Part shown: positions 1-64,000 of the stretch, piece after piece
Layout of the letters: each line of letters opens with the position of its first letter
Numbering within the stretch: position 1 is the first letter of the stretch
Origin: a virus
Length of the DNA stretch: 64,000 nucleotides
UHGV virus genome: UHGV-0018639
Strand: one strand, 5' to 3'
Notes under the pieces: generated by a model
Told to the model about the DNA's origin: nothing
Database searches by the model: none
The model's input: the letters and a program-made list of their open reading frames with translations, nothing else
Program-made: the position numbers and the translations under genes

Positions 1-1644
1 GCAGCTGTAACTGGCACTTTCAAAGAAGGCTACATTCAGAAGGCTATAATTGGTAATGAAAATAGTAATTATATTTTATTAAGTGATACAGATGGAATCA
101 TTCATCACGATGCAGGAAATGAAAACATTAGCAATTTTTCAATTTCTCTTGATGGTTCTGTAATTGCAAAACGTATAACTCTCGATGAAGGTCGCATAGG
201 TGATTTGACGTTCAATAACTCCACAATTCGTGGTGGTGATTCTTGGTATATTAATTCAACTGATGCTGTATTTAATAATATAACAGCCGCTGGTAAAATT
301 ACAACAGCGATTTTTGAGCAACAAAAACTTCAGTTGTGTGGTGGTACTTTCTTATTTAAAGATGCCTACCGAATTAATGATATTGAGGTTCAAATAGGAG
401 CAACTTCATTTATTCCTGTTTTCCGCGATTCAATTCAACCTAGCTCTACTAATCTATACATGGTTACAAATGAGAATCGATCTGCGCAATTTTATGCTAG
501 CCCAGCTGAGAATGGAGTTTGGACTATTTATGGCAGTGCTCAATATGGTATTTATAATTTAGTTCTTAATTTAGGAGCTATAAATAATGGGAAAACTGAT
601 GACTGGCTTATTGCAATAAATTCAACGGCTACTGACTTAACGGCATCAGGATTACCACAGAATAGTGTGAGTTTGTCTTGTCTTGAGGCTGATAATGAAT
701 CTTATAAAATTGTTCCTAAAATAATCTTAGGCAAGATTCCTGCACGAACAATTTCTACAACAATTCAACAAGATACTTATGGACTTTATGCTGAAAGCGC
801 CTATCTTACTGGCACACTTACTACACAATATTCAGCAGATGGTGGAGTCGGTTATGCTGGTGTTAATACACTAAATGGCGCACGCTTCAATAAAAAAGTT
901 TCTGGACTGAAAGATGATAATAGTCGTATTGTATTTTGGGCTGGATCAAATGGTTTGACAGACGCGGCGATTCAAAATTCAGTTTTTCAAGTTTCTGAAA
1001 ATGGTACGCTCTATGCAAGTCAGGGCTACTTTGAAGGTTCTATTCTGAGTAAAGCAACAATTGAAGCTTCAACGCTTCGCACAGTTAAAATTGAAGGCGC
1101 AGGAACAGGTCCCGCGCTATCAATTAGTGATTGCCAGACGGGTATTGTTTTTACAGGAACAAAAAATGGTATCGGACAAAATATTTTTTCTTTAACAAAT
1201 AATGGAATTGAGTCATCTGTTCCTTTAACTTTTACAGGAACAACAGGCTTCAATATTATAAATGCTCGTGCGTCGATGGATAGACTGATAATTGTAGATA
1301 ATCAAAATCAGTCTGGTACGATTGTCATAAATCCACTTTCACTTGACTTTTATAATCAATATAAGAGTGATAGTGCGCTGGCTAATGATTATACTCACGG
1401 AGATTATCATTTACAAGTTAGCTCTGATGGTCTTGCAATTTATGATACTGAAAAGCGAGTAAATTTTGATAAGGATAAAACGAGCATCTATTCTGGATTG
1501 GATATACAAGATAATCTTTCTTTTGGCAATATTGATAAAGAAGAATACACTGCACAGTATCGTAAAGTTGCTGAAGCAGATTCTAATGGGAAGAATTATC
1601 TAATTGGATTAGACCTTTATATTTCTAAAATAGAGGTTGGGTAA
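1..1644 (+). CDS. tail fibre / receptor-binding-like structural protein, 5' partial
   Basis: Reading frame 1 is open from nt 1 to the stop at 1642-1644, so the ORF-track Met at 205 is internal. Composition is Asn/Gly/Thr/Ser-rich and beta-type, typical of phage fibres. A second large structural gene follows 11 nt downstream. Confidence 0.45.
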   Translation, partial: AAVTGTFKEGYIQKAIIGNENSNYILLSDTDGIIHHDAGNENISNFSISLDGSVIAKRITLDEGRIGDLTFNNSTIRGGDSWYINSTDAVFNNITAAGKITTAIFEQQKLQLCGGTFLFKDAYRINDIEVQIGATSFIPVFRDSIQPSSTNLYMVTNENRSAQFYASPAENGVWTIYGSAQYGIYNLVLNLGAINNGKTDDWLIAINSTATDLTASGLPQNSVSLSCLEADNESYKIVPKIILGKIPARTISTTIQQDTYGLYAESAYLTGTLTTQYSADGGVGYAGVNTLNGARFNKKVSGLKDDNSRIVFWAGSNGLTDAAIQNSVFQVSENGTLYASQGYFEGSILSKATIEASTLRTVKIEGAGTGPALSISDCQTGIVFTGTKNGIGQNIFSLTNNGIESSVPLTFTGTTGFNIINARASMDRLIIVDNQNQSGTIVINPLSLDFYNQYKSDSALANDYTHGDYHLQVSSDGLAIYDTEKRVNFDKDKTSIYSGLDIQDNLSFGNIDKEEYTAQYRKVAEADSNGKNYLIGLDLYISKIEVG

Positions 1645-1655
1645 AGGAGGCAAAT

Positions 1656-4600
1656 ATGGCGCAAATACATTATAATTGTCTCGTTCCGGGCTGGACAGCA
1701 GATCAATGGAATGGGCAAGTAAATATAGGTTTTGAGCTTTCTTATAATAAAAACACAAATGAAACCACTGTAATTTTTACCGCTAATGAATGTTATCACA
1801 AGTATTTTGGTATTAATGGATGGGGTACTGAAGCCACCACTAATATCACAATTTATGCAACTGATAACACAGGTGATAAAAAAACTGGCTGGTTTTATAC
1901 TTACGGATATACTGATGGTGGAACAAAACAATTCAATGCAACACCAAGTAATATTGTTGTAAAGCACTCAAATGCAATCGGTGCAAAAAGTATCATTATT
2001 GAAACTTCGACTACAATAAAGGTGTATTTGAAAAAAGGTGTCCAATCAACTGGCACTGGTACTTATTCTGAAGCAGTTGCTTTACCAGCATCTCCAGTCA
2101 GCGTGCCGACTAGTTTTATGACCTCTGCGCAATCAATAATCATTCCGACTGGCTCAATTCCTTTGAGCTGGTCGGGTGCAACGGCTGGTATAAATAATGC
2201 AATAAAAGGTTATCACCTTTTCTGGAAAGTCGGCGGCGCACCAACAGCTAGTTCATATACAGATAAAATTGATGTTTCAAGTGCATCTTATACTATTAAA
2301 CTAAACTTGGGAGATAATCAACGAGGGCAAACGGTCTATACAGCAATTCAGACTTATGGTGAGATGGGGGTCAATTATGATTCTGACTTATTGGCTGGCC
2401 CTTCTGTTAAAATAAACTCACGACCAGCCGCGCCGGCCCTTTCGGCAACAAATGCAACATTGCCGTCAACAGTGGGTGCTTATAAGGTAAAAGTTGTGGC
2501 TGGTAAGGATAATGATCTATCACAAACTATTCAAGTAAGGCAAGGAGACGATGGCGAAGCGCAGGCAAGTGGAACGCAGTTCTCTTTTAATGGCGCTGGC
2601 ACTTTTACATTCTACTCTTTTGATGGATTAGAAAATTCAGCTACTGGAACCTCTATTACTATTATTCGTAATTCTAAGCCTGAAGTTGGCTCAATAAATA
2701 CGACTTTCTCAGCATCAATAAATACAAATGATAAGACTTTTTCAACAGCTCAACTCAAAAACGCAGATTCAAAAAAGCTAACTGCGGCGCAATGGTATAT
2801 ACGTTCAGCGGCAACTTCCGCTGAAATTTCAAGCGCAGCCGCGAGACAAATTACAACTGGCACAATTACAAACTCGTCAAGCGATGATAGCTCAAGTTGT
2901 ACTTTGATTATCAATCCATTAGCTTCTACTCCAATTGTTAATCCCGGCTACTACTATCAGATTGGCGTTCAACTCAAAGATGAGTATGAGTATAGTGATA
3001 TTGCTTGGTCAAGTAATATAAAGCAAATTTATGGCCAGCTTTCACTTACTTTGAATTCTATAACCGCTACTCATTTTGAAACAGGAATATCAGCGGCTTA
3101 TGCGTCTTATTATCGTATACCAAAAATAAATTTAAGCTGGAAATCGCCTGCTACTTTTCCAACTGGTCTTTCATCTTTATGGTATTCAATTTTCTATTCA
3201 ATAGATGCAGGTAATTCTTGGAAACAATGGAATAGTGGTATCCAATCACTTACTGCTAATACAACTTATACTCCAACAATTGATTTTTCAAGTGTAGGCC
3301 GTGGTGACTTTTTAGCAAAAATTGTTTTGTATGATAAGAAAGATGGCAGCAACCAGCAACTTGAGACTTCTATGTCAAACAAATTGTATTATTCACCAGA
3401 TCCGCAATGGATGGCTGGTTCAACCCCAACATTGGCCTATACAATAGAAGCGGACGACAACCGCACTTGTGTCCGTCCAAATTATAGTTCAAAAGGAACC
3501 AATGCGCTTACTTTATCTATTCCTTATCCGAGTACGATTAATACACTACTTCAAACTAATAAGGCTGACTTACAATATGCAATATATCTTTATCAAGATG
3601 GTAAAGATGTAAGTGCTGAAGTTCAAAGCAAGCAAAAAATTACGATAGGCGATAGTGCTGCAACAGAGACTGGCCCACTAAAACTTAATGTTGCTTACAG
3701 CAAGTTAACAAATCTTTATTCAACTTTTTTTGATAGCGATAAAACAAAATGGATTGGCCCTTATAATATGTCCATTATGGTGCGATTCTTTGATGCTTTT
3801 GAGGAATCAATTGATACGCCTAAAATGAGTTTTGTTTTAGACTTTCGTGAGAAACCAAAAAAAATTGAAACTTTAAAAATAGGTCGTGATGGCGTTCTGT
3901 CAAATAATTATGCCGCAGTAGCCGCAAAACGAAGCGCTAATACTGTAATTTTTCCGACTAGCTCTATTGACGCTGAAAAATCAATTTTAGTCGGTGAACA
4001 TTTAATAATTGCTTTTCAGAAGCCAGCCCTAAGCTATGAAGCACAAACAATTGGGCAATATATATTTACACTTTATAATAGTGAGCATAGTGCAATTTAT
4101 ACATATAGAACAGCCGATATTATTTCAGCTTCAATATATGGTGAGTCATCACTAAACTGCGTAGTAATTCCCGCGGCTGATTTTCTCAGTACAGCAACTA
4201 CTTTTTATGCAACAATTCGTCAGCAAGATAGTCAATCTTATAATGATAACATTAGTATCGAAAGCGATGGAAGTAATTCATTATGTGGTGGCTCATTAGA
4301 ACAACCAATAATCAATTTTGAAATGCCGGAACTATCTGTAAGTGGTGGTTCAATGAACATAACTGTCACTAAGAAGACGGCTTCTTTGAGTTGGAGCGGA
4401 ATTCAAGCAAAATATAATTCCTATTTGCGTACTATGGTATATGATGACATATCTTATAGCCCGCTTTGTAATTTATTTTTACAAATAAGTGAAAATAATG
4501 ATTTTAGTTCATCTTTTGAACTTCCATTGGCTAGTTACTCAAGCACTAATAAAACCTATAAGCTGGAAGCAAATGAATTTTCAAAAACTCTGAGTGATTT

Positions 4601-4967
4601 GACTGGCAACTGCTTTGTTCGTATTGGCGTTATTTATAATACTGGTTTAAAGCTCGATTCAAGTGGCAGTATTGTTGCTAATCAAATTACACTTTATTCA
4701 ACTCCTAAGATATTTTTTAGTGAAGCTCCAACTGTAAGTTATCGTCAAAATCAAATTGGTGTAAATGGTATCCCTGATGCTAATACCGCTTTCAAAGTAT
4801 CAATAACTCAAAACAATTATCTTGTAACGCTTGAAGGCTATAATGTAGCTGACCCTACAATAATCCATTCTATCACATTTGACCTATGTAATGGAAAAAT
4901 AATTTCTACTAATTTTATGGCGACACAAGATGAAATTGACCAGATTTGTAATGGCACTTATATTTAA
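1656..4967 (+). CDS. large structural protein (tail fibre/adhesin-like, 1103 aa)
   Basis: RBS taaaggagg 8 nt upstream of the ATG. Very Ser/Thr/Asn/Gly-rich with repeated beta-sandwich-like segments and no enzymatic motifs. Position and size fit a fibre or host-recognition protein. Confidence 0.45.
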   Translation: MAQIHYNCLVPGWTADQWNGQVNIGFELSYNKNTNETTVIFTANECYHKYFGINGWGTEATTNITIYATDNTGDKKTGWFYTYGYTDGGTKQFNATPSNIVVKHSNAIGAKSIIIETSTTIKVYLKKGVQSTGTGTYSEAVALPASPVSVPTSFMTSAQSIIIPTGSIPLSWSGATAGINNAIKGYHLFWKVGGAPTASSYTDKIDVSSASYTIKLNLGDNQRGQTVYTAIQTYGEMGVNYDSDLLAGPSVKINSRPAAPALSATNATLPSTVGAYKVKVVAGKDNDLSQTIQVRQGDDGEAQASGTQFSFNGAGTFTFYSFDGLENSATGTSITIIRNSKPEVGSINTTFSASINTNDKTFSTAQLKNADSKKLTAAQWYIRSAATSAEISSAAARQITTGTITNSSSDDSSSCTLIINPLASTPIVNPGYYYQIGVQLKDEYEYSDIAWSSNIKQIYGQLSLTLNSITATHFETGISAAYASYYRIPKINLSWKSPATFPTGLSSLWYSIFYSIDAGNSWKQWNSGIQSLTANTTYTPTIDFSSVGRGDFLAKIVLYDKKDGSNQQLETSMSNKLYYSPDPQWMAGSTPTLAYTIEADDNRTCVRPNYSSKGTNALTLSIPYPSTINTLLQTNKADLQYAIYLYQDGKDVSAEVQSKQKITIGDSAATETGPLKLNVAYSKLTNLYSTFFDSDKTKWIGPYNMSIMVRFFDAFEESIDTPKMSFVLDFREKPKKIETLKIGRDGVLSNNYAAVAAKRSANTVIFPTSSIDAEKSILVGEHLIIAFQKPALSYEAQTIGQYIFTLYNSEHSAIYTYRTADIISASIYGESSLNCVVIPAADFLSTATTFYATIRQQDSQSYNDNISIESDGSNSLCGGSLEQPIINFEMPELSVSGGSMNITVTKKTASLSWSGIQAKYNSYLRTMVYDDISYSPLCNLFLQISENNDFSSSFELPLASYSSTNKTYKLEANEFSKTLSDLTGNCFVRIGVIYNTGLKLDSSGSIVANQITLYSTPKIFFSEAPTVSYRQNQIGVNGIPDANTAFKVSITQNNYLVTLEGYNVADPTIIHSITFDLCNGKIISTNFMATQDEIDQICNGTYI

Positions 4968-5045
4968 TGCACGTGAACTACTAAAATTTGATTTTTCCTT
5001 CAATTTATGTTATACTATTTATATATAAAGTAAAGGAGGATTAGT

Positions 5046-5426
5046 ATGCAGCTAGCCGAAGTAATACAATTTCAAACTGTATATAACACACTTGCTGAAG
5101 CAAAGCTTCCATTCAAGGTGGCTTATAAACTGAACAAGTTATACGAAGAAGCTCAAAAAGAAGCTGAGTGGTACAATAAAGAATTTAATTCAATCTTGAA
5201 TGAATATGGAATGAGAGACGAGAGCGGCAATTTCATTCATACCACTGATGGCCTTGCAATAAAAATACAAGAGGGTCGTGAAAGTGAGTGCCAAGCAAAG
5301 GTTCAAGAACTCGCGCAAGTTGATATAGAACTGAAATCTCCAAAACTTACAATGGATGATCTTTCAGCAATAGATGCTGAACTAACTGTGCGTGAGGTTG
5401 CAATTTTGATGAATTTCATAGAATAA
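5046..5426 (+). CDS. hypothetical protein
   Basis: RBS aaaggagga upstream. Followed by a rho-independent terminator. Confidence 0.45.
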   Translation: MQLAEVIQFQTVYNTLAEAKLPFKVAYKLNKLYEEAQKEAEWYNKEFNSILNEYGMRDESGNFIHTTDGLAIKIQEGRESECQAKVQELAQVDIELKSPKLTMDDLSAIDAELTVREVAILMNFIE

Positions 5427-5427
5427 C

Positions 5428-5467
5428 AAAAAGTCCCGAAGAGGCATAATGCTTCTTCGGGATTTGT
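5428..5467 (+). terminator. rho-independent terminator
   Basis: Hairpin cccgaagaggcat/atgcttcttcggg followed by a T tract. Confidence 0.6.
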
Positions 5468-5592
5468 GCATTTTGTTCAATTTATTCTGAGATAATTAAG
5501 TAAATTGCTGAATTTCTTTTACGCTTACCAATAAAATGTCTAATAAGTCCACTAGTGCTACTTCCATATGAAGAAACAAAGGAGGTAGTAAA

Positions 5593-5940
5593 ATGAATCC
5601 TTTTCAAACCAATACCGTGCAGCCACAAAATAGATTTACGCCATCTATGTTTATGACGCCGCAAGGTAATGTTTATGTCATTGATAGTCCACTTGAAGTA
5701 GCCAATGTTCCTATGGGGACGGGTTTATCTGTCGCAATTTGTCCTAATGAAAGTCTTATGTATCTCAAGATGTATCAAAATGGTGCGCCATCAATTACGG
5801 CTTATAAACTCGCTCCCTATGAACAGCCAACTGGCAATAGTAATTTAGACAAAGTTCTACAAAACATAACTGATAGACTTGACAAAATTGAAAAATCTCT
5901 TTTACCTAAAAAGGAGGAAAAAATAAATGACCTTCTCTAA
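5593..5940 (+). CDS. hypothetical protein
   Basis: RBS aaaggaggtag upstream of the ATG. The ORF overlaps the next gene by 14 nt. Confidence 0.4.
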   Translation: MNPFQTNTVQPQNRFTPSMFMTPQGNVYVIDSPLEVANVPMGTGLSVAICPNESLMYLKMYQNGAPSITAYKLAPYEQPTGNSNLDKVLQNITDRLDKIEKSLLPKKEEKINDLL

Positions 5941-6166
5941 CCCTTTACAAGCACTTATGCAGATGGGAAGAGGCCCAATGATGAACGCTCTTCCCAATAT
6001 ATCAAAACCAGCTCAAAATCCACCGATAAATATACAACAATTGAAGCAAGCACTCCCGCAACTCACTAAAGAAAATTATGTGCAATTGGTTTCTCAGGCC
6101 CGCGCACAAGGAATTAGTGAGCAAGATATTGAATCAGGACTCAACTTTCTTTTACAACTAAATTGA
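5927..6166 (+). CDS. hypothetical protein
   Basis: RBS aaaaggaggaaaaa upstream. Small Gln/Pro-rich protein. Confidence 0.35.
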   Translation: MTFSNPLQALMQMGRGPMMNALPNISKPAQNPPINIQQLKQALPQLTKENYVQLVSQARAQGISEQDIESGLNFLLQLN

Positions 6167-6220
6167 TTTACGTCCGGGGTAAGTCAATTTATATTATAAA
6201 TTTTTAGGAGGTTTTTTGTA

Positions 6221-6919
6221 ATGAACGAAGGACTTAGCGCTGGCGATATTCTCGCTTTGACACGTGATAATGATGATGGTATGAATAATGCTTGGAATAA
6301 CCCTTTTATTTATCTTGTTTGGCTGGCATTGTTAGGTGGTAATGGCGGACTCTTTGGCCGTCGTGACGACTGTGCAACGCAAGGTGCAATAACTCGTTCC
6401 GACTTGTTCGAAGGTTTCAGCAATCAAGATGTAAATGGCCAACTTCGCGGTATTACTAATGGTATATGTGATGGCTTCTATGCTATTAATAGTGGAATGA
6501 AAGACGGCTTCTATGGTAATCAAGCCGTAATCAAAGATGGCTTTTATTCCACTCAAGGCGCACTTGCTGAGAATAGGTTTCAACAGCAACAGTGCTGCTG
6601 CGAACTCAAGGGTGAAATTAAAAACATCGCAACCGAAGGCTATCGCAATACCTGCGAAATCACTACCGCAATTCATAATGAAGGCGAAGCAACTCGCGCT
6701 CTCATAAATGCTAATACAATGCAAGAACTCCGTGATAAGCTTGCTGATAAAGATAGAGATTTGCTTTATGCAAACTTCCAGAACTCTCAGCAGCTCCAGA
6801 ACGCATATTTAGTTGATACTTTGCGTCCAGTTAGCAGACCTGCATATATCACTTGCAGTCCATATCAATCTGTCAACTCTTGTGGCACATCCAGCTGCGG
6901 CTGTGGCTATGGCATTTGA
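6221..6919 (+). CDS. hypothetical protein with Cys-rich C-terminus
   Basis: RBS taggagg upstream. N-terminal hydrophobic segment. C-terminus reads CSPYQSVNSCGTSSCGCGYGI. Confidence 0.4.
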   Translation: MNEGLSAGDILALTRDNDDGMNNAWNNPFIYLVWLALLGGNGGLFGRRDDCATQGAITRSDLFEGFSNQDVNGQLRGITNGICDGFYAINSGMKDGFYGNQAVIKDGFYSTQGALAENRFQQQQCCCELKGEIKNIATEGYRNTCEITTAIHNEGEATRALINANTMQELRDKLADKDRDLLYANFQNSQQLQNAYLVDTLRPVSRPAYITCSPYQSVNSCGTSSCGCGYGI

Positions 6920-6963
6920 GCCAACTCACCGTGAGTACATATCCGTATCAGGGGTGAAACTAA

Positions 6964-7380
6964 ATGGTAGATAGTTATAATATTCAATCTCAAACTGTTG
7001 ATGTAAATGGCTTACTTACATTTCCTATCAATTCCATATTGACAGGCTGTACTGTTAGCCATACAGCAGGTAGCACGACATTCTCACTCAATAAGCCCGG
7101 ACTTTATTTTGTCTCCTTTAATGCGGTTGGCACTATATCTGGTGCTACTGCTGGCGCAATAACCGTTCAACTCCAGAATAATGGCACAGCAGTTCCGGGC
7201 GCGCTTAGCTCAGATACATCTGCATCAACAACTGACGTTCGCAATCTTTCTTTCACAAAAGTAATTCGAGTCAATCCATCTTGCTGTGCGGTTAATAATC
7301 AAGCTAATCTGACATTTGTAAATATAGGACTTGGTGCGATTTATACCAATGCTAACGTGGTAATTACCAAATTGGCATAA
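6964..7380 (+). CDS. hypothetical beta-rich structural-type protein
   Basis: Gly/Thr/Ser/Asn/Val-rich 138 aa. Weak resemblance to C1q/BclA-C-terminal-like folds only. Confidence 0.35.
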   Translation: MVDSYNIQSQTVDVNGLLTFPINSILTGCTVSHTAGSTTFSLNKPGLYFVSFNAVGTISGATAGAITVQLQNNGTAVPGALSSDTSASTTDVRNLSFTKVIRVNPSCCAVNNQANLTFVNIGLGAIYTNANVVITKLA

Positions 7381-7389
7381 GGAGGCAAT

Positions 7390-7692
7390 ATGGTAAAATA
7401 TAAAGCGCTTTATAAAGCAATGTATGATGACTTGAAAGATAGTGAAATGATGATTTGTTATGCTAATGAAATTCGTGAAAATAAAGAAGATGCGGCTTTG
7501 GCCGATGTTATAGCCAAATATGCACAATATAGGCTAAATCACTTTATGGAGTTTCATAAGTTGTTTGAAAATGAAGCGTCAAAAGAGCCGCAAGTCAATG
7601 CTGAATCAGTAGCTTATTGTATGTGGGATATAACCCACGAAATGATGATGGACTGGTATGGTTCCATCAAACAAAAAATAGAAAAATTCTAA
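7390..7692 (+). CDS. hypothetical protein
   Basis: RBS aaggaggcaat upstream. Last gene of the plus-strand block. Confidence 0.4.
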   Translation: MVKYKALYKAMYDDLKDSEMMICYANEIRENKEDAALADVIAKYAQYRLNHFMEFHKLFENEASKEPQVNAESVAYCMWDITHEMMMDWYGSIKQKIEKF

Positions 7693-7696
7693 TTTT

Positions 7697-7735
7697 GAGG
7701 GAGGAGCATAATGCTCCTCTCTTTTTATTCCCAAG
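7697..7735. terminator. bidirectional terminator at the convergent strand switch
   Basis: Palindrome gaggagcat-a-atgctcctc flanked by T/A tracts, between convergent genes. Confidence 0.5.
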
Positions 7736-8468
7736 AAATCATTTTTCGGTTTGGTGCACACTGTCGGACGGCATAGGTGCCAATTCCTATTGCATCAGCT
7801 TCGTCTTCACTAACAGATACGTCGTACCATTGTTTTGCTAGCTGACGCATTGATCCTTTTTTGTCGCTTCTTGATCGCCCTTTAACCCCGCACTCTTGAC
7901 GCCAGACCCCTGTGTGACATAAAGTGTAGGCAATTCCTAACTCAAAGCAACACTCAATCAAAATTCCTTGAAGCCACGCAAGCTGTTGAAAAACATCAAC
8001 ACCCATCATACGTTTGCCTTCGCTTTCATTTTGAAGTTGAATATTTTCCAATGCCACTAAGTCAGGCTGCCAATTATGTAACATATTGACGAGCCAAACC
8101 TTTACAGCATTACTCCGCGCTATTGTATCAGGTAATTGAGTTTGGTAGGTTCCATATTTAATAAGTTCTTTGTCGTCAAAAATTGAGAATCCTGTGATGT
8201 GTGTTGCTTGATCGAGTGCAAGCACACGAAACACATTCTTCTTTTTTGGAACAATTTTAGATGTAGTTGCTTCTGTCTTATATACATTAGCCTCGCAGGT
8301 AGGGCATATTCGTTTTGCGCGAAGCTTTTTCCAAGGGGCGAATACGGAGTGCCCTTCTGGGCACTCGAATCGCATTTCTGTTTCAAGATTTGTGTATGTG
8401 TCGCTTATAACTTTCCAGCCGTCTTGCTCTAATTCCTCTTTAATTGAATCTAATGAAATTTTTGCCAT
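7725..8468 (-). CDS. RuvC-family Holliday junction resolvase with N-terminal zinc finger
   Basis: VLALDQATHITGFSIF matches the RuvC motif I acidic site. SEDEADAIGIG matches the C-terminal catalytic Asp motif. The N-terminus has a CPEGH...CPTC zinc ribbon. Confidence 0.65.
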   Translation of the reverse strand: MAKISLDSIKEELEQDGWKVISDTYTNLETEMRFECPEGHSVFAPWKKLRAKRICPTCEANVYKTEATTSKIVPKKKNVFRVLALDQATHITGFSIFDDKELIKYGTYQTQLPDTIARSNAVKVWLVNMLHNWQPDLVALENIQLQNESEGKRMMGVDVFQQLAWLQGILIECCFELGIAYTLCHTGVWRQECGVKGRSRSDKKGSMRQLAKQWYDVSVSEDEADAIGIGTYAVRQCAPNRKMISWE

Positions 8469-9409
8469 TAAAACTTTCCGGTAGAACCGAAACCGCCCTG
8501 ACGGTCTTCCGCTCCATAGAGAGTTATGTCATCAACTTCTTGCCAACTTATTTTGGGGACTTCGGCAAGAACTAACTGGGCGATTTTCTGACCTTTTGTT
8601 ATGTAGATAGGGGAGCCGTGAAGAATTGACGTGATGATAGGACGATGAGTTTCATCGTCAAACTCATAAGTTATATCTTTGATTGCAGGCTCATTGTTTT
8701 CAAGAATTATGCCAATCTCGTCGTGAAATCCTTCATCGACAGTGCCAATTGAATTGGCGATACGCATATGAGTGCGAGCTGATAGACCTGACTTAGCGCG
8801 CACCTGTATTTCATAACCTTTCGGCAAAGCCACTCTCAAACCAGTCGGGATTATCTTGATTTCGCCGGGGTCAATCGTATAATCATCGAGCGCAAACACA
8901 TCAAGGCCGCTGTCAGTTGTATGGGCATATTCAGGAAGCCTTATTTCACTAAACAGCCGCTGTACAGGCACACTCACAACACGACGTGCGATTCGCTCAT
9001 TTTCACCAAGCGCATTTGCAACTATACCAAGAATGGATTTGAAGAAATCTATTTTGACTTGAGAAATCTTACCATCCAGATTTGTTTGCAGTTTTTCCGC
9101 AATGTTGGCCAGCTCATCCATCATATCCTCAGCCGCGACGCCTTGAATTGAAAGGTTCTGCGCAATACCAAGCTGAATCTGCGGGTCTTTGAAGGCACTA
9201 TAAAAGTTCTCCAAAACGCCAGCCGCAACTACCATAAATTGCTCGTCATCAAGGCTCATCAAGCTAGAGAATGCCTTGACATACTCATCAGCCTCGTCTT
9301 CGTCTATTAAATTACCGAAGAAAAACGAAAAGGTGTCGCGCAATGTCTGTTCGATATCTTCTTCAGGCATTTCAATCGGCTTACCTGAAATATCTATTAT
9401 TTCACTCAT
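8468..9409 (-). CDS. dut: dUTP diphosphatase (dUTPase) with ~150-aa N-terminal extension
   Basis: All five trimeric dUTPase motifs are in the C-terminal half: AKSGLSARTH, GTVDEGFHDEIGIIL, GQKIAQLVL, RQGGFGSTG. Confidence 0.8.
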   Translation of the reverse strand: MSEIIDISGKPIEMPEEDIEQTLRDTFSFFFGNLIDEDEADEYVKAFSSLMSLDDEQFMVVAAGVLENFYSAFKDPQIQLGIAQNLSIQGVAAEDMMDELANIAEKLQTNLDGKISQVKIDFFKSILGIVANALGENERIARRVVSVPVQRLFSEIRLPEYAHTTDSGLDVFALDDYTIDPGEIKIIPTGLRVALPKGYEIQVRAKSGLSARTHMRIANSIGTVDEGFHDEIGIILENNEPAIKDITYEFDDETHRPIITSILHGSPIYITKGQKIAQLVLAEVPKISWQEVDDITLYGAEDRQGGFGSTGKF

Positions 9410-9648
9410 TCAAGCCCCTCCCATATTGTGCTATATACCATAGTGCAAGAAACGACTTCGCAACTGTCAATTATTTCACCCTTGGACTTCTTATCCTTAT
9501 GGGTGTAGCCGCACTTGGTTATCTGATAACCCTTTTCGTGGGCTTCAGTGCGAAATTTTTCCATTAAATCTTTTGCCTCATTTTCACTTTCAACTCTATA
9601 TTCTTTGGTTTCCTTGAGCAGTATCATTTTATTTCTCCTTTTATCCAA
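9406..9648 (-). CDS. hypothetical protein
   Basis: 80-aa ORF with a consensus promoter immediately upstream at 9665-9714. Confidence 0.35.
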   Translation of the reverse strand: MDKRRNKMILLKETKEYRVESENEAKDLMEKFRTEAHEKGYQITKCGYTHKDKKSKGEIIDSCEVVSCTMVYSTIWEGLE

Positions 9649-9720
9649 TACATATAGAAAGGACTTCCTTTCCTTTTTATAATATAATTATATCACAAAA
9701 AGATAAGGAAGTCAAATTTT

Positions 9721-10983
9721 TCAATCTTTATTTTTCAAAATCAGATTGAGAATAATACCAGCTATAAGAGCAAGTGCAGTAGCGGAAATTGAAAAATCAG
9801 CGCCACCAATCGCAAGGCCGCTTATGCCGAGAGAAAGAACCGCAGAGACAATTATCAAGTTCTTTTGCTCATTCAAATCAACTTGCTGCAGCATTTTTAC
9901 GCCACTACAAGCAATAAATCCATAGAGAACAATTGCCGCGCCAGCAAAAACGCAAGCCGGGATTGAACTAATAAAAGCTTGGACCGGCACAAAGAAGCCC
10001 ATAAGTATCAATATAAATGCGGCGGTTCCGCTCACTTTCGCAGAAGCAACTTTGCTAAATCCAACACAAGCAACGCCTTCACCATAAGAGCAAGCGCCGA
10101 GTCCGCCAAGTAAACCACTAACAGCATTTGCAAGTCCTTCACCAGCAAAGATACGGTTAAGGCCGGGCTTTTTGTAAAGATCAATACCAATTATATTACT
10201 GAGCGCGGCGTGATCGCTAAGAGCTTCCATCATTGCACTTATAGTGTAAGCAATAAACAAAATTATAAGAGGAATAAGCTGCGGCAGTTCAATAAATTTG
10301 CCCCAATCAACGTGAGAAACCGCGAGGTCAGGCAATGCGAAAAGGGCCATATTTTCAAAGACGTTAAAATCGACAACAGGAAAAATCTTCGTGATTGTCA
10401 GAATAATTGCATAAATATAACCAACTAAAGTGCCAAGCAGGAACGGGAGAATCTTTATAATTCCTTTCGCATAATGTGAAAAGAGTGCAATTGCTATCAT
10501 TGTGATGATAGCTACACTAACGCCCCACATATTAGTTTCGCCATTTATCTGAACATAAGTCAAGATAAAAGGCATAAGGTTAATACCTATAACAACCGTG
10601 ACTGCGCCGATCAATGACTTAGGAAAAATTTTATATATATTTTCAACAGGAACACGACTAAAGATAAGACCAAAAATTGTATAAACAACCCAAATTACAA
10701 AACAGCCAATAATTGCGCCTTCATAACCACAAGAAGTAAGTGCAATTATGATAGGAGCGACAAAAGCGCCAGAGTTTGAAATGAACATTGGGGATTGTCC
10801 TTTTGTTATAAGAATATAAGCCAGAGTACCACAGCCCGCGCCAACGAGTGCACCAGATACGGCGACACCACAAATATTAGCAATGAGCGTTGTGGCAACT
10901 ATAATTGACAGCATCATTTGTATTGAGAATAATAAAAGCTGCCCGAATGGAATTTTATCATCTAAAGAATATTTCATTACCAA
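9721..10983 (-). CDS. nucleobase:cation symporter-2 (NCS2) family permease, uracil/xanthine permease-like
   Basis: About 12 TM segments. Spacing and motifs parallel UraA/PyrP: LGYIYA, EALSDH, and GLLGGLGACSYGEGVACVGFSKV matching GFFGSTPNTTYGENIGVMAITRV. Confidence 0.7.
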   Translation of the reverse strand: MVMKYSLDDKIPFGQLLLFSIQMMLSIIVATTLIANICGVAVSGALVGAGCGTLAYILITKGQSPMFISNSGAFVAPIIIALTSCGYEGAIIGCFVIWVVYTIFGLIFSRVPVENIYKIFPKSLIGAVTVVIGINLMPFILTYVQINGETNMWGVSVAIITMIAIALFSHYAKGIIKILPFLLGTLVGYIYAIILTITKIFPVVDFNVFENMALFALPDLAVSHVDWGKFIELPQLIPLIILFIAYTISAMMEALSDHAALSNIIGIDLYKKPGLNRIFAGEGLANAVSGLLGGLGACSYGEGVACVGFSKVASAKVSGTAAFILILMGFFVPVQAFISSIPACVFAGAAIVLYGFIACSGVKMLQQVDLNEQKNLIIVSAVLSLGISGLAIGGADFSISATALALIAGIILNLILKNKD

Positions 10984-11825
10984 ATCACCTTATATTTTAT
11001 TTTATTTGTTTTAGCTATTTGCCTTTTTAGAGGGTCTTTTTCCGTCCAATTTTTTATAGCGTATTGGAAATATTTAGATGACTTGGCTTTTTCTTTCCAT
11101 TTTTTTAGTTGTTTTATATCTTCTGGATTCGATTCCTCAAAAAAATGGCCTCCATGAGTCCAATGCCTATTTAGTTCAATAAATAAATCTTCCGATACGA
11201 TATAAAAATCACAAAAGAAAGGATACCGTTTTTCATCTTTATAATTTCTCAAAACATTTTCTTTTCCATATTGTTGACAAAGTTGTAAATATAAATCTTC
11301 CTCTGGTTTGGAAATTCTAAAACTATTATTTTTTCTTTTTGTCTCAGCTTGTTTTTTTAGGGTTTTTGGCCAATCCATATTTTTTGTACGCCATTTATAA
11401 AAATTTTCTAAAGATCCATATTTTTGTATCATGGTTTTATTTCTTTGGGCTATATTATGATAATTATGAGGATCTGGCCATAAGATTTGATTTGTGGCTT
11501 TAGTTTTTTCTTTTATTTTCTCGGCTTTTGCTGGATTAGAAACCCCATATTTTTGATAACAAGTTTTTTCAGCTTTCTTTTTTACGGAATCTAATTGATG
11601 GACATTATCTACTCCGTATTTTTTTTGGCAAGTGGCTCTTCGTCTTTGGTTAGAAACTTTAATTTGAGTTGGATCACGGGGTTTCATTCCTCGCTGCCAT
11701 CCTTGCTCTAAGTATTTTTCTAGCTCTGATGATAGGACTCTTTTATTTATTTGCCCATTGTTGATAAAAAGCCCTGACGAATGAGATTGGCTCATTCGTG
11801 AGTCGCCTCCCAGTCCTGAAGCCAT
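10977..11825 (-). CDS. homing-endonuclease-like protein: N-terminal KYGV-repeat basic region plus C-terminal PD-(D/E)xK-like motif
   Basis: Repeated QKKYGVDNV / QKYGVSNP / IQKYGSLENF motifs in a Lys-rich region. The C-terminal FFCDFYIVSEDLFIELNRHWTHGGH resembles the FDFAIF..EYNGEQHY nuclease core of the paralogues at 32037, 35326, 36184 and 43476. Confidence 0.35.
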   Translation of the reverse strand: MASGLGGDSRMSQSHSSGLFINNGQINKRVLSSELEKYLEQGWQRGMKPRDPTQIKVSNQRRRATCQKKYGVDNVHQLDSVKKKAEKTCYQKYGVSNPAKAEKIKEKTKATNQILWPDPHNYHNIAQRNKTMIQKYGSLENFYKWRTKNMDWPKTLKKQAETKRKNNSFRISKPEEDLYLQLCQQYGKENVLRNYKDEKRYPFFCDFYIVSEDLFIELNRHWTHGGHFFEESNPEDIKQLKKWKEKAKSSKYFQYAIKNWTEKDPLKRQIAKTNKIKYKVIW

Positions 11826-12298
11826 TTTATTACGTCTTCAATATTATCTACTAAAACGCCGCCTTGCTTAATAAGACCAACAGTATAAAGATTCTGATAA
11901 CAGAACTGACTCTCACCAATATCAAAACGCATTATTTCGGCTTTAGCATCATTGTATGTGCGACTTGCCATACGACTATCAGTACAAATACCGATAATCA
12001 TTTTCTTGTCTCCGCGCGCAATTTTTTCGTGAAATTTGCCAATTTCTGCACTTGTTCCAGAAGGAATCACATCGCCATCAATGCAAGCAACAAGAACATC
12101 AGTTTCATCCAAGCGTGCATTATCTCCATCCGCAATCTGCCAAGAGCTTGCACATTTTGTTTTATCATTTATTTCTTTATTTTCCAGAGGATTATAGAGG
12201 TTGATTCCGGGAATAGCATCACGAATTTGTGCGCTCCATTTCTCATTTCTCATTCTATCTCCTTCACAAAAGATTGGCCCCGCCAAATAAACATTCAT
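11792..12298 (-). CDS. nucleoside 2-deoxyribosyltransferase family protein
   Basis: MNVYLAGPIF, the N-terminal NDT motif. Acidic catalytic region DVLVACIDGDVIPSGTSAEIG. The likely start is the internal Met, which overlaps the upstream gene in an ATGA arrangement. Confidence 0.65.
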   Translation of the reverse strand: MNVYLAGPIFCEGDRMRNEKWSAQIRDAIPGINLYNPLENKEINDKTKCASSWQIADGDNARLDETDVLVACIDGDVIPSGTSAEIGKFHEKIARGDKKMIIGICTDSRMASRTYNDAKAEIMRFDIGESQFCYQNLYTVGLIKQGGVLVDNIEDVIKWLQDWEATHE

Positions 12299-12696
12299 TC
12301 GTCTATATCCTCCAAATAAATTATTTTTTTCTCTAATTGCTTTGCCCATTCAATTTCACGTTTTGTGGATTCACCAATATAGCCATTCTTGTTTATTACA
12401 AAAATCATATCAGACATTGAAATTTTAGCTAGATGCATACGGTCGAGCTGTTGTTTTTCTTTCTCTGTCATTGTATCACCGTAATGCCCATAAATCTCAG
12501 GACTTAGGACAATATAGCCTGCAATTGTAAATTCTTTGCGATATTGCTGAAACAAAGGAAGAAACTTAGTACTGCCACACAATGTAATAATGGGAAACTC
12601 ATTTTGGTAGTTCCGCACTAAAATTTTATTAGTTATTTGTTGTCCCACATTCATCCTCGATTCCCATTGCTGCACTAGCTGCTTTATAGCCCTCAA
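12295..12696 (-). CDS. NDT-superfamily / DUF4406-like protein
   Basis: IITLCGSTKF parallels the hhhhaGP nucleotide-binding start. The C-terminus MIFVINKNGYIGESTKREIEWA parallels the DUF4406 W-E-S-G-E-A motif. Confidence 0.4.
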   Translation of the reverse strand: MRAIKQLVQQWESRMNVGQQITNKILVRNYQNEFPIITLCGSTKFLPLFQQYRKEFTIAGYIVLSPEIYGHYGDTMTEKEKQQLDRMHLAKISMSDMIFVINKNGYIGESTKREIEWAKQLEKKIIYLEDIDE

Positions 12697-12883
12697 TATA
12701 GCCCATTGTATGTTCTTTATTCAGCCTTTCTTGAATATTCTTATAAACTTGCGGGAATAAACTTGCTATCACAAACTCAAAAGAAAGTTCAAGCTCATCT
12801 GTGTTTCCATTATACGTTTTTTCTACTTGCTCAATTACTCGTTTTATGTGCATGAATCGAACCTTATCTAAATTTTCGTCCAT
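12629..12883 (-). CDS. hypothetical protein
   Basis: 84-aa ORF overlapping neighbours; start uncertain. Confidence 0.25.
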   Translation of the reverse strand: MDENLDKVRFMHIKRVIEQVEKTYNGNTDELELSFEFVIASLFPQVYKNIQERLNKEHTMGYIEGYKAASAAMGIEDECGTTNN

Positions 12884-13461
12884 AATTTCTCCTTTCCATA
12901 ATGTAGGGTTAAAGCGCCAAATGAATTACCTAATGCAGCAACTAAAATTTTTCGGAAGGAAATTGGTATAGAGCTTGCTGCTGAATAAAACATATTAGCA
13001 ATGCAGTGATCAAAACCACAATAAACAAATAAAAATACAGGGAGCATTATAGCAAGAAGAGACTTTGTTCGTTTGAATCCTTCAACTGCGCAATAGACAC
13101 ATACTCCGCACAAGTAGGAGCTAAAGAGTAAATTGGCATATGACATTTCTGCTTTTGAAGAAGCAACTAAATCGGCCAAAAATGGATTTACCCACCACAC
13201 CAATAAACCCAATAGTGCGGCGCCAGCGAAATTTGCAATAAGCATTATACTTAAATCAATAAGATCTGCGCCATCACCTACATAAGCAATGCGGCCAGTG
13301 TAAAGCGGAAGGCCAAGTTCTAAAATTGAGACAAGCCCAAAGCTAAATAACAATGCACCCAATATCTTATTTTGGCTAATGAGGTTGGCATATCCGCCAA
13401 CCCCAATTAGCATACCTGCAAAGAAAGCAGGAATTATATTATAGCTATCTTTTTTTATCAT
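12868..13461 (-). CDS. formate/nitrite transporter (FNT) family channel, short form
   Basis: FNT signature GFDHCIANMF matches FocA GFEHSIANMF. ELGLPLYTG matches GAELFTG. C-terminal LGNSFGAL matches LGNIVGG. Consensus promoter just upstream. Confidence 0.6.
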   Translation of the reverse strand: MIKKDSYNIIPAFFAGMLIGVGGYANLISQNKILGALLFSFGLVSILELGLPLYTGRIAYVGDGADLIDLSIMLIANFAGAALLGLLVWWVNPFLADLVASSKAEMSYANLLFSSYLCGVCVYCAVEGFKRTKSLLAIMLPVFLFVYCGFDHCIANMFYSAASSIPISFRKILVAALGNSFGALTLHYGKEKLWTKI

Positions 13462-13492
13462 ATTTATATTATACTAAAATTTTGATGAAAAA

Positions 13493-14002
13493 TCAAATTT
13501 TGAGTTCACAAATGTGCGCTTTTTCCAAAGTTTGGTGAACATCTATAAGGCGCTGATTACGAGAGCCACGGAATGGCAAAGTTAAATCACGCTGCTCAAG
13601 AATAAAAGGGCCATCTACCACAACATCGCAAAGTTGGAGTGTTGTTGAAATGCGGCGAGGGGGATTGAAATCCTCCCAGTCCAAGTGGTAGCCAGTATAG
13701 AGCCAAATGTCTTTATTAGGAAATTTTTCTTTGATTTCTCTTAACAACTTATAGATAGTATTGTTGTTTTGTGGCTCAAGTGGATGACCGCCAGAAAGAG
13801 TGATTCCTTTTATCCAAGGCTTTGAAAGAGCGTCAAATAGTTCTTCTTTCGCGGTGTCATCAAAAAGTTTACCTGCGCAGAAATCCCAAGTTTCAGGATT
13901 ATGACATTCTTTGCAATGGAGAGAACATCCTGAAACCCAAAGAACGACACGCACGCCAAGACCATTTGCGATGTCGCATTTTGTTATTTTGATATAATTC
14001 AT
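13493..14002 (-). CDS. nrdG: anaerobic ribonucleoside-triphosphate reductase activating protein (radical SAM)
   Basis: CSLHCKEC (Cx3Cx2C) cluster in VVLWVSGCSLHCKECHNPETW. Start taken as the internal Met MNYIKITKCDIANG, overlapping the nrdD stop. Confidence 0.8.
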   Translation of the reverse strand: MNYIKITKCDIANGLGVRVVLWVSGCSLHCKECHNPETWDFCAGKLFDDTAKEELFDALSKPWIKGITLSGGHPLEPQNNNTIYKLLREIKEKFPNKDIWLYTGYHLDWEDFNPPRRISTTLQLCDVVVDGPFILEQRDLTLPFRGSRNQRLIDVHQTLEKAHICELKI

Positions 14003-14982
14003 TATGATTCTCCCAAATGTAAGACACGCTCTTTTATTTCTTGGGTACGGCCAAAATTCCAAAAATTAGAGCCAATATAGCCGCAAGTACGACGTGCAAC
14101 GTTCAAGGTAGAATGATCACGGTTGCCGCAATTTGGACAATACCACTCCATATTATCATCAATGAGAATTTCGCCATCGAAGCCACATTTCTGACAGTAG
14201 TCGCTCTTTGTATTAAGTTCAGCATACATTATGTTATCATAAATAAACCTATAAAGCTCTAAGACGGCAGGAATATTGTTTTGTAAATTAGGAACCTCTA
14301 CATAGCTTATTGCACCGCCCGGACTAAGTTTTTGAAACTCAGCCTCGAAAGCAAGTTTATCAAAAGCATTGATTTCTTCAAAAACAGGAACATGATAACT
14401 ATTTGTAATATAATTACGGTCATGCCCATCGAGTTTAATAAATATATCATTGCCAAATCGCTGTTTTAGGCAACGCGCAAACTTATATGTTGTACTTTCA
14501 ATAGGAGCACCATAGAGAGAATAATCAATTTTTTCAGCAGCTTTCCATTCAGCACACTTCTCATTTAAACGTGCCATTACTTCAAGAGCAAAAGGTTTCC
14601 CATCAGTCTGTGTATGGCTATGCCTTGTCATATATTTTACGCACTCATAAAGACCAGCATATCCAAGTGAAATTGTTGAATAGCCATTATGAAGCAATTT
14701 ATCAAGCCTCTCACCTTTTTCAAGACGAGCGAGTGCGCCATTTTGCCAAAGAATAGGGGCAACATCACTAAGGGTTCCCTCAAGACGCTTATGTCTAAGT
14801 TGAAGTGCTTTGTGGCATAATTCAGTACGCTCTTCAAATAGCTGCCAAAACTTATCAATATTACCGCCTGAACTAAAAGCTAAATCTGGTAAACTAATTG
14901 TAACAACACCTTGGTTAAAACGACCATAGTATTTTGGGTTATTATTTTCATCAACATAAGGAGTTAGGAAGCTCCTGCACAT
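14002..14982 (-). CDS. nrdD: anaerobic ribonucleoside-triphosphate reductase, exon 2 (C-terminal half with glycyl-radical domain)
   Basis: Glycyl radical motif RRTCGYIGS near the C-terminus. Zn ribbon CQKCG...CPNCG. The exon boundary lies upstream of the listed Met. Confidence 0.8.
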   Translation of the reverse strand: MCRSFLTPYVDENNNPKYYGRFNQGVVTISLPDLAFSSGGNIDKFWQLFEERTELCHKALQLRHKRLEGTLSDVAPILWQNGALARLEKGERLDKLLHNGYSTISLGYAGLYECVKYMTRHSHTQTDGKPFALEVMARLNEKCAEWKAAEKIDYSLYGAPIESTTYKFARCLKQRFGNDIFIKLDGHDRNYITNSYHVPVFEEINAFDKLAFEAEFQKLSPGGAISYVEVPNLQNNIPAVLELYRFIYDNIMYAELNTKSDYCQKCGFDGEILIDDNMEWYCPNCGNRDHSTLNVARRTCGYIGSNFWNFGRTQEIKERVLHLGES

Positions 14983-15742
14983 ATTATCCCATATCCCTAT
15001 GGGTACTGACTATATCTTCATTCCACTAAAAAGTGGAGTTGTCTTCCGCTTCGAGTGAGTGCCTATCTCTCACCCTACTCCCTTACATTCATCAGGGATA
15101 GTCGATACACTTCATTCATCATAATAAAAATTATAAGGAGTATTATTTGTCCGTTGCTGTAAAAGAAAGGTCCTGATACGATGTCTATCAATACCAGTTT
15201 TACGTTCGCATTCTCTCATTGACTTATAGTGAAAACGTTCTTTTGTCTCTTTATTTTCAGCAATTATCCAAATTCCACGCCCTTTATGCGGATTTATATA
15301 ATTGTTTTCCTGATAAGCCTTTCTAATATTTTCGCTGTGAGATACGGCCCGCAAATTAGAAAGTTCATTATGTGATTTATTTCCATCAATATGGTCTACA
15401 ACTGTACAATTATCAAGAAAAACTTCCGCCATAAGGCGATGAACGCGAGTTCGTATTCGATTGCCACCAAGACAAAGAACTACGTGTTGATACATATCAA
15501 TGCCAATATATGGACTAATTATTCTTCCCGTTTTAAAATTGATTATTTGAGCATCTTCATTTATACCAAATTGATTATTCAAACTTGGAATGGGCATAAA
15601 TTCTTTCATTATCTCACCTCCTTTTCATATTTATGATATATGATGAATTTTAGCACGGCCTCATCTGTTCTAGACCTAGCCGTTAGCCGCATTTGCGACA
15701 CCCGCGGGCGCGGTTCAAAAGATTTTATATGAGCTGCAGTTT
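14983..15742 (-). mobile_element. group I intron in nrdD carrying an HNH homing endonuclease ORF (boundaries approximate)
   Basis: About 760 nt separating the two nrdD halves. Non-coding flanks are structured; the flank motif ...gggatagtcgatac... recurs in the ORF-less insertion at 23919-24132. T4 nrdD (sunY) also has a group I intron. Confidence 0.6.
15112..15609 (-). CDS. HNH homing endonuclease (intron-encoded)
   Basis: HIDGNKSHNELSNLRAVSHSEN HNH motif. N-terminal IINFKTGRIISPY is AP2/NUMOD-like. Confidence 0.75.
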   Translation of the reverse strand: MKEFMPIPSLNNQFGINEDAQIINFKTGRIISPYIGIDMYQHVVLCLGGNRIRTRVHRLMAEVFLDNCTVVDHIDGNKSHNELSNLRAVSHSENIRKAYQENNYINPHKGRGIWIIAENKETKERFHYKSMRECERKTGIDRHRIRTFLLQQRTNNTPYNFYYDE

Positions 15743-16927
15743 TCACTTACCCATACAAGGATAACAACGACCCTTACCAGTTTTGTCTTTTTTTAATTCT
15801 AACATCATTTTTTCAGAAATAATATCAGGGACAAGACGCTTTGCTGTACATTTTGCTGCAAGTTCTGTTAAGTAAAAATACTTATCGCCCGGCTGTAAAT
15901 TATCAGGTTCAAGGACATAAAGTAACTTAGGAAATGCAGGCGTAATATAAACGCCTTTTTCATTCTTGAAACCTAAAATACGTTGTTTAATAAACTCCTC
16001 TATCAGCATTGCTAATTCATTCTTATATTCTTCTGTCTCGTTTAAATACATAAATACAGAAAGAAATGGTGCTTGACCATTTGTTGTTGTCATTGAATTG
16101 ACTTGATAGTTGAAAGTCTGAACAGCATCAACAACTTCTTTTTTTGTATCAAGTTGCGCATACTTATGCGCATTCTCATCGTCAAATCCCCAATCTTTAT
16201 ACTTCTTGAGATAAGCTTCATAAGAGCTTCTAACAAAAGGTGCAAGATGTGTAAGAGTAATAGTAGCACCACCATATGAAGAAGAAGCGACGCCAAGAAT
16301 TACTTGCGTTGCAATCGTAGAAGCTGTCAGAATTCTATGCGGCTTTTCAATTTTAACGTTATTAATTACAGTACCATTTTGAAGGACATCCTCTAAGTTA
16401 ATAAGATCGCAATTATGGAGGGTCTTCTGGCCGAAATAATCAATATCGTGGAAATGTATAATACCTTTCTCATGCGCGTCCACAATCTCAGGGGGAAGAA
16501 GAAATCGTTTAGAGATGTCTTCGCTAACAATACCGGCCATATAATCACGCTGTGTCGTTACAAGGTCGGCATTTTTATTTGAATTTTCAGCGTTCCAATA
16601 ATCACTTGTACCACTGATTAGTTCAAGTAAATCTTTGTCTGTTGTATTGCCTTCGCGCGCGAGTCTATGTTTATACCTGTATTCAACATAGCGCTCAGCC
16701 ACGTCTTTTCTTGAACTAGCCATAAGCCGCTCAACTACTAAGTCTTGAATTTCTTCAACGCTCAAATCTCTATTAAGCTTTTCTATTTGAGTAGCCACCA
16801 TTCGTGCCTTATTTTTGGCATAAGATGTTTCACGTCCATCTACTTCCAAAAAGGCTTTGAGAATGGCGACTCTAATTTTCTCTTTATCAAATGGAACCGT
16901 AGTTCCATCACGTTTTATGACGTACAA
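15743..16927 (-). CDS. nrdD: anaerobic ribonucleoside-triphosphate reductase, exon 1 (ATP-cone plus N-terminal catalytic half)
   Basis: ATP-cone VIKRDGTTVPFDKEKIRVAILKAF. Conserved NrdD core GIIHFHDIDYF. Last codons before the stop are probably intron-derived. Confidence 0.8.
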   Translation of the reverse strand: MYVIKRDGTTVPFDKEKIRVAILKAFLEVDGRETSYAKNKARMVATQIEKLNRDLSVEEIQDLVVERLMASSRKDVAERYVEYRYKHRLAREGNTTDKDLLELISGTSDYWNAENSNKNADLVTTQRDYMAGIVSEDISKRFLLPPEIVDAHEKGIIHFHDIDYFGQKTLHNCDLINLEDVLQNGTVINNVKIEKPHRILTASTIATQVILGVASSSYGGATITLTHLAPFVRSSYEAYLKKYKDWGFDDENAHKYAQLDTKKEVVDAVQTFNYQVNSMTTTNGQAPFLSVFMYLNETEEYKNELAMLIEEFIKQRILGFKNEKGVYITPAFPKLLYVLEPDNLQPGDKYFYLTELAAKCTAKRLVPDIISEKMMLELKKDKTGKGRCYPCMGK

Positions 16928-16928
16928 A

Positions 16929-17129
16929 TCAATCCCTCCCCGGTTCCTCTAAATAACAAAAACGACAGTAGCCATCAATAAATTCATGAGTACATTGCTT
17001 CTGTAATTCACGATTTTCTTTTATCAGCGCAGCTACTGTATTATTTAGAGTATAAACATTCGGGGACATAATGGATTGAATTATATCATTGTTTGCTTCA
17101 ATTTTTTCGTGTATTTCTTGATTAGACAT
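16929..17129 (-). CDS. hypothetical protein (C-terminal CxxC)
   Basis: 66-aa ORF tightly packed between nrdD and the next gene. Confidence 0.3.
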   Translation of the reverse strand: MSNQEIHEKIEANNDIIQSIMSPNVYTLNNTVAALIKENRELQKQCTHEFIDGYCRFCYLEEPGRD

Positions 17130-18267
17130 ATTCTAGTTTTCCTCCTTTTAGTTCTACATTACGGGCCTCATAGAAGGCCTTGAATAGGTCATAGTTTTTT
17201 ACACGGGTTTTAGTCAAAGACAACCGCGCGTCAATCTTAGTTGGAACGTGCGGTCTTTTTGTTGTTTCATCAGGCAACGACCGGCAAAAAGCATAAACGC
17301 TATCACTATCAAGATATTCCTCAAAGATATCTCGATGGCGTGGAGACATTAGTGATACTGCATAGCAATTCATTAGGTCAATTGTTTTGTCCCATCCCAT
17401 TTTCTCAAAGTATTCTTGATCATAGCGAAATTTGATTCGAGAAAATGTGTGGCGAAAATATATAATTTGCTTGTGAATTAGCGGCAAAACGCGTTCATAA
17501 AAATCATCTTGTGAATTACATTCACGTGTAATGTCACATTCAAGTTTACTTTTCTTTTTATCCCCTGTTATATAGACATTTTCCAACATATCATTTGGAA
17601 TAAGCCCATCATAAAGAAAAGTAAAATAGTGCGCGGAAGTTGGTAAACTCATCCATTGGAGAAGAGATTCTGTGTTCTCCGCATAAACAGGAAATTTGCT
17701 TGAAACGTAGGGGTGAAAGATACCCCAATTTTTCATTTGCCTCAACAAATCTTGAACAGTTTCATATGCCCCGTTTATCTGACCGGGCGTAAAATCGTGT
17801 AGAAATAGATTTGTTTTCCCTTTGATGGAGGATGTTAGTTGTTTAGCAAATTGTGGATTTATTGTCGAGCCATTGAGCGAAAGCCGCAGATGTTGTGCTT
17901 TTGACAAGGACTCAAAAGTTCGTCCCATTTCTGTGCTTGTCTCAAATAACCGCCGCTGTGTCTGATAGATAGACGTATCAGGCGGCAAATTTTCAATTTC
18001 TGGTGGTAATTGCAGATATTGATTGTCTGAAAAAGCAAGCCCACCAGTTTCAACATTCTTATAAGCGCGGAAATCGGGGATAAATTCTCCATCATTGTAA
18101 TCTTTACGGTAATATAGCTTGGTGTAATATTCCGGCGCGAAAGAAGGCGTCAAAGAAATGATATCCCTCTTTTTGCGATAGTAAGTTGCCATCTTCATTA
18201 TTTCAAGGTTGAAGGCCGTGTGAGTAAAGTGCTTCATATCTTCATCATAAAATCCAATTGCCGCCAT
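17122..18267 (-). CDS. hypothetical protein
   Basis: 381 aa with no recognisable motif. Operon position is between nrdD and the polymerase. Confidence 0.35.
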   Translation of the reverse strand: MAAIGFYDEDMKHFTHTAFNLEIMKMATYYRKKRDIISLTPSFAPEYYTKLYYRKDYNDGEFIPDFRAYKNVETGGLAFSDNQYLQLPPEIENLPPDTSIYQTQRRLFETSTEMGRTFESLSKAQHLRLSLNGSTINPQFAKQLTSSIKGKTNLFLHDFTPGQINGAYETVQDLLRQMKNWGIFHPYVSSKFPVYAENTESLLQWMSLPTSAHYFTFLYDGLIPNDMLENVYITGDKKKSKLECDITRECNSQDDFYERVLPLIHKQIIYFRHTFSRIKFRYDQEYFEKMGWDKTIDLMNCYAVSLMSPRHRDIFEEYLDSDSVYAFCRSLPDETTKRPHVPTKIDARLSLTKTRVKNYDLFKAFYEARNVELKGGKLEYV

Positions 18268-19728
18268 TTACTCACCCCTTACATGAGTTGTTATACGGCC
18301 ATATTCATCAATATCTGTTATTTCTTCAACCAGATGGTATGGGGTTCGGGAATATTTCTTCGCCAGAAATCCATCATCCTTTCTAATGCCACATACGATT
18401 ATCTTGTTGCCACGTGAGAAAGTGCTGCGACTGATAACGTGTTTCTTCCCATCAGGCCCTCTCTCCGAAATTTGCTTATCATAATTAGCAAATGCTTCGC
18501 CAAAAATTTTGACCTGAACAACGCCATCTTTTGTCAATAACGAAACAATTTTCTTTGCCTTATCCCTATCCAATACAGTTCCGCAAATACGATGTATTCT
18601 ATAAATCGGAACCGGCGCGCTATCACTATCCTTGCCGCGCGGTTTGAAGTAAGTCTCAACATCAGGCTGCTCTTTCAGTTTGAAGAAGTTTGAAAAGCCT
18701 TGCGCACGTTCATCAACATTTTGAAGTTCATGTTCGTGGAAATAACATGAAACGCTATCCATCTCCCACTTGCTTATTGAACCAAGACAATATTTATTCC
18801 AGATATCTCGCGTTAATCGCTCATTCACGGTATCTAGCAACTCATCATGATTTTCTTTTATCCACTTGCGGACATTATCCATATATTTCTTATAAATTTT
18901 GTCCCAAGCCGTGATGTTAATTTTGAAGCCACTTTCAGTTTCATTGCTTGCGCTCAAACAGTCAAGTGAAAAATTCTTATCAAGGAAATTCAATGCGATA
19001 TTATCTATGCCATAGAATGATGTGTCTAACTTCATTTTCTTGAGATACTTTGTGAAGTTATAAACACGACGCTCAAAATCAAGATTTTCGGGAATCAACC
19101 CAAAGTTTATCAACATTGCCATATTCTGAAGAGTGATACGTTTCTTTGTGTCGCTAATCAGGCTGACATATTCGCGCATTAAATCTACTCTATCACCAAA
19201 TGCATCAAAAGCTCCGCATTTTATGAGGTTTATCATTTGTGGCTTGTTGATTTTTACTTTGGAAAGAAAATCGGAGATTGAGTTATAGGGTCGATTTGCG
19301 ATTATGGATTTAACGATGTCTTCGCCGACTTTGACGATACCGCTCATACCATAACGAATTGTTGAATTTTCAACATCAGGAGAGAAAGTAAAAGTAGATT
19401 TGTTGATATCTGGAGGAGAAACCGAAATACCGGCCATTCGCATTTTACCGATTGCTGATGCAATTTTGCCATAGTTAGTCGTTTTGACTTTTTTCTTTTT
19501 CTTTTTTACATCAATTTTTTCTTCTTCGTCTTCATCTTCGTCGTCATCTTCGGTATCATCAACAAATTCTTCAATACAGTTGTTATAACTATATTCAATA
19601 ATATCTTCTGGCGTTTCGTCATCGTTCTCATCATTTGATTCATTGCCGCCGCTATCGCTAATCAAACACGCGCAATTCCAAAAAATTGTTGGAAAACGAT
19701 ATGCAAGATTCATTTCCTGCAAAGCCAC
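18268..19728 (-). CDS. DNA polymerase III alpha (DnaE-like), C-terminal portion (fingers/HhH/OB)
   Basis: GISVSPPDINKSTFTF matches the DnaE (V/I)LPPDIN.S..F motif. Long acidic linker. C-terminal OB-like region. Confidence 0.6.
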   Translation of the reverse strand: MALQEMNLAYRFPTIFWNCACLISDSGGNESNDENDDETPEDIIEYSYNNCIEEFVDDTEDDDEDEDEEEKIDVKKKKKKVKTTNYGKIASAIGKMRMAGISVSPPDINKSTFTFSPDVENSTIRYGMSGIVKVGEDIVKSIIANRPYNSISDFLSKVKINKPQMINLIKCGAFDAFGDRVDLMREYVSLISDTKKRITLQNMAMLINFGLIPENLDFERRVYNFTKYLKKMKLDTSFYGIDNIALNFLDKNFSLDCLSASNETESGFKINITAWDKIYKKYMDNVRKWIKENHDELLDTVNERLTRDIWNKYCLGSISKWEMDSVSCYFHEHELQNVDERAQGFSNFFKLKEQPDVETYFKPRGKDSDSAPVPIYRIHRICGTVLDRDKAKKIVSLLTKDGVVQVKIFGEAFANYDKQISERGPDGKKHVISRSTFSRGNKIIVCGIRKDDGFLAKKYSRTPYHLVEEITDIDEYGRITTHVRGE

Positions 19729-20855
19729 AAGCGAGTAGGAAAGAGTATGTGCTCGACAACTTACCGCACATAGTTTCTTATGCCAGATTTACTCTGTTGC
19801 GGTCTGGACTATACCATCAATTTCATTGTTTCCAATGAAAAAGTCCTTATTATAGTCTCTGAACGTTTTTCTTATCTCAATATATTTTCTATTCATACCA
19901 AAAGGCTTATTATAAACTAGAGCGATTAGTTTTAGGATATTGAACTGATTAGCGGTTTCAACTCTATATAAGCTATCTTCAGTTTTTCTTATATGTAAAT
20001 CTTCCATAAAGAAATTTTCTACTAAGATTTTTTCAATCCATTTGATAAATTCTTCAGATGCTGATACTATATAAAATTGAGCACCGCCATAAGAAGTTTT
20101 ACTGACACACCCATCACCGTCTATTATACCACGAATAATGTAAGGCAAATATCGCTTTTCTTGCTCATACAATTGCGGCGCCGGTATAATATATGTTTTA
20201 TTCTTTATTATACCATAACGGGCAGCCTCAGCTTGAAGACCCGGCCTATTTATCAATACCCTATATCGAGTTTGCTTTCCAGCTTGAGGATAGGCCTTAT
20301 AAGTTATTCCAATTCCTTTAGCTATAAAAGCAATAACATCTTCGTCCACCATATCCAACCCTAAGCCATCTCGATCGCTCAATAGATATCCATCCGTAAG
20401 CAGTAGCCCGATTAGATATGCATCGAACGGACTTTTGATTTCAGATAACGAATAGGTATATCCTCGACGATTATCTTGCGCTTGCCGTATAATTTCTTGA
20501 TATTCATCTGGATAATACTTTTTTACCTTGTCGGTTATAGACTTCTTTGTTTTATAACCATATCGACCCATTAGCTCTGAAACCGATGCCCCATTCTTAT
20601 ATTCTTCAACTAATTTTAGTTCATCTTCTTTTGATATTTTCTGATAACCCATAGTATATCCCTCCTAAGAATAAGTAGCCCTATTCAAATAGAAATACAC
20701 TAAAATAAGAAACTTCGCTGCGGATTATCCAATTCTAAATGATTTTACTATACCCTCTCTCTTTCTGAGAGGCCGCGATATTATTGCTAATATCGTTTAG
20801 TTATTTAGACTCTAAGGAAGTCCCCGCAATTTCAAGGATTTATACTCGTCTTGTA
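19729..20855 (-). mobile_element. intervening sequence in DnaE-like gene carrying a LAGLIDADG endonuclease (probable group I intron; boundaries approximate)
   Basis: Polymerase N- and C-terminal parts are contiguous ORFs on the same strand separated by ~1.1 kb. About 200 nt of structured non-coding flank lies at 20653-20855. Confidence 0.45.
19789..20652 (-). CDS. LAGLIDADG homing endonuclease (double-motif)
   Basis: Two LAGLIDADG motifs: LIGLLLTDGYL and IIRGIIDGDGCV. N-terminal HTH-like region. Confidence 0.8.
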   Translation of the reverse strand: MGYQKISKEDELKLVEEYKNGASVSELMGRYGYKTKKSITDKVKKYYPDEYQEIIRQAQDNRRGYTYSLSEIKSPFDAYLIGLLLTDGYLLSDRDGLGLDMVDEDVIAFIAKGIGITYKAYPQAGKQTRYRVLINRPGLQAEAARYGIIKNKTYIIPAPQLYEQEKRYLPYIIRGIIDGDGCVSKTSYGGAQFYIVSASEEFIKWIEKILVENFFMEDLHIRKTEDSLYRVETANQFNILKLIALVYNKPFGMNRKYIEIRKTFRDYNKDFFIGNNEIDGIVQTATE

Positions 20856-23360
20856 TTAGTCAAACGAGTACCCGCGCTGAACTCTGAACAAAACGTCCCA
20901 TACATAATGGGCAAAAGTCATATCACAACCTTTTTCTTTTGCATTTTCAAAATAGGCTTTTTCACATTCATCAAAGAGTTTGCCTTGTTTTTTTGCAATT
21001 GCCTTTCGACATTTATCTGCAAAAGTCAGATTATTCCCTCCGAGTCTTTCTTCCTGCAGAAGCTGCATCATTCCTTCTTGACTCTCACATATGCCACTCG
21101 TTATCGCATTATGTCCAATTAACCATTTTATATCTTCATTTTTTAATCCATATTGAATCATTTCGTCTCGCCATTCATTGATATTCAAACGATATCTTGC
21201 CCACATATCAAGTGGCTGCTCAGCTCCTTTTTCAGGAGCCATTAGACGAATTACTGAATTCAAAACAGCTAATTCACTAACGTTTTTAGGATGAGTTAGC
21301 GCTATGCCAGAAATGCCGCTCGGTTGTTCCATTTGAAACAAACTGGATATCTTATGATTCCAAACCATTTCCCACATTTCTGGTGCAGTTCGTTCAAGAT
21401 TATATATGCCAATTACACTTTCATAAGTTTCACGTAATGTTGGCTTTCGCTCTATATAACCATAATCACATAACAAATCTAGCTCATTGTGTATTTTATC
21501 AAGAGCTTCAATTGACAACATATCAATTTTGATCAGCGATGCGTCCTCCGCATCATGGAGTTCAAAAGCCGTAATGACCGTGCCATCAGGCGCGCGTGTT
21601 AGCGCTGTCGATTCCGTAAAAGGCTCGTCAACGAAGATCACTCCACCGGCGTGGACGCCAATGCCACAAATTAACCCCTCAATTTTTGAAGCAACTTCCC
21701 AAACATCACTGTAGGTTTTCATTGCTTCAACAAATTGCTTTACTGGCTTAAAACCTTTATCTTCATCACCCTCTATACATTGGGTAAGTGAGCGAAGTTG
21801 CCCGCGATCAGCTGGAATCAGAGATGCCAAATAGGATGCTACATCAACATCAATTCCCAAGCCACGGCAGGCCGTTAGAATTGCTGATTTAGATTTTTCT
21901 GTTTTGAATGTAATAACATTCGCAACTCTGTCTTCCCCATAAAACTCACGGAATTTCTGTAAAACTTGTGCACGACGTCCGCCTTCAATATCAGTATCAA
22001 CGTCCAATACCGACGCACGTTCGGGATTAAGAAAACGCCAATGAAATACTTGAGTTTCTTCTTGAATTGGATTTATCTGTGTTATATCTAATGCATATAA
22101 CAAAATAAATCCTGCACCTGAACCACGCCCCGGCCCAACAAGAGAACCAGCTTCCCAACATAAATCAATATTTTTCTGCAGATTCAGAAAATAAGTCGAC
22201 CAATGCGTGTGATTTGTTATCGACGAACGCCATGTATCATCAAGACAAATATTTATCTCATCATACGCTCGTTTGTTCTGCAAACCCGGCTTCCGTTGGA
22301 TGCCGTCAATAATCGCCCAAACCAGTTTTCTATCACCCCAATAATCAGAGTTATAGAAAGTTTCTAAATAAGGAATTTCATGTTTGAGAATATCATATGC
22401 TGCCTCATCTTCAGGAAATGTTTTCCAATAAAGTTCTGGAATTTTTAAGGGGCGCATTAGTGAAAAATCTTCACACATTTCACCTATCTTGAGAATATTA
22501 TAATATGCAACTTGAAGTTGTTCTTCGGTGAAATAATCGAAATACTCTTCTATTTCTTTCGTATTCATAAGATACGTAGTAGCATAGAAATCATCTACTT
22601 CTCGTTCACCATTCTGTGCATTGAGATATGCCTTATGAATCGCGCGATCTTCTTTTTTGAGATAATGGCTATCAGTTGTTATAACATAAGAAATGTCGTA
22701 TTTAGCTGATAATTCAAGCAACTTTTTATTTACATAAATTTGTTCTTTGTTATGACTTGGTTGCATTTCAAAAAAGAAATTACCGTGCCCAAAAAGTTTA
22801 TCCAAAGATAAAATCCAATTTTCAATTTTGCTATTGAGCGAGCTATCATTTCGTGCTTTGAGAAGCTGAGTAGGAAGACAGCCACCGAGGCAAGCTGTCA
22901 TTCCCACAATGTGTCCCGGATTAGCCCCTACGATTTCAAACAAATCACTATAATAAGTTGGCATACGACGCATACCACGCGCCATATAACTACGTAATCC
23001 TGCACGAGTAGATAATTCTCTAATTTGTTTATGCCCAATCGCGTCTTTTGCTAACAAAATAAAGTGATAATATTTATCTTGTCCTGTAATAAAATTCGAT
23101 GCATTTAACCCATTTCGACAAAGATAAATTTCATTTCCTTGAATAAATTTGAAATCAGGGTATTTTTCTTTTACTTTTTTATAATACTTTTCTGCCTTAA
23201 TCGCGCCAGATATTGACTCATGGTCTGTAAGAGCGACGACTTTATGACCCAACTCGATGGCGCGATCAATTAGGTCTGAGACTTTTATTATACAGTCTCG
23301 AAGCCTTTCATTAGAATAATCCGAGTGGTTATGTAATGACCCCGGATACGGAATATTCAA
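20856..23360 (-). CDS. DNA polymerase III alpha (DnaE-like), N-terminal portion (PHP and polymerase core)
   Basis: PHP domain start NIPYPGSLHNHSDYSNERL...ALTDHESISG. 834 aa. Consensus promoter upstream at 23393-23421. Confidence 0.8.
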   Translation of the reverse strand: MNIPYPGSLHNHSDYSNERLRDCIIKVSDLIDRAIELGHKVVALTDHESISGAIKAEKYYKKVKEKYPDFKFIQGNEIYLCRNGLNASNFITGQDKYYHFILLAKDAIGHKQIRELSTRAGLRSYMARGMRRMPTYYSDLFEIVGANPGHIVGMTACLGGCLPTQLLKARNDSSLNSKIENWILSLDKLFGHGNFFFEMQPSHNKEQIYVNKKLLELSAKYDISYVITTDSHYLKKEDRAIHKAYLNAQNGEREVDDFYATTYLMNTKEIEEYFDYFTEEQLQVAYYNILKIGEMCEDFSLMRPLKIPELYWKTFPEDEAAYDILKHEIPYLETFYNSDYWGDRKLVWAIIDGIQRKPGLQNKRAYDEINICLDDTWRSSITNHTHWSTYFLNLQKNIDLCWEAGSLVGPGRGSGAGFILLYALDITQINPIQEETQVFHWRFLNPERASVLDVDTDIEGGRRAQVLQKFREFYGEDRVANVITFKTEKSKSAILTACRGLGIDVDVASYLASLIPADRGQLRSLTQCIEGDEDKGFKPVKQFVEAMKTYSDVWEVASKIEGLICGIGVHAGGVIFVDEPFTESTALTRAPDGTVITAFELHDAEDASLIKIDMLSIEALDKIHNELDLLCDYGYIERKPTLRETYESVIGIYNLERTAPEMWEMVWNHKISSLFQMEQPSGISGIALTHPKNVSELAVLNSVIRLMAPEKGAEQPLDMWARYRLNINEWRDEMIQYGLKNEDIKWLIGHNAITSGICESQEGMMQLLQEERLGGNNLTFADKCRKAIAKKQGKLFDECEKAYFENAKEKGCDMTFAHYVWDVLFRVQRGYSFD

Positions 23361-23423
23361 CTTATCACCCCTTTCCTTTATTTTCTAATATAATTATACC
23401 AAAAAATTCCCCAAAAGTCAAAC

Positions 23424-23918
23424 TCAAAAACTCCACTCCGCGTTTTCAACTTCAACGTCTACGATTTGCAATTGTGGGGTATAATTTCCAAGCCATTCGT
23501 TGACATTCGGCTTGCCCACAATCGTTAAACACATTTCAGGCCATTTGTGAAGTTTTTCAATCAAATCTTTCGCACGGAACTTTATGTAAGTAATTCCATT
23601 CTTTTCAATTCGTATCGTGTCTTGACTCTTACCAATTATCTTTACATCCGCAGGTCTTATGTAAAGGTTTGTTATCGCCATAAGACTTTGAGGATTGTTC
23701 TGACCCCAAACTCTCTCATATCGCGCGAGGTCGAATATGATGTTGGATATATCATTGTCGCTTGCTTTGCGGACAAAATCGACGTCGTAATTATTATCGC
23801 CAAAATCGTAAGCCACGAGTTGAGTGTTAGATAAGGCAAGAAGTTCATTATAGCTATTAGCTGGAATGGCAAACCCAGCTGCATTAGCGTGCGTGTAATC
23901 CCTTGTTTCCAAGGGCAC
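23424..23918 (-). CDS. RecJ-like DHH nuclease, exon 2 (DHHA1 C-terminal part)
   Basis: THANAAGF matches the DHHA1 GGGHxxAAG motif. The listed start is GTG inside the probable intron 3' end. Confidence 0.5.
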   Translation of the reverse strand: MPLETRDYTHANAAGFAIPANSYNELLALSNTQLVAYDFGDNNYDVDFVRKASDNDISNIIFDLARYERVWGQNNPQSLMAITNLYIRPADVKIIGKSQDTIRIEKNGITYIKFRAKDLIEKLHKWPEMCLTIVGKPNVNEWLGNYTPQLQIVDVEVENAEWSF

Positions 23919-24132
23919 TGACTATTTCTTACATATGTAAAACATATGAATACCCATTTCGGGCGGCGTACCAATAGCCGTCCTACTTCTCCGATTCGAG
24001 AATAGTCGATACAGGTTCCTTGTCGTATGACAAGTCTTCCCACGAGATTAGCATATCTTTCGACTTAGCTTTCCTCGTTAGCCGCGAATGCGACCCCACT
24101 GGTAAGTGGAAAAGGTATAACGGGCCAATTCC
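23919..24132 (-). mobile_element. ORF-less group I intron-like insertion in RecJ-like gene
   Basis: 214-nt non-coding insert. It shares sequence blocks with the nrdD intron flanks: gcactgactatttctt, cgattcgagaatagtcgatac, cgttagccgcgaatgcgacc. Confidence 0.55.
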
Positions 24133-25383
24133 TCAACCCTGTACGTAATCAAATAAACTAGTATCTAACAAATAATCCTTGAACGACGTAAGCGCGCTCT
24201 GTGAAAGACCTCTAATACTTCCCTTTATCATTCCATCGGGGCCTTCGCGGCCTATCATTGTAGGCTTATGATACCGCGCGCTAAGCTGTGTTGCAATCAA
24301 ACCATTCAACTCAGGCGGGAAGTTATCATCGTCATCAAGTTTTACAAATAAAATTTTGTTTTCAAGTAAATCATACTTATGTATCTTATACTCAAGTTGC
24401 TCAGTTGCTTTTTCTTTTGCTTTATCTTGGTGCGACTTCGCGTTCGTACATTCGCGTGCACTTTCGATTGCAAGCTTTTCAAGAGTCCCCTTCGCACCAC
24501 GCTTGCCGCTAGGCACAAGTTCCTCACCAGCAACAACTGCACGATAGAGACGTTTTTTCTCATCTTGTGAACCTACACGTATCATTGCGTTGATAAGCGG
24601 CGTTATGTAAAATGCGACAGTTGTTGGATTGACCTCGCCGCCCATTGAGTAGGACTGCTTTTCAACAAGAGTTTTGAGGAAAAAGTTTCGTATGTTGGCA
24701 CAACCTTGCTGGACAATGAACTGATTTTCGTATGATAGCATACTTACCATATCACTTATAATACCCAACGCCGCTAAGTCAATATATTCCCAAGCCCAAT
24801 TATGGCCAAACGCATCATCAAGCGCACGGCAGAACTGCCACACGACACCAGCGCCGCACAGGTCTTTGTTCTGATAAGCGGGGCTTGTCTGATTGTTTAT
24901 TAGAATCATATTAGGCGGAATTTCGCTTGTGGGTTCTAATTCGTGGTGGTCGATGCAGAGCACGGGACAGTCTAACTGTTTGATATACTCACCATCGTTA
25001 GTTCCCGCGTCCGGGACTATGACACCGCTCCAACTATGTTCAAGCAACTTATCCATCACATCACTACAACCGTGCTGTTTGCCGCTGTGTATTATCTGTA
25101 TAATATGCTTTACGGGATTGAGTCGCTTTATGTATTGATAAATAATGCCGCTTGACGTCAAGCCGTCCGCATCACAATCACAAATTAGCCCCAGTGGATT
25201 TTCATCATTCAAGTTTTGTCTGATAAAATCAATACCTTCATCTATATTATCCAGCGCGCGGTAACTCTGTAAGCACGACTCATCAGGATTCAAGAACAGA
25301 TCAACGTCTTCAATTCCTCTCAATCGTAAAATTTGTTCTCCATAGTTTTCATATATTCCATCGTTTGTCAATTTATATTTCAC
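24133..25383 (-). CDS. RecJ-like DHH-family phosphoesterase/exonuclease, exon 1
   Basis: DHH motifs LICDCDADGLTS and VLCIDHHE. Confidence 0.7.
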   Translation of the reverse strand: MKYKLTNDGIYENYGEQILRLRGIEDVDLFLNPDESCLQSYRALDNIDEGIDFIRQNLNDENPLGLICDCDADGLTSSGIIYQYIKRLNPVKHIIQIIHSGKQHGCSDVMDKLLEHSWSGVIVPDAGTNDGEYIKQLDCPVLCIDHHELEPTSEIPPNMILINNQTSPAYQNKDLCGAGVVWQFCRALDDAFGHNWAWEYIDLAALGIISDMVSMLSYENQFIVQQGCANIRNFFLKTLVEKQSYSMGGEVNPTTVAFYITPLINAMIRVGSQDEKKRLYRAVVAGEELVPSGKRGAKGTLEKLAIESARECTNAKSHQDKAKEKATEQLEYKIHKYDLLENKILFVKLDDDDNFPPELNGLIATQLSARYHKPTMIGREGPDGMIKGSIRGLSQSALTSFKDYLLDTSLFDYVQG

Positions 25384-26426
25384 TGCACTTTTACCCTCCT
25401 GCGTAGCAGTTCTCGGAAAATTTCTTCGCCCCTATCGGTAGGGCTGTCTTTTGGCTCTGTCAATCTATCTCTATCATAAATAAAGGAAAAATTGGTTAGT
25501 TTACTATATTTTTTACACATTGCATAGAGTTTATTAAAGTAAACATCTTCGCCGGGTTTTTCTTCGTTGTCAAAGCAAAGAACAACTTCATCAGGACGCC
25601 CAACTTTGATAATTTCGCGCATGGCCCACTTGTTTAGATGAGAGCCGCACACAGCAACAGAGCAGTTATTCATATTAAACCCCTCTTGCTGAAGCACTGA
25701 CTTCTCTCCCTCAAAAATATAGCAGATATGACTCCGCTTTATCTTTTGTTTATTTTGATAAAGTCCATATGGGTTCAGCGAAAGTGGATGACTATACCAA
25801 ATTCCTTCAACTTGAACTGGCATATACTTACCTACATTCTCAACTTCCCATTGATTGAGCGCACGTCCTCTTATTCCAACGAGTTCGCCCTTTATATTAT
25901 AATGAGGAATTATAATTTTGTTTTGGCTTATTGAATAGCGAATGTCAAACTTATCCATTGCCTCTTTTGTAATTCCATCGTTCAACCATTCAGGTGAATA
26001 AAACTTTGTGAATACATCAAGGACGTGCTTATCATAGACTTTCAATTCTTTCGGCTTTTGCGGCTTGTATTTATCTCGTTCACTGACATATGGTTCTACC
26101 AAAGACGAACGCTCAGCTATTGAGTAAGTAGAACAATTTATTGCAGGAAGTAAAATATCATTATGCCAATCATACAAAATGTTTCTTGTATCATAGTAAT
26201 GCTTCAAAAAACTAAAAATTGACATATTGCCGCACTCACTATAACAAACAAATAGATGAGTGTCAAAGTAATAATACAATTTTGGGCTTCCTTCGTGCGC
26301 ATTATGACAAATTGTTGTGCAGACTAAACAATTGTCCTTTCTTTGAACATCGCCGCTAAGTTGTCGGAGTAGATTTTCTACTCCATCTGGCGTTAGTCCT
26401 TTTACAATACCTTCATAGTCAATCAA
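25380..26426 (-). CDS. DNA primase (zinc-finger plus TOPRIM, DnaG-like)
   Basis: Zn finger CLVCTTICH...CYSECG. TOPRIM acidic motifs YIFEGEKSVL and LCFDNEE. Confidence 0.7.
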   Translation of the reverse strand: MIDYEGIVKGLTPDGVENLLRQLSGDVQRKDNCLVCTTICHNAHEGSPKLYYYFDTHLFVCYSECGNMSIFSFLKHYYDTRNILYDWHNDILLPAINCSTYSIAERSSLVEPYVSERDKYKPQKPKELKVYDKHVLDVFTKFYSPEWLNDGITKEAMDKFDIRYSISQNKIIIPHYNIKGELVGIRGRALNQWEVENVGKYMPVQVEGIWYSHPLSLNPYGLYQNKQKIKRSHICYIFEGEKSVLQQEGFNMNNCSVAVCGSHLNKWAMREIIKVGRPDEVVLCFDNEEKPGEDVYFNKLYAMCKKYSKLTNFSFIYDRDRLTEPKDSPTDRGEEIFRELLRRRVKVQ

Positions 26427-27978
26427 TCTTATTCAACCTTTCTATCAATTCACTTATTTCGTTCGATTCACTATCATCCCAATTATAGACTTCAATATCA
26501 TTTACGACAAAATCATCAAGCGGTTCCAGCAAAGAATTTGTGATAAACAAATCTTTCTTTTTCAAACGCCCCAAATCAACATATGACCAAATACGTGTTT
26601 GCGTCCATCGGCCACTTCTTAACTTATATACGTCCGCAACTTGGTTTGGCGTTCCATACATACTAATGAAATTGTCTTTTAGAATTAGTAGCTCATCATT
26701 TGTTGGACGCGACATAATCAAACCATTATCTGCTTTATTGATAATCGCACGGCTGCCCGCGAGAGAAGATTCGTTTCTTATATCTTTATTATCATCAGCT
26801 TTCGCATTTACTTGTGTCGAAGTAAAAACCGCAACATTCAATTCAACAGCTAAATTTTTTAGTGCGGTTGTCATAAATAAAAGTAATTCATCATTTCGAA
26901 GTGCTGTCCCTTTGAATTCATTTACCAACGAAGGACTTATAAAGATATAGTCATAAAACACAACATCGACTTCGTTTATAATACACTGGTCGCGCACAAC
27001 TGCATTTATGAGTTCAATCGTCGGCTCAGGCATACGTATGACAATGAAATTCTTTTCGTATTGTTTCATTACTTCAAGAGCTTGCTTGATAATGCGCCGT
27101 TCTGCCTCATCAAAGTTTGCATATCGGAACCTGTCTTCGTTAATATCGGTAAGATAGGCTAAAACCATTTTCTGAATTTCTTTTTTCTGCTGCTCAGTTA
27201 TGATGAACAAAATTCTTTGCGTATTTCCGCACTGAATCCATTTGCCATTTTCTGTGTTATAACGAACAGGATAGGCAAGATAACAAGCATCCATTACTGC
27301 AGTACGCGTCTTGCCAAGGCCGCTACCCGCAGAACGGACTGTCAAAGTCCCTTTTAACGCGCCATTCATTATTTCATTACAAATCGCCCCCTGTATCGGA
27401 TAGCCAATTTCTTCTGTTGAGCCAAAACTTTCGACCAGTTCTTCAATACCATCAGCGAGACTTTCAATTTCAACTTCTTCACCAGCCGCATATTCACTTT
27501 CCAAATGAATAAGTTGTTTTTTCAACCCCTTAATAATATCTTGCGGCGTCAGTTCCTTGAACCGCTCATTTATCTCAGTCGCGCGTGGAGCCGTTAAATC
27601 TTTTTCATAGAATGATTTGACACTATACCCTTGCTTTTCAAGGTCAGTCATTAGATTGAACTTTTTGAGCTGATTATAATAAAACCCAAAGTTCTCTACG
27701 TCGGCCAGCTCAATCAAGTCCTGAACTCGTTCGAGTCCATTCGCCTGTTCAAACAAAGACTTTGACATTGGATCTTGCCCAAAAACACCTTCAATATCTA
27801 TTGGCCTTATCTTAGGAGCACCGCCTGTGTATAACATATAAATGGCTTTGAAGACACGCCTATCAAACTTATCCTCAAAGTCGAGTGGCGTCAGTGAATA
27901 TTTGTCCGTTTCATTCAACAGTTTGGGCTGAAGTATCAAACCGCCAAGAACTTGATTTATAGAAGTGCGGTCAGTCAA
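26419..27978 (-). CDS. replicative DNA helicase (DnaB-like, SF4)
   Basis: DnaB N-terminal domain. Walker A SAGSGLGKT. RecA-like core. Confidence 0.7.
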   Translation of the reverse strand: MTDRTSINQVLGGLILQPKLLNETDKYSLTPLDFEDKFDRRVFKAIYMLYTGGAPKIRPIDIEGVFGQDPMSKSLFEQANGLERVQDLIELADVENFGFYYNQLKKFNLMTDLEKQGYSVKSFYEKDLTAPRATEINERFKELTPQDIIKGLKKQLIHLESEYAAGEEVEIESLADGIEELVESFGSTEEIGYPIQGAICNEIMNGALKGTLTVRSAGSGLGKTRTAVMDACYLAYPVRYNTENGKWIQCGNTQRILFIITEQQKKEIQKMVLAYLTDINEDRFRYANFDEAERRIIKQALEVMKQYEKNFIVIRMPEPTIELINAVVRDQCIINEVDVVFYDYIFISPSLVNEFKGTALRNDELLLFMTTALKNLAVELNVAVFTSTQVNAKADDNKDIRNESSLAGSRAIINKADNGLIMSRPTNDELLILKDNFISMYGTPNQVADVYKLRSGRWTQTRIWSYVDLGRLKKKDLFITNSLLEPLDDFVVNDIEVYNWDDSESNEISELIERLNKID

Positions 27979-28550
27979 TCTTCATCATCCTCCATTGAAT
28001 AAGTCTTGCGGTTGTTCTTCTTTTTCGGAGCGGACTGCCGCACAATCTGTTTCTGCATTTCAGCTTGCTTCTTTGCCTGCTCTTCAATTCGCTTTATGAT
28101 ATCACTATCGCGCTGGTTCTGTTGCTTCCAATATTCGCGTGAATCATCATAAACATAATCTACGATTCCAATCGCACCATTAGAACGTTCAATTGAGTTT
28201 TTCTTTACGTCGTAAAAATAAACCAGCGCAAAATAAATACCTTTTGGAGTGCGTTTCTTTTTGAGATTCGATTGCCACTGCTTGTCAAACAACGGATAAT
28301 TGACAGCTATCTTCAAATGATTTTTCAAAAAGTAATATGTGCTATTCTTCCATTCTTCATCTGAAGCTGTATCTGTAATTTTCTTGCCTTTTCTCAGCTC
28401 CATTGCTTTTGGATAACATTCGGTGTGATAAAACCACTTTGTCGGACTTTCAATCCACGTGTCTTCTGGCACGACATTTCTGTCAAACTTTTCGTGGCAA
28501 TAGCGGCACTCGACTTCTCTCTTTGGATATTTTAACTGTGTTTTTGCCAC
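27975..28550 (-). CDS. hypothetical zinc-binding protein (possible helicase accessory/loader)
   Basis: CRYCH...HTECYP. Translationally coupled to the helicase gene. Consensus promoter at 28576-28604. Confidence 0.35.
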   Translation of the reverse strand: MAKTQLKYPKREVECRYCHEKFDRNVVPEDTWIESPTKWFYHTECYPKAMELRKGKKITDTASDEEWKNSTYYFLKNHLKIAVNYPLFDKQWQSNLKKKRTPKGIYFALVYFYDVKKNSIERSNGAIGIVDYVYDDSREYWKQQNQRDSDIIKRIEEQAKKQAEMQKQIVRQSAPKKKNNRKTYSMEDDED

Positions 28551-28575
28551 TTTCTCACTCCTTTCATATATAAAT

Positions 28576-28604
28576 ATTATATCACAATTTTTTTAAAAAG
28601 TCAA
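28576..28604 (-). promoter_or_regulatory. sigma70-like promoter (conserved phage motif)
   Basis: On the minus strand: TTGACT-17 nt-TATAAT preceded by AAATT. Confidence 0.55.
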
Positions 28605-28660
28605 ATTAGAAAAAGGCGACTACAATATAAAGTAGTCGCCCGTGAGCAGTTATACAATAT

Positions 28661-29059
28661 TTAGTTGCTCTTCTCCTTGAGAAGGTCTTCCATTTCAAGA
28701 TTGACAAGATTGAGCAAATCAACTTGATCTTCAGTGGCTTCGCTGAGCTTCATCGGATGACCAAAAACCATTTCGATCTTTTTGGAAATACGACGAGCCA
28801 TATCAGCATCGGCATTTTCGCCTGTGCCGACAAGCTTGACCCAAAGGTCTTGCGCGTGGTTGCGAACAGTTATGTAGTTAAGAGCTTCCTCACTCTTGAT
28901 TATAACATTATCCACCGCAGAACCGCCGCTCACTTCAATCTCCTTATCTATTGCGCGACCTACCGCGTCTTCAAGATAAGAATAACCAAAAGGAAGGACA
29001 GGGTCAAGGAAACGATATCGACTACCCGCGGTAATAGTGGGAGTAGCGCGAGTTATCAA
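28661..29059 (-). CDS. hypothetical protein; possibly the 3' exon of the Sak4-like ATPase
   Basis: Lies directly downstream of the LAGLIDADG ORF that follows the truncated-looking AAA_24 gene. No clear own promoter or RBS was assessed. Confidence 0.3.
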   Translation of the reverse strand: MITRATPTITAGSRYRFLDPVLPFGYSYLEDAVGRAIDKEIEVSGGSAVDNVIIKSEEALNYITVRNHAQDLWVKLVGTGENADADMARRISKKIEMVFGHPMKLSEATEDQVDLLNLVNLEMEDLLKEKSN

Positions 29060-29155
29060 GTGTCTTTCCCAGCCTGTTTTGTCATTCCACTCTTTAGTAA
29101 TGACGCCTATAATATCAACACATTTTGTTATCGTAAAGCTTTTTATCTTTACTTC

Positions 29156-30058
29156 TTACTCTTGATTTTGAGCAAGTTCAGCATATCTTTTTTCCTCTTC
29201 TCCAGAGGAATAGAGTCTCGTGGATTTTATATCATAAAAGTTTTTCATTGCTTGATATTTTCTTTCCATATAAATAGAATTGGGCACATACAGAATCTCA
29301 AAAAGTCTTAAGATAGTGTCTTTTTTATAAACTTGTATTGTATAAAAATGGTCGCCTTGACTGAGCGTCGCTGTGCTGGTCGAAAGAGAGGTAATAATAC
29401 CATATTTATTCAGAAGAACTTGCCGCATCCATTCAATAACTTCTTTTCTTGCTCCACAAATATACCAATTATAATGATATTTTTTATAATCAGTCCAAAT
29501 ACATCCATCTCCATCAAAATATCCTCGAATATAAGAGATAAAATATTGTTCATCAAGAAAAGTCGGCGGTGTTAGAGTAAAAGTTTTACGAGGTATTATT
29601 CCATAATGGGCTAAATCTTGTTTGATAGTATGACTACAAACTCTTAGCCGGCTATACTCACAACCTGAATTATTTGTATAATGCTGAATAGGTCCCTCAT
29701 ATTTTAGTTCTTCTTTTATCTTATACAATATTTCTTCATCGGATCTTTGAATATCTATTGTAAAATGATTCGTATCTTTTGATACTCCGCCATCGGAAGC
29801 TAAAAATCCAAGAATATAAGCCATATTATGAGATTGTATCTTGAAATAATCGTCATTAACATTATAAGCTCGACATTCTTTTGCAGCTTCTTGCCGATTA
29901 CGAACCTTTACTCCCCATTTTTTCAAGTATCTTTGAATTGTCGCTCCTGAAGCTCCTCCAACATCTCGGCCAATAGCATTTACGCCTCTTTTTAGAACTG
30001 TATAATTATAAATTATAAATTCTTTTTGTTCATCTGTAAATGAAATAGATTTACCCAC
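29156..30058 (-). CDS. LAGLIDADG homing endonuclease (double-motif)
   Basis: ILGFLASDGGV and IRGYFDGDGCI. Confidence 0.8.
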   Translation of the reverse strand: MGKSISFTDEQKEFIIYNYTVLKRGVNAIGRDVGGASGATIQRYLKKWGVKVRNRQEAAKECRAYNVNDDYFKIQSHNMAYILGFLASDGGVSKDTNHFTIDIQRSDEEILYKIKEELKYEGPIQHYTNNSGCEYSRLRVCSHTIKQDLAHYGIIPRKTFTLTPPTFLDEQYFISYIRGYFDGDGCIWTDYKKYHYNWYICGARKEVIEWMRQVLLNKYGIITSLSTSTATLSQGDHFYTIQVYKKDTILRLFEILYVPNSIYMERKYQAMKNFYDIKSTRLYSSGEEEKRYAELAQNQE

Positions 30059-30159
30059 TCTGGGTTCCTCCTTTTATGTTTATCAATCTATGCGTTGCGC
30101 GTGTCGGAACTTTTACACTCCGACTTCCGCTCTGATTCCCATCTCAGGGTTCCAGATTT

Positions 30160-30729
30160 TTACTCTAATTTAGATATTTGTTTCCAAATAAATGTCCCAT
30201 TGAGACTATTGACAACTTTTAGGCATCTAGGATTGAGGTCAGGTTTATACCCAACTATAGTTCCCTTATCATCAACTTCCTCTTTCAAATGAGAAGTCAA
30301 AATAAGACCATAACCAAGCATTGTAATTCTGCGAAGAGTGCGCTCAAATTCTTGAGACAGAGACTTATAACCTGCGCCATAAGGAATGTCACCAATCTTC
30401 TGAACGCCAGCCTGTGCACAAATATACTGTTCGCACAAATCCCAAGCAATGGCAACTGTATCAAAACATATCGTCTTATACATTTGCTTTGCTTCAGGTT
30501 TTTCAAGCTGGCGGCAGATGATTTTACAATCACTCCATTTTTCAATGGGCTGAATCATTGCTCCCGGACGAGCATTAGTGCCCATCTCAAAAGCAAGAAT
30601 TAAAGAATCCTTCGCAGTTGTGCAAAATTCCGTTTTTCCGATCTTAGGCTCTCCAGCAAGAAGCACATACTTGCCAGACAAATTTCTCGGAACAACGCTC
30701 GGTTGAATAGATAATATATCAATAGCCAT
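30160..30729 (-). CDS. Sak4-like / AAA_24 RecA-fold ATPase (ssDNA annealing helper), possibly 5' exon
   Basis: Walker A VLLAGEPKIGKTEF. Walker B-like CFDTVAIAWD. 189 aa, shorter than typical AAA_24. Confidence 0.6.
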   Translation of the reverse strand: MAIDILSIQPSVVPRNLSGKYVLLAGEPKIGKTEFCTTAKDSLILAFEMGTNARPGAMIQPIEKWSDCKIICRQLEKPEAKQMYKTICFDTVAIAWDLCEQYICAQAGVQKIGDIPYGAGYKSLSQEFERTLRRITMLGYGLILTSHLKEEVDDKGTIVGYKPDLNPRCLKVVNSLNGTFIWKQISKLE

Positions 30730-30743
30730 AGGTCAAGGCCTCC

Positions 30744-31646
30744 TTAGAAACCGAGGTCAAGACCCATAGACGCAGTGGAAGAAGCTTGAGCGGGCGCCTT
30801 ACGCTGTGCAGCACGAGCACGGCCATTGGCTTTCTGCTGCTCCTGACGTTCCTTTCTCTTATTGAGGCCTGCGCTTATCTCTTCAAGAGTCCAAGCTTTA
30901 TCACCGTCAAGTGGAGTCGGACAGCCACCAGTGATAACAAGCTCACTCAAATTCAGAGTGCGAGTTTCCTCGTGCGGCTCACCGAAGCCCGGATTGACTA
31001 TCTCAGTGCGAACAGTGGAGGTAAAGTTCAGGCGACCTTCAGCTGCAACACAATCATTCTCCTGCCAATATTCGCTTATTGCCGCGCGAACATTCTCGCT
31101 CTTAACAATAAACGGAATGACATCAACAGTATCGCCCCAGCCGGGGACTACGCCACGAATTATCATATTACCAGTCTCAATGCCTTCCTTATCAAGCTCA
31201 GGAGACATATTAGCCAACATCATCTCAATAGAGAAATCAGCTTTAGGCTTCATTTCATCCTTACGCACAACATTAACAAAAGATGCTTGAATCTGAGGAT
31301 AAGAAATCATAGAAGAGCCATCCTGAGACGGATATTCATTCATAGAAATCTTGCCAGTCAGACGGACACGAGTTGCGTCAGCCTCACCAACCTGCGCAAT
31401 ACTATGCATTTCATCAAGAATACGCTGAACAGATGCATATGCAGGATTAGCATTACCATCACGCTTGGTCTTATTTGCAAACAGCTTTACAGGGATTTCA
31501 AGAAGTCCCTCTTTGCTATTGACTCTTATCTTTATAGAACCACCAAGATACTCAGTGGTGCGGCCGTCCTTTTCAAAAGAGCCATTCTTCAGGTCAGTTT
31601 CACTCAATATTCCTTCAATATATACTTTATTAGTTGCTTCTCTCAT
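30744..31646 (-). CDS. single-stranded DNA-binding protein-like
   Basis: OB-like N-terminus NKVYIEGILSE.. Basic linker. C-terminal tail MGLDLGF reminiscent of SSB acidic tips. Adjacent to the Sak4-like gene, as in many phages. Confidence 0.4.
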   Translation of the reverse strand: MREATNKVYIEGILSETDLKNGSFEKDGRTTEYLGGSIKIRVNSKEGLLEIPVKLFANKTKRDGNANPAYASVQRILDEMHSIAQVGEADATRVRLTGKISMNEYPSQDGSSMISYPQIQASFVNVVRKDEMKPKADFSIEMMLANMSPELDKEGIETGNMIIRGVVPGWGDTVDVIPFIVKSENVRAAISEYWQENDCVAAEGRLNFTSTVRTEIVNPGFGEPHEETRTLNLSELVITGGCPTPLDGDKAWTLEEISAGLNKRKERQEQQKANGRARAAQRKAPAQASSTASMGLDLGF

Positions 31647-31726
31647 TTTCTTACTCCTTATTTTTTATTTTGACTCTTTTGAACATAAGGAGCCTGACTA
31701 TTCATCAGGCTCCGATATATTCAAAA

Positions 31727-32005
31727 TTACTCTTCGTCAGCGGACGGAACAAAAACCTTGCCTTCATCAGTCAGATTGACATAAGTGATCTCCTTGGCAT
31801 CTTCGCCTTCACCAGCAACCTTCTCACGAACAACAAGACCCTTCTTCTGAAGGTCAGTTACATTTGCACCGATAGAACGAGCAGCGCGGCCAAGAGCGGA
31901 AACCAGCTCATCAATGGAAATGTGACCACCATTGTCACGAACGTAATTAAAGACTTCACTAGACTTACTTGTCAATTTCACTTTGTTTTTCTCCTTTTGT
32001 TTCAT
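31727..32005 (-). CDS. small winged-helix-like DNA-binding protein (hypothetical)
   Basis: 92 aa. SIDELVSALGRAARSIGANVTDLQKKGLV is an HTH-like segment. Confidence 0.3.
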   Translation of the reverse strand: MKQKEKNKVKLTSKSSEVFNYVRDNGGHISIDELVSALGRAARSIGANVTDLQKKGLVVREKVAGEGEDAKEITYVNLTDEGKVFVPSADEE

Positions 32006-32036
32006 AAATTTTTTATTTTATATAAAATAGATGAGA

Positions 32037-32801
32037 TTATATCTCATTTATTTCTACAAGTATATTATACACAATTTCTTCTAAAAAGTCAAATTTTTGA
32101 TAAGAAATTTCATAAAGAGGAATTTCAAATTGCTTACAAATCTCTCTTTTTTCTCTGTCTCTTTTTTGAACTTTTCGAAGATTTTCTGGTGTATTCCAAG
32201 TATTTATACGATTATATGCTCGATAATGTTGTTCACCATTATATTCTATCAAGCATTTGAGGTTATTTTTTTTATCAAAAATGGCAAAATCGAAATAAGG
32301 ATGCTTACCAGTATCTTGAAAAACAAAATTTGAACGATAATATTGAGTTTGAAAATTGATATTTTTAGATTGCAAAATTGAAGTAATTTTTGCTTCACCT
32401 TTAGAGGCCAAGCAACCGCACGAGGCAACCGCTCCTTTCTTCAAGTTTGCGGCCTCGGCTATATGATAATTACCACACTTACATTGGCATTTCCAATAAG
32501 TCCCATTCTTTACATTCTCTGGACGTGGAACTCTTTCTATTGCCGTTAGCAATCCAAAGGTTTGACCTGCCAAATCTATAAGATTTGATTTACCAACTCG
32601 CCTCATTCGTTCTTGGGCATGAATTCTATCGCCACAAGTAGAAGTCATTCCCTTCCGCAAAGCATCTCCAGCCACAACAGTAGTTTTACCACATTCACAT
32701 TGACAAAGCCAAGTTGCCTTACCACAAGAATTGCTACCAGCACGTTCTAAAACAGTCAATTTCCCATAAATATTACCTGTTTCATCTTTTACTTTTGACA
32801 C
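32037..32801 (-). CDS. free-standing homing-endonuclease-like protein (tandem zinc ribbons plus PD-(D/E)xK/Vsr-like nuclease domain)
   Basis: Repeats GKLTVL..W.CQCECGK...L.KG.TSTCG and W.CQCKCGN...L.KG..ASCGC. C-terminal FDFAIFDKKNNLKCLIEYNGEQHY. Confidence 0.5.
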   Translation of the reverse strand: MSKVKDETGNIYGKLTVLERAGSNSCGKATWLCQCECGKTTVVAGDALRKGMTSTCGDRIHAQERMRRVGKSNLIDLAGQTFGLLTAIERVPRPENVKNGTYWKCQCKCGNYHIAEAANLKKGAVASCGCLASKGEAKITSILQSKNINFQTQYYRSNFVFQDTGKHPYFDFAIFDKKNNLKCLIEYNGEQHYRAYNRINTWNTPENLRKVQKRDREKREICKQFEIPLYEISYQKFDFLEEIVYNILVEINEI

Positions 32802-33005
32802 TTCTAATTCCTCCCGAAAAGAATTTTTATGATAGCTTATGTTCGGGCATATTACTCAATGGGTAATTACTCCATTGCTACCTATCATAAATATTATATC
32901 AAAAATTTCACTCAAAGTCAAATTTTCAATATTAAATTTTGGAAAAGAATAATTTCTTTCTTTCCTTATCTTATATATATATTATACCGCAGATTTTGAA
33001 AAAAG

Positions 33006-35324
33006 TCAAATTTTGACCAAGCCAATTACTTCATTTTTACCAGACAACTTCAATGTTTTGACACCTTGTGCCGCTCGACTTTGAAGCGGCAGATCATCTA
33101 CCTTTATACGGAGCCGCGCGCTTGTAGATATGACAACAAGTTCACGCTCATTCTGTAAGGCAACAAAATCTACAATTCCTTCGGGCATTGCTTTGATACC
33201 TTTCGTATAACGCCCCTGAATGGGTAACTCATCAACAGAAAGCCGCTTAGCAAGTCCTTCTTTTGACACAACAACCACTTCTTTCTCAGACGTAATAGCG
33301 CGGGCACTCGATACTTCATCTCCAAGCCCTAATTTGATGCCGCGAACACCTTTTGTGGCACGTCCAATTGCATTTATTGTATCGGTTTCAATTATAAGGA
33401 ACTGGCCTTTCTTTGTTGCAAGTGCAAGATTTTCTTCATTCATCAGCAATACATTGACCAACTCATCGCCAGCTGCGAATTCAATTGCTTTTATGCCACC
33501 AGAGCGATTGGTATTATACTCCTTGAGTTCAGTTTTCTTGACAAACCCTTGCTTCGTGATGAATATAACATAGCGCGCACTTGTGGTTTTGTTGTAAGAT
33601 GTAAGTGTAAGAACTTTATCATCACCCGCGAAGTCAAGATAAGTTTTCTTTTCATTTTCAAATGAAGACAAAGGCCGTGCGTACATCTGCCCTTTCTGGG
33701 TAAAGAATAGAAGCACGTCGCCTGTCATACAAGATGTCGAATAAGTAATATACTCGCCATCCGCGAGTTTCATTTTACTACCAATCGTATTGCGGCTTTG
33801 TGAGTAGAGCGAAGAAATCTCATTGACATAAATCTCATTCTGATTTGTCAGACTTACCTGATATTTTTTTACTTCAATAGGTTCATCGTCTTCATCTGCT
33901 GACAAATTCAAAATCTGTGTGCGGCGGTCATCTCCAAATTTCTCGGCAACTTCACGCCATCCCTTTTTGATCTCTTCTTTGAACAGCTCCTCATTATTGA
34001 GAATTTTTTCAATAGACTCCGCTTTAGAAACCAAATCAGTCCTTTCATTTTCCAGTTTTTGGACTTCTAAGTGCGCCAAACGGCTTAATTTCATATCCAA
34101 TACTGCTTTGGCTTGTGCTTCATCGAGCAAAAAATTCTGTCGCAATGCAACAGAGGCTGCACTAGCTGATGTGGAACTGCGAATTGTTTGAACAATCTCC
34201 TCAATATGTGCCATACAAATCAGCAGACCATCAATAATGTGAATACGGGATTTGATTTTATTAAGATCAAATTCAAAAGCACGACGATAGACAACACGCT
34301 CATGGTCAATATGAGATTGAAGCATCTCCTTCCAACCAAATACACGAGGAAAACGGCCATTATCTAGCATTGTGAAGTTGATACCATAATGGTACTGAAG
34401 AAATGTATTTTTGAACAGGTACTTTAATACTTTATCAGGATTTGCTTTCTTTGTTAAGTAAATTTTAATTAGCGGAGTAGAACCGGTAAGGTCATTAAAT
34501 CTTTCGATGCCGGGGTTATCCTCTCCATTTACAATTTCCTCAAGTTGACCGCAAATTGTATTGGTGTAAACTCCATATGGAATTTCAGTTATAGTAAAAC
34601 ATTTTTCCTTAGAGTCATACTTGGCCACACTGCGCAACTTACAAGCAAATCCCTGACCATTCTCCATAGATTTTTTTACATCATCTTCGTTATAAAGAAT
34701 GGCGCCAGTAGCAAAATCGGGGGCGCAATAGATTTCATCAAAATCGCAATCTGGATTGTCAATAAGATAAATAAGCGCATTGTTCAATTCGCGCAGGTTA
34801 TATTGAGGAATAGAGCAGGCCATACCCGTTGCAATACCGCTACTACCATTTACGATGTTGTAATACCCCTTAGTAGGAAGTACAGATGGATACAACTCAT
34901 TATCGGCATAATTATCACGCCAATCATCAATAGTATCTTTATCAATGTCAGTAAATAGATATGCAGCAAGCTTAGAGAGCCTTGTCTCTGTATAACGAGG
35001 AGCAGCCCAGTTACCAGATGATAACAAAGTTCCACCATTGCCTTTTACTTCTACAAGTGGATATCTCATAGCAAAAGCTTGACCAGCACGCATTATAATA
35101 CCTTCACAAGAACTGTCACCATGAATATAAAAATGTTTCATAGCATCACCAATCGCTGCCATCGTTTTTTGAAAGGGCTTGGCTGCCACATATTTATATT
35201 TATCCATACAGTAAAAGATTTGACGCGCAGACGGTTTAAGTCCATCACGCACATCAACTAATGCTCGCGATTGAATAACTGCAGCCGCATATTGCGCGAA
35301 ACTTTGCTTTATTATGTCGGTCAT
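33006..35324 (-). CDS. type II DNA topoisomerase, A (GyrA/ParC/gp52-like) subunit
   Basis: QSFAQYAAAVIQSRALVDVRDGLKPSARQIFY matches the GyrA N-terminal signature. Start taken at MTDIIKQ, overlapping the upstream HE-like gene. Confidence 0.8.
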   Translation of the reverse strand: MTDIIKQSFAQYAAAVIQSRALVDVRDGLKPSARQIFYCMDKYKYVAAKPFQKTMAAIGDAMKHFYIHGDSSCEGIIMRAGQAFAMRYPLVEVKGNGGTLLSSGNWAAPRYTETRLSKLAAYLFTDIDKDTIDDWRDNYADNELYPSVLPTKGYYNIVNGSSGIATGMACSIPQYNLRELNNALIYLIDNPDCDFDEIYCAPDFATGAILYNEDDVKKSMENGQGFACKLRSVAKYDSKEKCFTITEIPYGVYTNTICGQLEEIVNGEDNPGIERFNDLTGSTPLIKIYLTKKANPDKVLKYLFKNTFLQYHYGINFTMLDNGRFPRVFGWKEMLQSHIDHERVVYRRAFEFDLNKIKSRIHIIDGLLICMAHIEEIVQTIRSSTSASAASVALRQNFLLDEAQAKAVLDMKLSRLAHLEVQKLENERTDLVSKAESIEKILNNEELFKEEIKKGWREVAEKFGDDRRTQILNLSADEDDEPIEVKKYQVSLTNQNEIYVNEISSLYSQSRNTIGSKMKLADGEYITYSTSCMTGDVLLFFTQKGQMYARPLSSFENEKKTYLDFAGDDKVLTLTSYNKTTSARYVIFITKQGFVKKTELKEYNTNRSGGIKAIEFAAGDELVNVLLMNEENLALATKKGQFLIIETDTINAIGRATKGVRGIKLGLGDEVSSARAITSEKEVVVVSKEGLAKRLSVDELPIQGRYTKGIKAMPEGIVDFVALQNERELVVISTSARLRIKVDDLPLQSRAAQGVKTLKLSGKNEVIGLVKI

Positions 35325-35325
35325 A

Positions 35326-36087
35326 TTATTGCTGTTCACTAAATATTTCCTCCAATCTATCTTCAATAATTTCTTCATAAGTAATATAATATAACTTTAT
35401 ATTGTGTTCTTGGCAATAATTATATTTAATTTTATCTCGCTTTTGGCAATCTTTTAGAGCTTCTTCTGTATTCCAACCAGTTCCAATTTTAAAATGAATA
35501 TTACCTTGAAATTCAATTAAAAAATCAAGCTCTCCACTATCTTTAAATATTGCAAAATCAAATTTATAATAATTGCCTAAAGTTGTGTAAAAATCCTTAA
35601 AGAAATATTCAGCTTGATAATTCTTATGATTAGCATTTAACCAACGCGCTATACTTGCATTGCCTTTTGACTTAGTACATCCACAAGATTCCGTATCACC
35701 AAAGCGCAGATACCTATGATTGACAATACATTCATTACCACAATCGCATTTACATAGCCACATTCTATCTCTATGCCCATTATTATGGTCTAGCCAATGA
35801 CTAAATTTTATTACAGTTAACTTACCAAACCGTTGTCCGGACAGGTCGCCACCACCACGCTCCATATTGCGTGCTATTAGTTTTTCTACACCAAGACAGC
35901 CGCAAGATTGCGTATGCCCATTTCGCAAAAATTTTCCAGCAACTTCAACCTTCTTACCACATTTACAATGGCATAACCACATTGCGCGGTTGTTTTTTGA
36001 TCCGGCCCGCTCAAGGACAGTAAGATAACCATATATCTTTCCAGTTTCATCAATTACTTTTCCCACTGTTTCAAACCTCCATTCCAT
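35326..36087 (-). CDS. free-standing homing-endonuclease-like protein (zinc ribbons plus PD-(D/E)xK-like domain)
   Basis: GKLTVI..W.CKCDCGN...L.FG.TESCGC repeats. C-terminal FDFAIFKDSGELDFLIEFQGNIH. Confidence 0.5.
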   Translation of the reverse strand: MEWRFETVGKVIDETGKIYGYLTVLERAGSKNNRAMWLCHCKCGKKVEVAGKFLRNGHTQSCGCLGVEKLIARNMERGGGDLSGQRFGKLTVIKFSHWLDHNNGHRDRMWLCKCDCGNECIVNHRYLRFGDTESCGCTKSKGNASIARWLNANHKNYQAEYFFKDFYTTLGNYYKFDFAIFKDSGELDFLIEFQGNIHFKIGTGWNTEEALKDCQKRDKIKYNYCQEHNIKLYYITYEEIIEDRLEEIFSEQQ

Positions 36088-36183
36088 TTATATATAAGCA
36101 AAATGGAACTTATGGAATATAGAAAGTTCAATCTATTTGTTCTTTTTATTATATTATATTAAAAATTTAAAGAAAAATCAAAT

Positions 36184-37338
36184 TTATACAACTCTAAATT
36201 GAGTTGTTTCGAGCATTAAATCTTCAATACAAAGAGTGTCTAACTTTGTGTAGGGAATGCGAATTAACGGAATATTATTATCTTTACACCATTGATTTTT
36301 ATAAATATCATGCTCTCGAATTTTTTCAAAATGCTCTTTTATATCCCATCCACTATTTTTATATTCAAAATGCTGAATACCATCAAATTCAATTAAGTAT
36401 TTTTCATCAGCATAAAAATCAAATCTTGCTAATGCTTTTGTGTCATCAAAACGACAGGATTCAAAAGTTTTTTGACTTTTGTAAATAATATCAGCATTCT
36501 CTAAAAGATTGCCGATTACTTCTTCACCCTTTGAAAGTAAACATCCACAAGATAATACTTTTCCATAGTTAAGATTTCCGGGAGTGGCATAATGAGTTCT
36601 ACCGCAATCACATTTACATTCCCACAAAATCCCACCATTTTTATCGCGCTGGTCTGTAGGCTTTATCGCAACTAATCTGCCAAATCTTTTGCCAGTAATG
36701 TCTACAGTGATTTTACACCCGCAAGATTTTGTTGTGCCATTTCTGAGACTAGCCCCCATTACTACACAAGTATTACCACATTCACATTTACAATTCCAAT
36801 AAGTATGATTTGAATAAGAATTTTTAAAATTAGATTTAGATATAACTGTTAATTTTCCAAAAACCATTCCCGTCATATCTTTTTCTGATCCACGACAAGA
36901 AGCACTGCCACAACTAGACACTTCACCATATCTTAACGATGTGCCCCTCACATTAACAACTTTCCCACAATCACATTGACACTCCCAAATTACTTGACGA
37001 TTTGGACCTCGTTCAGATAAAGGCCTTTTTGCTATTAGAGTTCCAAATCTTTGATTGGTAATGTCTTTAAAATTGCATCTTATAATACCATTTTCCCGAT
37101 TTTCTTCATACGCCTGTAAAGTTAATTCTTGATGTTTACACCCGCAAGAGCGAGTTTTTCCAGACTTTAAATTATCTCCATAAACTTCTCTTCGTGTCCC
37201 ACACTCACACTCACAAAGCCAAACCACTTTACCACTACGATTTTTAACTCTGTATAAAACAGTCCAAGCTCCAAACTTTTGCCCTCTTAAATCCTGAGCT
37301 TTTCCAACAGGAATCTCATCTTCATGCATTTTATTCAA
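36184..37338 (-). CDS. free-standing homing-endonuclease-like protein (four zinc-ribbon repeats plus PD-(D/E)xK-like domain)
   Basis: Four W.C.C.CG...L..G...SCGC repeats. C-terminal FDFYADEKYLIEFDGIQHF. Confidence 0.5.
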   Translation of the reverse strand: MNKMHEDEIPVGKAQDLRGQKFGAWTVLYRVKNRSGKVVWLCECECGTRREVYGDNLKSGKTRSCGCKHQELTLQAYEENRENGIIRCNFKDITNQRFGTLIAKRPLSERGPNRQVIWECQCDCGKVVNVRGTSLRYGEVSSCGSASCRGSEKDMTGMVFGKLTVISKSNFKNSYSNHTYWNCKCECGNTCVVMGASLRNGTTKSCGCKITVDITGKRFGRLVAIKPTDQRDKNGGILWECKCDCGRTHYATPGNLNYGKVLSCGCLLSKGEEVIGNLLENADIIYKSQKTFESCRFDDTKALARFDFYADEKYLIEFDGIQHFEYKNSGWDIKEHFEKIREHDIYKNQWCKDNNIPLIRIPYTKLDTLCIEDLMLETTQFRVV

Positions 37339-37552
37339 CCTCTACTAAAATTATTATATTGTTATTTTCATTATTGAAACTAACATTTTTAACAATTTTA
37401 TTATAATAAGGCTCTAATTTATCTAGGAGTCTTCCAATTTTAGGGTTATTATCCATAATAATACGCCAGCAATATTCTCTTTCCTCAATTGAGGTAAAGA
37501 AATATATGCCATCTAAATTACAGAGAGAAATAAATTGCTCTAAATTAATCAT
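37331..37552 (-). CDS. hypothetical protein
   Basis: 73-aa ORF overlapping the upstream gene by 8 nt. Confidence 0.25.
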   Translation of the reverse strand: MINLEQFISLCNLDGIYFFTSIEEREYCWRIIMDNNPKIGRLLDKLEPYYNKIVKNVSFNNENNNIIILVEVE

Positions 37553-37700
37553 GTATCTAGATTATCCTTTTCTTTATTTTCCTCAATTAACTCTTTAAAA
37601 TATTTATACCAATAGCAGGACTTATCTGGTAGACAAGTCCTACACATAGCAGTTTTGCAATTACAGAATTCAAACAAAGGGCATTTATTCCATTTATTAG

Positions 37701-39563
37701 TCATTCTCTGATCTCCGAAAAGTCTACATTCTGTATAATAAAGTCACGTCTTGGACTTACTTCACTTCCCATTAGGGAATAAAGTAAATCCATTGCTTCT
37801 TCATCATACTCTATCACGTCCATACGCTGATATTCAGGATCAAACATAGATTTACGTGCCTGATTGGGTTCAAGAGAACCGAGGCCCTTATTACGCTGAA
37901 CTTCGCCCTTCACCTTGGTTTTATTTGCTTCATATTCTGCATCAGTAAAGAAATAAGACTCAGTTTTTCCATTATTAACAATCCACAAAGGAGAGCGCAG
38001 CCAACACAGTCTGCCCTCACGAATAAACTGAGGAGCAATATGCGCTAAAGCCGCCATAATAAGCAGGCCAATATGATAGCCGTCACTATCAGCATCGGTA
38101 CAGATAGCAAGCTTGCCATACCGAAGTTTTTTTGCATCATACTTTTCGGGTACAATATTCATAGCACTTAATAGCAATTTAATTTCTTCATTCTCATAAA
38201 CCTTCTCATCAGGATTAGATAAAGCATTGATAATTTTACCTCGAATGGCCATAATACCATACTTAGTATAATCACGGCCCTGCGCCAAGCCTCCTAGTGC
38301 AGAATCACCCTCAGCAATCAACAGAGTGGAGTCTTCTCCCAAAAATTCCGCGTCTTTTAATTTATCGCTCGAAAAAACTTTTCGTTTTTGATTTTTTTCA
38401 ACTTCTTTAGAAGCATTTAAAACTTGCTGACGAGTGCGCTCAGCCGCTTGATCGGCCTTAGCCTCTTTTGTTAAAAGCTCCATAACCTTATCAAACTCGT
38501 CACGGTGCTTTCGCTCAAACTCCTCAAGCATTTGGCCGGTCGCACGTTGACACAAGCCACGGAGAACAGGATTGTTTACTTTTGTCTTTGTTTGATCACT
38601 GAAACTAGGCTGAGGAACTTTGCAGCTTACTGCATAAAACAAACCTTTTCGAAGAATATCAGGTGGAACTTCACCCTTTATTTTCTTTTTGAAAAAGTTT
38701 GTAAGTGCTGTCTTTACGCCTGTAAGACTAGTACCACCTGCGGTATTTTCAAGTCCATTAGTAAAAACGTGCCATTCTTCATTGCGTCCATTTGTCCAAC
38801 ACATCACAATTTCAGCTTCTACGTTATCTTCTTTCATTATAACGTGGAGAGGGGTTTTGTTTAGCGATTTACCCGCGCAAGTTTTCATAAAGTCAAGCAA
38901 TCCATTCTTTGCGTGGTACTGAACTGTTTCCTCTTCCCCTTTTATATGATTATTCAAAATAAAAGTAAGAAATGGATAAAGATAAGACCAGTTGCGACAC
39001 ATTTCTTTTATATCAGAAAATTTGATGTTTATTGGCTCAAGATTATACACTTCTTGAGAGGGAATGAAATCAACAAACATCCCATGTGCTTTAGGATTAT
39101 TAGGTTCACCGACTGTAAGTGAAACTTTATTTCCTTTTTCAAGTATCAATTCACATTCTTTTCCATCTCTCATTGATACCGCGCGAAACTTATCACTCGA
39201 CAAAGCAGTGCCCTTTGCGCCAATGCCATTGAGGCCACCAACATTTTGATAAATTTTATCATTGAATTTGCCACCACTATGAGGTAGTGTATAAATTGCT
39301 TCAAGAGCATCAATACTATCATCTCTCAAACCAAATGGACAGCCTCTTCCATTATCAAGCACGGTAATTCGATTTCCTTCATATAAATCAACAACAATGC
39401 GATCACAGTATCCCATAGTTGCTTCATCTATTGAATTTGTGACGATTTCGCGCACGCACTGTAAAACACCTTGATTATCTGCACTGCCCATATACATGGC
39501 TACGCGAGTTCTTACCGCATCTCGAAAGTTTAATGTTTCAATTGAATTGGCATCATAACTCAT
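37701..39563 (-). CDS. type II DNA topoisomerase, B (GyrB/gp39-like) ATPase-TOPRIM subunit
   Basis: GHKL ATPase region GLNGIGAKGTALSS. TOPRIM LIAEGDSALGGL. Consensus promoter at 39596-39624. Confidence 0.8.
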   Translation of the reverse strand: MSYDANSIETLNFRDAVRTRVAMYMGSADNQGVLQCVREIVTNSIDEATMGYCDRIVVDLYEGNRITVLDNGRGCPFGLRDDSIDALEAIYTLPHSGGKFNDKIYQNVGGLNGIGAKGTALSSDKFRAVSMRDGKECELILEKGNKVSLTVGEPNNPKAHGMFVDFIPSQEVYNLEPINIKFSDIKEMCRNWSYLYPFLTFILNNHIKGEEETVQYHAKNGLLDFMKTCAGKSLNKTPLHVIMKEDNVEAEIVMCWTNGRNEEWHVFTNGLENTAGGTSLTGVKTALTNFFKKKIKGEVPPDILRKGLFYAVSCKVPQPSFSDQTKTKVNNPVLRGLCQRATGQMLEEFERKHRDEFDKVMELLTKEAKADQAAERTRQQVLNASKEVEKNQKRKVFSSDKLKDAEFLGEDSTLLIAEGDSALGGLAQGRDYTKYGIMAIRGKIINALSNPDEKVYENEEIKLLLSAMNIVPEKYDAKKLRYGKLAICTDADSDGYHIGLLIMAALAHIAPQFIREGRLCWLRSPLWIVNNGKTESYFFTDAEYEANKTKVKGEVQRNKGLGSLEPNQARKSMFDPEYQRMDVIEYDEEAMDLLYSLMGSEVSPRRDFIIQNVDFSEIRE

Positions 39564-39595
39564 TTTTTCATCTCCAATCTTATTTTTCTTTTTTA

Positions 39596-39624
39596 ATTAT
39601 AACAAAAATTGAGGAAGAAATCAA
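39596..39624 (-). promoter_or_regulatory. sigma70-like promoter (conserved phage motif)
   Basis: Minus strand TTGATT-17 nt-TATAAT upstream of the gyrB-like gene. Confidence 0.5.
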
Positions 39625-39911
39625 ATTTCTTCCTCTAAATTCATTCTGTCGATTTGTCTTTTATCTCTTGGCGAATGATCAACTGCCGCGCCATAGGTTC
39701 CTTTATGTCGATATGACGCATGACCATTTTTGGTTTTAGTTTTCTTCGATTTTCCCGCCGTTATGTATTTACTTATTTCGCCACTATTGGCAAAATAACC
39801 ATCCTCCGCCCCGGCAGAGCGCCCCGCATGGTCAAGATGGGATAGTAAATGGCGGCGGTGTTTGATTTTTCTTTGGCGAGCTTCGCGCATTTCTTCTTTA
39901 GTTCGACTCAT
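39621..39911 (-). CDS. hypothetical basic protein
   Basis: Arg/Lys/His-rich 96 aa. Confidence 0.3.
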   Translation of the reverse strand: MSRTKEEMREARQRKIKHRRHLLSHLDHAGRSAGAEDGYFANSGEISKYITAGKSKKTKTKNGHASYRHKGTYGAAVDHSPRDKRQIDRMNLEEEI

Positions 39912-40314
39912 TTTTTACTTCAATCCTCATTAGCTCATTTTCACCGAAAGGAAGACTACTAAAAGAAACATTTGTTGTCAATCTTGTTTCAGTGCTCATT
40001 CTTGCTATTGCTGAATTTCCAATTCCTCCGGTGATTGAATTTGTTGAATAAAACTGTTCAATTGTTGTCAGTTTTGGTTTTACAAATTGTGTAATATAAC
40101 AATCAATACCATTCCATTTTGTCTTTATCTTTAAATAAAAAGGCTTTTCATTTTCAAAATCAATACAACTCATATCAAAATAAGTAGTCCCGCAATATGG
40201 GCACTTATTTAGTTCGGGTTCGATTGGAGCCGCGCAATTAGGACAATTTATCTTCAAGGCTTTTCTTCCTCCCAATTTGGTGGAACAAAATTTGTCGCAA
40301 AATCCCAAACCCAT
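39898..40314 (-). CDS. hypothetical zinc-ribbon protein
   Basis: CPNCAAPIEPELNKCPYCG. Confidence 0.3.
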   Translation of the reverse strand: MGLGFCDKFCSTKLGGRKALKINCPNCAAPIEPELNKCPYCGTTYFDMSCIDFENEKPFYLKIKTKWNGIDCYITQFVKPKLTTIEQFYSTNSITGGIGNSAIARMSTETRLTTNVSFSSLPFGENELMRIEVKNESN

Positions 40315-40534
40315 TTACCACGCCACACAAGAAAAAAGGTAGTGCCGCACGTGTTGTCAACATAAGTATCCAAAATGGGTTCAATTTTTTGTGTCTTTAC
40401 ATTTTTTGCTTTGAACATTTATTCCACCACCTTTTACTTTTATTATATTATATCAAAATTTCTTTTCAAAATCAAATTTGTAGAGTTTCAGTTATATTGG
40501 CCTACTTATATAAGTCAAAGGAGGGATGATATCT

Positions 40535-40711
40535 ATGGCTGATACCAAAAAAGCCCCTGAGTGCCGTAATAGAATTATGGCATATGTTATGAATAAACGC
40601 ATTAACTATCGTGTATTAGAAACTCTGTTGGACAATCTTGAAGCAGCTATTATTGCTGATAATAAAACCGAAGAAACACCGATTCAACCAGAAGGCCCCT
40701 CAGAGGGATAA
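40535..40711 (+). CDS. small hypothetical protein (lone plus-strand gene in minus-strand block)
   Basis: RBS aaaggaggga upstream of the MADTKK start. Followed by a terminator hairpin. Confidence 0.3.
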   Translation: MADTKKAPECRNRIMAYVMNKRINYRVLETLLDNLEAAIIADNKTEETPIQPEGPSEG

Positions 40712-40717
40712 ATTATG

Positions 40718-40750
40718 CGCCAGTCTTTTAAATAAGACTGGCGTTTTTTA
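40718..40750. terminator. rho-independent terminator (bidirectional hairpin)
   Basis: cgccagtctt-ttaaat-aagactggcg followed by TTTTTT. Confidence 0.5.
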
Positions 40751-40993
40751 TTTATCTTCAGAACTCCATTTGTTAAGAGTTTTTTGATCGACTCGCAGAA
40801 TATATAAATCATCGTCCTCCCCATTTTTCTGAATGAGAAGTGTATTGATACCAAATCTATTCAAATGCGGCATAAACAAATATAGCCCTTCCAAAGTAGT
40901 GCCGCAGAAGTTCATATTACGCAGATTATGATAAATAAACTGGCGTGTTGCTTCGTTTTCTCTTTCCCAATCTATTCTTTCTATCATTCCCAA
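40748..40993 (-). CDS. hypothetical protein
   Basis: 81-aa ORF translationally coupled to the helicase gene. Confidence 0.3.
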   Translation of the reverse strand: MGMIERIDWERENEATRQFIYHNLRNMNFCGTTLEGLYLFMPHLNRFGINTLLIQKNGEDDDLYILRVDQKTLNKWSSEDK

Positions 40994-42093
40994 CTCCTAA
41001 ATTTTTGTTCTTGTTCTTTTTTGACGCGACGGCGTTTTACCCATAAAAGAAAGTCCTGAGCACGTGTAATAGCGACATAAGCAAGGCGTCCTTCCTCAAC
41101 CATATCAAGCGGCACTCTGTGGGTATAATAATTCGGCTCAGGAATTGTTGCGCCAATTACTACAACCTTCTTTTGTTGAAGTCCCTTTGATGAATGTATT
41201 GTGAGGACTTTGACAGTATTCTGCTTCATTTTTTCTTGAAGTTGACCAAGATTTACTTCTTTTTGCTTGAAAGTATCGCAAAAAATGCCGCGACTTTCAA
41301 GATAAGATTTGACAGTTTCAAGCTGCGCATTAGTGCGAGTCAATACAAACCATTCACCAAATTTGCCATCTTGAAGTATATAATTTGCAACTGTTTCCAA
41401 ATTGTAAAGAATTGTAATCTTTTTTCCCATTTCATCGCGCATTAGAGTAGAATTGTCATAATAACCACAATTCATCCGCTCAATGGCCCATTTTGCGAAT
41501 TCGTGAATAACACGCGAATTACGGAAATTTTCAGATAGTTTATAAGTTGCTACTCCATCAGTCTGGCTCAAATTTACAATAAGGTCAGGATTACTACCCG
41601 CAAATGCATAGATTGTTTGCTTTTCATCTCCTAATATTGTAAATCGTTTTGGGTTTACCATTTCCAGAATAAACTCAAACTGATGATTATTACTATCTTG
41701 TGCTTCATCAAGCAGCAAATGATCGACAGGAAAGTTATTTACACAACGTGGGTTCTGTTTTACTAAATTAAATAGTTCATCAAAGTCTTCGCTTTCAATT
41801 GTTTCTCTAGTTGCAATTTGTTCAGTGTGAAGTAAAAAGTTTGCAAATGAATGAACAGTGCCACAAAATCCAATCTGTAAAGGCTCAAGACGATTTATAA
41901 TTTCTTGCGCCGCATTATTTGTAAATGTAATAGCCACAATATGTGAGGGCAATGTTCCTTGAGATACAAGCCACTTTATGCGTTCAATAAGGCAAAAAGT
42001 CTTTGAAGTGCCTGCACTAGACATTACGACAACCTTGTCTTCTGGCGCAGTTATTATTCTATGTTGCTGTTCTGTTATTTTTATTTCGTCCAT
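40984..42093 (-). CDS. SF1 DNA helicase (compact UvrD/PcrA-like)
   Basis: Motif I SAGTSKT. Motif II LLLDEAQD. C-terminal motif TIHSSKGLQQKKVVVIG. Confidence 0.65.
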   Translation of the reverse strand: MDEIKITEQQHRIITAPEDKVVVMSSAGTSKTFCLIERIKWLVSQGTLPSHIVAITFTNNAAQEIINRLEPLQIGFCGTVHSFANFLLHTEQIATRETIESEDFDELFNLVKQNPRCVNNFPVDHLLLDEAQDSNNHQFEFILEMVNPKRFTILGDEKQTIYAFAGSNPDLIVNLSQTDGVATYKLSENFRNSRVIHEFAKWAIERMNCGYYDNSTLMRDEMGKKITILYNLETVANYILQDGKFGEWFVLTRTNAQLETVKSYLESRGIFCDTFKQKEVNLGQLQEKMKQNTVKVLTIHSSKGLQQKKVVVIGATIPEPNYYTHRVPLDMVEEGRLAYVAITRAQDFLLWVKRRRVKKEQEQKFRSWE

Positions 42094-42905
42094 TATCCTA
42101 CTCTCTCATTTAATCCAAATTTTTTTGTGTCATAAAATTCAGTCCAATATTTTTCGCGTTCAGTCAGCTTATCTTTTGAAACTTTTTCCAATAATTCAAA
42201 AGTAAAATTTTCAATCCCATCTTCCTCCATTATAGTATGAAGGCGCGAATGACTGATGGTGCCACAATGATAGGCAGACTTAGCGTGTTGAATCCAACGG
42301 TCGCGCACATTTGTGGATTTGCCTATATAAATTTCGCCTGTTTTTTCGCGTGTGATTTTATAGATGCCACTTGGTTGTTCTCCGTTTAAGACACGGCGTG
42401 TCATTTCAAGGACAGGTTTAGCACAATAAGTATCATATATCATTTTATCTATATCAATGCGGCGATTAAGTTTAGGGGCTATTTCGCGCAAGACTTGTAT
42501 GTCATTTAATGCCTCAGGAGACAAATTGACTTTGAAGAAGGTCTGTTCTTCAATCTTTTTCTTTTCACGGCGTATATCTTCATTTAAAACTTCGCGGCGT
42601 TCGCGCAAAGCATCAAGAGCTTTTTGGACAATATCACATTGATATTGCGCATCTTGTGTTTCTTGGTTTATTTGTTCTATTCGAGCGTTATATTGAAGTT
42701 CAACTTCATCAAGCTCTTGTCGATATTTCTCCCTTGCTTCTAAAACATTGCGCGCCGCTTCGTCTATAATTTCTTTTTCTTTTTGTAAAACTAAATTTTT
42801 TTTATAATAGTGAATGTATATAAAATTAGCAATTATCAGTGCAACTATTATGAATATGGCCATTACAATTCCTCCTATATTTCTTACTATATATAAGTAT
42901 ATCAT
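42093..42905 (-). CDS. GIY-YIG nuclease-domain protein with N-terminal TM helix and coiled coil
   Basis: C-terminal GIYKITREKTGEIYIGKS...R...H...E GIY-YIG fold. Hydrophobic helix at residues ~15-35. Long coiled coil. Confidence 0.55.
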   Translation of the reverse strand: MIYLYIVRNIGGIVMAIFIIVALIIANFIYIHYYKKNLVLQKEKEIIDEAARNVLEAREKYRQELDEVELQYNARIEQINQETQDAQYQCDIVQKALDALRERREVLNEDIRREKKKIEEQTFFKVNLSPEALNDIQVLREIAPKLNRRIDIDKMIYDTYCAKPVLEMTRRVLNGEQPSGIYKITREKTGEIYIGKSTNVRDRWIQHAKSAYHCGTISHSRLHTIMEEDGIENFTFELLEKVSKDKLTEREKYWTEFYDTKKFGLNERVG

Positions 42906-42948
42906 AAAAAATGCTGGAAGTCAAATTTTCTGACTTCCAGCTTATATA

Positions 42949-43434
42949 TTATGGGTTGGGTTCATCTTCTAATACTTGCCAACATGACATTCGTGTATAA
43001 TATTTGTCTATATAACTATTACCTTTAAGCTCTTTATAATCTTTATAAAGAGTATCTAGCTGTTCTTTCACAGACATAGGAAAGGTTCGTGCATCTCGGT
43101 ATGTATGATATATATCCATTATATTTGCACGTAATATATTTTTTTGGCTTACGGCTAGTAAATCTATTTGTTCACTTTGGTAGATGTTTGTCTCTTCAAT
43201 TCTATCCAAGCGCTCATCTATCCCGTCAAGCCGCGTATCAATATTACCCAACTGCTCTTGTATAGGGGCGAGTTTCTTTTCAATTTCTTCTCCGACTTCT
43301 CCTGCTCGTCTCTGTTTTATTTTACTCCAAAGACCTTGGAAAAAGCCAAATTTTTTACAAATTTTTTCAAACCCATCAGCGACAAGATAAATAGTTATAA
43401 TCATGCCACCAATAAGTTCTGGTGAAAGTTCCAT
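42949..43434 (-). CDS. hypothetical membrane-anchored coiled-coil protein
   Basis: N-terminal hydrophobic segment, then a heptad-rich region. Confidence 0.3.
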   Translation of the reverse strand: MELSPELIGGMIITIYLVADGFEKICKKFGFFQGLWSKIKQRRAGEVGEEIEKKLAPIQEQLGNIDTRLDGIDERLDRIEETNIYQSEQIDLLAVSQKNILRANIMDIYHTYRDARTFPMSVKEQLDTLYKDYKELKGNSYIDKYYTRMSCWQVLEDEPNP

Positions 43435-43475
43435 TCGCTCACCTCCTCGTCCTATAAAAGTAGCCGTTAGTCAAC

Positions 43476-43886
43476 TTACTCTACAGAACTTTGGTGCGCC
43501 CGCCAAACTTCATCATTATGCCAGCGAGATTTTGCAAGATATTTATCTTTGAATAGTTCGTGTGCGTCAGTAAGCGAATAAATATCCCAAAATGGGATAA
43601 TGTATAAGGGAATATGATTAGCTAGCGCATAACTGATTTTGCGGCGGTCGTGCTCTTGTTGCTTCAACAGGCCGCTACGCCCCCCGAAAACTTCATAATA
43701 ATGCTGCTGGCCATTTACTTCAATAAGGCCAAATGGTGTTTTGAAGTCATAGCGGAAGCGTCCGCCGCGCAAGTCTGTGTAAGATACTTCCTTCTGGTAG
43801 TAAATGTGCGCCTTTTGAAGTAAATCGCCAATATAGTTCTCATAATGGCTAGGCATTACATTTCCTCTATCTGACGCCACAGGCAC
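43476..43886 (-). CDS. stand-alone PD-(D/E)xK/Vsr-like nuclease domain protein (paralogue of HE-like C-terminal domains)
   Basis: FRYDFKTPFGLIEVNGQQHY matches the FDFAIF..LIEYNGEQHY core at 32037, 35326 and 36184. Confidence 0.4.
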   Translation of the reverse strand: MPVASDRGNVMPSHYENYIGDLLQKAHIYYQKEVSYTDLRGGRFRYDFKTPFGLIEVNGQQHYYEVFGGRSGLLKQQEHDRRKISYALANHIPLYIIPFWDIYSLTDAHELFKDKYLAKSRWHNDEVWRAHQSSVE

Positions 43887-44965
43887 TCAGATTTATCCTT
43901 ATCATCACGGAAACGCACAAATTTGGGGTGTCTGAGCATCTTATCATCTGTAAGTTGCATAGCACTTACTTCAATAACCCGCCCTGCATAGGTATCAGGA
44001 TGGGATTTTATCTCTTCAGTAAGACCGCTAAGGAAGCCAATGGGATGAATCTTGTCATCATTATACACAGCAATTTCAAGACTACCAGCCATTCCATAGA
44101 AGAAAGATTTTGTAACTGGTTCATATTGCGCGCCCTTTGTAAATTCTTTATAGAAATTGCCTTTCTTGAACTCGTTTGTCTTAGTATCAAGCCAATATTC
44201 CCAAGTTTCAATTTCCTTACCAGTATAAGTCCGTGTAGGCTTTGTGTAACGTCCAGTAAAGAAACAATCTATTGTGTCTTCCAGCTCTTTCTTTATTTTG
44301 AGAGAAATCTTAGTGGAACGCTTGCCCGGTTGATAAAGCCCATTTTCATTTAGAATGACACCGCCTTCACCGCCAGCCGCGAGAGTATCAGCTATCATAT
44401 TCCATAATTCCTGTCCCCAAAAATATTTGGCAGTTGAAACATAAAGGTGTCTATTATCTTGAATTATATTGTCTATGTAATACATATACGACATACGAAC
44501 TTTTGCGGGACTGCCCATAAGGGACTTGCCATTCCAAGCTAGCACATCAAAAATATAGAAGTGGAGCTTGTCATCTTTCTGGCGTGCAATTGCTTTATCA
44601 GTAAGAGCGCCCATTACTTTAGTAACTTCACTAGATCCTTCGTGTGTCGGAAAATAAATTTCGCCAAGAGCACAAGTTCCAATCGGCAAGGCATCAAAAA
44701 ATGATTGAAGTTGCGGAACGTGGTCGAGCTTATCAGCAAAATCACCACTTACACCACGAGAGCGGCTAAGTAGCATTATATTGTTATCTTCGTCTTTTAC
44801 AAATTTAGAGAAGTAACCATCCATTTTTCGAGCGCCCATCCATTCACCAGAAAATACACGCTTACGTGCCTCTTCTTTTGGATCGCCTTTATAGGACTTT
44901 GGATGAGCATAATAACGCATCGGCTCCATCTCTTTGAAATTAAATCCATCTATATAGCCAAGCAT
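43856..44965 (-). CDS. ATP-dependent DNA ligase
   Basis: Adenylation motif I ARKMDGY (KxDG). Motif IV/V EGGVILNENGLYQPGKRS. Confidence 0.75.
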   Translation of the reverse strand: MLGYIDGFNFKEMEPMRYYAHPKSYKGDPKEEARKRVFSGEWMGARKMDGYFSKFVKDEDNNIMLLSRSRGVSGDFADKLDHVPQLQSFFDALPIGTCALGEIYFPTHEGSSEVTKVMGALTDKAIARQKDDKLHFYIFDVLAWNGKSLMGSPAKVRMSYMYYIDNIIQDNRHLYVSTAKYFWGQELWNMIADTLAAGGEGGVILNENGLYQPGKRSTKISLKIKKELEDTIDCFFTGRYTKPTRTYTGKEIETWEYWLDTKTNEFKKGNFYKEFTKGAQYEPVTKSFFYGMAGSLEIAVYNDDKIHPIGFLSGLTEEIKSHPDTYAGRVIEVSAMQLTDDKMLRHPKFVRFRDDKDKSECLWRQIEEM

Positions 44966-45135
44966 TTTGTAGCCTCCTATCTTTTCTTTTTTAGAAAGAT
45001 TCTTTTTGTTTATTTTTCTTGAAGTAATTTTTTCTTTTCTTGACTTATAAGTATTACTTATAAGTAAGACACATACATATCTTACCTATAAGTATAACTT
45101 ACATTTTATATTATATTTTTATAATACGCTTTGGC

Positions 45136-45711
45136 TTACGTGTTTACTATACCAGAATTTTGGAAAGAAGTCAAATTTTTAATGAATCGCTTTGCTTCAA
45201 CTTCCAAGTCCTCAAAAGTTTGATTGTTGTCTATTACATAATCATATTTGTAGTTAAGGACATTTGCATCAGCATGATTTGATGCCTTTGAAGCTTCTGC
45301 TGAATCGCGCCGTATAAGTAAGGTCGTACCATTTGTGGCCTTCTTGAGCTTGTCAATTTCGGCAGGTTCGCGCACATCTACAAAAATGAAGCCTTTTCGC
45401 GGATCGATTTGATAGGACAGCAATTCATCTTCAAACTCGCGCACGTATTTCATTATATCACGGAAAGGCGCATTGTTGTATGCACTCATTAGATCTTTTA
45501 AGTCTGACAGGAATTTACGATCACGTGGCTCTTTTACACCTTGCCAACCAACTTTCGCGGCAACCTCCTTTACCAAATCTACACTACTGCGCGCCCTATA
45601 ATATGGACCAAGAATAAAGCTACACATTTGTTCAAATGTAGTTTTACCACTACTGGGCGCGCCATTTACTATAACCACATTTACGTGGTTCTCAACTATG
45701 TTTGTGTCCAT
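45136..45711 (-). CDS. P-loop kinase (dNMP kinase-like)
   Basis: Walker A NGAPSSGKTTF. About 190 aa with lid-like region. Located among nucleotide-metabolism genes. Confidence 0.45.
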   Translation of the reverse strand: MDTNIVENHVNVVIVNGAPSSGKTTFEQMCSFILGPYYRARSSVDLVKEVAAKVGWQGVKEPRDRKFLSDLKDLMSAYNNAPFRDIMKYVREFEDELLSYQIDPRKGFIFVDVREPAEIDKLKKATNGTTLLIRRDSAEASKASNHADANVLNYKYDYVIDNNQTFEDLEVEAKRFIKNLTSFQNSGIVNT

Positions 45712-46189
45712 TTTCTATTTCTCCTTGAATTTTCTTGCGGGCTTGCACTGCCATTTTATCAACTTCTTCATTATAAGCAATGCCAACGTGCCCACGCACT
45801 TTTTCCCATTTGAAGCGTTCATTCTCAAAATAAGGGATAAGTTCTTGCCAAAGTCTTTTGTTTGCGACAGGCTTTTTCTGTGAATTCAACCAGTTGTATT
45901 TCTGCCACGAGCAATACCATTTCTGGTCATAGCAGTTATGAATGTAGGCGCTGTCTGTAAATACCACACATTCATCAAAGCCAGTGAAGGGAGTTTGTTC
46001 GGTAAGATATTTCAGCCCCTCAATAATGCTGCGCATTTCCATCTGATTGTTAGTTGCACCAACCTCACCGCCGCTCTGTCGAGTGATTATTCCTTTTCCT
46101 TTTTGAATAATCATGAAGGCCCAACCGCCAACAGCGCCTTCTTTTCCATTTTTACTGCAGGCGCCATCAGCCCATAGCTCATATGTCAT
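45692..46189 (-). CDS. rnhA: ribonuclease H (type I)
   Basis: YELWADGACSKN, TNNQMEMRSIIEGL, VVFTDSAYI, WEKVRGHVGIAYNEEVDKMA. Start taken at the internal MTYELWADG. Confidence 0.8.
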   Translation of the reverse strand: MTYELWADGACSKNGKEGAVGGWAFMIIQKGKGIITRQSGGEVGATNNQMEMRSIIEGLKYLTEQTPFTGFDECVVFTDSAYIHNCYDQKWYCSWQKYNWLNSQKKPVANKRLWQELIPYFENERFKWEKVRGHVGIAYNEEVDKMAVQARKKIQGEIENGHKHS

Positions 46190-46646
46190 AGATGGTTGCC
46201 CCTTTCGCAAAGTAGGCATCATAAATGTCAGAAAAAATATTGACATTTTCGACGCGATTGGCGTGAAGCTCGAAAGCAATCAAGTCAAGCGGATCGACTT
46301 TAACATCACCGCGTGGCTTAGCAAATGCACCCGCATAGCGGAAGTAATGAAACGCTTTTGGCCCAAACTCGCGCCAGACGAATTTGATATACGCGAACCA
46401 ATTTTTTGCGGAAAGATAAATTTTTGCATCCTTTGTAAAGATAACGGTCTTGAGAGCTAAATGTAGTATTGCTTTATAGTTACGGTCAGCCGTATCTACA
46501 TTAATTGTAAATTGCAGGTCGCCACCCTGTATGTAATGCGCGAAATTGAGGTAAGTTATTTGGCAGAGATAATCATAGTAGCCGAACTTATCATTTACAT
46601 CGACGAATTCATCAGAGCGCTCTTCTCCCGTTTTGAAATCATACAT
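46179..46646 (-). CDS. hypothetical protein
   Basis: First gene of the minus-strand block. Start taken at MYDFKTGEE with RBS aggagg. Confidence 0.3.
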   Translation of the reverse strand: MYDFKTGEERSDEFVDVNDKFGYYDYLCQITYLNFAHYIQGGDLQFTINVDTADRNYKAILHLALKTVIFTKDAKIYLSAKNWFAYIKFVWREFGPKAFHYFRYAGAFAKPRGDVKVDPLDLIAFELHANRVENVNIFSDIYDAYFAKGATIYDI

Positions 46647-46796
46647 AATAGAAAACCTCCTTTTCCATTTTACTATATATAGTATAACATAAAACGCCCA
46701 AAATTTCAAGTTTTCTCTCTTTTTTAGAGGATAGCTCGCACAAATTTACTTTATAATGGATAGAAATATTCAAATAATTTTAGGAGGTTTAACATA

Positions 46797-47081
46797 ATGG
46801 ATATGTTAGCTCTTTTGCTTGCCGTTTCTATGATTGAGTGGTATATTATCGACAGAGCCAAGTCTGCGATTTGGGACCAGTTTTCTTTCGGTAAATACAT
46901 CACTATGGCGGTCAGCCTGATTGCGTCCTTCTGTCTCGCCTTTGCTTTCAAGCTCGATGTGCTTGTTGCTGTTGGCCTTGTTGAGGAAGTTTCCAATGCG
47001 GGCATTATCCTGACTGGTTTTGCACTGTCCAGCGGCAGTTCTGCTATCGCTGAGATTGTTGGTGGAATTAGCGGTAAGTGA
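46797..47081 (+). CDS. small two-TM membrane protein, holin-like
   Basis: 94 aa with two hydrophobic helices and a charged C-terminus. RBS taggagg. Terminator follows. Confidence 0.4.
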   Translation: MDMLALLLAVSMIEWYIIDRAKSAIWDQFSFGKYITMAVSLIASFCLAFAFKLDVLVAVGLVEEVSNAGIILTGFALSSGSSAIAEIVGGISGK

Positions 47082-47085
47082 TATG

Positions 47086-47118
47086 ATAAATGGGAGTAGA
47101 ATTTTTCTACTCCCAATT
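47086..47118 (+). terminator. rho-independent terminator
   Basis: gggagtagaa-ttttt-ctactccc followed by a T tract. Confidence 0.55.
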
Positions 47119-47245
47119 TTTTCTATCCACACCTTTTATTATAATTATATAAAATATTTTGGGTTACGCTTTTAGCATAATCCATTTTTTTTATTTTTTC
47201 AAGTTTTTGAAAATTGCTTATCCATTGGATTTTATGAAAAAAAAT

Positions 47246-47274
47246 TTGATTTTTCAAAAAAATGATGATATAAT
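47246..47274 (+). promoter_or_regulatory. sigma70-like promoter (conserved phage motif)
   Basis: aaaaTTTGATTtttcaaaaaaatgatgaTATAAT. 17-nt spacer. Confidence 0.55.
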
Positions 47275-47299
47275 AAATGTATAAAATGAGAAAGGAGAT

Positions 47300-48652
47300 A
47301 TGTCAATGGTTAAAGTAGGATTGCGTTTTCTTGATAAAAATAATGACATTGGTAATAAAACATATTGGTATATTGTAAAAGATAAAAAGGTTTGGGCGGA
47401 TTTAAATAAGGCCGCAATGATAAGCATTTCGACTCAAAATTCAACGGCATTTAAAATTACAAATGAGACTGGATACGGATATAGAGATGCTTGGGTTGTT
47501 TGGGTTGATATTGATACAATAAAAGAGGGCGATGAAAAAGAACTCGTTGCTATAAGTGAAATTAGAGGATATGATGAAACAAGACCCAGAAAGAAGGTTT
47601 CTTTTCCTGTTTGGGGGATTTGTAGAACAAATAGACCTGAGTGTTATGATAATTGTTTTTCCGAGCCTGTGTCGTATAACTTTGATGCCTCTTTAAATGA
47701 TTCTGCTATAAGTAATGGTACATTTTATCTTAATACTCCTGACAGTTATAAACCGCTCAAGGTTTCATTTGATGGTTCAATGTCTAATACGACAAACACT
47801 TGCGAGTCAGAGAATTCCAAACTTCAATCTGTTTTTGCCAGCTCTAATACTACTTGTACACTAACTAATACTCTCACGACGTCTAATCTTGAAGACTTGA
47901 AAAATTTGATTTATAAAGAAAATTCATCTATAATAAATATACAAAATAAAAAGGAGAAAAATGAAATGAATATGAAAATTTTTGATACCCAGTTTGGTAA
48001 AGTTGATGATGTAGCAATGTCCATTTATGGCGCAACCTTCAAGACCGTTGGCACTGATGGTCTTGCGCGTTCTATCGCATATGATCCAAATACTCAGGAG
48101 TATATTGACGTCCCCAATGAGATGATTATCGCAAAAGGCTCTTATTGCTATGCTATGCCTTGCACTGCTGATAATCTTCATATTGGCGAGTATATTCGTC
48201 ATAATGGCGCATGGGCACGTGTAATTGATGTTGATGATGCCGCGCGCATCGTTGTTGAAAAGATTGCTACTCGTGAGGTTGCAACCATTCTTCCCGTGCG
48301 TTCTATTTTTGGCTATTCGTTTTACACTAAGCTTATTACGCCGTTTCAGAGTGGCTTTATGACGGCTGACGCAGAACATCCTTTCGGCAATATTCTTCCA
48401 CTTCTTATGATGGGTGATGGTAAGATGGATGAAATGCTTCCGCTAATGTTTATGATGGGTCAGGGTAGTACCGCTCAGTTTGATATGTCAAACCCTATGA
48501 TGCTTATGATGTTTATGGGTGATAAGACTGATAAGGACTCTGATATGTTCAAGATGATGATGATGGCTTCTCTGTTTAATCAGGTGAAGTCCAAGTCTGA
48601 CGCACATTTTTGTGAGTGTGATTGCTGTGATACAGAAAGGAAGTCTTACTAA
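47300..48652 (+). CDS. hypothetical protein with Met-rich C-terminal tail (possibly two fused modules)
   Basis: Continuous 450-aa ORF. N-terminal ~215 aa is AT-rich and Asn/Ser/Thr-rich. An internal strong RBS aaaaggagaaaaatgaaatgaatatg at ~47948 precedes a compositionally different second half. The second half ends in MMGDGKMDEMLPLMFMMGQ...MMLMMFMGD...FKMMMMASLF. Confidence 0.4.
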   Translation: MSMVKVGLRFLDKNNDIGNKTYWYIVKDKKVWADLNKAAMISISTQNSTAFKITNETGYGYRDAWVVWVDIDTIKEGDEKELVAISEIRGYDETRPRKKVSFPVWGICRTNRPECYDNCFSEPVSYNFDASLNDSAISNGTFYLNTPDSYKPLKVSFDGSMSNTTNTCESENSKLQSVFASSNTTCTLTNTLTTSNLEDLKNLIYKENSSIINIQNKKEKNEMNMKIFDTQFGKVDDVAMSIYGATFKTVGTDGLARSIAYDPNTQEYIDVPNEMIIAKGSYCYAMPCTADNLHIGEYIRHNGAWARVIDVDDAARIVVEKIATREVATILPVRSIFGYSFYTKLITPFQSGFMTADAEHPFGNILPLLMMGDGKMDEMLPLMFMMGQGSTAQFDMSNPMMLMMFMGDKTDKDSDMFKMMMMASLFNQVKSKSDAHFCECDCCDTERKSY

Positions 48653-49122
48653 TGGATAGCCGTATTCAGTATTCAGTTGACTATGAAAATGGGGTTGTAC
48701 TTGCTCGGTTCAATCCCGATGAAATAATGGACGATCTTCTCAAGGAAACAATGTATCTTTCAAATAAGATGAATAATATAAATTTCCGCTGGAATAAGAT
48801 TTTTGAATTATTTGAAAAGTTTCGCAAGGATAATAAGACGTCTCTTGATAATCTATGTAGCAAGGCTAAGTGCAATATGGATGCCGGTGATAAGTTTGAC
48901 CTTGAGGTCGGTAAAGGGCTTGCGAGGCGTAGGCTTCTCGTCAAGGTAGCATCACTGCGCGCACGTTGGTTTTGGACACTTGAAATGGCAATGATGGATA
49001 ACCTGTTCCGTCTGATGGATAGATATTGTCATCATCAGCAAATTGCTTGCGACTATGATGAGGAACTTGTCAATTATACTCTGTCCGGTGAGTTTTGCTC
49101 TGACCACGAACCGAAGTTCTGA
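48652..49122 (+). CDS. hypothetical protein
   Basis: Start overlaps the previous stop (TAATGG). Confidence 0.35.
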   Translation: MDSRIQYSVDYENGVVLARFNPDEIMDDLLKETMYLSNKMNNINFRWNKIFELFEKFRKDNKTSLDNLCSKAKCNMDAGDKFDLEVGKGLARRRLLVKVASLRARWFWTLEMAMMDNLFRLMDRYCHHQQIACDYDEELVNYTLSGEFCSDHEPKF

Positions 49123-49136
49123 AAGGAGTGAGTGCT

Positions 49137-49676
49137 ATGCGAATTGCAAAGAACTTAGATAATTATGACTATACGAATCGACTGAAAATCCGTAACCTTG
49201 ATAATACTGATATGCTTGATTTCAATTGCGGCGGAGCTGCTTTGATGACGTTCGATGGATTCGTTCCTGACCATGAGCGTGATTCGTATGAAGAAGGCAT
49301 TGACGACGATATTGAAATGGGGCTTGAGTCTTGGGAAGTCATTGACAGACTTCTTTGGCGCGATGTTGATGAAATGCTGCATCTTTTTGCAGGTCGTCTT
49401 CGACTGGCTGACGCGGGAGAACAGCCGCAAGAAAATGAACGTCTTATCGCATATCGCGTAGCACTCTCTTATGAAGAAGATGATGGTTGTGGCACGCTGA
49501 TTGATACTGACTTTCACTTTAAGTATATGGATAGTGATGGGCAGTGGTATCAAAAAAGAGGTTTCTTCAACCCGATTGAGAAGTGTGATTTGTCTGCTGA
49601 TTCAATTTGGGAATGTGGGCCTTTGTGCCCGCCTTATACATCAGATATTGTGTTTATGATGCTTACGAAAATTTGA
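49137..49676 (+). CDS. hypothetical protein
   Basis: RBS gaaaggagtg upstream of MRIAKNL. Confidence 0.35.
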   Translation: MRIAKNLDNYDYTNRLKIRNLDNTDMLDFNCGGAALMTFDGFVPDHERDSYEEGIDDDIEMGLESWEVIDRLLWRDVDEMLHLFAGRLRLADAGEQPQENERLIAYRVALSYEEDDGCGTLIDTDFHFKYMDSDGQWYQKRGFFNPIEKCDLSADSIWECGPLCPPYTSDIVFMMLTKI

Positions 49677-49701
49677 TTTTCTTTCAGATTTTTTATATAA
49701 T
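49673..49701 (+). promoter_or_regulatory. sigma70-like promoter (conserved phage motif)
   Basis: aaaaTTTGATTttctttcagatttttTATATAATatatata followed by gaaagttgaga. Confidence 0.55.
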
Positions 49702-49726
49702 ATATATAGAAAGTTGAGAGAGGAGC

Positions 49727-50026
49727 TTGAAAATGGCTAATCGTATAACCCCTGAACAAATAAAACAAATCAATTTAGCTTATCTTTCGTGCCATACATA
49801 TAATGGCGCGGCAAAAGCAGCGGGTGTTAGCCCGTCAACAGCAAAGAAATATATCGATCCAAATTTTCAAGCTCCGGATACGAATATTGTAGCTAAAGTA
49901 GTAGAGCCGCTACCTATGAATACAATCAATCCGTTTGTGTGCGCGAGTGAAATTTTTGAAGCAACTCAGTTATCTGACGCAGAAAAATCTGAAATGCCAT
50001 TGTTTTGGAAGGAGATTTTGATATGA
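49727..50026 (+). CDS. hypothetical protein
   Basis: RBS gagagaggagc upstream. Confidence 0.35.
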   Translation: MKMANRITPEQIKQINLAYLSCHTYNGAAKAAGVSPSTAKKYIDPNFQAPDTNIVAKVVEPLPMNTINPFVCASEIFEATQLSDAEKSEMPLFWKEILI

Positions 50027-50304
50027 AAACTTGGTTTATGTATCGAGAGAATCCAGATGGGAAATTTACAATAGTTCCTATTTATAAAAACTTTGGTGAA
50101 GATTGGAAAATAATGGGATCTTGGGCGGTGCTTCCCGCACGGCTGTTTGGATTGAGTTGGGCCGATTATCTGCGTTATTGCAGACAGTGCGGCGCCGATG
50201 TGCGAGGTAAGGCGCACCAGTATCCTATTATTGCGTGGGATAAGAAGAATGATGAGTTCTTGAATGAGTTGAATAAGCGCGCGAATGAGTTGATTAAAAT
50301 TTGA
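50023..50304 (+). CDS. hypothetical protein
   Basis: RBS ggaaggag upstream of MKTWFMY. Confidence 0.35.
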   Translation: MKTWFMYRENPDGKFTIVPIYKNFGEDWKIMGSWAVLPARLFGLSWADYLRYCRQCGADVRGKAHQYPIIAWDKKNDEFLNELNKRANELIKI

Positions 50305-50329
50305 TTTTGGCTGAAATTTTTTGTATAAT
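50301..50329 (+). promoter_or_regulatory. sigma70-like promoter driving tRNA-Leu
   Basis: TTGATTttggctgaaattttttgTATAAT. The tRNA starts ~20 nt downstream. Confidence 0.55.
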
Positions 50330-50348
50330 ATATACAGAAAGTTGAAAT

Positions 50349-50434
50349 GCGGGACTGGTGTAATTGGTAGCCACATTTGATTTAAGCTCAAATGGCCTTT
50401 GGTCGTAAGGGTTCGAGTCCCTTGTCCCGCACCA
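50349..50434 (+). tRNA. tRNA-Leu(UAA), type II
   Basis: Acceptor gcgggac/gtcccgc. Anticodon arm tttga-tttaagc-tcaaa. Long variable arm. 3' CCA encoded. Confidence 0.7.
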
Positions 50435-50501
50435 ATTGCCGTTTTCAGTGGCGGCTTAGAAACAGTTCTCAAAGAAGTATCAAAAAGAAAGGAGAAAATG
50501 A

Positions 50502-51404
50502 ATGTCATTTTTCGTAAGAACAGTAACTGATCGGTATGGGGATACAAATACTTATCCTCGTTGGGGCAGAATAGTGGGGTGCGCTATAGGGGCACTACTT
50601 GTTCTAATTATAATTCTCTCTTGTTTTACTAAAGTTCCTACTGGCAATACTGGTATTGTCACTACATTTGGTAAGGTTGAGAATTATACATTGGATTCAG
50701 GCTTTCATCTAAAAGCTCCGTGGCAGAAGATAGTTAAGATGGATAATCGAGTACAGAAGCAGAGTATTGATTTGATGTGTTTCTCTTCTGATATTCAGGA
50801 AGTCTCTATGACTTATACAATTAACTTCCAGATTAGTAAGAGCGATGCAATGACGATTTATTCTACCATCGGCACTCATTATTATGAAACCGTTATTATG
50901 CCTTGTATTACCGAGTCAGTTAAGACAGTTTGTGCACGATATACCGCAGAAGAGCTAGTGGGCATGAGAAGTGAACTTGCTTCAGCAATAGAGGAAGATC
51001 TTTCTGAGAAATTAATTAATTACAACATAGAGCTTGTTTCTACTTCTGTTGAGAACATGGATTTCACTGATGTCTTTACTGATGCTGTTGAAGCAAAGCA
51101 GGTTGCAGCACAGAATAAGCTCACCGCACAGACTCGTGCTGAGCAGGAAGTTATTGAAGCCGAAGCAGCGGCTAAGGTTCAGGTAATTCAGGCACAGGCT
51201 GATGCAGATGCAATGGTGGCTAAGGCTCAGGCCGAAGCAGAAGCGACTCGAATTCGTGCAGAAGCCGAAGCAGAAGCCAACGCGAAGGTTGCCGCGTCTC
51301 TAACAAATGCGCTAATTGATTATACTTATGCACAGCATTGGGATGGTAAGTATCCTACCTATTATGGTGGTAATGGTACGACTCCTGTTATCGATCTTAG
51401 ATAA
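50502..51404 (+). CDS. SPFH/band-7 (prohibitin/HflC-like) membrane protein
   Basis: N-terminal TM. VPTGNTGIVTTFGKV..GFHLKAPWQKIVKMDNRVQ SPFH core. Ala/Glu-rich coiled-coil tail. Confidence 0.65.
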   Translation: MSFFVRTVTDRYGDTNTYPRWGRIVGCAIGALLVLIIILSCFTKVPTGNTGIVTTFGKVENYTLDSGFHLKAPWQKIVKMDNRVQKQSIDLMCFSSDIQEVSMTYTINFQISKSDAMTIYSTIGTHYYETVIMPCITESVKTVCARYTAEELVGMRSELASAIEEDLSEKLINYNIELVSTSVENMDFTDVFTDAVEAKQVAAQNKLTAQTRAEQEVIEAEAAAKVQVIQAQADADAMVAKAQAEAEATRIRAEAEAEANAKVAASLTNALIDYTYAQHWDGKYPTYYGGNGTTPVIDLR

Positions 51405-51643
51405 ATAAATGAGCTGGCATCTCAATAAACTGCCATTAATATGGGTCAGTAGCGAATCGGCAAACGCAACGGGCTGTAAACCCGTCTCCTTCGGGAATAA
51501 TTGGATCGACACCAATCTGACTCACCAAGACGCAGCGGGTGTTAGATTTTCTACTGGGGAATACTGTGTCTAATATAGAGAAAATCATTTTTGTGAAATT
51601 CAAGTATATTCTAGCTAAATATACCGTAAAAGCCGGATTATAT

Positions 51644-51719
51644 GCCCAGATAGCTCAGTTGGTAGAGCAGGGGACTGAAAATTCCCGTGTCGCTGGTCCA
51701 ATTCCAGCTCTGGGCACCA
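51644..51719 (+). tRNA. tRNA-Phe(GAA)
   Basis: gcccaga acceptor. D-arm gctcagttggtagagc. Anticodon loop ctGAAaa. T-arm gctggtccaattccagc. CCA encoded. Confidence 0.8.
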
Positions 51720-51891
51720 TTTTGGGATTGTTTACTGCTTCTTGTTCCCTTGATCGTGAAAATGCATGAGTAGCGATTAAAAAACATCTAAGCGGCGTGC
51801 ATCGTTGGCCATCTGAGGGCTGCGTTAAGGCTTAAAAGGCCACAATCGATTGGGGTTGGTAAACCTCCTGCGGGGAAGCTTCCATTATTAT

Positions 51892-51974
51892 GGGCAAGTG
51901 GTGGAACTGGTAGACACAACAGTCTTAGACGCTGTCGCTTCGGTATAGGGGTTCGAGTCCCCTCCTGCCCACCA
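51892..51974 (+). tRNA. tRNA-Leu(UAG), type II
   Basis: Anticodon arm acagt-ctTAGac-gctgt. Long variable arm. T-arm ggggttcgagtcccc. One A-C mismatch in the acceptor stem. Confidence 0.6.
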
Positions 51975-52094
51975 TAAGTCTCCAAGAGGATGGATTTCGG
52001 CTAAACTACCACCGGCGCACAATGTGTGATATGTGGCTTTGTCATTTGTGGAGACTATAATAAATAAAAACGAAAGTAAGCCGACTTTTGAAAT

Positions 52095-52178
52095 GCAGGA
52101 TTGGTGGAATTGGCAGACACGGTGGATTCAAGTCCCACTGCTTTTAGCATAAGAGTTCAAGTCTCTTATCCTGCACCA
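52095..52178 (+). tRNA. type II tRNA, probably tRNA-Leu(CAA)
   Basis: Acceptor gcaggat/atcctgc. Leu-like D-arm tggtggaattggcagacac. Anticodon loop ttCAAgt with one mismatch closing the stem. Long variable arm. Confidence 0.55.
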
Positions 52179-52307
52179 TTGGTGGTCACTAGGGTTGTAT
52201 TCTTCTCAAGCCAAGTGAGTAGTGTTGATGAAACGAAATAGATGGTAAACAAATAATTGAGATTAAGTATGCAACCCGTTGTATTATTTTAATGAAAGGA
52301 GATAAAA

Positions 52308-52892
52308 ATGTCAGCAAATTTTTATATTAGCGATATCCATTTTGGGCATAAAAATATAATAAAATTTGATCATCGTCCTTTTAGTAGTGTTGATGAAATG
52401 AACAGCATACTTATTGCAAATTGGAATGATATAGTTGGTCACAATGATAATATCTACGTTCTTGGTGATTTTTGCTGGGGTAAATCTGATGAGTGGATTG
52501 ATATTCTGTCTCAACTCAAAGGTAATAAGTATCTCATTGCTGGTAATCACGACTTGCGTAATCCTCCTTCAGATGTGCGGCGTTTCTTTCAGGATTGGCG
52601 CGACTACAAAGAAATTTTTGACAATGGCCGCAAGGTTATAATGTGCCATTATCCAATTCCGTTCTATAAGTCAGACTATAATTCAGATACTTATATGTTG
52701 TTTGGTCATTTGCACACAACATTTGAGAATGGGTATATTGAGGATTTGCGCGAACGGATAGAGCACGATCCATATGAGCGTTCAGCAAAAAATCTTTGCC
52801 AGTTTTATAACGTTGGTTGTATGATGCCTTGGATGGAATACAAGCCGCACACGTTGGATGAGATTGTTGAGGGGTTTGGTAAATATCACTAA
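52308..52892 (+). CDS. calcineurin-like metallophosphoesterase
   Basis: DIHFGH, LGDFCWG, GNHDL, CHYP..GHLH motifs. RBS aaaggagat. Confidence 0.7.
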   Translation: MSANFYISDIHFGHKNIIKFDHRPFSSVDEMNSILIANWNDIVGHNDNIYVLGDFCWGKSDEWIDILSQLKGNKYLIAGNHDLRNPPSDVRRFFQDWRDYKEIFDNGRKVIMCHYPIPFYKSDYNSDTYMLFGHLHTTFENGYIEDLRERIEHDPYERSAKNLCQFYNVGCMMPWMEYKPHTLDEIVEGFGKYH

Positions 52893-52902
52893 ACCCACAT
52901 AT

Positions 52903-52991
52903 GCGGGATGAACTCAGACGGCTCTGAGACCGGTCTTGAAAACCGTGGGCAGGTGAAAGCTTGTGGGGATCGACACCTCCGTCCCGCGCCA
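52903..52991 (+). tRNA. atypical type II tRNA-Ser(UGA) with 8/4-like acceptor/T-stem and 6-bp D-stem (allo-tRNA/tRNA-Sec-like architecture)
   Basis: Anticodon arm ccggt-cttgaaa-accg is nearly identical to E. coli tRNA-Ser(UGA). The 5' gcgggatg pairs with cgtcccgc (8 bp). D-arm ctcaga-cggc-tctgag is a 6-bp stem with a 4-nt loop. The variable arm is 20 nt. T-stem gggg/cctc is 4 bp with T-loop atcgaca. Ends gCCA. Confidence 0.6.
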
Positions 52992-53087
52992 GTATGCGGA
53001 GTCAACCAGTAAGGTGCTGGACTCGCCTGCTAAGCGATGTGTAGCTATTCGGCTATTTGGTTCGTGTCCAAGGCTCCGCGCCAATAT

Positions 53088-53163
53088 GTGTCCTTAGTCC
53101 AATCGGTAGAACAACAGACTGTTAATCTGTAGGGTATAGGTTCAAATCCTATAGGACACGCCA
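53088..53163 (+). tRNA. tRNA-Asn(GUU)
   Basis: Acceptor gtgtcct/aggacac. Anticodon arm acaga-ctGTTaa-tctgt. T-arm ataggttcaaatcctat. CCA encoded. Confidence 0.75.
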
Positions 53164-53166
53164 TAT

Positions 53167-53243
53167 GCGCCATTAGCTCAGTTGGTAGTAGCACTTGATT
53201 TTTAATCAAGGAGTCCGCGGTTCAAGTCCGCGATGGCGCACCA
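53167..53243 (+). tRNA. tRNA-Lys(UUU)
   Basis: Acceptor gcgccat/atggcgc. Anticodon arm cttga-ttTTTaa-tcaag. T-arm cgcggttcaagtccgcg. CCA encoded. Confidence 0.75.
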
Positions 53244-53264
53244 TAATTTTTGGAGGAAGTAAAA

Positions 53265-54385
53265 TGAAATTAACAGAAAAGGGGGTTGCCGCGTTTGCCG
53301 CAGCGTTAGAGCACTGCCCCAATGAATCTTTTTCAGCGGCCAGCCTTTCAGCAAAGTGCGGCGCCTCTATTTCTGCAGCTACACTCAATGGTATTGTCAA
53401 TCAGGGACTTATGACTCGACTTGGTGGTTCGCCTGTCAAGTTTGAATTAGTGCCTAACGCGAAAGACTTGTATAGCAAGGCGCGCGAAGATAAGCCAGCC
53501 AACGAAAATCTTCGTAAAGCACAGGCCGCGAAAAATGATGAGTTTTATACTCGGTATCAGGATATCGAAAAAGAAGTCTTACAGTATGACTTGCGTGGCA
53601 AAAAGATTCTGTGCAATTGCAATGATGGGTTAGATAGTGAATTTACAAATTTCTTTATGGCAAATTTTGAAGCACTTGGACTCGCCGAAGTCGTTTGTCT
53701 GAGTTATGAGAAAGAAAAGCTTGCTTTCAAAACGGTTAGGCGCACACCCACAAAGCCCGATATAAAAGTTGAAGTAGCACGGATTCCCCTTAAAGGAAAC
53801 GGGGCTTTTGATTCATGCGAAGGTCGAGAAGCTTTAGCGGCCTGTGATGTTGTTATCACTAATCCGCCGTTCAGTCGGTTTCGTGAATTTGTCAATTTGA
53901 TTTTGTCTTACAAGAAAGACTTTTTGATAATTGGCAGTAAAAACGCTATTACTTATAAAGAGTTCTTTCCTCTTCTAATGAATGGCAAAGTTCATATTGG
54001 CAATTATAATGTTTCTACTTTTAAACAGCCCGATGATACTGAGAAGAGATTTGGAAACATTGGTTGGTTTACGACCCTTCCTGTCGCAAAGGCCACACAG
54101 CCAATTCCTTTAACAGCAACCTACGATTCCGTCAATTATCCTGCCTATGATAATTTTCATGCAATCGAGGTAAGCCGCACAGCTAACATTCCAAAAGATT
54201 ATGATGGTGTGATGGGCGTTCCTATTTCATTCCTTGATAAGTTTTGTCCTACTCAATTTAAAATTGTTGGATGGAGCAGACATAATGATGAAGGAATGGA
54301 CGGCGGATATTGGACGGGCGGTTGTGCAGATGCTACTATAAATGGTAAACGAGTTTATCGTAGAATTTTGATTCAGAAAATTTGA
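53265..54385 (+). CDS. N6-adenine DNA methyltransferase
   Basis: Catalytic motif IV DVVITNPPFS. AdoMet-binding-like ILCNCNDG. RBS ggaggaag upstream of MKLTEKG. The ORF-track start at 53195 lies inside tRNA-Lys and was rejected. Confidence 0.6.
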
Positions 54386-54410
54386 TTTTTATCAAAATTT
54401 TCGATATAAT
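54382..54410 (+). promoter_or_regulatory. sigma70-like promoter (conserved phage motif)
   Basis: aaaaTTTGATTtttatcaaaattttcgaTATAATatatatagaaagttgagag. Confidence 0.55.
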
Positions 54411-54553
54411 ATATATAGAAAGTTGAGAGAAATGGTTCTAACAAGCCAGCGTGCGCGCGAGTAAAAGTTGTTAGTAAGCGGTTGGCATACGTGATAAGCC
54501 ATTGCCCCAGCGAGAAGATTTAATAAATCTTCTTTGTTGGCGGTGTTCAATTT

Positions 54554-54627
54554 CGGGGATGTGGTGTAATGGTAGCACACTTGATTTGGGGTCAAGAAGA
54601 GTGGTTCAAATCCAACATTTCCGGCCA
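54554..54627 (+). tRNA. tRNA-Pro(UGG)
   Basis: Anticodon arm cttga-ttTGGgg-tcaag. Acceptor cggggat/atttccg with two G-U pairs. Imperfect T-stem. CCA encoded. Confidence 0.55.
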
Positions 54628-54634
54628 TAAAAAT

Positions 54635-54721
54635 GCTGAGTTCCCATAGTGGTCGATTGGAGCGGTTTTGTAAGCCGCAGACTTCGTGTCCGCATCAGTT
54701 CGAATCTGATACTCAGCTCCA
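54635..54721 (+). tRNA. 87-nt tRNA with long variable arm and UGU (Thr-type) anticodon in the 7-nt loop register
   Basis: Perfect acceptor gctgagt/actcagc. Perfect T-arm atcag-ttcgaat-ctgat. Anticodon arm gcggt-ttTGTaa-gccgc, which needs a U-G closing pair; GUA lies one nt 3'. 15-nt variable region agacttcgtgtccgc. CCA encoded. Confidence 0.55.
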
Positions 54722-54725
54722 CTAT

Positions 54726-54801
54726 AAGAGAGTAGCCCAATAGGTAAGGCAGCAGTCTCCAAAACTGAAGATTAAAGGTTCAATTCCTTTCTCTCTTGCC
54801 A
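54726..54801 (+). tRNA. tRNA-Trp(CCA)
   Basis: Acceptor aagagag/ctctctt. Anticodon loop ctCCAaa. T-arm aaaggttcaattccttt. CCA encoded. Confidence 0.65.
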
Positions 54802-54843
54802 ACAATTTCATTTTTTCATTTTTCAAATTTCCTTTCTTAAAAT

Positions 54844-54872
54844 TTGACTTTTTCAAAAAATCTTGATATAAT
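54844..54872 (+). promoter_or_regulatory. sigma70-like promoter driving the large noncoding region and tRNA-Met
   Basis: aaaaTTTGACTttttcaaaaaatcttgaTATAATatatac. Perfect -35 and -10 boxes with a 17-nt spacer. Confidence 0.6.
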
Positions 54873-54896
54873 ATATACATAAGATAAAGAAAAGAA

Positions 54897-55616
54897 AAAG
54901 TCAAAAGGAGGACGATGCTAGTGCCACCTACACGTGGTATCCTCTGTTTTCGCTAAGAGCGCTGGCATATATTCAATTAAATAATACTAACTCAGTGAAG
55001 ACGGAATTCGATGTTCCGGCTGAGAAATTCTAGCTAGCACAGCAGAAACGAAACAAGGATACTTGTGGATACTGGACTGGGAGGCCATCGAGAGATGAGC
55101 CGAAGTAGAGCGGTTGCTCAAGTGGGAAGAAGAGCAGGAATTGTGCTGAGTGAATCGCAAGTAAACGCAGCCGTGGAGTGGCGGGCGCAATAGATAGCTT
55201 GGTGAATAGCCAAGCCGAATCCAAGTTAGGTTTTAGTTGGTGACTGTGACAATCCTTGGAAAAGCCAATAAGCTCGTTCCGTTGAGACGACAGGGAATGT
55301 GAAATCTGTCTTTGACACTCTACAGTATCCGAGTAGCGGAACACAACGGGGACTTTAGATTAAAAAGATGTTGACAGTAATAGAAATTACTACTTTCTGA
55401 ACATCCCGTGAAAGGTAGAGGTAATCAATCCTCTGGCGGATTAGGCGACATTAGACACTTGGGGTTATCCAAGACTAACAAGTCAATGTTGTTGCTGGGG
55501 TAAGAAGTGTATGGGCGACGGCCTGTATGCTCAGACTTATCTCCCGCGTGGCAGAATATGCTTGAAGGTTTATCGAGGTAGGGCGAAGGCCCAGTAATAT
55601 TTAGTTGGATTTATAT
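54897..55616 (+). ncRNA. candidate large structured noncoding RNA (about 720 nt) co-transcribed with tRNA-Met
   Basis: No credible ORF. GC content is locally elevated with many local hairpins. Strong consensus promoter upstream. tRNA and terminator immediately downstream. Context matches that reported for GOLLD/ROOL-class large phage ncRNAs. Confidence 0.35.
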
Positions 55617-55689
55617 GGCAGGAAGAGAAGGTTCTCCGTTTGGCCTCATAAGCCAGACTTCGTAGGTTCGATTCCTACTCCTGCAACCA
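55617..55689 (+). tRNA. tRNA-Met(CAU) (possibly initiator-like; alternatively a lysidine tRNA-Ile2)
   Basis: Anticodon arm tttggc-ctCATaa-gccaga. T-arm gtaggttcgattcctac. Acceptor ggcagga/tcctgca with a 1:72 G-A mismatch. CCA encoded. Confidence 0.6.
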
Positions 55690-55714
55690 AGGAAGATGCT
55701 TCTTCCTCCGTTTT
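55690..55714 (+). terminator. rho-independent terminator
   Basis: ggaaga-tgc-ttcttcc followed by tccgtttt. Confidence 0.55.
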
Positions 55715-55857
55715 AAAAAATGTCTTGAACGACAGGAGGTTTTGCTTATGGACATAACAAAATCTAATGAGGACTTTAGTCCAACGAACAAGGCAAAGAG
55801 TTGGGCTTCTCTATAAAAAAGCCCTCGTTTAAAAAAAATGAAAGGAAGTAAGAAAAA

Positions 55858-56286
55858 ATGAAGTATTATAGTGATGTTCTTCATAGTTTATTTGATACTC
55901 AGGATGCGCTCGAAAAAGCCGAAGCTGAGAAGAAAGAAAAAGATGACGAAAAAGTTCGTCAGAAGGAAAATGCTGATAAGCTCAAGGCCGAGGATAAGAA
56001 GCGTTTTCTTGAGCTAAGAGAGAGGTATTTTAAAGCAAGTGTTGAGTATGAAGCATATTTTGATAAATTGCTGAATAACTACTCATTTAACACCATAATG
56101 GGCTGGGTGTCTGAAGCGGCTACTAAAAAGACCCAGACCCAGACCCAGATTAAGACGATAGATCAGACGGCTGAAAGTATTTTTGATGCTTGCAAGTCAG
56201 CTAAAACTGTCAAAACCGCAAAAACGGCGCGTGAGCCTGAAAATTTGGGAGAAATTCTTATTCGTATTTTTGAGGATATGCAGTAA
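55858..56286 (+). CDS. hypothetical protein (charged coiled-coil N-terminus)
   Basis: RBS gaaaggaag upstream. 142 aa. Confidence 0.35.
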   Translation: MKYYSDVLHSLFDTQDALEKAEAEKKEKDDEKVRQKENADKLKAEDKKRFLELRERYFKASVEYEAYFDKLLNNYSFNTIMGWVSEAATKKTQTQTQIKTIDQTAESIFDACKSAKTVKTAKTAREPENLGEILIRIFEDMQ

Positions 56287-56289
56287 GAA

Positions 56290-56847
56290 TTTTAAATAAA
56301 TCAGGTTACTTGATCATCGGGTTTCCTGCGGAGTTAAAGCTAAAACGTTAGCGGTGAATATGGCCATTCCCGCAAGCTCGGCGACTTGTTAGGCAATCGC
56401 GCTGATGTAAATTATTGATAAGGGAGCTTTGGTATAATTTATTCACTGGGGCTTTCCAAAAGTCGGACTCAAGCCTAAACTGAGTTCGCAGTGCTGAGGT
56501 CGGTATTCGCTCGGAGAGGATGCGTTATTGAGCTAATTAGATTAGCATCAATGTGAGGCAACGGTGGCCAACTCTTAGAGAGCCACGCGATAGAGTTATG
56601 TTAAAAGGCAATACTCAGTATCGGTGCTACTAGGGTTGATAGACAAGTAGTAAAAGTCAGGTGAAGATAATACCGGCTGACATAATTGGGACGTAGCTAT
56701 AGGCGTAGGCCGTGCCAGAACTAAAGTGTGCGGCACACGAAACCCAAGTCAGATGCGGGCGATTGAAACGGCGCCCTCAACCCATATAAGGTTTTACAAG
56801 AGATTTTCCTTGCGTTAGGCTAAAAAATCTCTTTTCTATATAAATTT
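56290..56847 (+). ncRNA. candidate large structured noncoding RNA (about 560 nt) immediately 5' of tRNA-Gln
   Basis: No ORF. Noticeably higher GC than the flanking sequence. Numerous hairpins. Ends in tRNA-Gln plus terminator. Second such region within 2 kb. Confidence 0.35.
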
Positions 56848-56922
56848 AGAGGTATAGTGTAATTGGCAACACATCGGCCTTTGACGCCGTATTTATAGGT
56901 TCAAGTCCTGTTACCTCTGCCA
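56848..56922 (+). tRNA. tRNA-Gln(UUG)
   Basis: Acceptor agaggta/tacctct. D-arm gtgtaattggcaacac. Anticodon loop ctTTGac. T-arm ataggttcaagtcctgt. CCA encoded. Confidence 0.7.
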
Positions 56923-56926
56923 ACAG

Positions 56927-56962
56927 CTCCACATTAGAAAAGCCTAATGTGGACTTTTTTAT
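56927..56962 (+). terminator. rho-independent terminator
   Basis: ccacattag-aaaagc-ctaatgtgg followed by acttttttat. Confidence 0.6.
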
Positions 56963-57029
56963 ATATATCAGCTACAAAAAATCTACTTAGAAATGCGGGC
57001 AACCGCAAAACGTATCAAAGGAGGAGCCT

Positions 57030-57653
57030 ATGGAAGAATTAGGTCTGTTATTGGGTTTGGGAGATGATGCTAACTATCAGCTTGCTAATCCAAGCCTGTT
57101 AGCGTATTATAAAGAACTCAATGAGCGTCGTCTCTGGCTCGATTGCGAGGTAGATGATGAAGCGATAGGTGATATGTGCCGCCAGATTATTCATTGGAAT
57201 AAGGAGGATGACACAATAGAGCCTTCGAAGAGGAAAAAGATTATTATCTATTTTGTCAGCCCCGGTGGTAGTTTAGACAGCTATCTATGGCTCAAAGACG
57301 TAATAAATCTGAGTATTACTCCAATAGTTGGCATTATGATGAGCCGCACAGCTAGCGCGGCTGCTCTTATTTACCTTCATTGTCACGAGCGTTATGCTCT
57401 TGAAAGCGCAAAGATTTTGTTCCACTACGGTTCAATTTCTCTTGCACAGGACGCCGCGAATGCGATTGAATCGATGAAGAAGTATGAGCAAGAAGTTGGG
57501 AAGTTTGTTGATGTAATTCGTGAGCACTCTGACTTTTCAGGCGAATATATTCGTGATAAGTTGGTAAAGGATTGGGAGCTTACGGCTGATGAAGCTCTTG
57601 AGCACGGCATTGTTCAAAAGATTGTAAGTGATATCAGCGAACTTTGGAACTAA
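57030..57653 (+). CDS. ClpP-family serine protease-like protein
   Basis: ClpP signature IYFVSPGGS. Ser region MMSRTASAAALIY matching GxAAS(M)G. His region ILFHYG matching IHQP. RBS aaaggagga. Confidence 0.6.
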   Translation: MEELGLLLGLGDDANYQLANPSLLAYYKELNERRLWLDCEVDDEAIGDMCRQIIHWNKEDDTIEPSKRKKIIIYFVSPGGSLDSYLWLKDVINLSITPIVGIMMSRTASAAALIYLHCHERYALESAKILFHYGSISLAQDAANAIESMKKYEQEVGKFVDVIREHSDFSGEYIRDKLVKDWELTADEALEHGIVQKIVSDISELWN

Positions 57654-57665
57654 AGGAGGACTCCT

Positions 57666-57986
57666 ATGGATAAATATACTGGCTATTACGAATGGCGCCC
57701 ATCAGAGCAAGGGCTTGAGGACTTTTATTCTGGCTTTTTTACTCCTGCGGGGATGGGTCTGGTAGAAAACCAGTATTTGATTATCTATGACGCTGATGGC
57801 AAAGTTATAGATAAATATTTTTGTAAGAACAACGAGTTTGAGAAAGTTCATTATATGACACTCCAAAGCGATTACTGCGGCGTTATCAAACCGCGCAATG
57901 TGTATCAGGAACTAGCAATTCACGCACTGTTAGATAGGCGTGTTCCTGTAAAGGCGCTGGGTGGTGTTTTTGGTTCGGGTAAATAA
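57666..57986 (+). CDS. phoH: PhoH-like ATPase, exon 1 (ends in Walker A GSGK)
   Basis: IKPRNVYQELAIHALLDRRVPVKALGGVFGSGK parallels PhoH I.P.t.gQ..yi.a......vfgiGpAGtGKT. Stop immediately after the K. Confidence 0.6.
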   Translation: MDKYTGYYEWRPSEQGLEDFYSGFFTPAGMGLVENQYLIIYDADGKVIDKYFCKNNEFEKVHYMTLQSDYCGVIKPRNVYQELAIHALLDRRVPVKALGGVFGSGK

Positions 57987-58212
57987 CTTGCCCCTTCTTA
58001 GGGCGACCTAAGAATGAAAATCGCGTGAATTGCTGGAAACCTAAGCCGCGAGGTATGGTAATCAGCAGCCAAGCCGTTTAACAACGGAAGGTTCAACGAC
58101 TATCCCGACAGGGAGTAGGGAGCAATCCCGAAGTGCGCGACAACTTTCAAAGTTGATGATATAGTCTAATCCCCTTTTGAAATATCGGGAAACCGAGGGT
58201 ATAAATGAAGGA
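57987..58212 (+). mobile_element. ORF-less group I intron in phoH (boundaries approximate)
   Basis: About 225-nt non-coding insert exactly at the P-loop. Contains ggtatggtaatcagcagccaagcc, resembling the Tetrahymena intron segment GGUAUGGUAAUAAGCUGACGG...CAGCCAAGUCC (P5/P6-J6/7). Also contains gatgatatagtct. Confidence 0.55.
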
Positions 58213-58738
58213 CTTCCTAATGAGCGGTGCCTGTTTCAGTCTTATCGAAAAAGGCATCTTTGAAAAACTCGTATATATACGCCCTAACATTACACTTGAA
58301 GGTGTGCCTGACATCGGCTATCTCAAGGGTGGAATGGATGAAAAACTTGAATGGACTTTAGCTCCATTATGGGATAAGTTCGGTGGCCGCGAAGCTACTC
58401 AAAATCTTGTTGCTTCTGGCAAGATTGAACTTGTGGCTTTGCCTTTTATTAAAGGTCGTAGCTTTGAGAACAGTATTATCTATGTAAGTGAAGGTCAAAA
58501 TATAACCCGCAAAGTAGCTGGTAATATTATAAGCCGCGCTGGTGAAAACACTGAGATTTGGATAAATGGCGACTATCACAGTCAAACTGACCGTAGAATG
58601 TTTGAGATTGATAATGGTATGCGCGCAATGGAAGAGACTCTGAAGGGTAATTCATTATATGAAACCCTTTATCTCCCAATCACGGAACGTTCGGCTGTTG
58701 CACAGCTTGCTGGAATTGTTTGCAATACTGAAAATTGA
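58213..58738 (+). CDS. phoH: PhoH-like ATPase, exon 2
   Basis: (K)DFLMSGACFSLIEKGIFEKLVYIRPNITLEGVPDIGYLKGGMDEKLEWTLAPLWD; ELVALPFIKGRSFENSIIYVSEGQNIT; GENTEIWINGDYHSQTD. All three match the PhoH core. Confidence 0.65.
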
Positions 58739-58844
58739 ACACTCTTTTTTAGAATGAAATTTCACTAAATCTACTTACTATTGCCACAGGCCAGTTAGTT
58801 CCGTAGTGGCAGCGGCGTTGAAAGGCTAACTGTTTATATATCGT

Positions 58845-58868
58845 GAGGGGCAATTGCCCCTCTTTTTT
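58845..58868 (+). terminator. rho-independent terminator
   Basis: gaggggcaattgcccctc followed by ttttttt. Confidence 0.6.
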
Positions 58869-58892
58869 TATATCTAAAAGGAGGGCTTGTAG

Positions 58893-60584
58893 ATGGGATC
58901 GGTTTATAATGATGTATTACATACTTATTCGCCTTACGGCCCAAACAATTATATGCCGCGCACAGGCCGCTACAAATTCAAACAGCGACACAATTATGAG
59001 AGTAATATAAGAGCTTTGCGAGAAAAAGAGAATACTTTTTATAGCGCCATATTAGGGACAACAGTTTCCTCTTTTGGAGAATTTGTGCGGCAAGTCAAAG
59101 AAAAACTATCAAAATTTCAACAAGATACAAATGCTTTGCGGCAATTGGATAATGACAGGCTTACTCAAGCACTTTATCGTAAATATGGTTTTTCTACAAA
59201 AGGGCAATGGGATCAAGATGCCACTTTTTCTCGTCTTGTCGTTAAATTGGATGCTTCTGTTGCTGAGAACACCTTAGATACTTACATTAAAAAGATAGAA
59301 AAAACTGTTATTGCTGAACTTCAAAAAATAGGTCAAGTTGGAAAAACTGATTTAAAGCTATCAGTTAGTGGCAATTTGAAGACTGGCACACTTACTATAG
59401 ACTTTGGTCTTGAAAAGGGTGCGATTGAGAAAAAACTAGACGAAACTGGCTTGTTAAAAGGTGTTGTCAATGCCACAATGGGGCGTAAGTTAAAAGTTGA
59501 AGCGCAAAGTCTTGAATGGTTTAAAAACCAAATTTTGAATGATCCAAATTTGATAAGCTTGACAACTAATAAAAAAGAATTTGTTTGGGAGGCTAATTCA
59601 AAACTTAGGACGAAAGATAGAGAAGGCAATGCAAATCCTTTTGCGATAAGTAAAAAAGGTTTAGCAAAAAAGAATATTAGTCAACAACAGCAAATAGAGG
59701 AAGAAATCAAATCTTTTATAATGACTACGATTGGTTATAGTCAAACATCGCAAGATTTTCAAAACGTTTTTCAAGAAGCTTGGCGCACGCAAATTTCTAG
59801 TCGGAAATTAGGTATTGCAGGATATACTTGGAACGGCGCGATAGCTAATATAGTTGGTGCTTTTGGCGAGTTTCAAACTTATGTTTTATTCCAATACATT
59901 TCGCATTTGTTTGGGAAAAAAGCACAAGGTAAAATAGCTGATGCTTTTGCTAGTGGCGAGCAAATGAAAGCTGATATTCAGTTTTTCCAAGGGTTTGGCA
60001 TCCAAGTAAAAAATTATTCTGGCTATGGCTCTGAACTAAAGGAGCTCAAATTTAATATTCATCCAAATAAGCTTATTCAATATCCACAAATCAGTGAATG
60101 GATTGGCTCAAGTTTTTCAGAATATATTGCGAATTATTATTTCAATAAAGATATCAATCGCGCGCCATTTGCAAGCATTATTGATGGACTAAAGCGAGCT
60201 TTCGCTGAAATAGCTTCAATGGGGACAGCAGATGATGTGCCCGACACCGTCTGTCTTTATAATTTAGGTGGTGGTTATCTAATCCCAGCATCAGATTTAC
60301 TTGAGCAAGTTTATTTACAGTCTTATCGCTTAGACGATACTCAAGTTGCGATTACATCCGCTTTTGAAGGCTCTACAAATAAGGAGTTTCATAAAAAGAA
60401 AAAAGGAAAAGATGGAAAACAACAAGAGCCAACTTTTCTGAAATACTGGGAAAAGGATGGAGAAAGTTGGAAGCCAAAGGATGAGAACAGAAACCTCTAC
60501 GCACAAATGCTCAATTCAAAAATTTCAATCCGCGCGGTTGTCCCTTATGAACAATTTCTCCGCGAGGGTTATAAATTATGGTGA
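58893..60584 (+). CDS. hypothetical protein (563 aa)
   Basis: RBS aaaggaggg upstream. No recognisable catalytic motif. Possibly a virion or scaffold-associated protein by position. Confidence 0.4.
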   Translation: MGSVYNDVLHTYSPYGPNNYMPRTGRYKFKQRHNYESNIRALREKENTFYSAILGTTVSSFGEFVRQVKEKLSKFQQDTNALRQLDNDRLTQALYRKYGFSTKGQWDQDATFSRLVVKLDASVAENTLDTYIKKIEKTVIAELQKIGQVGKTDLKLSVSGNLKTGTLTIDFGLEKGAIEKKLDETGLLKGVVNATMGRKLKVEAQSLEWFKNQILNDPNLISLTTNKKEFVWEANSKLRTKDREGNANPFAISKKGLAKKNISQQQQIEEEIKSFIMTTIGYSQTSQDFQNVFQEAWRTQISSRKLGIAGYTWNGAIANIVGAFGEFQTYVLFQYISHLFGKKAQGKIADAFASGEQMKADIQFFQGFGIQVKNYSGYGSELKELKFNIHPNKLIQYPQISEWIGSSFSEYIANYYFNKDINRAPFASIIDGLKRAFAEIASMGTADDVPDTVCLYNLGGGYLIPASDLLEQVYLQSYRLDDTQVAITSAFEGSTNKEFHKKKKGKDGKQQEPTFLKYWEKDGESWKPKDENRNLYAQMLNSKISIRAVVPYEQFLREGYKLW

Positions 60585-60590
60585 TTCAAA

Positions 60591-60845
60591 ATGCTTTATT
60601 TCGCACAATGCGGCAGCCCTGTCAACTATGAATCCTTTATTGTTGATGCCGAAAGCCTTTCGGATGTTGTGGAATGGATAAAGGACTTCTCTTCAATTGA
60701 TGAGGAGCCGCAGGACGAAGACCAAACATATGCTTCTGCTATATCTGGACATTTGTGGTATAACATTGAACAGTTTGATTCTCGTAATGAGGAACATTCT
60801 GATGTTTTATCACAAATGAATGGAATCCCACTCTGTATAGAGTAA
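60591..60845 (+). CDS. hypothetical acidic protein
   Basis: 84-aa ORF directly after the previous stop. Confidence 0.3.
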   Translation: MLYFAQCGSPVNYESFIVDAESLSDVVEWIKDFSSIDEEPQDEDQTYASAISGHLWYNIEQFDSRNEEHSDVLSQMNGIPLCIE

Positions 60846-60849
60846 AAAC

Positions 60850-60878
60850 TTGATTTTCGACGAAATTTTCGTTATAAT
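60850..60878 (+). promoter_or_regulatory. sigma70-like promoter (conserved phage motif)
   Basis: aaaacTTGATTttcgacgaaattttcgtTATAATaaattg. Confidence 0.5.
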
Positions 60879-60911
60879 AAATTGTAAAAAGTTTTATTGG
60901 GAGAGATACAT

Positions 60912-61238
60912 ATGGAAACTAAAAAAGACATAAACGTTTCAATATCCAAAGAAGATTTTATTGGCTTGTTGATTTCAGCCGTTGAATATGATGATTGGAT
61001 AGATATGCTGGACAAAAATGGAATTTCTCTCAACGCTCCTGCACTCGATGGCGTAACTCGTAAGATAATAGACTTCTTCGAGAGAGTGCTGGATGACGAT
61101 GAGGGAGCAATAAAATACTACCTTTGGGGTATTGCTGGTGGGCATTATAAATCTGAAAAGAGAATGATAACCCACACAGGAAAACCCATACTTATTGAAA
61201 GCGCGGAAGATGTTTGGAATTATCTTACAAATAAATAA
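60912..61238 (+). CDS. hypothetical protein
   Basis: RBS gggagag upstream of METKKDIN. Confidence 0.35.
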   Translation: METKKDINVSISKEDFIGLLISAVEYDDWIDMLDKNGISLNAPALDGVTRKIIDFFERVLDDDEGAIKYYLWGIAGGHYKSEKRMITHTGKPILIESAEDVWNYLTNK

Positions 61239-61247
61239 GACACTTAC

Positions 61248-61277
61248 AGGTCGTGAGAAATCACGGCCTGTTTTTAT
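61248..61277 (+). terminator. rho-independent terminator
   Basis: caggtcgtga-gaaa-tcacggcctg followed by ttttt. Confidence 0.55.
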
Positions 61278-61336
61278 TGGACTAAAGAACAGTTTTAGCT
61301 ACTTTACAGAAGAGAAAATCTGTGAGGTGAGAAACA

Positions 61337-61666
61337 ATGGTTCGTGGTGGTACACACCGTCATAATTTCTATATTCCATTCGACGCGGCACAAATTGAAA
61401 AAGTATTTGTGTCTTACTCTCAGAATGGAGAAATAATTTTGGAAAAATCAACAGATGATTGCGTATTCAACTCTACCAAAAATTGCCTTCAAGTTGATTT
61501 ATCCCAAGAAGATACTTTGTCTTTTGCCGCGCCCGGAATTATTACGACACCAGAACGGAGCCTCGTGATTATTCAACTCAGAGTCTTATTGGCAAATGGA
61601 CACAGTTATGTATCCGCACCAATCAAAGAAAGATTGTTTGATGTTCTGAAAGGAGGACAAATCTAA
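61337..61666 (+). CDS. hypothetical protein
   Basis: RBS tgaggtgagaaac upstream. 109 aa. Confidence 0.35.
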   Translation: MVRGGTHRHNFYIPFDAAQIEKVFVSYSQNGEIILEKSTDDCVFNSTKNCLQVDLSQEDTLSFAAPGIITTPERSLVIIQLRVLLANGHSYVSAPIKERLFDVLKGGQI

Positions 61667-61829
61667 TGCTTAGAACTATTGATGAAATAGAGCACATTAG
61701 TGAGGACTATCAAGTCAAGTTCTATGATTATGAGAAGACTTTCTATGGCTCAACCTCCAATCCTGATGAATCCGATGATAATGTCATTATATATGATGGC
61801 GGTGGCGTCTCTGGCTGGACGAAGGAGAA

Positions 61830-62213
61830 ATGATGGCAAGAGTAATAAAAATCACATTTCAACTACGTCGCGGTCTGCACGATAAATGGATTGAAGAGAA
61901 CCCAATACTCAGTGAAGGAGAGCCAGCCTTTGAGACAGATACCTTCCGTCTGAAAATTGGCGATGGCAAAACCGCGTATCAGGCTTTACCTTATATTGGT
62001 GGAGATGGGAGTGAGGATGACGCCCGCGTGGTAAATGCGGATACTCACTATGATTTTCCATCTATAGGCAAGGCCAATACGATATATAAGGCAGATAAAG
62101 AAAGAACTCTCTATCAATGGGATGAAGAAACATTGACTTATGTTTCACTAAATTCTTTTGAAAATGTAAAAATTATCCACGGAGGGAACGCTGATGGCTA
62201 CAACTACATTTAA
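61830..62213 (+). CDS. structural-type protein sharing an N-terminal domain with the next gene
   Basis: N-terminus KWIEENPILSEGEPAFETDTFRLKIGDGKTAYQALPYIGG parallels KWLENKDQVLLKGELGVEFEADGGVKIKIGDGAKTWEQLEYFGG in the following ORF. Confidence 0.4.
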   Translation: MMARVIKITFQLRRGLHDKWIEENPILSEGEPAFETDTFRLKIGDGKTAYQALPYIGGDGSEDDARVVNADTHYDFPSIGKANTIYKADKERTLYQWDEETLTYVSLNSFENVKIIHGGNADGYNYI

Positions 62214-63447
62214 TACCCGCATAGTCCTGCGCAATGATAGTACAGCAAAGTGGCTTGAGAATAAAGATCAAGTCTTGCTCAAGGGCGAACTTGGTGTCGA
62301 ATTCGAAGCTGATGGCGGCGTCAAGATAAAAATTGGCGACGGCGCGAAAACTTGGGAGCAACTTGAATATTTCGGTGGAGCAAGCGCCGCACAAGTCTTT
62401 CAAGCCGAGTCCGCTGATGCAGCAGGCGATATTGCAGCAATTACTACCGCAGTAGGTGATGCGAAACTTCAATCTGGCGATTTCGCTATTGTAAGCCACG
62501 ATATTGATGGCACGCATAAATCTTATACAGCTTATGTTTATGATGGTAAAAACTGGAAAGCAATGGACGGCAACTATGATGCGTCCAATGTTTATTTCGG
62601 CGATAACATTACAATGGCTGGCTCTTACAGCCAAATCGGGAATTTGACCAAAACTCAAAATGGTACAGCAACTTTTGCTGTCAAAGGTAAGTCTGTTGCT
62701 GAAGCTTTTACTCAAATTTTCTCTAAAAGACTTCAGCCCGGTGCTCCTACTCAGCCGTCTGTTAGCTTGACCTTTAGCCAAGCAAAAGCTTATGAAGTCG
62801 GTACTACTGTTACTCCGACTTGGAGCGCGACTTTGAGCACTGGTTCTTATACTTATGGCCCTGCTACTGGTATTACCGCTACGGCTTGGGAAATTAGTGA
62901 TACGGCTGGCAATACTGCTACTACAGCAAGCGGCTCTTTTGATGCTATTACTGTTGCTGATGGTACTAACTACAAAATAACCGCTAAAGCAACTCATGGA
63001 GCTGGCGCAGTTGCAAATGATAATCTTGGTAGTCCGTCTAGCCCAGAAGTCAAAATTGCGGCTGGTTCTAAGAGTAAAACTTCTGATGCAATCACTGGCT
63101 ACCGCAATACTTTCTATGGCACTAAAACTACAAAGGATGCACTTGATAGTGCGGCGATTCGTAGCTTGTCTAACAAATCCAATACTGCTTGGGCCAATGG
63201 TAAGTCTTTCACCGTGCAAATTCCCGTTGGCGCTGTTCGTGTTGTTTTTGCTTATCCTGCGACGCTGCGTGATGTCAACTCCGTAAAGGATGTTAATGGC
63301 TTGAACGCGGAAATCAAGAGTGCATTTGCTAAATCCACTATTGCTGTTGAAGGCGCAAATGGTGCGACTGCAATTGACTATAAAGTTTATACGACTGATT
63401 TTGCTGAGCCTGTCGCAAAGGCAAACAGCTACACTATCACAATTTGA
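62194..63447 (+). CDS. structural protein (Ala/Thr/Gly-rich beta-type; fibre- or decoration-like)
   Basis: 417 aa. The N-terminal domain is shared with the preceding gene. The remainder is Ala/Thr/Ser/Gly-rich with no enzymatic motifs. Confidence 0.4.
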   Translation: MATTTFNTRIVLRNDSTAKWLENKDQVLLKGELGVEFEADGGVKIKIGDGAKTWEQLEYFGGASAAQVFQAESADAAGDIAAITTAVGDAKLQSGDFAIVSHDIDGTHKSYTAYVYDGKNWKAMDGNYDASNVYFGDNITMAGSYSQIGNLTKTQNGTATFAVKGKSVAEAFTQIFSKRLQPGAPTQPSVSLTFSQAKAYEVGTTVTPTWSATLSTGSYTYGPATGITATAWEISDTAGNTATTASGSFDAITVADGTNYKITAKATHGAGAVANDNLGSPSSPEVKIAAGSKSKTSDAITGYRNTFYGTKTTKDALDSAAIRSLSNKSNTAWANGKSFTVQIPVGAVRVVFAYPATLRDVNSVKDVNGLNAEIKSAFAKSTIAVEGANGATAIDYKVYTTDFAEPVAKANSYTITI

Positions 63448-63466
63448 TAAAGGAGGGAAAACATAA

Positions 63467-64000
63467 TGGCATTGACATTTGGTACTCTTGATTTTGCTGT
63501 TGCTTTTAGCCGTCAGACGGCATTCCCTCTGGACGCTAAAAGTTATTTTGAAAGTTTAGAACTTGCTCAAGCAGCCGCGGCAACCGCGCAAGAAGCAGGC
63601 AGTTCTGAAACCGTTTATTATTTTGGCCAAACTATTGCTGTTGTTGAAAATAGCAAGGCTACTCTTTATGTAATTCAGCCTGACAAAACTCTCAAAGAGG
63701 TTGGCGGCAATATTGCCATCAATGAGAACGTTTTTGTTAAAACTGATGATAAGCTTGACCTTCTTGGATTTGCTGGCGCTGTTGCTGGTGCGCAACTTGT
63801 TAAAAGCGCCGATGGTAAACTTAGCTGGGTAAAGCCAGACACTACTACAGTTGAGGGGCTTTCAACAAGCGTAACGGCTCTCGAACATACCGTTAATGGT
63901 TATACTGATGATGATGGTGTTGTTCACGAAGGTCTTGGCACTAAGGTTTCTACTTTGGAAACTAAAGTGGGTAATGTCTATACAAAGTCTGAAGTTGATG
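63467..64000 (+). CDS. structural protein, 3' partial (runs off window)
   Basis: RBS aaaggaggg upstream of MALTFGT. Open to the window end. Ala/Gly/Thr/Val-rich. Confidence 0.4.

Follow-up and report, generated by a model that had tools for sequence, protein, structure and literature searches.

The region described here lies in a 64,000-nt stretch of the virus genome UHGV-0018639 (the window), which comes from an uncultured human-gut phage of ~130 kb and in which genes for topoisomerase II, a helicase, a DnaE-like polymerase, a ClpP-like protease and PhoH are found. The polymerase is ~38% identical to those of SPbeta-like Bacillus phages, which are the nearest cultured relatives, and the host is thus likely to belong to the Firmicutes. 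We noticed that two ORFs match DnaE-like polymerase PHROGs, at 18268-19728 and 20856-23360 (both on the minus strand), with a 287-aa ORF between them (19789-20652); the polymerase gene of the window seems to be split or interrupted.

A 13-tRNA island extends over 50.3-56.9 kb of the window, and the order of genes at the locus is EcoRI-like methylase, tRNAs, ROOL RNA, tRNA-Met, a ~135-aa ORF, a ~560-nt gap, tRNA-Gln, ClpP-like protease and PhoH (Table 1). The gap, at 56290-56847, is the subject of this report and is bounded by an ORF of 142 aa in the window (end, 56286) and by tRNA-Gln(UUG). Its first-pass annotation, made from the sequence letters, had described it as free of ORFs, as GC-rich relative to its surroundings and as followed by tRNA-Gln and a strong terminator. 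The boundaries given there were correct, no ORF longer than 46 aa was found on either strand of the region, and tRNA-Gln(UUG) and the intrinsic terminator, which closes the RNA-tRNA unit, are both in place. The GC content is indeed higher within the region (0.46-0.47) than in the flanks (0.36-0.42), but the rise is only modest.

The neighbouring element, 1.2 kb upstream, was identified with Rfam as a ROOL RNA (268.9 bits). It is preceded by a promoter with an 11/12 match to the consensus, and tRNA-Met begins where it ends; in the relatives, ROOL ends 0-4 nt before tRNA-Met. The unit of large RNA, tRNA and terminator occurs twice in tandem at this locus, i.e., as ROOL/tRNA-Met and as new RNA/tRNA-Gln.

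Table 1. Positions of the new RNA, its predicted parts and the neighbouring features in the window
Feature	Position	Strand	Description
tRNA-Thr(UGU)	54635-54721	+	87 nt
ROOL promoter	54844-54872		
ROOL RNA	54967-55612	+	Neighbouring element, 1.2 kb upstream
tRNA-Met	55612-55689		Begins where ROOL ends
22-codon ORF	55749-55817	+	Strong AGGAGG RBS
142-aa ORF	55858-56286	+	Directly upstream of the new RNA region
5' hairpin	56302-56328	+	Follows the ORF stop codon immediately; consensus helices 1-2
5' domain	56329-56400	+	Helix 56331-35/56375-79 around a mini-hairpin and hairpin 56351-59/56366-73
Conserved unpaired linker GCGCNGAUGUAAAUUAUUGAUA	56401-56421	+	17 of 22 columns invariant; unpaired in the consensus
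Two hairpins	56422-56489	+	56422-33/56445-57 and 56462-73/56480-89
Domain II	56490-56628	+	Stacked helices 56490-97/56621-28, 56502-11/56607-15 and 56517-21/56598-602
Domain III	56629-56785	+	Closing helix 56633-39/56777-83 around two small hairpins and further helices
3' terminal hairpin, followed by a U-run	56798-56837	+	Lower stem AAGAGAUUUU/AAAAUCUCUU, internal loop, 3-bp apical stem
tRNA-Gln(UUG)	56848-56922	+	ARAGORN; Rfam 63.4 bits; 10 nt past the hairpin/U-run
Strong intrinsic terminator	56928-56953	+	10-bp stem, 6-nt loop, then CTTTTTTATA
Group I intron in the PhoH gene	57971-58189	+	Splits the PhoH gene

Several other features of the locus and of its relatives should be noted. The 22-codon ORF between tRNA-Met and the 142-aa ORF is followed by a terminator-like hairpin (GGGCTT...AAGCCC) and may encode a small protein or a leader peptide. 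The product of the 142-aa ORF, which one source labels a coiled-coil DUF342-family protein, is unusually variable: its identity among the phages ranges from 44 to 100%, while the genes on either side are ~95% identical. Conservation is seen at both termini and variation in the centre, which is suggestive of diversifying selection or of an exchange of modules. The group I intron of PhoH is polymorphic. It is absent from the relatives L003 and L041, where PhoH is intact (281 aa), carries a LAGLIDADG ORF in L035-L037 and has ~830 nt of extra sequence in L001 and L004, and it looks like an actively mobile intron.

Two tRNA genes were noted as well. The tRNA-Thr(UGU) of the window has an apparent long variable arm and a class II-like body, which is unusual, as bacterial class II tRNAs are those for Leu, Ser and Tyr. 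The 86-87-nt form of tRNA-Thr was found in 8 of the 10 relatives checked, and no tRNA-Thr was seen in the other two (L043 and L020). A recoding tRNA or a decoy tRNA is possible, and so is an issue of the ARAGORN assignment. A tRNA-like gene of the relatives L028 (1393-1479) and L029 (1296-1382) scores 47.6 and 47.0 bits, respectively, with the Rfam model of tRNA-Sec, whose threshold is 47, and could be either a long-arm tRNA or a true phage selenocysteine tRNA.

Distribution and conservation of the new RNA

The search for homologs started from four IMG/VR contigs that were reached through the neighbouring proteins. The upstream ORF had 40 homologs (44-100% identity), which were used to reach ENA and Logan assemblies, and a pattern scan of metagenomes added four human-gut contigs of the same phage clade. 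The new RNA was found in 28 contigs that are annotated as, or are consistent with, human-gut metagenomes, and it always occupies the same position. All 28 contigs belong to a single clade of phages of ~125-133 kb. They yielded 18 distinct full-length copies, which are 81-99% identical to the copy in the window, and tRNA-Gln(UUG) lies directly 3' of the new RNA in all 10 relatives checked.

Outside this clade, pattern scans, a profile HMM and a covariance model identified no remote homolog. Four pattern scans of viral collections, in which invariant cores or loop and junction bases only were used, returned just the four sibling IMG/VR contigs, and blastn of the region found no match in GenBank phages or in plasmids. 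The candidates L013-L016 were rejected as chance pattern matches in coding DNA, as were matches in Desemzia and Rubripirellula that came from a pattern scan of a genome collection and also lay within coding DNA. The ClpP-like neighbour had three homologs, and the one with 34% identity (L017) has no gap upstream. L051-L053, which were drawn from the family alignment of the upstream ORF, contain tRNA arrays but no comparable ORF-free gap, and neither nhmmer nor the covariance model of the new RNA matched them.

Nine of the 10 relatives checked carry ROOL together with the new RNA. In the tenth (L043), ROOL is cut to a 249-nt remnant (884-1132; 81.5 bits) and the new RNA is intact, which indicates that the pair is not obligatorily coupled. 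The decay of ROOL where the new RNA is kept also suggests that neither RNA simply duplicates the function of the other. The ROOL remnant of the L042/L043 lineage spans the whole model with internal deletions and scores below the gathering score.

The divergence between the window and four relatives is 1.3-6.8% in the new RNA and 3.7-4.5% in ROOL. In the adjacent genes for the ClpP-like protease and PhoH it is 19-39% at third codon positions, compared to 0-4.6% at first and second positions. The low divergence relative to third codon positions demonstrates that the new RNA is constrained like a functional RNA or protein and is not a neutral spacer. The new RNA and the neighbouring ROOL are under equally strong purifying selection.

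Consensus structure and its support

A consensus structure was obtained with RNAalifold from alignment A5 of the 18 sequences. It was edited by removal of a spurious terminal helix and by replacement of two weak helices with the register 56709-16/56726-34. The resulting consensus consists of 134 pairs in 22 helices with several multistem junctions, and 98.7% of its cells are paired. Double changes were found in 24 pairs (96 cells), and 13 helices contain at least one of them. When the 3' partners were slid by 1-3 columns as a control, only 3-6 pairs and 4-12 cells showed double changes and 32-41% of the cells were paired. In 500 column shuffles, neither the pairing nor the double-change counts nor the covariation score rose to the observed values, and the unpruned structure gave the same covariation picture. 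In some pairs the alternative states are nearly balanced, such as 56565/56585 (U-A in 8 sequences, C-G in 10), 56384/56397 (G-C in 9, A-U in 8) and 56506/56610 (U-A in 9, A-U in 8). Several of the double changes may represent few events, or recombination between lineages. The insertions and deletions fall in loops or remove whole hairpins, and a 3-nt insertion lengthens a stem junction. Furthermore, 401 G·U cells were counted vs. 16 A·C cells, and pairing falls to 82.9% on the opposite strand. The excess of G·U over A·C indicates that the RNA is read from the plus strand, like all neighbouring genes.

The abundant stems to which the first-pass annotation had pointed do not distinguish this region from chance when a single sequence is considered. 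The minimum free energy of the plus strand has a z-score of -1.1, and 12 of 100 shuffled sequences fold equally well; thus, stems in a single sequence are no evidence by themselves. One of the two stems quoted as examples (gtgcc...ggcac) is in the wrong register, with 76.7% of cells paired in the 18 homologs vs. 91% for 56709-16/56726-34. The other (gtcag...ctgac) is 100% conserved, but a long-range alternative is conserved just as well and the two cannot be told apart: CUGAC at 56677-81 has two invariant GUCAG partners (56656-60 and 56748-52), which pair with it equally well and are mutually exclusive. As judged from the aligned sequences, the non-randomness of the region rests on comparative evidence, i.e., purifying selection and covariation.

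On this evidence, the new RNA is predicted to fold on the plus strand into ~22 helices in three domains, many of which are backed by compensatory changes. The 5' hairpin varies in sequence among the relatives and is formed in all of them. All three of its outer pairs show double changes (UA/CG, GC/AU), 98% of its cells pair, and it may be a 5'-terminal stem for stability or processing. The 5' domain that follows is nearly invariant, with 61 of 73 columns (84%) unchanged in the 18 sequences. Its hairpin 56351-59/56366-73 has an invariant loop, AUGGCC, inside the palindrome UGGCCA (56359-56364), and its hairpin 56381-86/56395-400 exchanges GC and AU with a 9:8 split. The helices of the 5' domain other than 56381-400 never vary, and pairing in them is predicted. 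Altogether five helices are invariant, which comprise most of the 5' domain, the two small hairpins of domain III and the hairpin 56757-76; given that all the homologs come from one clade with at least 81% identity, these helices are predicted only. For the conserved linker, no complementary target beyond chance was found within the window, and a pairing with 56434-56442 was rejected, as it is broken in divergent members.

The two hairpins of 56422-56489 have double changes at three pairs, and 97.7-98.8% of their cells pair. Every helix of domain II contains at least one compensatory pair, including the junction hairpins 56526-36/56542-53 and 56562-68/56582-89. The hairpin 56526-53 occurs with three unrelated sequences, all of which pair, and 8 of its 11 pairs are doubly changed. 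Domain III, from which the covariance model R1 was built, contains the long-range helices 56677-81/56748-52 and 56686-90/56743-47 and the hairpins 56709-16/56726-34 and 56757-65/56769-76. The pair 56690/56743 changes from GC to AU, and the hairpin 56709-34 shows double changes, with 7-8-nt insertions and one larger insertion confined to its loop. The mini-hairpin at 56691-56700 is optional, as an exact 10-nt deletion removes it in eight members. At the 3' end, the terminal hairpin is a perfect 10-nt inverted repeat that is present in all members. Its apical stem covaries (GCG/CGC, GCA/UGC or GUA/UAC), and the hairpin may act as a weak intrinsic terminator or protect the 3' end.

Other candidate pairings were examined. 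The helix GUAAAUUAU/AUAAUUUAU, predicted from five sequences, is broken in divergent members, and the inverted repeats I1, I2 and I5 either clash with covariation-supported helices or lie in variable sequence. Of the candidate closing helix AAAACGUUA/UAAGGUUUU, the divergent members keep only AAAC/GUUU. No conserved pseudoknots or kissing loops beyond chance were found in the 18 sequences, in which, close as they are, such contacts are hard to exclude; the best pseudoknot candidate, UUAGG(C)/(G)CCUAA, was within chance.

Two readings in which the region is not an RNA gene were also tested. A pseudogenised protein gene, which had been named at the outset as a finding that would speak against a structured RNA, was looked for and not found. 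The region could still hold a small protein or what is left of a decayed coding gene, and a 28-aa ORF on the minus strand (56475-56561) is open in 18 of 18 copies, the only ORF for which this is so. It was rejected as a gene, however, as it begins with TTG, has no RBS and runs against the direction of all the genes around it. Its peptide is not conserved, being replaced wholesale at the covarying RNA hairpin, and its variable sites are spread evenly over the three codon positions (13/11/11). In addition, the insertions and deletions of 2, 3, 7, 8 and 10 nt in the region fit loops, not reading frames. A coding origin, decayed or small, is therefore given next to no credence.

The region might also be a DNA-level element, such as an origin, a packaging site or a cluster of promoters, or else the long UTR of a flanking gene. 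AT-poor and intergenic, it lies downstream of ORF142 with no canonical terminator in between, and it contains the motif TTGATA...TGGTATAAT at 56415-56444. Compensatory changes that involve G·U pairs and are confined to one strand would, however, be meaningless for duplex DNA. No iterons or repeat arrays were found in the region, and the tRNA and the strong terminator separate it from the downstream ClpP-like gene. The TATAAT of the motif lies within a covarying hairpin (56422-33/56445-57) and is degenerate in relatives (TCTAAC or TTTAAC), and thus it is not a conserved promoter. We consider a DNA element or UTR highly improbable. Between the ROOL promoter and the new RNA, no sigma-70-like consensus promoter was found; a weak TTGAGG-17-TAAATA was noted by eye at 56271-56299, where it overlaps conserved coding sequence.

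The compensatory and strand-specific structure and the lack of any coding signal are what is expected of a structured ncRNA, and we conclude with high confidence that the plus strand of the region encodes an RNA element that is conserved, structured and non-coding. The initial proposal of a large structured ncRNA tied to the downstream tRNA is supported by the missing coding signal, the conservation at the nucleotide level, the covariation on the plus strand and the presence of tRNA-Gln in 10 of 10 relatives.

Comparison with known large RNAs

The two noncoding elements of the locus had been described as dissimilar and possibly of different RNA classes, and covariance-model screens had been proposed for both. 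Such screens with the 4227 families of Rfam covered the whole window at gathering thresholds and the region itself at E ≤ 10; they identified the upstream element as ROOL and gave no match in the region. The new RNA of the divergent copies L043, L020, L030 and L029 likewise had no Rfam match at E ≤ 10; ROOL in the loci of divergent copies scores 250-280 bits, and the gathering threshold of its model (RF03087) is 99.1 bits. Neither the ROOL model nor the GOLLD model (RF01998, with its universally conserved 3' region) matched any of five copies of the new RNA at E ≤ 10. In turn, R1 matches only itself in the window and not the ROOL next door. The covariance models thus do not cross-match, in agreement with the view that the two elements are different classes of RNA. 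A literature search found no paper in which the core sequence of the new RNA is printed, and a survey of structured RNAs in IMG/VR reported motifs of 29-151 nt only (PMC10690425). Given the lack of both an Rfam match and a published core sequence, we rate the new RNA as a new family, and the best reading is that of a new family of large structured phage ncRNA of tRNA islands that is neither ROOL nor GOLLD.

ROOL and GOLLD are phage RNAs found near tRNA islands (PMC5737381, PMC12286853), and the new RNA has such a location as well. Both are abundant and self-assemble into RNA-only cages (PMC12286853), and ROOL has been described with three pseudoknots and six multistem junctions (PMC5737381). 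Like the new RNA, ROOL (~580 nt) is a large, multi-domain ncRNA found near the tRNA islands of phages and prophages (PMC5737381, PMC12286853). It abuts tRNA-Met as the new RNA precedes tRNA-Gln, and the two are under similar purifying selection, but their helix architectures differ and no pseudoknots were detected in the new RNA. ROOL is also spread over several phyla, whereas the new RNA was found in one gut-phage clade only. GOLLD, too, is a large RNA of phages and prophages that often lies beside tRNAs and has conserved and variable parts; its 5' half is variable, and tRNAs are sometimes embedded in it (PMC12286853). The new RNA is, however, ~300 nt shorter, and its most conserved block is at the 5' end, while that of GOLLD is at the 3' end.

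A more divergent relationship might escape sequence searches. The new RNA would then be a paralog of ROOL or GOLLD that has diverged past sequence recognition and kept the same fold and function. The shared tRNA-island niche, the similar size, the fusion to a tRNA and the true ROOL 1.2 kb away fit such a paralog, as does the variability of the GOLLD 5' half (PMC12286853). We nevertheless find it very improbable. No match at E ≤ 10 was obtained in five copies, even though the ROOL remnant of L043 still scores 81.5 bits; the domain III model does not match the adjacent ROOL; and the pseudoknots, three in ROOL (PMC5737381), were not detected here.

Other large RNAs also offer points of comparison. 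Staphylococcus phage K (Kayvirus) has abundant unclassified lncRNAs beside its tRNAs, for which a resemblance to ROOL and GOLLD was stated in terms of position only (PMC9241854). They are long and, like the new RNA, lie beside tRNA genes, in this case those of a large Firmicutes phage (PMC9241854). In the phage K genome (NC_005880), we noticed an unannotated gap of ~970 nt (37678-38650) directly upstream of tRNA-Asp/Phe/Trp, which fits the published lncRNAs near its tRNA genes. Both tRNA loci of phage K lie in the first 50 kb of its genome, where the model R1 had no match. OLE and raiA resemble the new RNA in being large, highly structured and strongly conserved ncRNAs without assigned biochemistry. 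They are, however, chromosomal and not linked to tRNAs, whereas the new RNA is phage-borne and has no match to their Rfam models. OLE has also been seen by cryo-EM as an RNA-only homo-oligomeric assembly.

In bacteria, large multi-domain RNAs with long invariant stretches are typically ribozymes, and the new RNA has the size, the multiple domains and the long invariant stretches. It also adjoins a tRNA, in a genome that already has a group I intron. It could accordingly be a ribozyme that acts on the tRNA or on its own transcript, i.e., a self-processing or a tRNA-processing or tRNA-modifying one. The searches gave no sign of this, as the five copies had no match to RNase P RNA, group I/II introns, small self-cleavers, T-box or other Rfam leaders, ARAGORN found no tmRNA, and the context is not exon-like. 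To our knowledge, ROOL, GOLLD and OLE were once suspected to be ribozymes on similar grounds, and catalysis has been shown for none of them. We consider a ribozyme improbable.

Possible mode of action and significance

The new RNA would be co-transcribed with tRNA-Gln, as ROOL abuts tRNA-Met 1.2 kb upstream. RNase P cuts the 5' end of every tRNA, so that in a joint transcript the cut would release the upstream RNA with its 3' end at 56847. The 3' end may otherwise be set by the RNA's own weak terminator-like hairpin, and this hairpin (56798-56833) and its U-run could terminate a fraction of the transcripts. The covarying 5' hairpin and the 3' hairpin would protect the ends of the transcript, and the RNA would accumulate during infection as a stable, compact particle that acts in trans. 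The likeliest sites of sequence-specific contact, whether with another copy of itself, a protein or a different RNA, would be the palindromic loop and the rest of the near-invariant 5' domain, together with the invariant linker. It is speculation that the loop AUGGCC in the palindrome UGGCCA mediates self-association.

What is released by such a cut need not have any further role, and the region could instead be a cis-acting structured 5' leader of tRNA-Gln that serves read-through, processing or stability and is spent after cleavage. The fusion to tRNA-Gln is invariable, the terminator-like hairpin and U-run 10 nt before the tRNA form a possible attenuator, and the two exclusive, equally conserved partners of CUGAC at 56677-81 would permit a switch. 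We regard a leader of this kind as unlikely for several reasons. With ~500 nt and 22 helices, the RNA far exceeds the needs of known tRNA leaders. Among the other 12 tRNAs of the island, only tRNA-Met is preceded by anything comparable, namely ROOL, an accepted stand-alone RNA. The 5' domain lies 450 nt from the tRNA, and tRNA processing could hardly account for its invariance; in addition, neither T-box nor any other cis-regulatory model of Rfam matched. With its length of ~500 nt, its many domains, its near-invariant 5' domain and its invariant linker, the RNA far surpasses the requirements of a tRNA leader, and in these features it resembles ROOL and GOLLD.

Thus, by analogy with ROOL and GOLLD, ~56302-56847 of the plus strand is probably the gene for a structured ncRNA of ~500-550 nt that would stand alone and act in trans, and not a mere tRNA leader. 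The functional likeness to ROOL and GOLLD that may be drawn is one of genomic niche and size only. Any specific biochemical role of the stand-alone RNA, be it in assembly or in catalysis, can be proposed but tentatively. It is possible, although we hold it with little confidence, that the new RNA is a further class of ornate phage RNA whose fold is unrelated to those of ROOL and GOLLD and which has been put to a convergent use, either as a tRNA-linked particle that self-assembles (e.g., via the palindromic loop) or as a catalyst in infection.

Very few RNAs of more than ~400 nt from bacteria or phages are known to us that combine a complex, conserved fold with the lack of a known function, and OLE, GOLLD and ROOL are chief among them. 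The new RNA is a possible addition to this short list. The family is phylogenetically narrow, being confined to one clade of gut phages, and its host phages are common enough to have left at least 28 contigs in human-gut metagenomes. As a second and unrelated large RNA in the ROOL niche, it provides an independent case for comparison, and the features common to both RNA-tRNA units, such as the fusion to a tRNA, the processing and the timing of expression, may reveal what the phage gains from them. If the new RNA does prove to be a convergent class of ornate RNA, the existence in one operon-like tRNA island of two unrelated large RNAs, both fused to a tRNA of their own, would point to a shared function related to tRNA or translation for the whole group.

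Follow-up and report, generated by a model that had tools for sequence, protein, structure and literature searches.

The phoH-like gene in the 64,000-nt virus genome stretch analysed here (UHGV-0018639, hereafter the window) is very probably interrupted by a 227-nt group I intron without an open reading frame (ORF), which lies within the codons of the Walker A loop, between Gly105 and Lys106. A standard splicing pathway and an origin as the endonuclease-less remnant of a mobile intron are what we infer for it from the sequence.

The interrupted phoH-like gene and its junction

The initial annotation had described a phoH gene split inside its Walker A motif by an insert at 57987-58212. The ORF upstream of the insert (57666-57986) indeed ends in LGGVFGSGK followed by TAA, and the PhoH core resumes downstream in a second ORF (58205-58738; MKDFLMSGAC...IRPN) that matches PF02562. 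The boundaries of the insert were corrected to 57981-58207 (227 nt). The AAA (Lys) and TAA codons closing the false 'exon 1' ORF are intron bases 1-6, and the final three intron bases form the ATG (58205-58207) with which the 'exon 2' ORF starts. The gene is thus laid out as follows (a slash marks the intron position in all sequences below):

57666-57980, plus strand: phoH exon 1, codons 1-105, with the 3' end GGT TCG GGT (G-S-G)
57981-58207, plus strand: ORF-less group I intron of 227 nt, recognised by the RF00028 match, by the absence of 227 nt from intron-less alleles and by covariation
57984-57986, plus strand: in-frame UAA, two codons into the intron, terminating the false 'exon 1' ORF
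58208-58738, plus strand: phoH exon 2, codons 106-281 plus stop, with the 5' end AAG GAC (K-D)

Joining 57666-57980 to 58208-58738 gave a coding sequence of 846 nt for a PhoH-like protein of 281 amino acids. The spliced product matched PF02562 at residues 74-261 with 97.7 bits (gathering score 27), whereas exon 2 alone scored 81.3 bits and exon 1 alone showed no match. The identification of the gene as phoH was further borne out by phrog_2765 (2e-60) and by the solved PhoH structure PDB 3B85 (E 2e-11). Only two candidate 3' joins keep the frame with a single terminal stop, one after G58207 (GSGKDFLMSG) and the other after G58210. The 3' splice site was assigned after G58207 because of the CUU/AAG pairing in P10 and the existence of an intron-less allele; comparison with the empty site makes G58207 the last intron base, the omega-G. 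The predicted joined junction reads TTCGGGT/AAGGACTTC, and the break falls between GGT (Gly105) and AAG (Lys106), inside the Walker A pattern G-x-x-x-x-G-K.

The initial annotation had proposed checking whether the joined exons restore GSGKT in frame. The in-frame junction was found, but the motif is GSGKD: the restored loop, G-G-V-F-G-S-G-K-D, departs from the canonical G-x4-G-K-[S/T], and G103, G105, K106 and D107 were invariant across the junction in an alignment of 21 homologues. The 3B85 protein carries GSGKT at its Walker A site, as against GSGKD in the window protein. Since the PhoH of Lactococcus phage 949 has G-A-G-K-D too, Lys-Asp is a property of the clade. The window gene, judged by its sequence, is a member of a divergent PhoH subfamily whose ATPase activity is only putative.

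A search space of 5.8 billion proteins yielded 292 homologues, mostly uninterrupted and about 275-281 amino acids long; one of them (P0001) has exactly 281 residues and shares 95% identity, and the contigs that encode it share the window synteny (ClpP-like protease, phoH, 563-aa ORF). At the DNA level, a single insertion, exactly 227 nt long, separates the window from the six intron-less alleles (L001-L006), which have the same coding length of 846 nt; exon 1 is colinear with positions 5001-5315 of L001. In the spliced frame, dN/dS ranged from 0.021 to 0.029 against the intron-less L001-L006 and the intron-bearing L007-L009, with synonymous divergence (pS) reaching 0.6 in the same nine-allele comparison. 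A ratio of about 0.025 places the interrupted phoH under strong purifying selection, and therefore the intron would have to be removed.

Ribozyme structure and covariation

The group I assignment was upheld by covariance-model search. When all 64 kb of the window were compared with 4227 Rfam families, RF00028 matched 57971-58189 (model positions 1-253); the score was 88.0 bits, above the gathering score of 50, and the E value for that comparison was 4.1e-21. It was the sole intron match in the window, the remaining matches being a ROOL RNA and tRNAs, and its score was the highest among all copies examined. The minimum free energy z-score of the intron was -2.87. The description of the intron as ORF-less also held, as it contains no plus-strand ORF of at least 30 amino acids and its P8 hairpin has only 6 bp and a loop of 3 nt. 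The structural elements, all on the plus strand, were assigned as given below:

57977-57993: P1, exon GGGU (57977-57980) with the internal guide GCCC (57990-57993)
57987-57989: guide part of P10, CUU, pairing with the first exon-2 bases AAG (58208-58210)
57996-58013: P2 hairpin with a GCGA tetraloop; two-sided changes in five of its seven pairs, 95% of cells paired
58021-58027: P3 5' strand, partner of 58134-58140; 100% paired, crossing P7 as a pseudoknot
58031-58092: domain made up of P4-P5-P5a (58031-58067) and P6-P6a (58068-58092)
58098-58102: P7 5' strand, partner of 58162-58166; the predicted guanosine-binding helix, by analogy with general group I architecture
58103-58129: P7.1 (58103-58114) and P7.2 (58118-58129, GCAA loop), between P7 and the 3' strand of P3
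58134-58140: P3 3' strand, partner of 58021-58027
58141-58155: P8 hairpin, 6 bp with a 3-nt loop (UCA); site of the LAGLIDADG ORF in sister introns
58156-58166: J8/7 and P7 3' strand, AUGAUAUAGUC, in agreement with the Rfam consensus gAAGAUAUAGUC
58171-58207: P9 region, with a CCC/GGG stem (58171-58173 with 58197-58199), a CGG-GAAA-CCG hairpin (58186-58195), the tail UAUAAAUG and omega-G 58207

In group I introns the 5' cut falls after a U paired with a G of the internal guide. The 5' splice site was placed after U57980 because exon GGGU pairs with the guide GCCC; the U57980.G57990 pair is a U.G wobble in all nine aligned introns. P7.1 and P7.2 are the hallmark of subgroup IA, and a 29-nt insertion relative to the Rfam consensus lies at their location. 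The two helices assign the window intron to subgroup IA; together with BLAST similarity to introns of Herelleviridae phages, they make it appear IA2-like.

The likeness to the Tetrahymena intron that had been noted earlier was not sustained. The motif ggtatggtaatcagcagccaagcc is present at 58052-58075, within the P4-P6 domain, but it spans P5'/J5-4/P4'/P6 and not J6/7 as had been suggested, and gatgatatagtct at 58155-58167 corresponds to the J8/7-P7' segment. We take both to be universal core segments (P5'-P4'-P6 and J8/7-P7'). The resemblance is thus that of any group I core; the intron has the P7.1/P7.2 of subgroup IA, and its true relatives are introns of Firmicutes phages.

Covariation was assessed in an alignment of nine introns, representing about five lineages, in which short exon flanks were kept, the P8-loop ORF was removed and the P1-P10 structure was drawn by hand. 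Paired cells amounted to 94.6%, compared with 32-48% when the 3' partners were slid by 1-3 columns. Thirteen pairs changed on both sides, a number equalled in none of 500 shuffles, although the compensatory cells are not independent events because the nine sequences fall into about five lineages. These changes were located in P1, P10, P2 (five pairs), P3, P5a, P6a (one pair, G-C to U-A), P7.2 (two pairs) and P8. P3 (col54/247) was G-C in five sequences and U-A in four, and P8 (col255/265) was U-A in five and C-G in four. Changes in P7.1 were one-sided. P4 and the five pairs of P7 (both helices fully paired) and the P9 region are uninformative for covariation as they are invariant in the alignment; all but one base of J8/7 and the P7 3' strand were likewise invariant in the nine sequences.

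The helices formed with the exons followed the codons of the host gene. The P1 pair at col5/21 was G-C in six introns and U-A in three, tracking the Ser codon TCG or AGT, so that AGT for TCG is accompanied by the guide GCCAC for GCCC(C). The P10 pair at col15/327 was C-G in five, U-A in three and U-G in one, tracking the Lys codon AAG or AAA, with UUU for CUU as the P10 partner of AAA. P10 reaches 5 bp in L054, L057, L094 and L100, and in L112 and L113 exon GCGGU lies opposite the guide GCCGC. This covariation between exon and guide is, at the sequence level, the most telling evidence for a functional ribozyme.

If splicing follows the usual group I route, transcription would cover all of the gene, intron included. 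The RNA would fold with P1 (GGGU/GCCC) beside the P3-P7 pseudoknot, the P4-P6 domain, P7.1/P7.2, P8 and P9. Free guanosine would attack after U57980, and the 3'-OH of exon 1 would then attack after omega-G58207, with exon 2 kept in place by the P10 pairing of AAG and CUU. Once ligated, the mRNA (...GGT/AAG GAC...) would be translated into one 281-aa protein with a G-S-G-K-D loop, and the UAA two codons into the intron would halt ribosomes entering unspliced RNA. An early in-frame stop also occurs in the other lineages, within the first nine intron codons. Taken together, sequence features, covariation and purifying selection argue for splicing.

Two readings without splicing were weighed. In one, the locus holds two separate genes, coding for a 106-aa protein and a 177-aa PhoH fragment with its own start; gene callers do mark two ORFs in related contigs, and a Shine-Dalgarno-like GAGGG stands 5 nt upstream of the AUG at 58205. 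Homologous introns that sit in different genes of other phages, however, have this GAGGGUA...AUG stretch as their conserved 3' end, which makes it ribozyme sequence. Moreover, a two-gene arrangement would break the P-loop apart between its G and its K, the spacer scores highly as a ribozyme and shows covariation, and close relatives encode a single 281-aa protein and not the separate proteins that would have spoken against an intron. The two-gene reading is hence hardly credible. The other reading treats the intron as a dead relic that no longer splices, with phoH a pseudogene in the window phage. Loss of the endonuclease would accord with an element beyond its mobile phase, but the joined frame is under strong selection over both exons (dN/dS 0.025 at pS of up to 0.6), every core element is intact, differences from relatives fall in loops or preserve pairs, and no copy examined exceeds the window copy in Rfam score. 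A dead intron is therefore very improbable, if slightly less so than two genes, and an intron that is still spliced is the reading retained here.

Sister alleles and the homing endonuclease

Close relatives of the window gene (92-97% PhoH identity, same synteny, several from one metagenome) display the insertion site in four states: empty, with an intact homing endonuclease gene (HEG), with a decaying HEG and with an ORF-less intron. The site is empty in L001-L006. An intron of 1061 nt with an open HEG frame is present in L111, while a 1-nt deletion causes an N-terminal frameshift of the HEG in the 1059-nt intron of L007/L098, and an internal deletion of 120 nt affects the HEG in the 936-nt intron of L009. 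ORF-less introns measure 232 nt in L008/L104, 234 nt in L096 and 227 nt in the window, those of L008, L104 and L096 having been assembled independently in three other datasets. In all further intron copies from viral and metagenome contigs the insertion is identical, GGT/...G/AAR GAY.

The ORF of the sister introns, of about 270 aa, lies in the P8 loop, with its stop codon within the 3' strand of P8. It is a LAGLIDADG endonuclease gene (PF14528, LAGLIDADG_3; E 1e-8 to 7e-13), present in L007, L009, L054, L057, L094, L100 and L111, and the P8 loop measures 722-869 nt in the first six of these. HEGs of the window clade have ATA at the place of the ATG start of L054. In L008 and L096 the P8 loop has no ORF but still contains AAACAAAAGTTG, 12 nt comprising the final HEG codons and the stop, identical to the ORF end in L009; these two copies at least therefore arose by deletion of the HEG. 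The P8 loop of the window copy (UCA) shows no recognisable HEG remnant, and it is from its close relatives that loss of the HEG is read and the window copy is placed, as the probable case, at the endonuclease-less stage.

The reverse order of events has also been considered, whereby the ORF-less form is ancestral, a LAGLIDADG gene entered P8 later in some lineages and no endonuclease was ever present in the window copy. One accepted origin of mobile introns is the entry of endonuclease genes into introns that had no ORF (PMC3984707), and the UCA loop without remnant would fit such a history. The 12 nt retained in L008 and L096, stop included, argue against it, as do the intact, frameshifted and internally deleted HEGs of the window's own clade, which form a decay series. 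The occurrence of HEG copies in every sampled phoH lineage, together with an HEG tree that follows host-gene type, indicates an old association. An ancestral ORF-less state is thus unlikely, though less remote than either of the readings without splicing. The reading preferred here is that the window intron originated as an endonuclease-less remnant of a mobile intron.

Empty and occupied alleles differ at the flanks by two synonymous changes, TCA GGT/AAA as against TCG GGT/AAG, and these two positions are the bases that pair in P1 and P10. The distribution of alleles is the pattern expected from the classical cycle of invasion, endonuclease decay and loss of homing elements, as far as sequences can tell. 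The window intron belongs to a mobile lineage and is not itself a mobile composite. On its own the copy would be immobile, but with an endonuclease from a co-infecting phage it could still spread to empty sites. In the described cases of collaborative homing, the genome that carries the intron also has a free-standing gene for the endonuclease, whereas the window intron would draw on the HEG-bearing allele of a co-infecting phage. No free-standing endonuclease gene was found beside phoH in the window, where the neighbours are ClpP, SPFH, phosphoesterase, methyltransferase and unknown genes.

The wider intron family, its nearest relatives and significance

The intron extends beyond close relatives. 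In L057/L103, L094, L100, L112 and L113, the same site of a diverged GKD-type PhoH gene (36-59% identical to the window protein) is occupied by the intron with an intact endonuclease, and the lineage of L054, L062, L090 and L108 likewise carries it; in-frame TAG codons aligning with Gln in homologues suggest that the latter is a TAG-recoded phage. A search with the endonuclease returned 62 relatives. Among them, the endonucleases of L114 and L115 (38-40% identity) reside in PIN-PhoH genes of a different phage type, where the junction is again at a G/K boundary within a canonical G-T-G/K-S. Endonuclease similarity and the endonuclease tree group by type of host gene. Another relative of the HEG (L116) is flanked by two unknown genes.

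At the gathering threshold RF00028 gave no match to the full loci of L054, L109 and L112-L115, because an ORF of about 0.85 kb breaks the model; the 5' core alone scored 54.6 bits in L114 and 47.6 bits, just below threshold, in L112. Among 16 metagenome pattern matches, six (L093, L095, L097, L101, L102 and L105) look like chance and are not phoH-intron alleles. Two others, L106 and L107, are also not phoH-intron alleles and may carry a different group I 3' end.

In 50,697 GenBank phage records, the endonucleases that come nearest, with 34-38% identity across 95% of their length, are the LAGLIDADG proteins I-812II and I-MsaII, encoded by an intron of the RecA-like recombinase gene in Staphylococcus Kayvirus and Silviavirus phages. 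This intron is known from phages 812, fRuSau02, Team1 and Romulus/Remus, and the record examined was EF136585. It occupies the equivalent Walker A site, ...G-L-T-G-S-G/K-S-T..., in the DNA GGCAGTGGT/AAGAGT, and its guide is GCCAC, as in L054, L094 and L100. The nine bases AGTGGT/AAG are common to the RecA site and L094, with AGTGGT/AAA in L054 and L100. Besides the conserved core, the RecA intron of 812 and the L100 ribozyme share a stretch of 81 nt, from P3 to the P5 extension, at 75% identity, and as in the phoH introns the HEG lies toward the 3' part, just before J8/7 and P7'. The two systems differ in host gene, a RecA-family recombinase as against PhoH, and in size: the RecA intron is 1369 nt long, contains a HEG for 322 aa and is enlarged by big peripheral extensions, whereas the window copy has 227 nt and no ORF. 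The RecA HEG is only distantly related and forms an outgroup to all phoH HEGs. The joined protein of the Kayvirus RecA gene has been observed by mass spectrometry in a cultured Staphylococcus phage (PMC5618024), while the window intron is known from its sequence.

Over its 3' 50-55 nt, the window intron is about 92% identical (BLAST) to introns of Listeria P100-like, Enterococcus and Staphylococcus Twort-like phages; a PhoH annotation was found over none of 60 sampled intron matches. The small phage introns in T4 td, nrdB and nrdD, the SPO1 DNA polymerase gene and Twort orf142 belong to subgroup IA2, and a crystal structure exists for the Twort ribozyme. They resemble the window intron in having P7.1/P7.2 between P7 and P3' and an early in-frame intron stop, but differ in host gene and insertion site, and the window intron is very compact at 227 nt. 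Inteins as a class favour the P-loop motifs of ATPases. They too are self-splicing, driven by homing endonucleases and found interrupting PhoH, but splice at the protein level and not at the RNA level and have no sequence relationship to the window intron. A PhoH intein occurs in Campylobacter phage IBB_35 (PMC3322345), and 21 are described from bacterial PhoH proteins (PMC4760082).

The shared site suggests, as a working hypothesis in view of the RecA endonuclease being a distant outgroup, a single lineage that targets P-loop-coding DNA across ATPase genes. In its full form, one old intron-endonuclease lineage homes to P-loop DNA at the G/K of G-x-G-K; it has colonised GKD-type PhoH genes, PIN-PhoH genes (GKS) and the RecA-like recombinases of Staphylococcus phages, persists in TAG-recoded phages and keeps every life-cycle stage in one presumed gut/rumen-type population. 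We regard the case for this full form as evenly balanced. Were it true, the lineage would be able to colonise different gene families because the motif is common to many ATPases.

Searches for the window phage itself gave little. A blastn of the 2-kb region against the 50,697 phage records matched the intron core only, over at most 6% of the query, so that no close phage is known; looking up the exact 177-aa ORF in an assembly index returned no record. The intron 3' end followed directly by exon 2 had 0 matches in a scan of bacterial genomes, which therefore gave no prophage or host clue. When two spliced PhoH proteins were compared by tblastn with cultured phages, no split phoH appeared in the best 40 records for each, which were single-piece matches, with about 2,000-3,000 further records following. 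A report of a group I intron in phoH was not found in the open-access literature, where PhoH inteins were found, which is not proof of absence. Phage group I introns with LAGLIDADG genes, their ORF-less derivatives and insertion into catalytic codons are all well known. The kind of element is thus already known, and what is new here is the host gene, phoH, and the insertion site.

It was also proposed earlier that an intron in phoH would disrupt PCR-based surveys; this is speculation, and the PhoH clade of the window is remote from the marine phoH marker. For annotation, gene callers make two products of this phoH, an orphan of 106 aa and a truncated 'PhoH' of 177 aa, and intron-aware annotation is needed for this widespread group of uncultured phages of about 100-130 kb. 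With all core helices in 227 nt, the ribozyme is a compact candidate for engineering. The finding adds phoH to the phage genes colonised by group I introns, and the insertion in codons of the nucleotide-binding loop fits the rule by which the DNA targeted by homing elements is that which is most conserved. Closely related contigs, whose alleles are empty, have an intact or a decaying HEG or are ORF-less, offer a natural snapshot of the life cycle of a homing element, and the G/K site common to the phoH and Kayvirus RecA introns provides a testable case of ectopic spread via a conserved protein motif.

Genomic neighborhood of phoH

The intron-split phoH gene starts 12 nt after the end of a ClpP-like protease gene, and the order ClpP–phoH–563aa was found to be kept throughout the phage group of the window, down to PhoH identities as low as ~50%. 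A phage tRNA array lies upstream and contains three protein-coding genes among its tRNA genes as well as a full-length ROOL RNA, located ~2 kb upstream of phoH. The ROOL RNA was also kept in sister contigs, both in one with an empty phoH site (L006, 331-977) and in one carrying an ORF-less copy of the intron (L008, 303-950).

Features upstream of phoH in the window
50349-56922, +, array of 13 tRNA genes (Leu x3, Tyr, Phe, Ser, Asn, Lys, Pro, Thr, Trp, Met, Gln)
50502-51404, +, SPFH/Band_7 gene
52308-52892, +, metallophosphoesterase gene
53195-54385, +, EcoRI-like adenine methyltransferase gene
54967-55612, +, ROOL RNA (RF03087, 268.9 bits, E 2e-60)
57030-57653, +, ClpP-like protease gene (PF00574, 66 bits)

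Walker A motif, intron 3′ end, and exon 2 of phoH

The Walker A motif of this PhoH subfamily reads G-x-G-K-D (codons 57960-57980 and 58208-58213), in which the Ser/Thr of Walker A is invariably replaced by Asp, in contrast to the GKT of the solved PhoH structure 3B85. The Asp was seen in 21 aligned homologues, in 68 loci, and in Lactococcus phage 949. The 3′ end of the intron (58195-58207), GAGGGUAUAAAUG, resembles a ribosome-binding site followed by a start codon, and gene callers therefore begin a false 177-aa "PhoH" ORF at 58205. Homologous introns of other phages end in the same way, so this stretch is part of the ribozyme. Alignment of the window phoH with that of L007, which carries the same intron with a frameshifted LAGLIDADG endonuclease, revealed 100% identity over the final ~230 nt (58508-58738, exon 2) and 74-94% over the remaining gene, a recombination mosaic among co-occurring phages.

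Related endonucleases and TAG codons

A second LAGLIDADG ORF (271 aa) in the PIN-PhoH phage contig L114 (192-1007), 36-41% identical to the phoH-intron endonucleases, is positioned directly 3′ of an AAA_24 ATPase gene fragment and may mark another intron in another ATPase gene. On the minus strand of two metagenome contigs (L106 and L107; near rc 313-339 and 1540-1566), ...CATAGTCTAGCTCGAAACCGAGGGTATGTGCCATG is similar to a J8/7-P7-P9 group I 3′ end; its surroundings are without PhoH similarity, and it may belong to a related intron in a gene other than phoH. Contig L116 encodes an endonuclease (2276-3124) 50% identical to those of the PIN-PhoH introns, flanked by two ORFs without known function (566 and 365 aa) beside a RecD2-like helicase; neither host gene nor insertion site was recognized at this locus.

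In one lineage bearing the same intron (L054, 1935-3519; L062; L090; L108), in-frame TAG codons are present in the phoH exons and the intron endonuclease gene alike, at positions occupied mostly by Gln in homologues. This distribution points to a TAG-to-Gln recoded phage lineage, in which the homing endonuclease gene would have adapted to the altered code.
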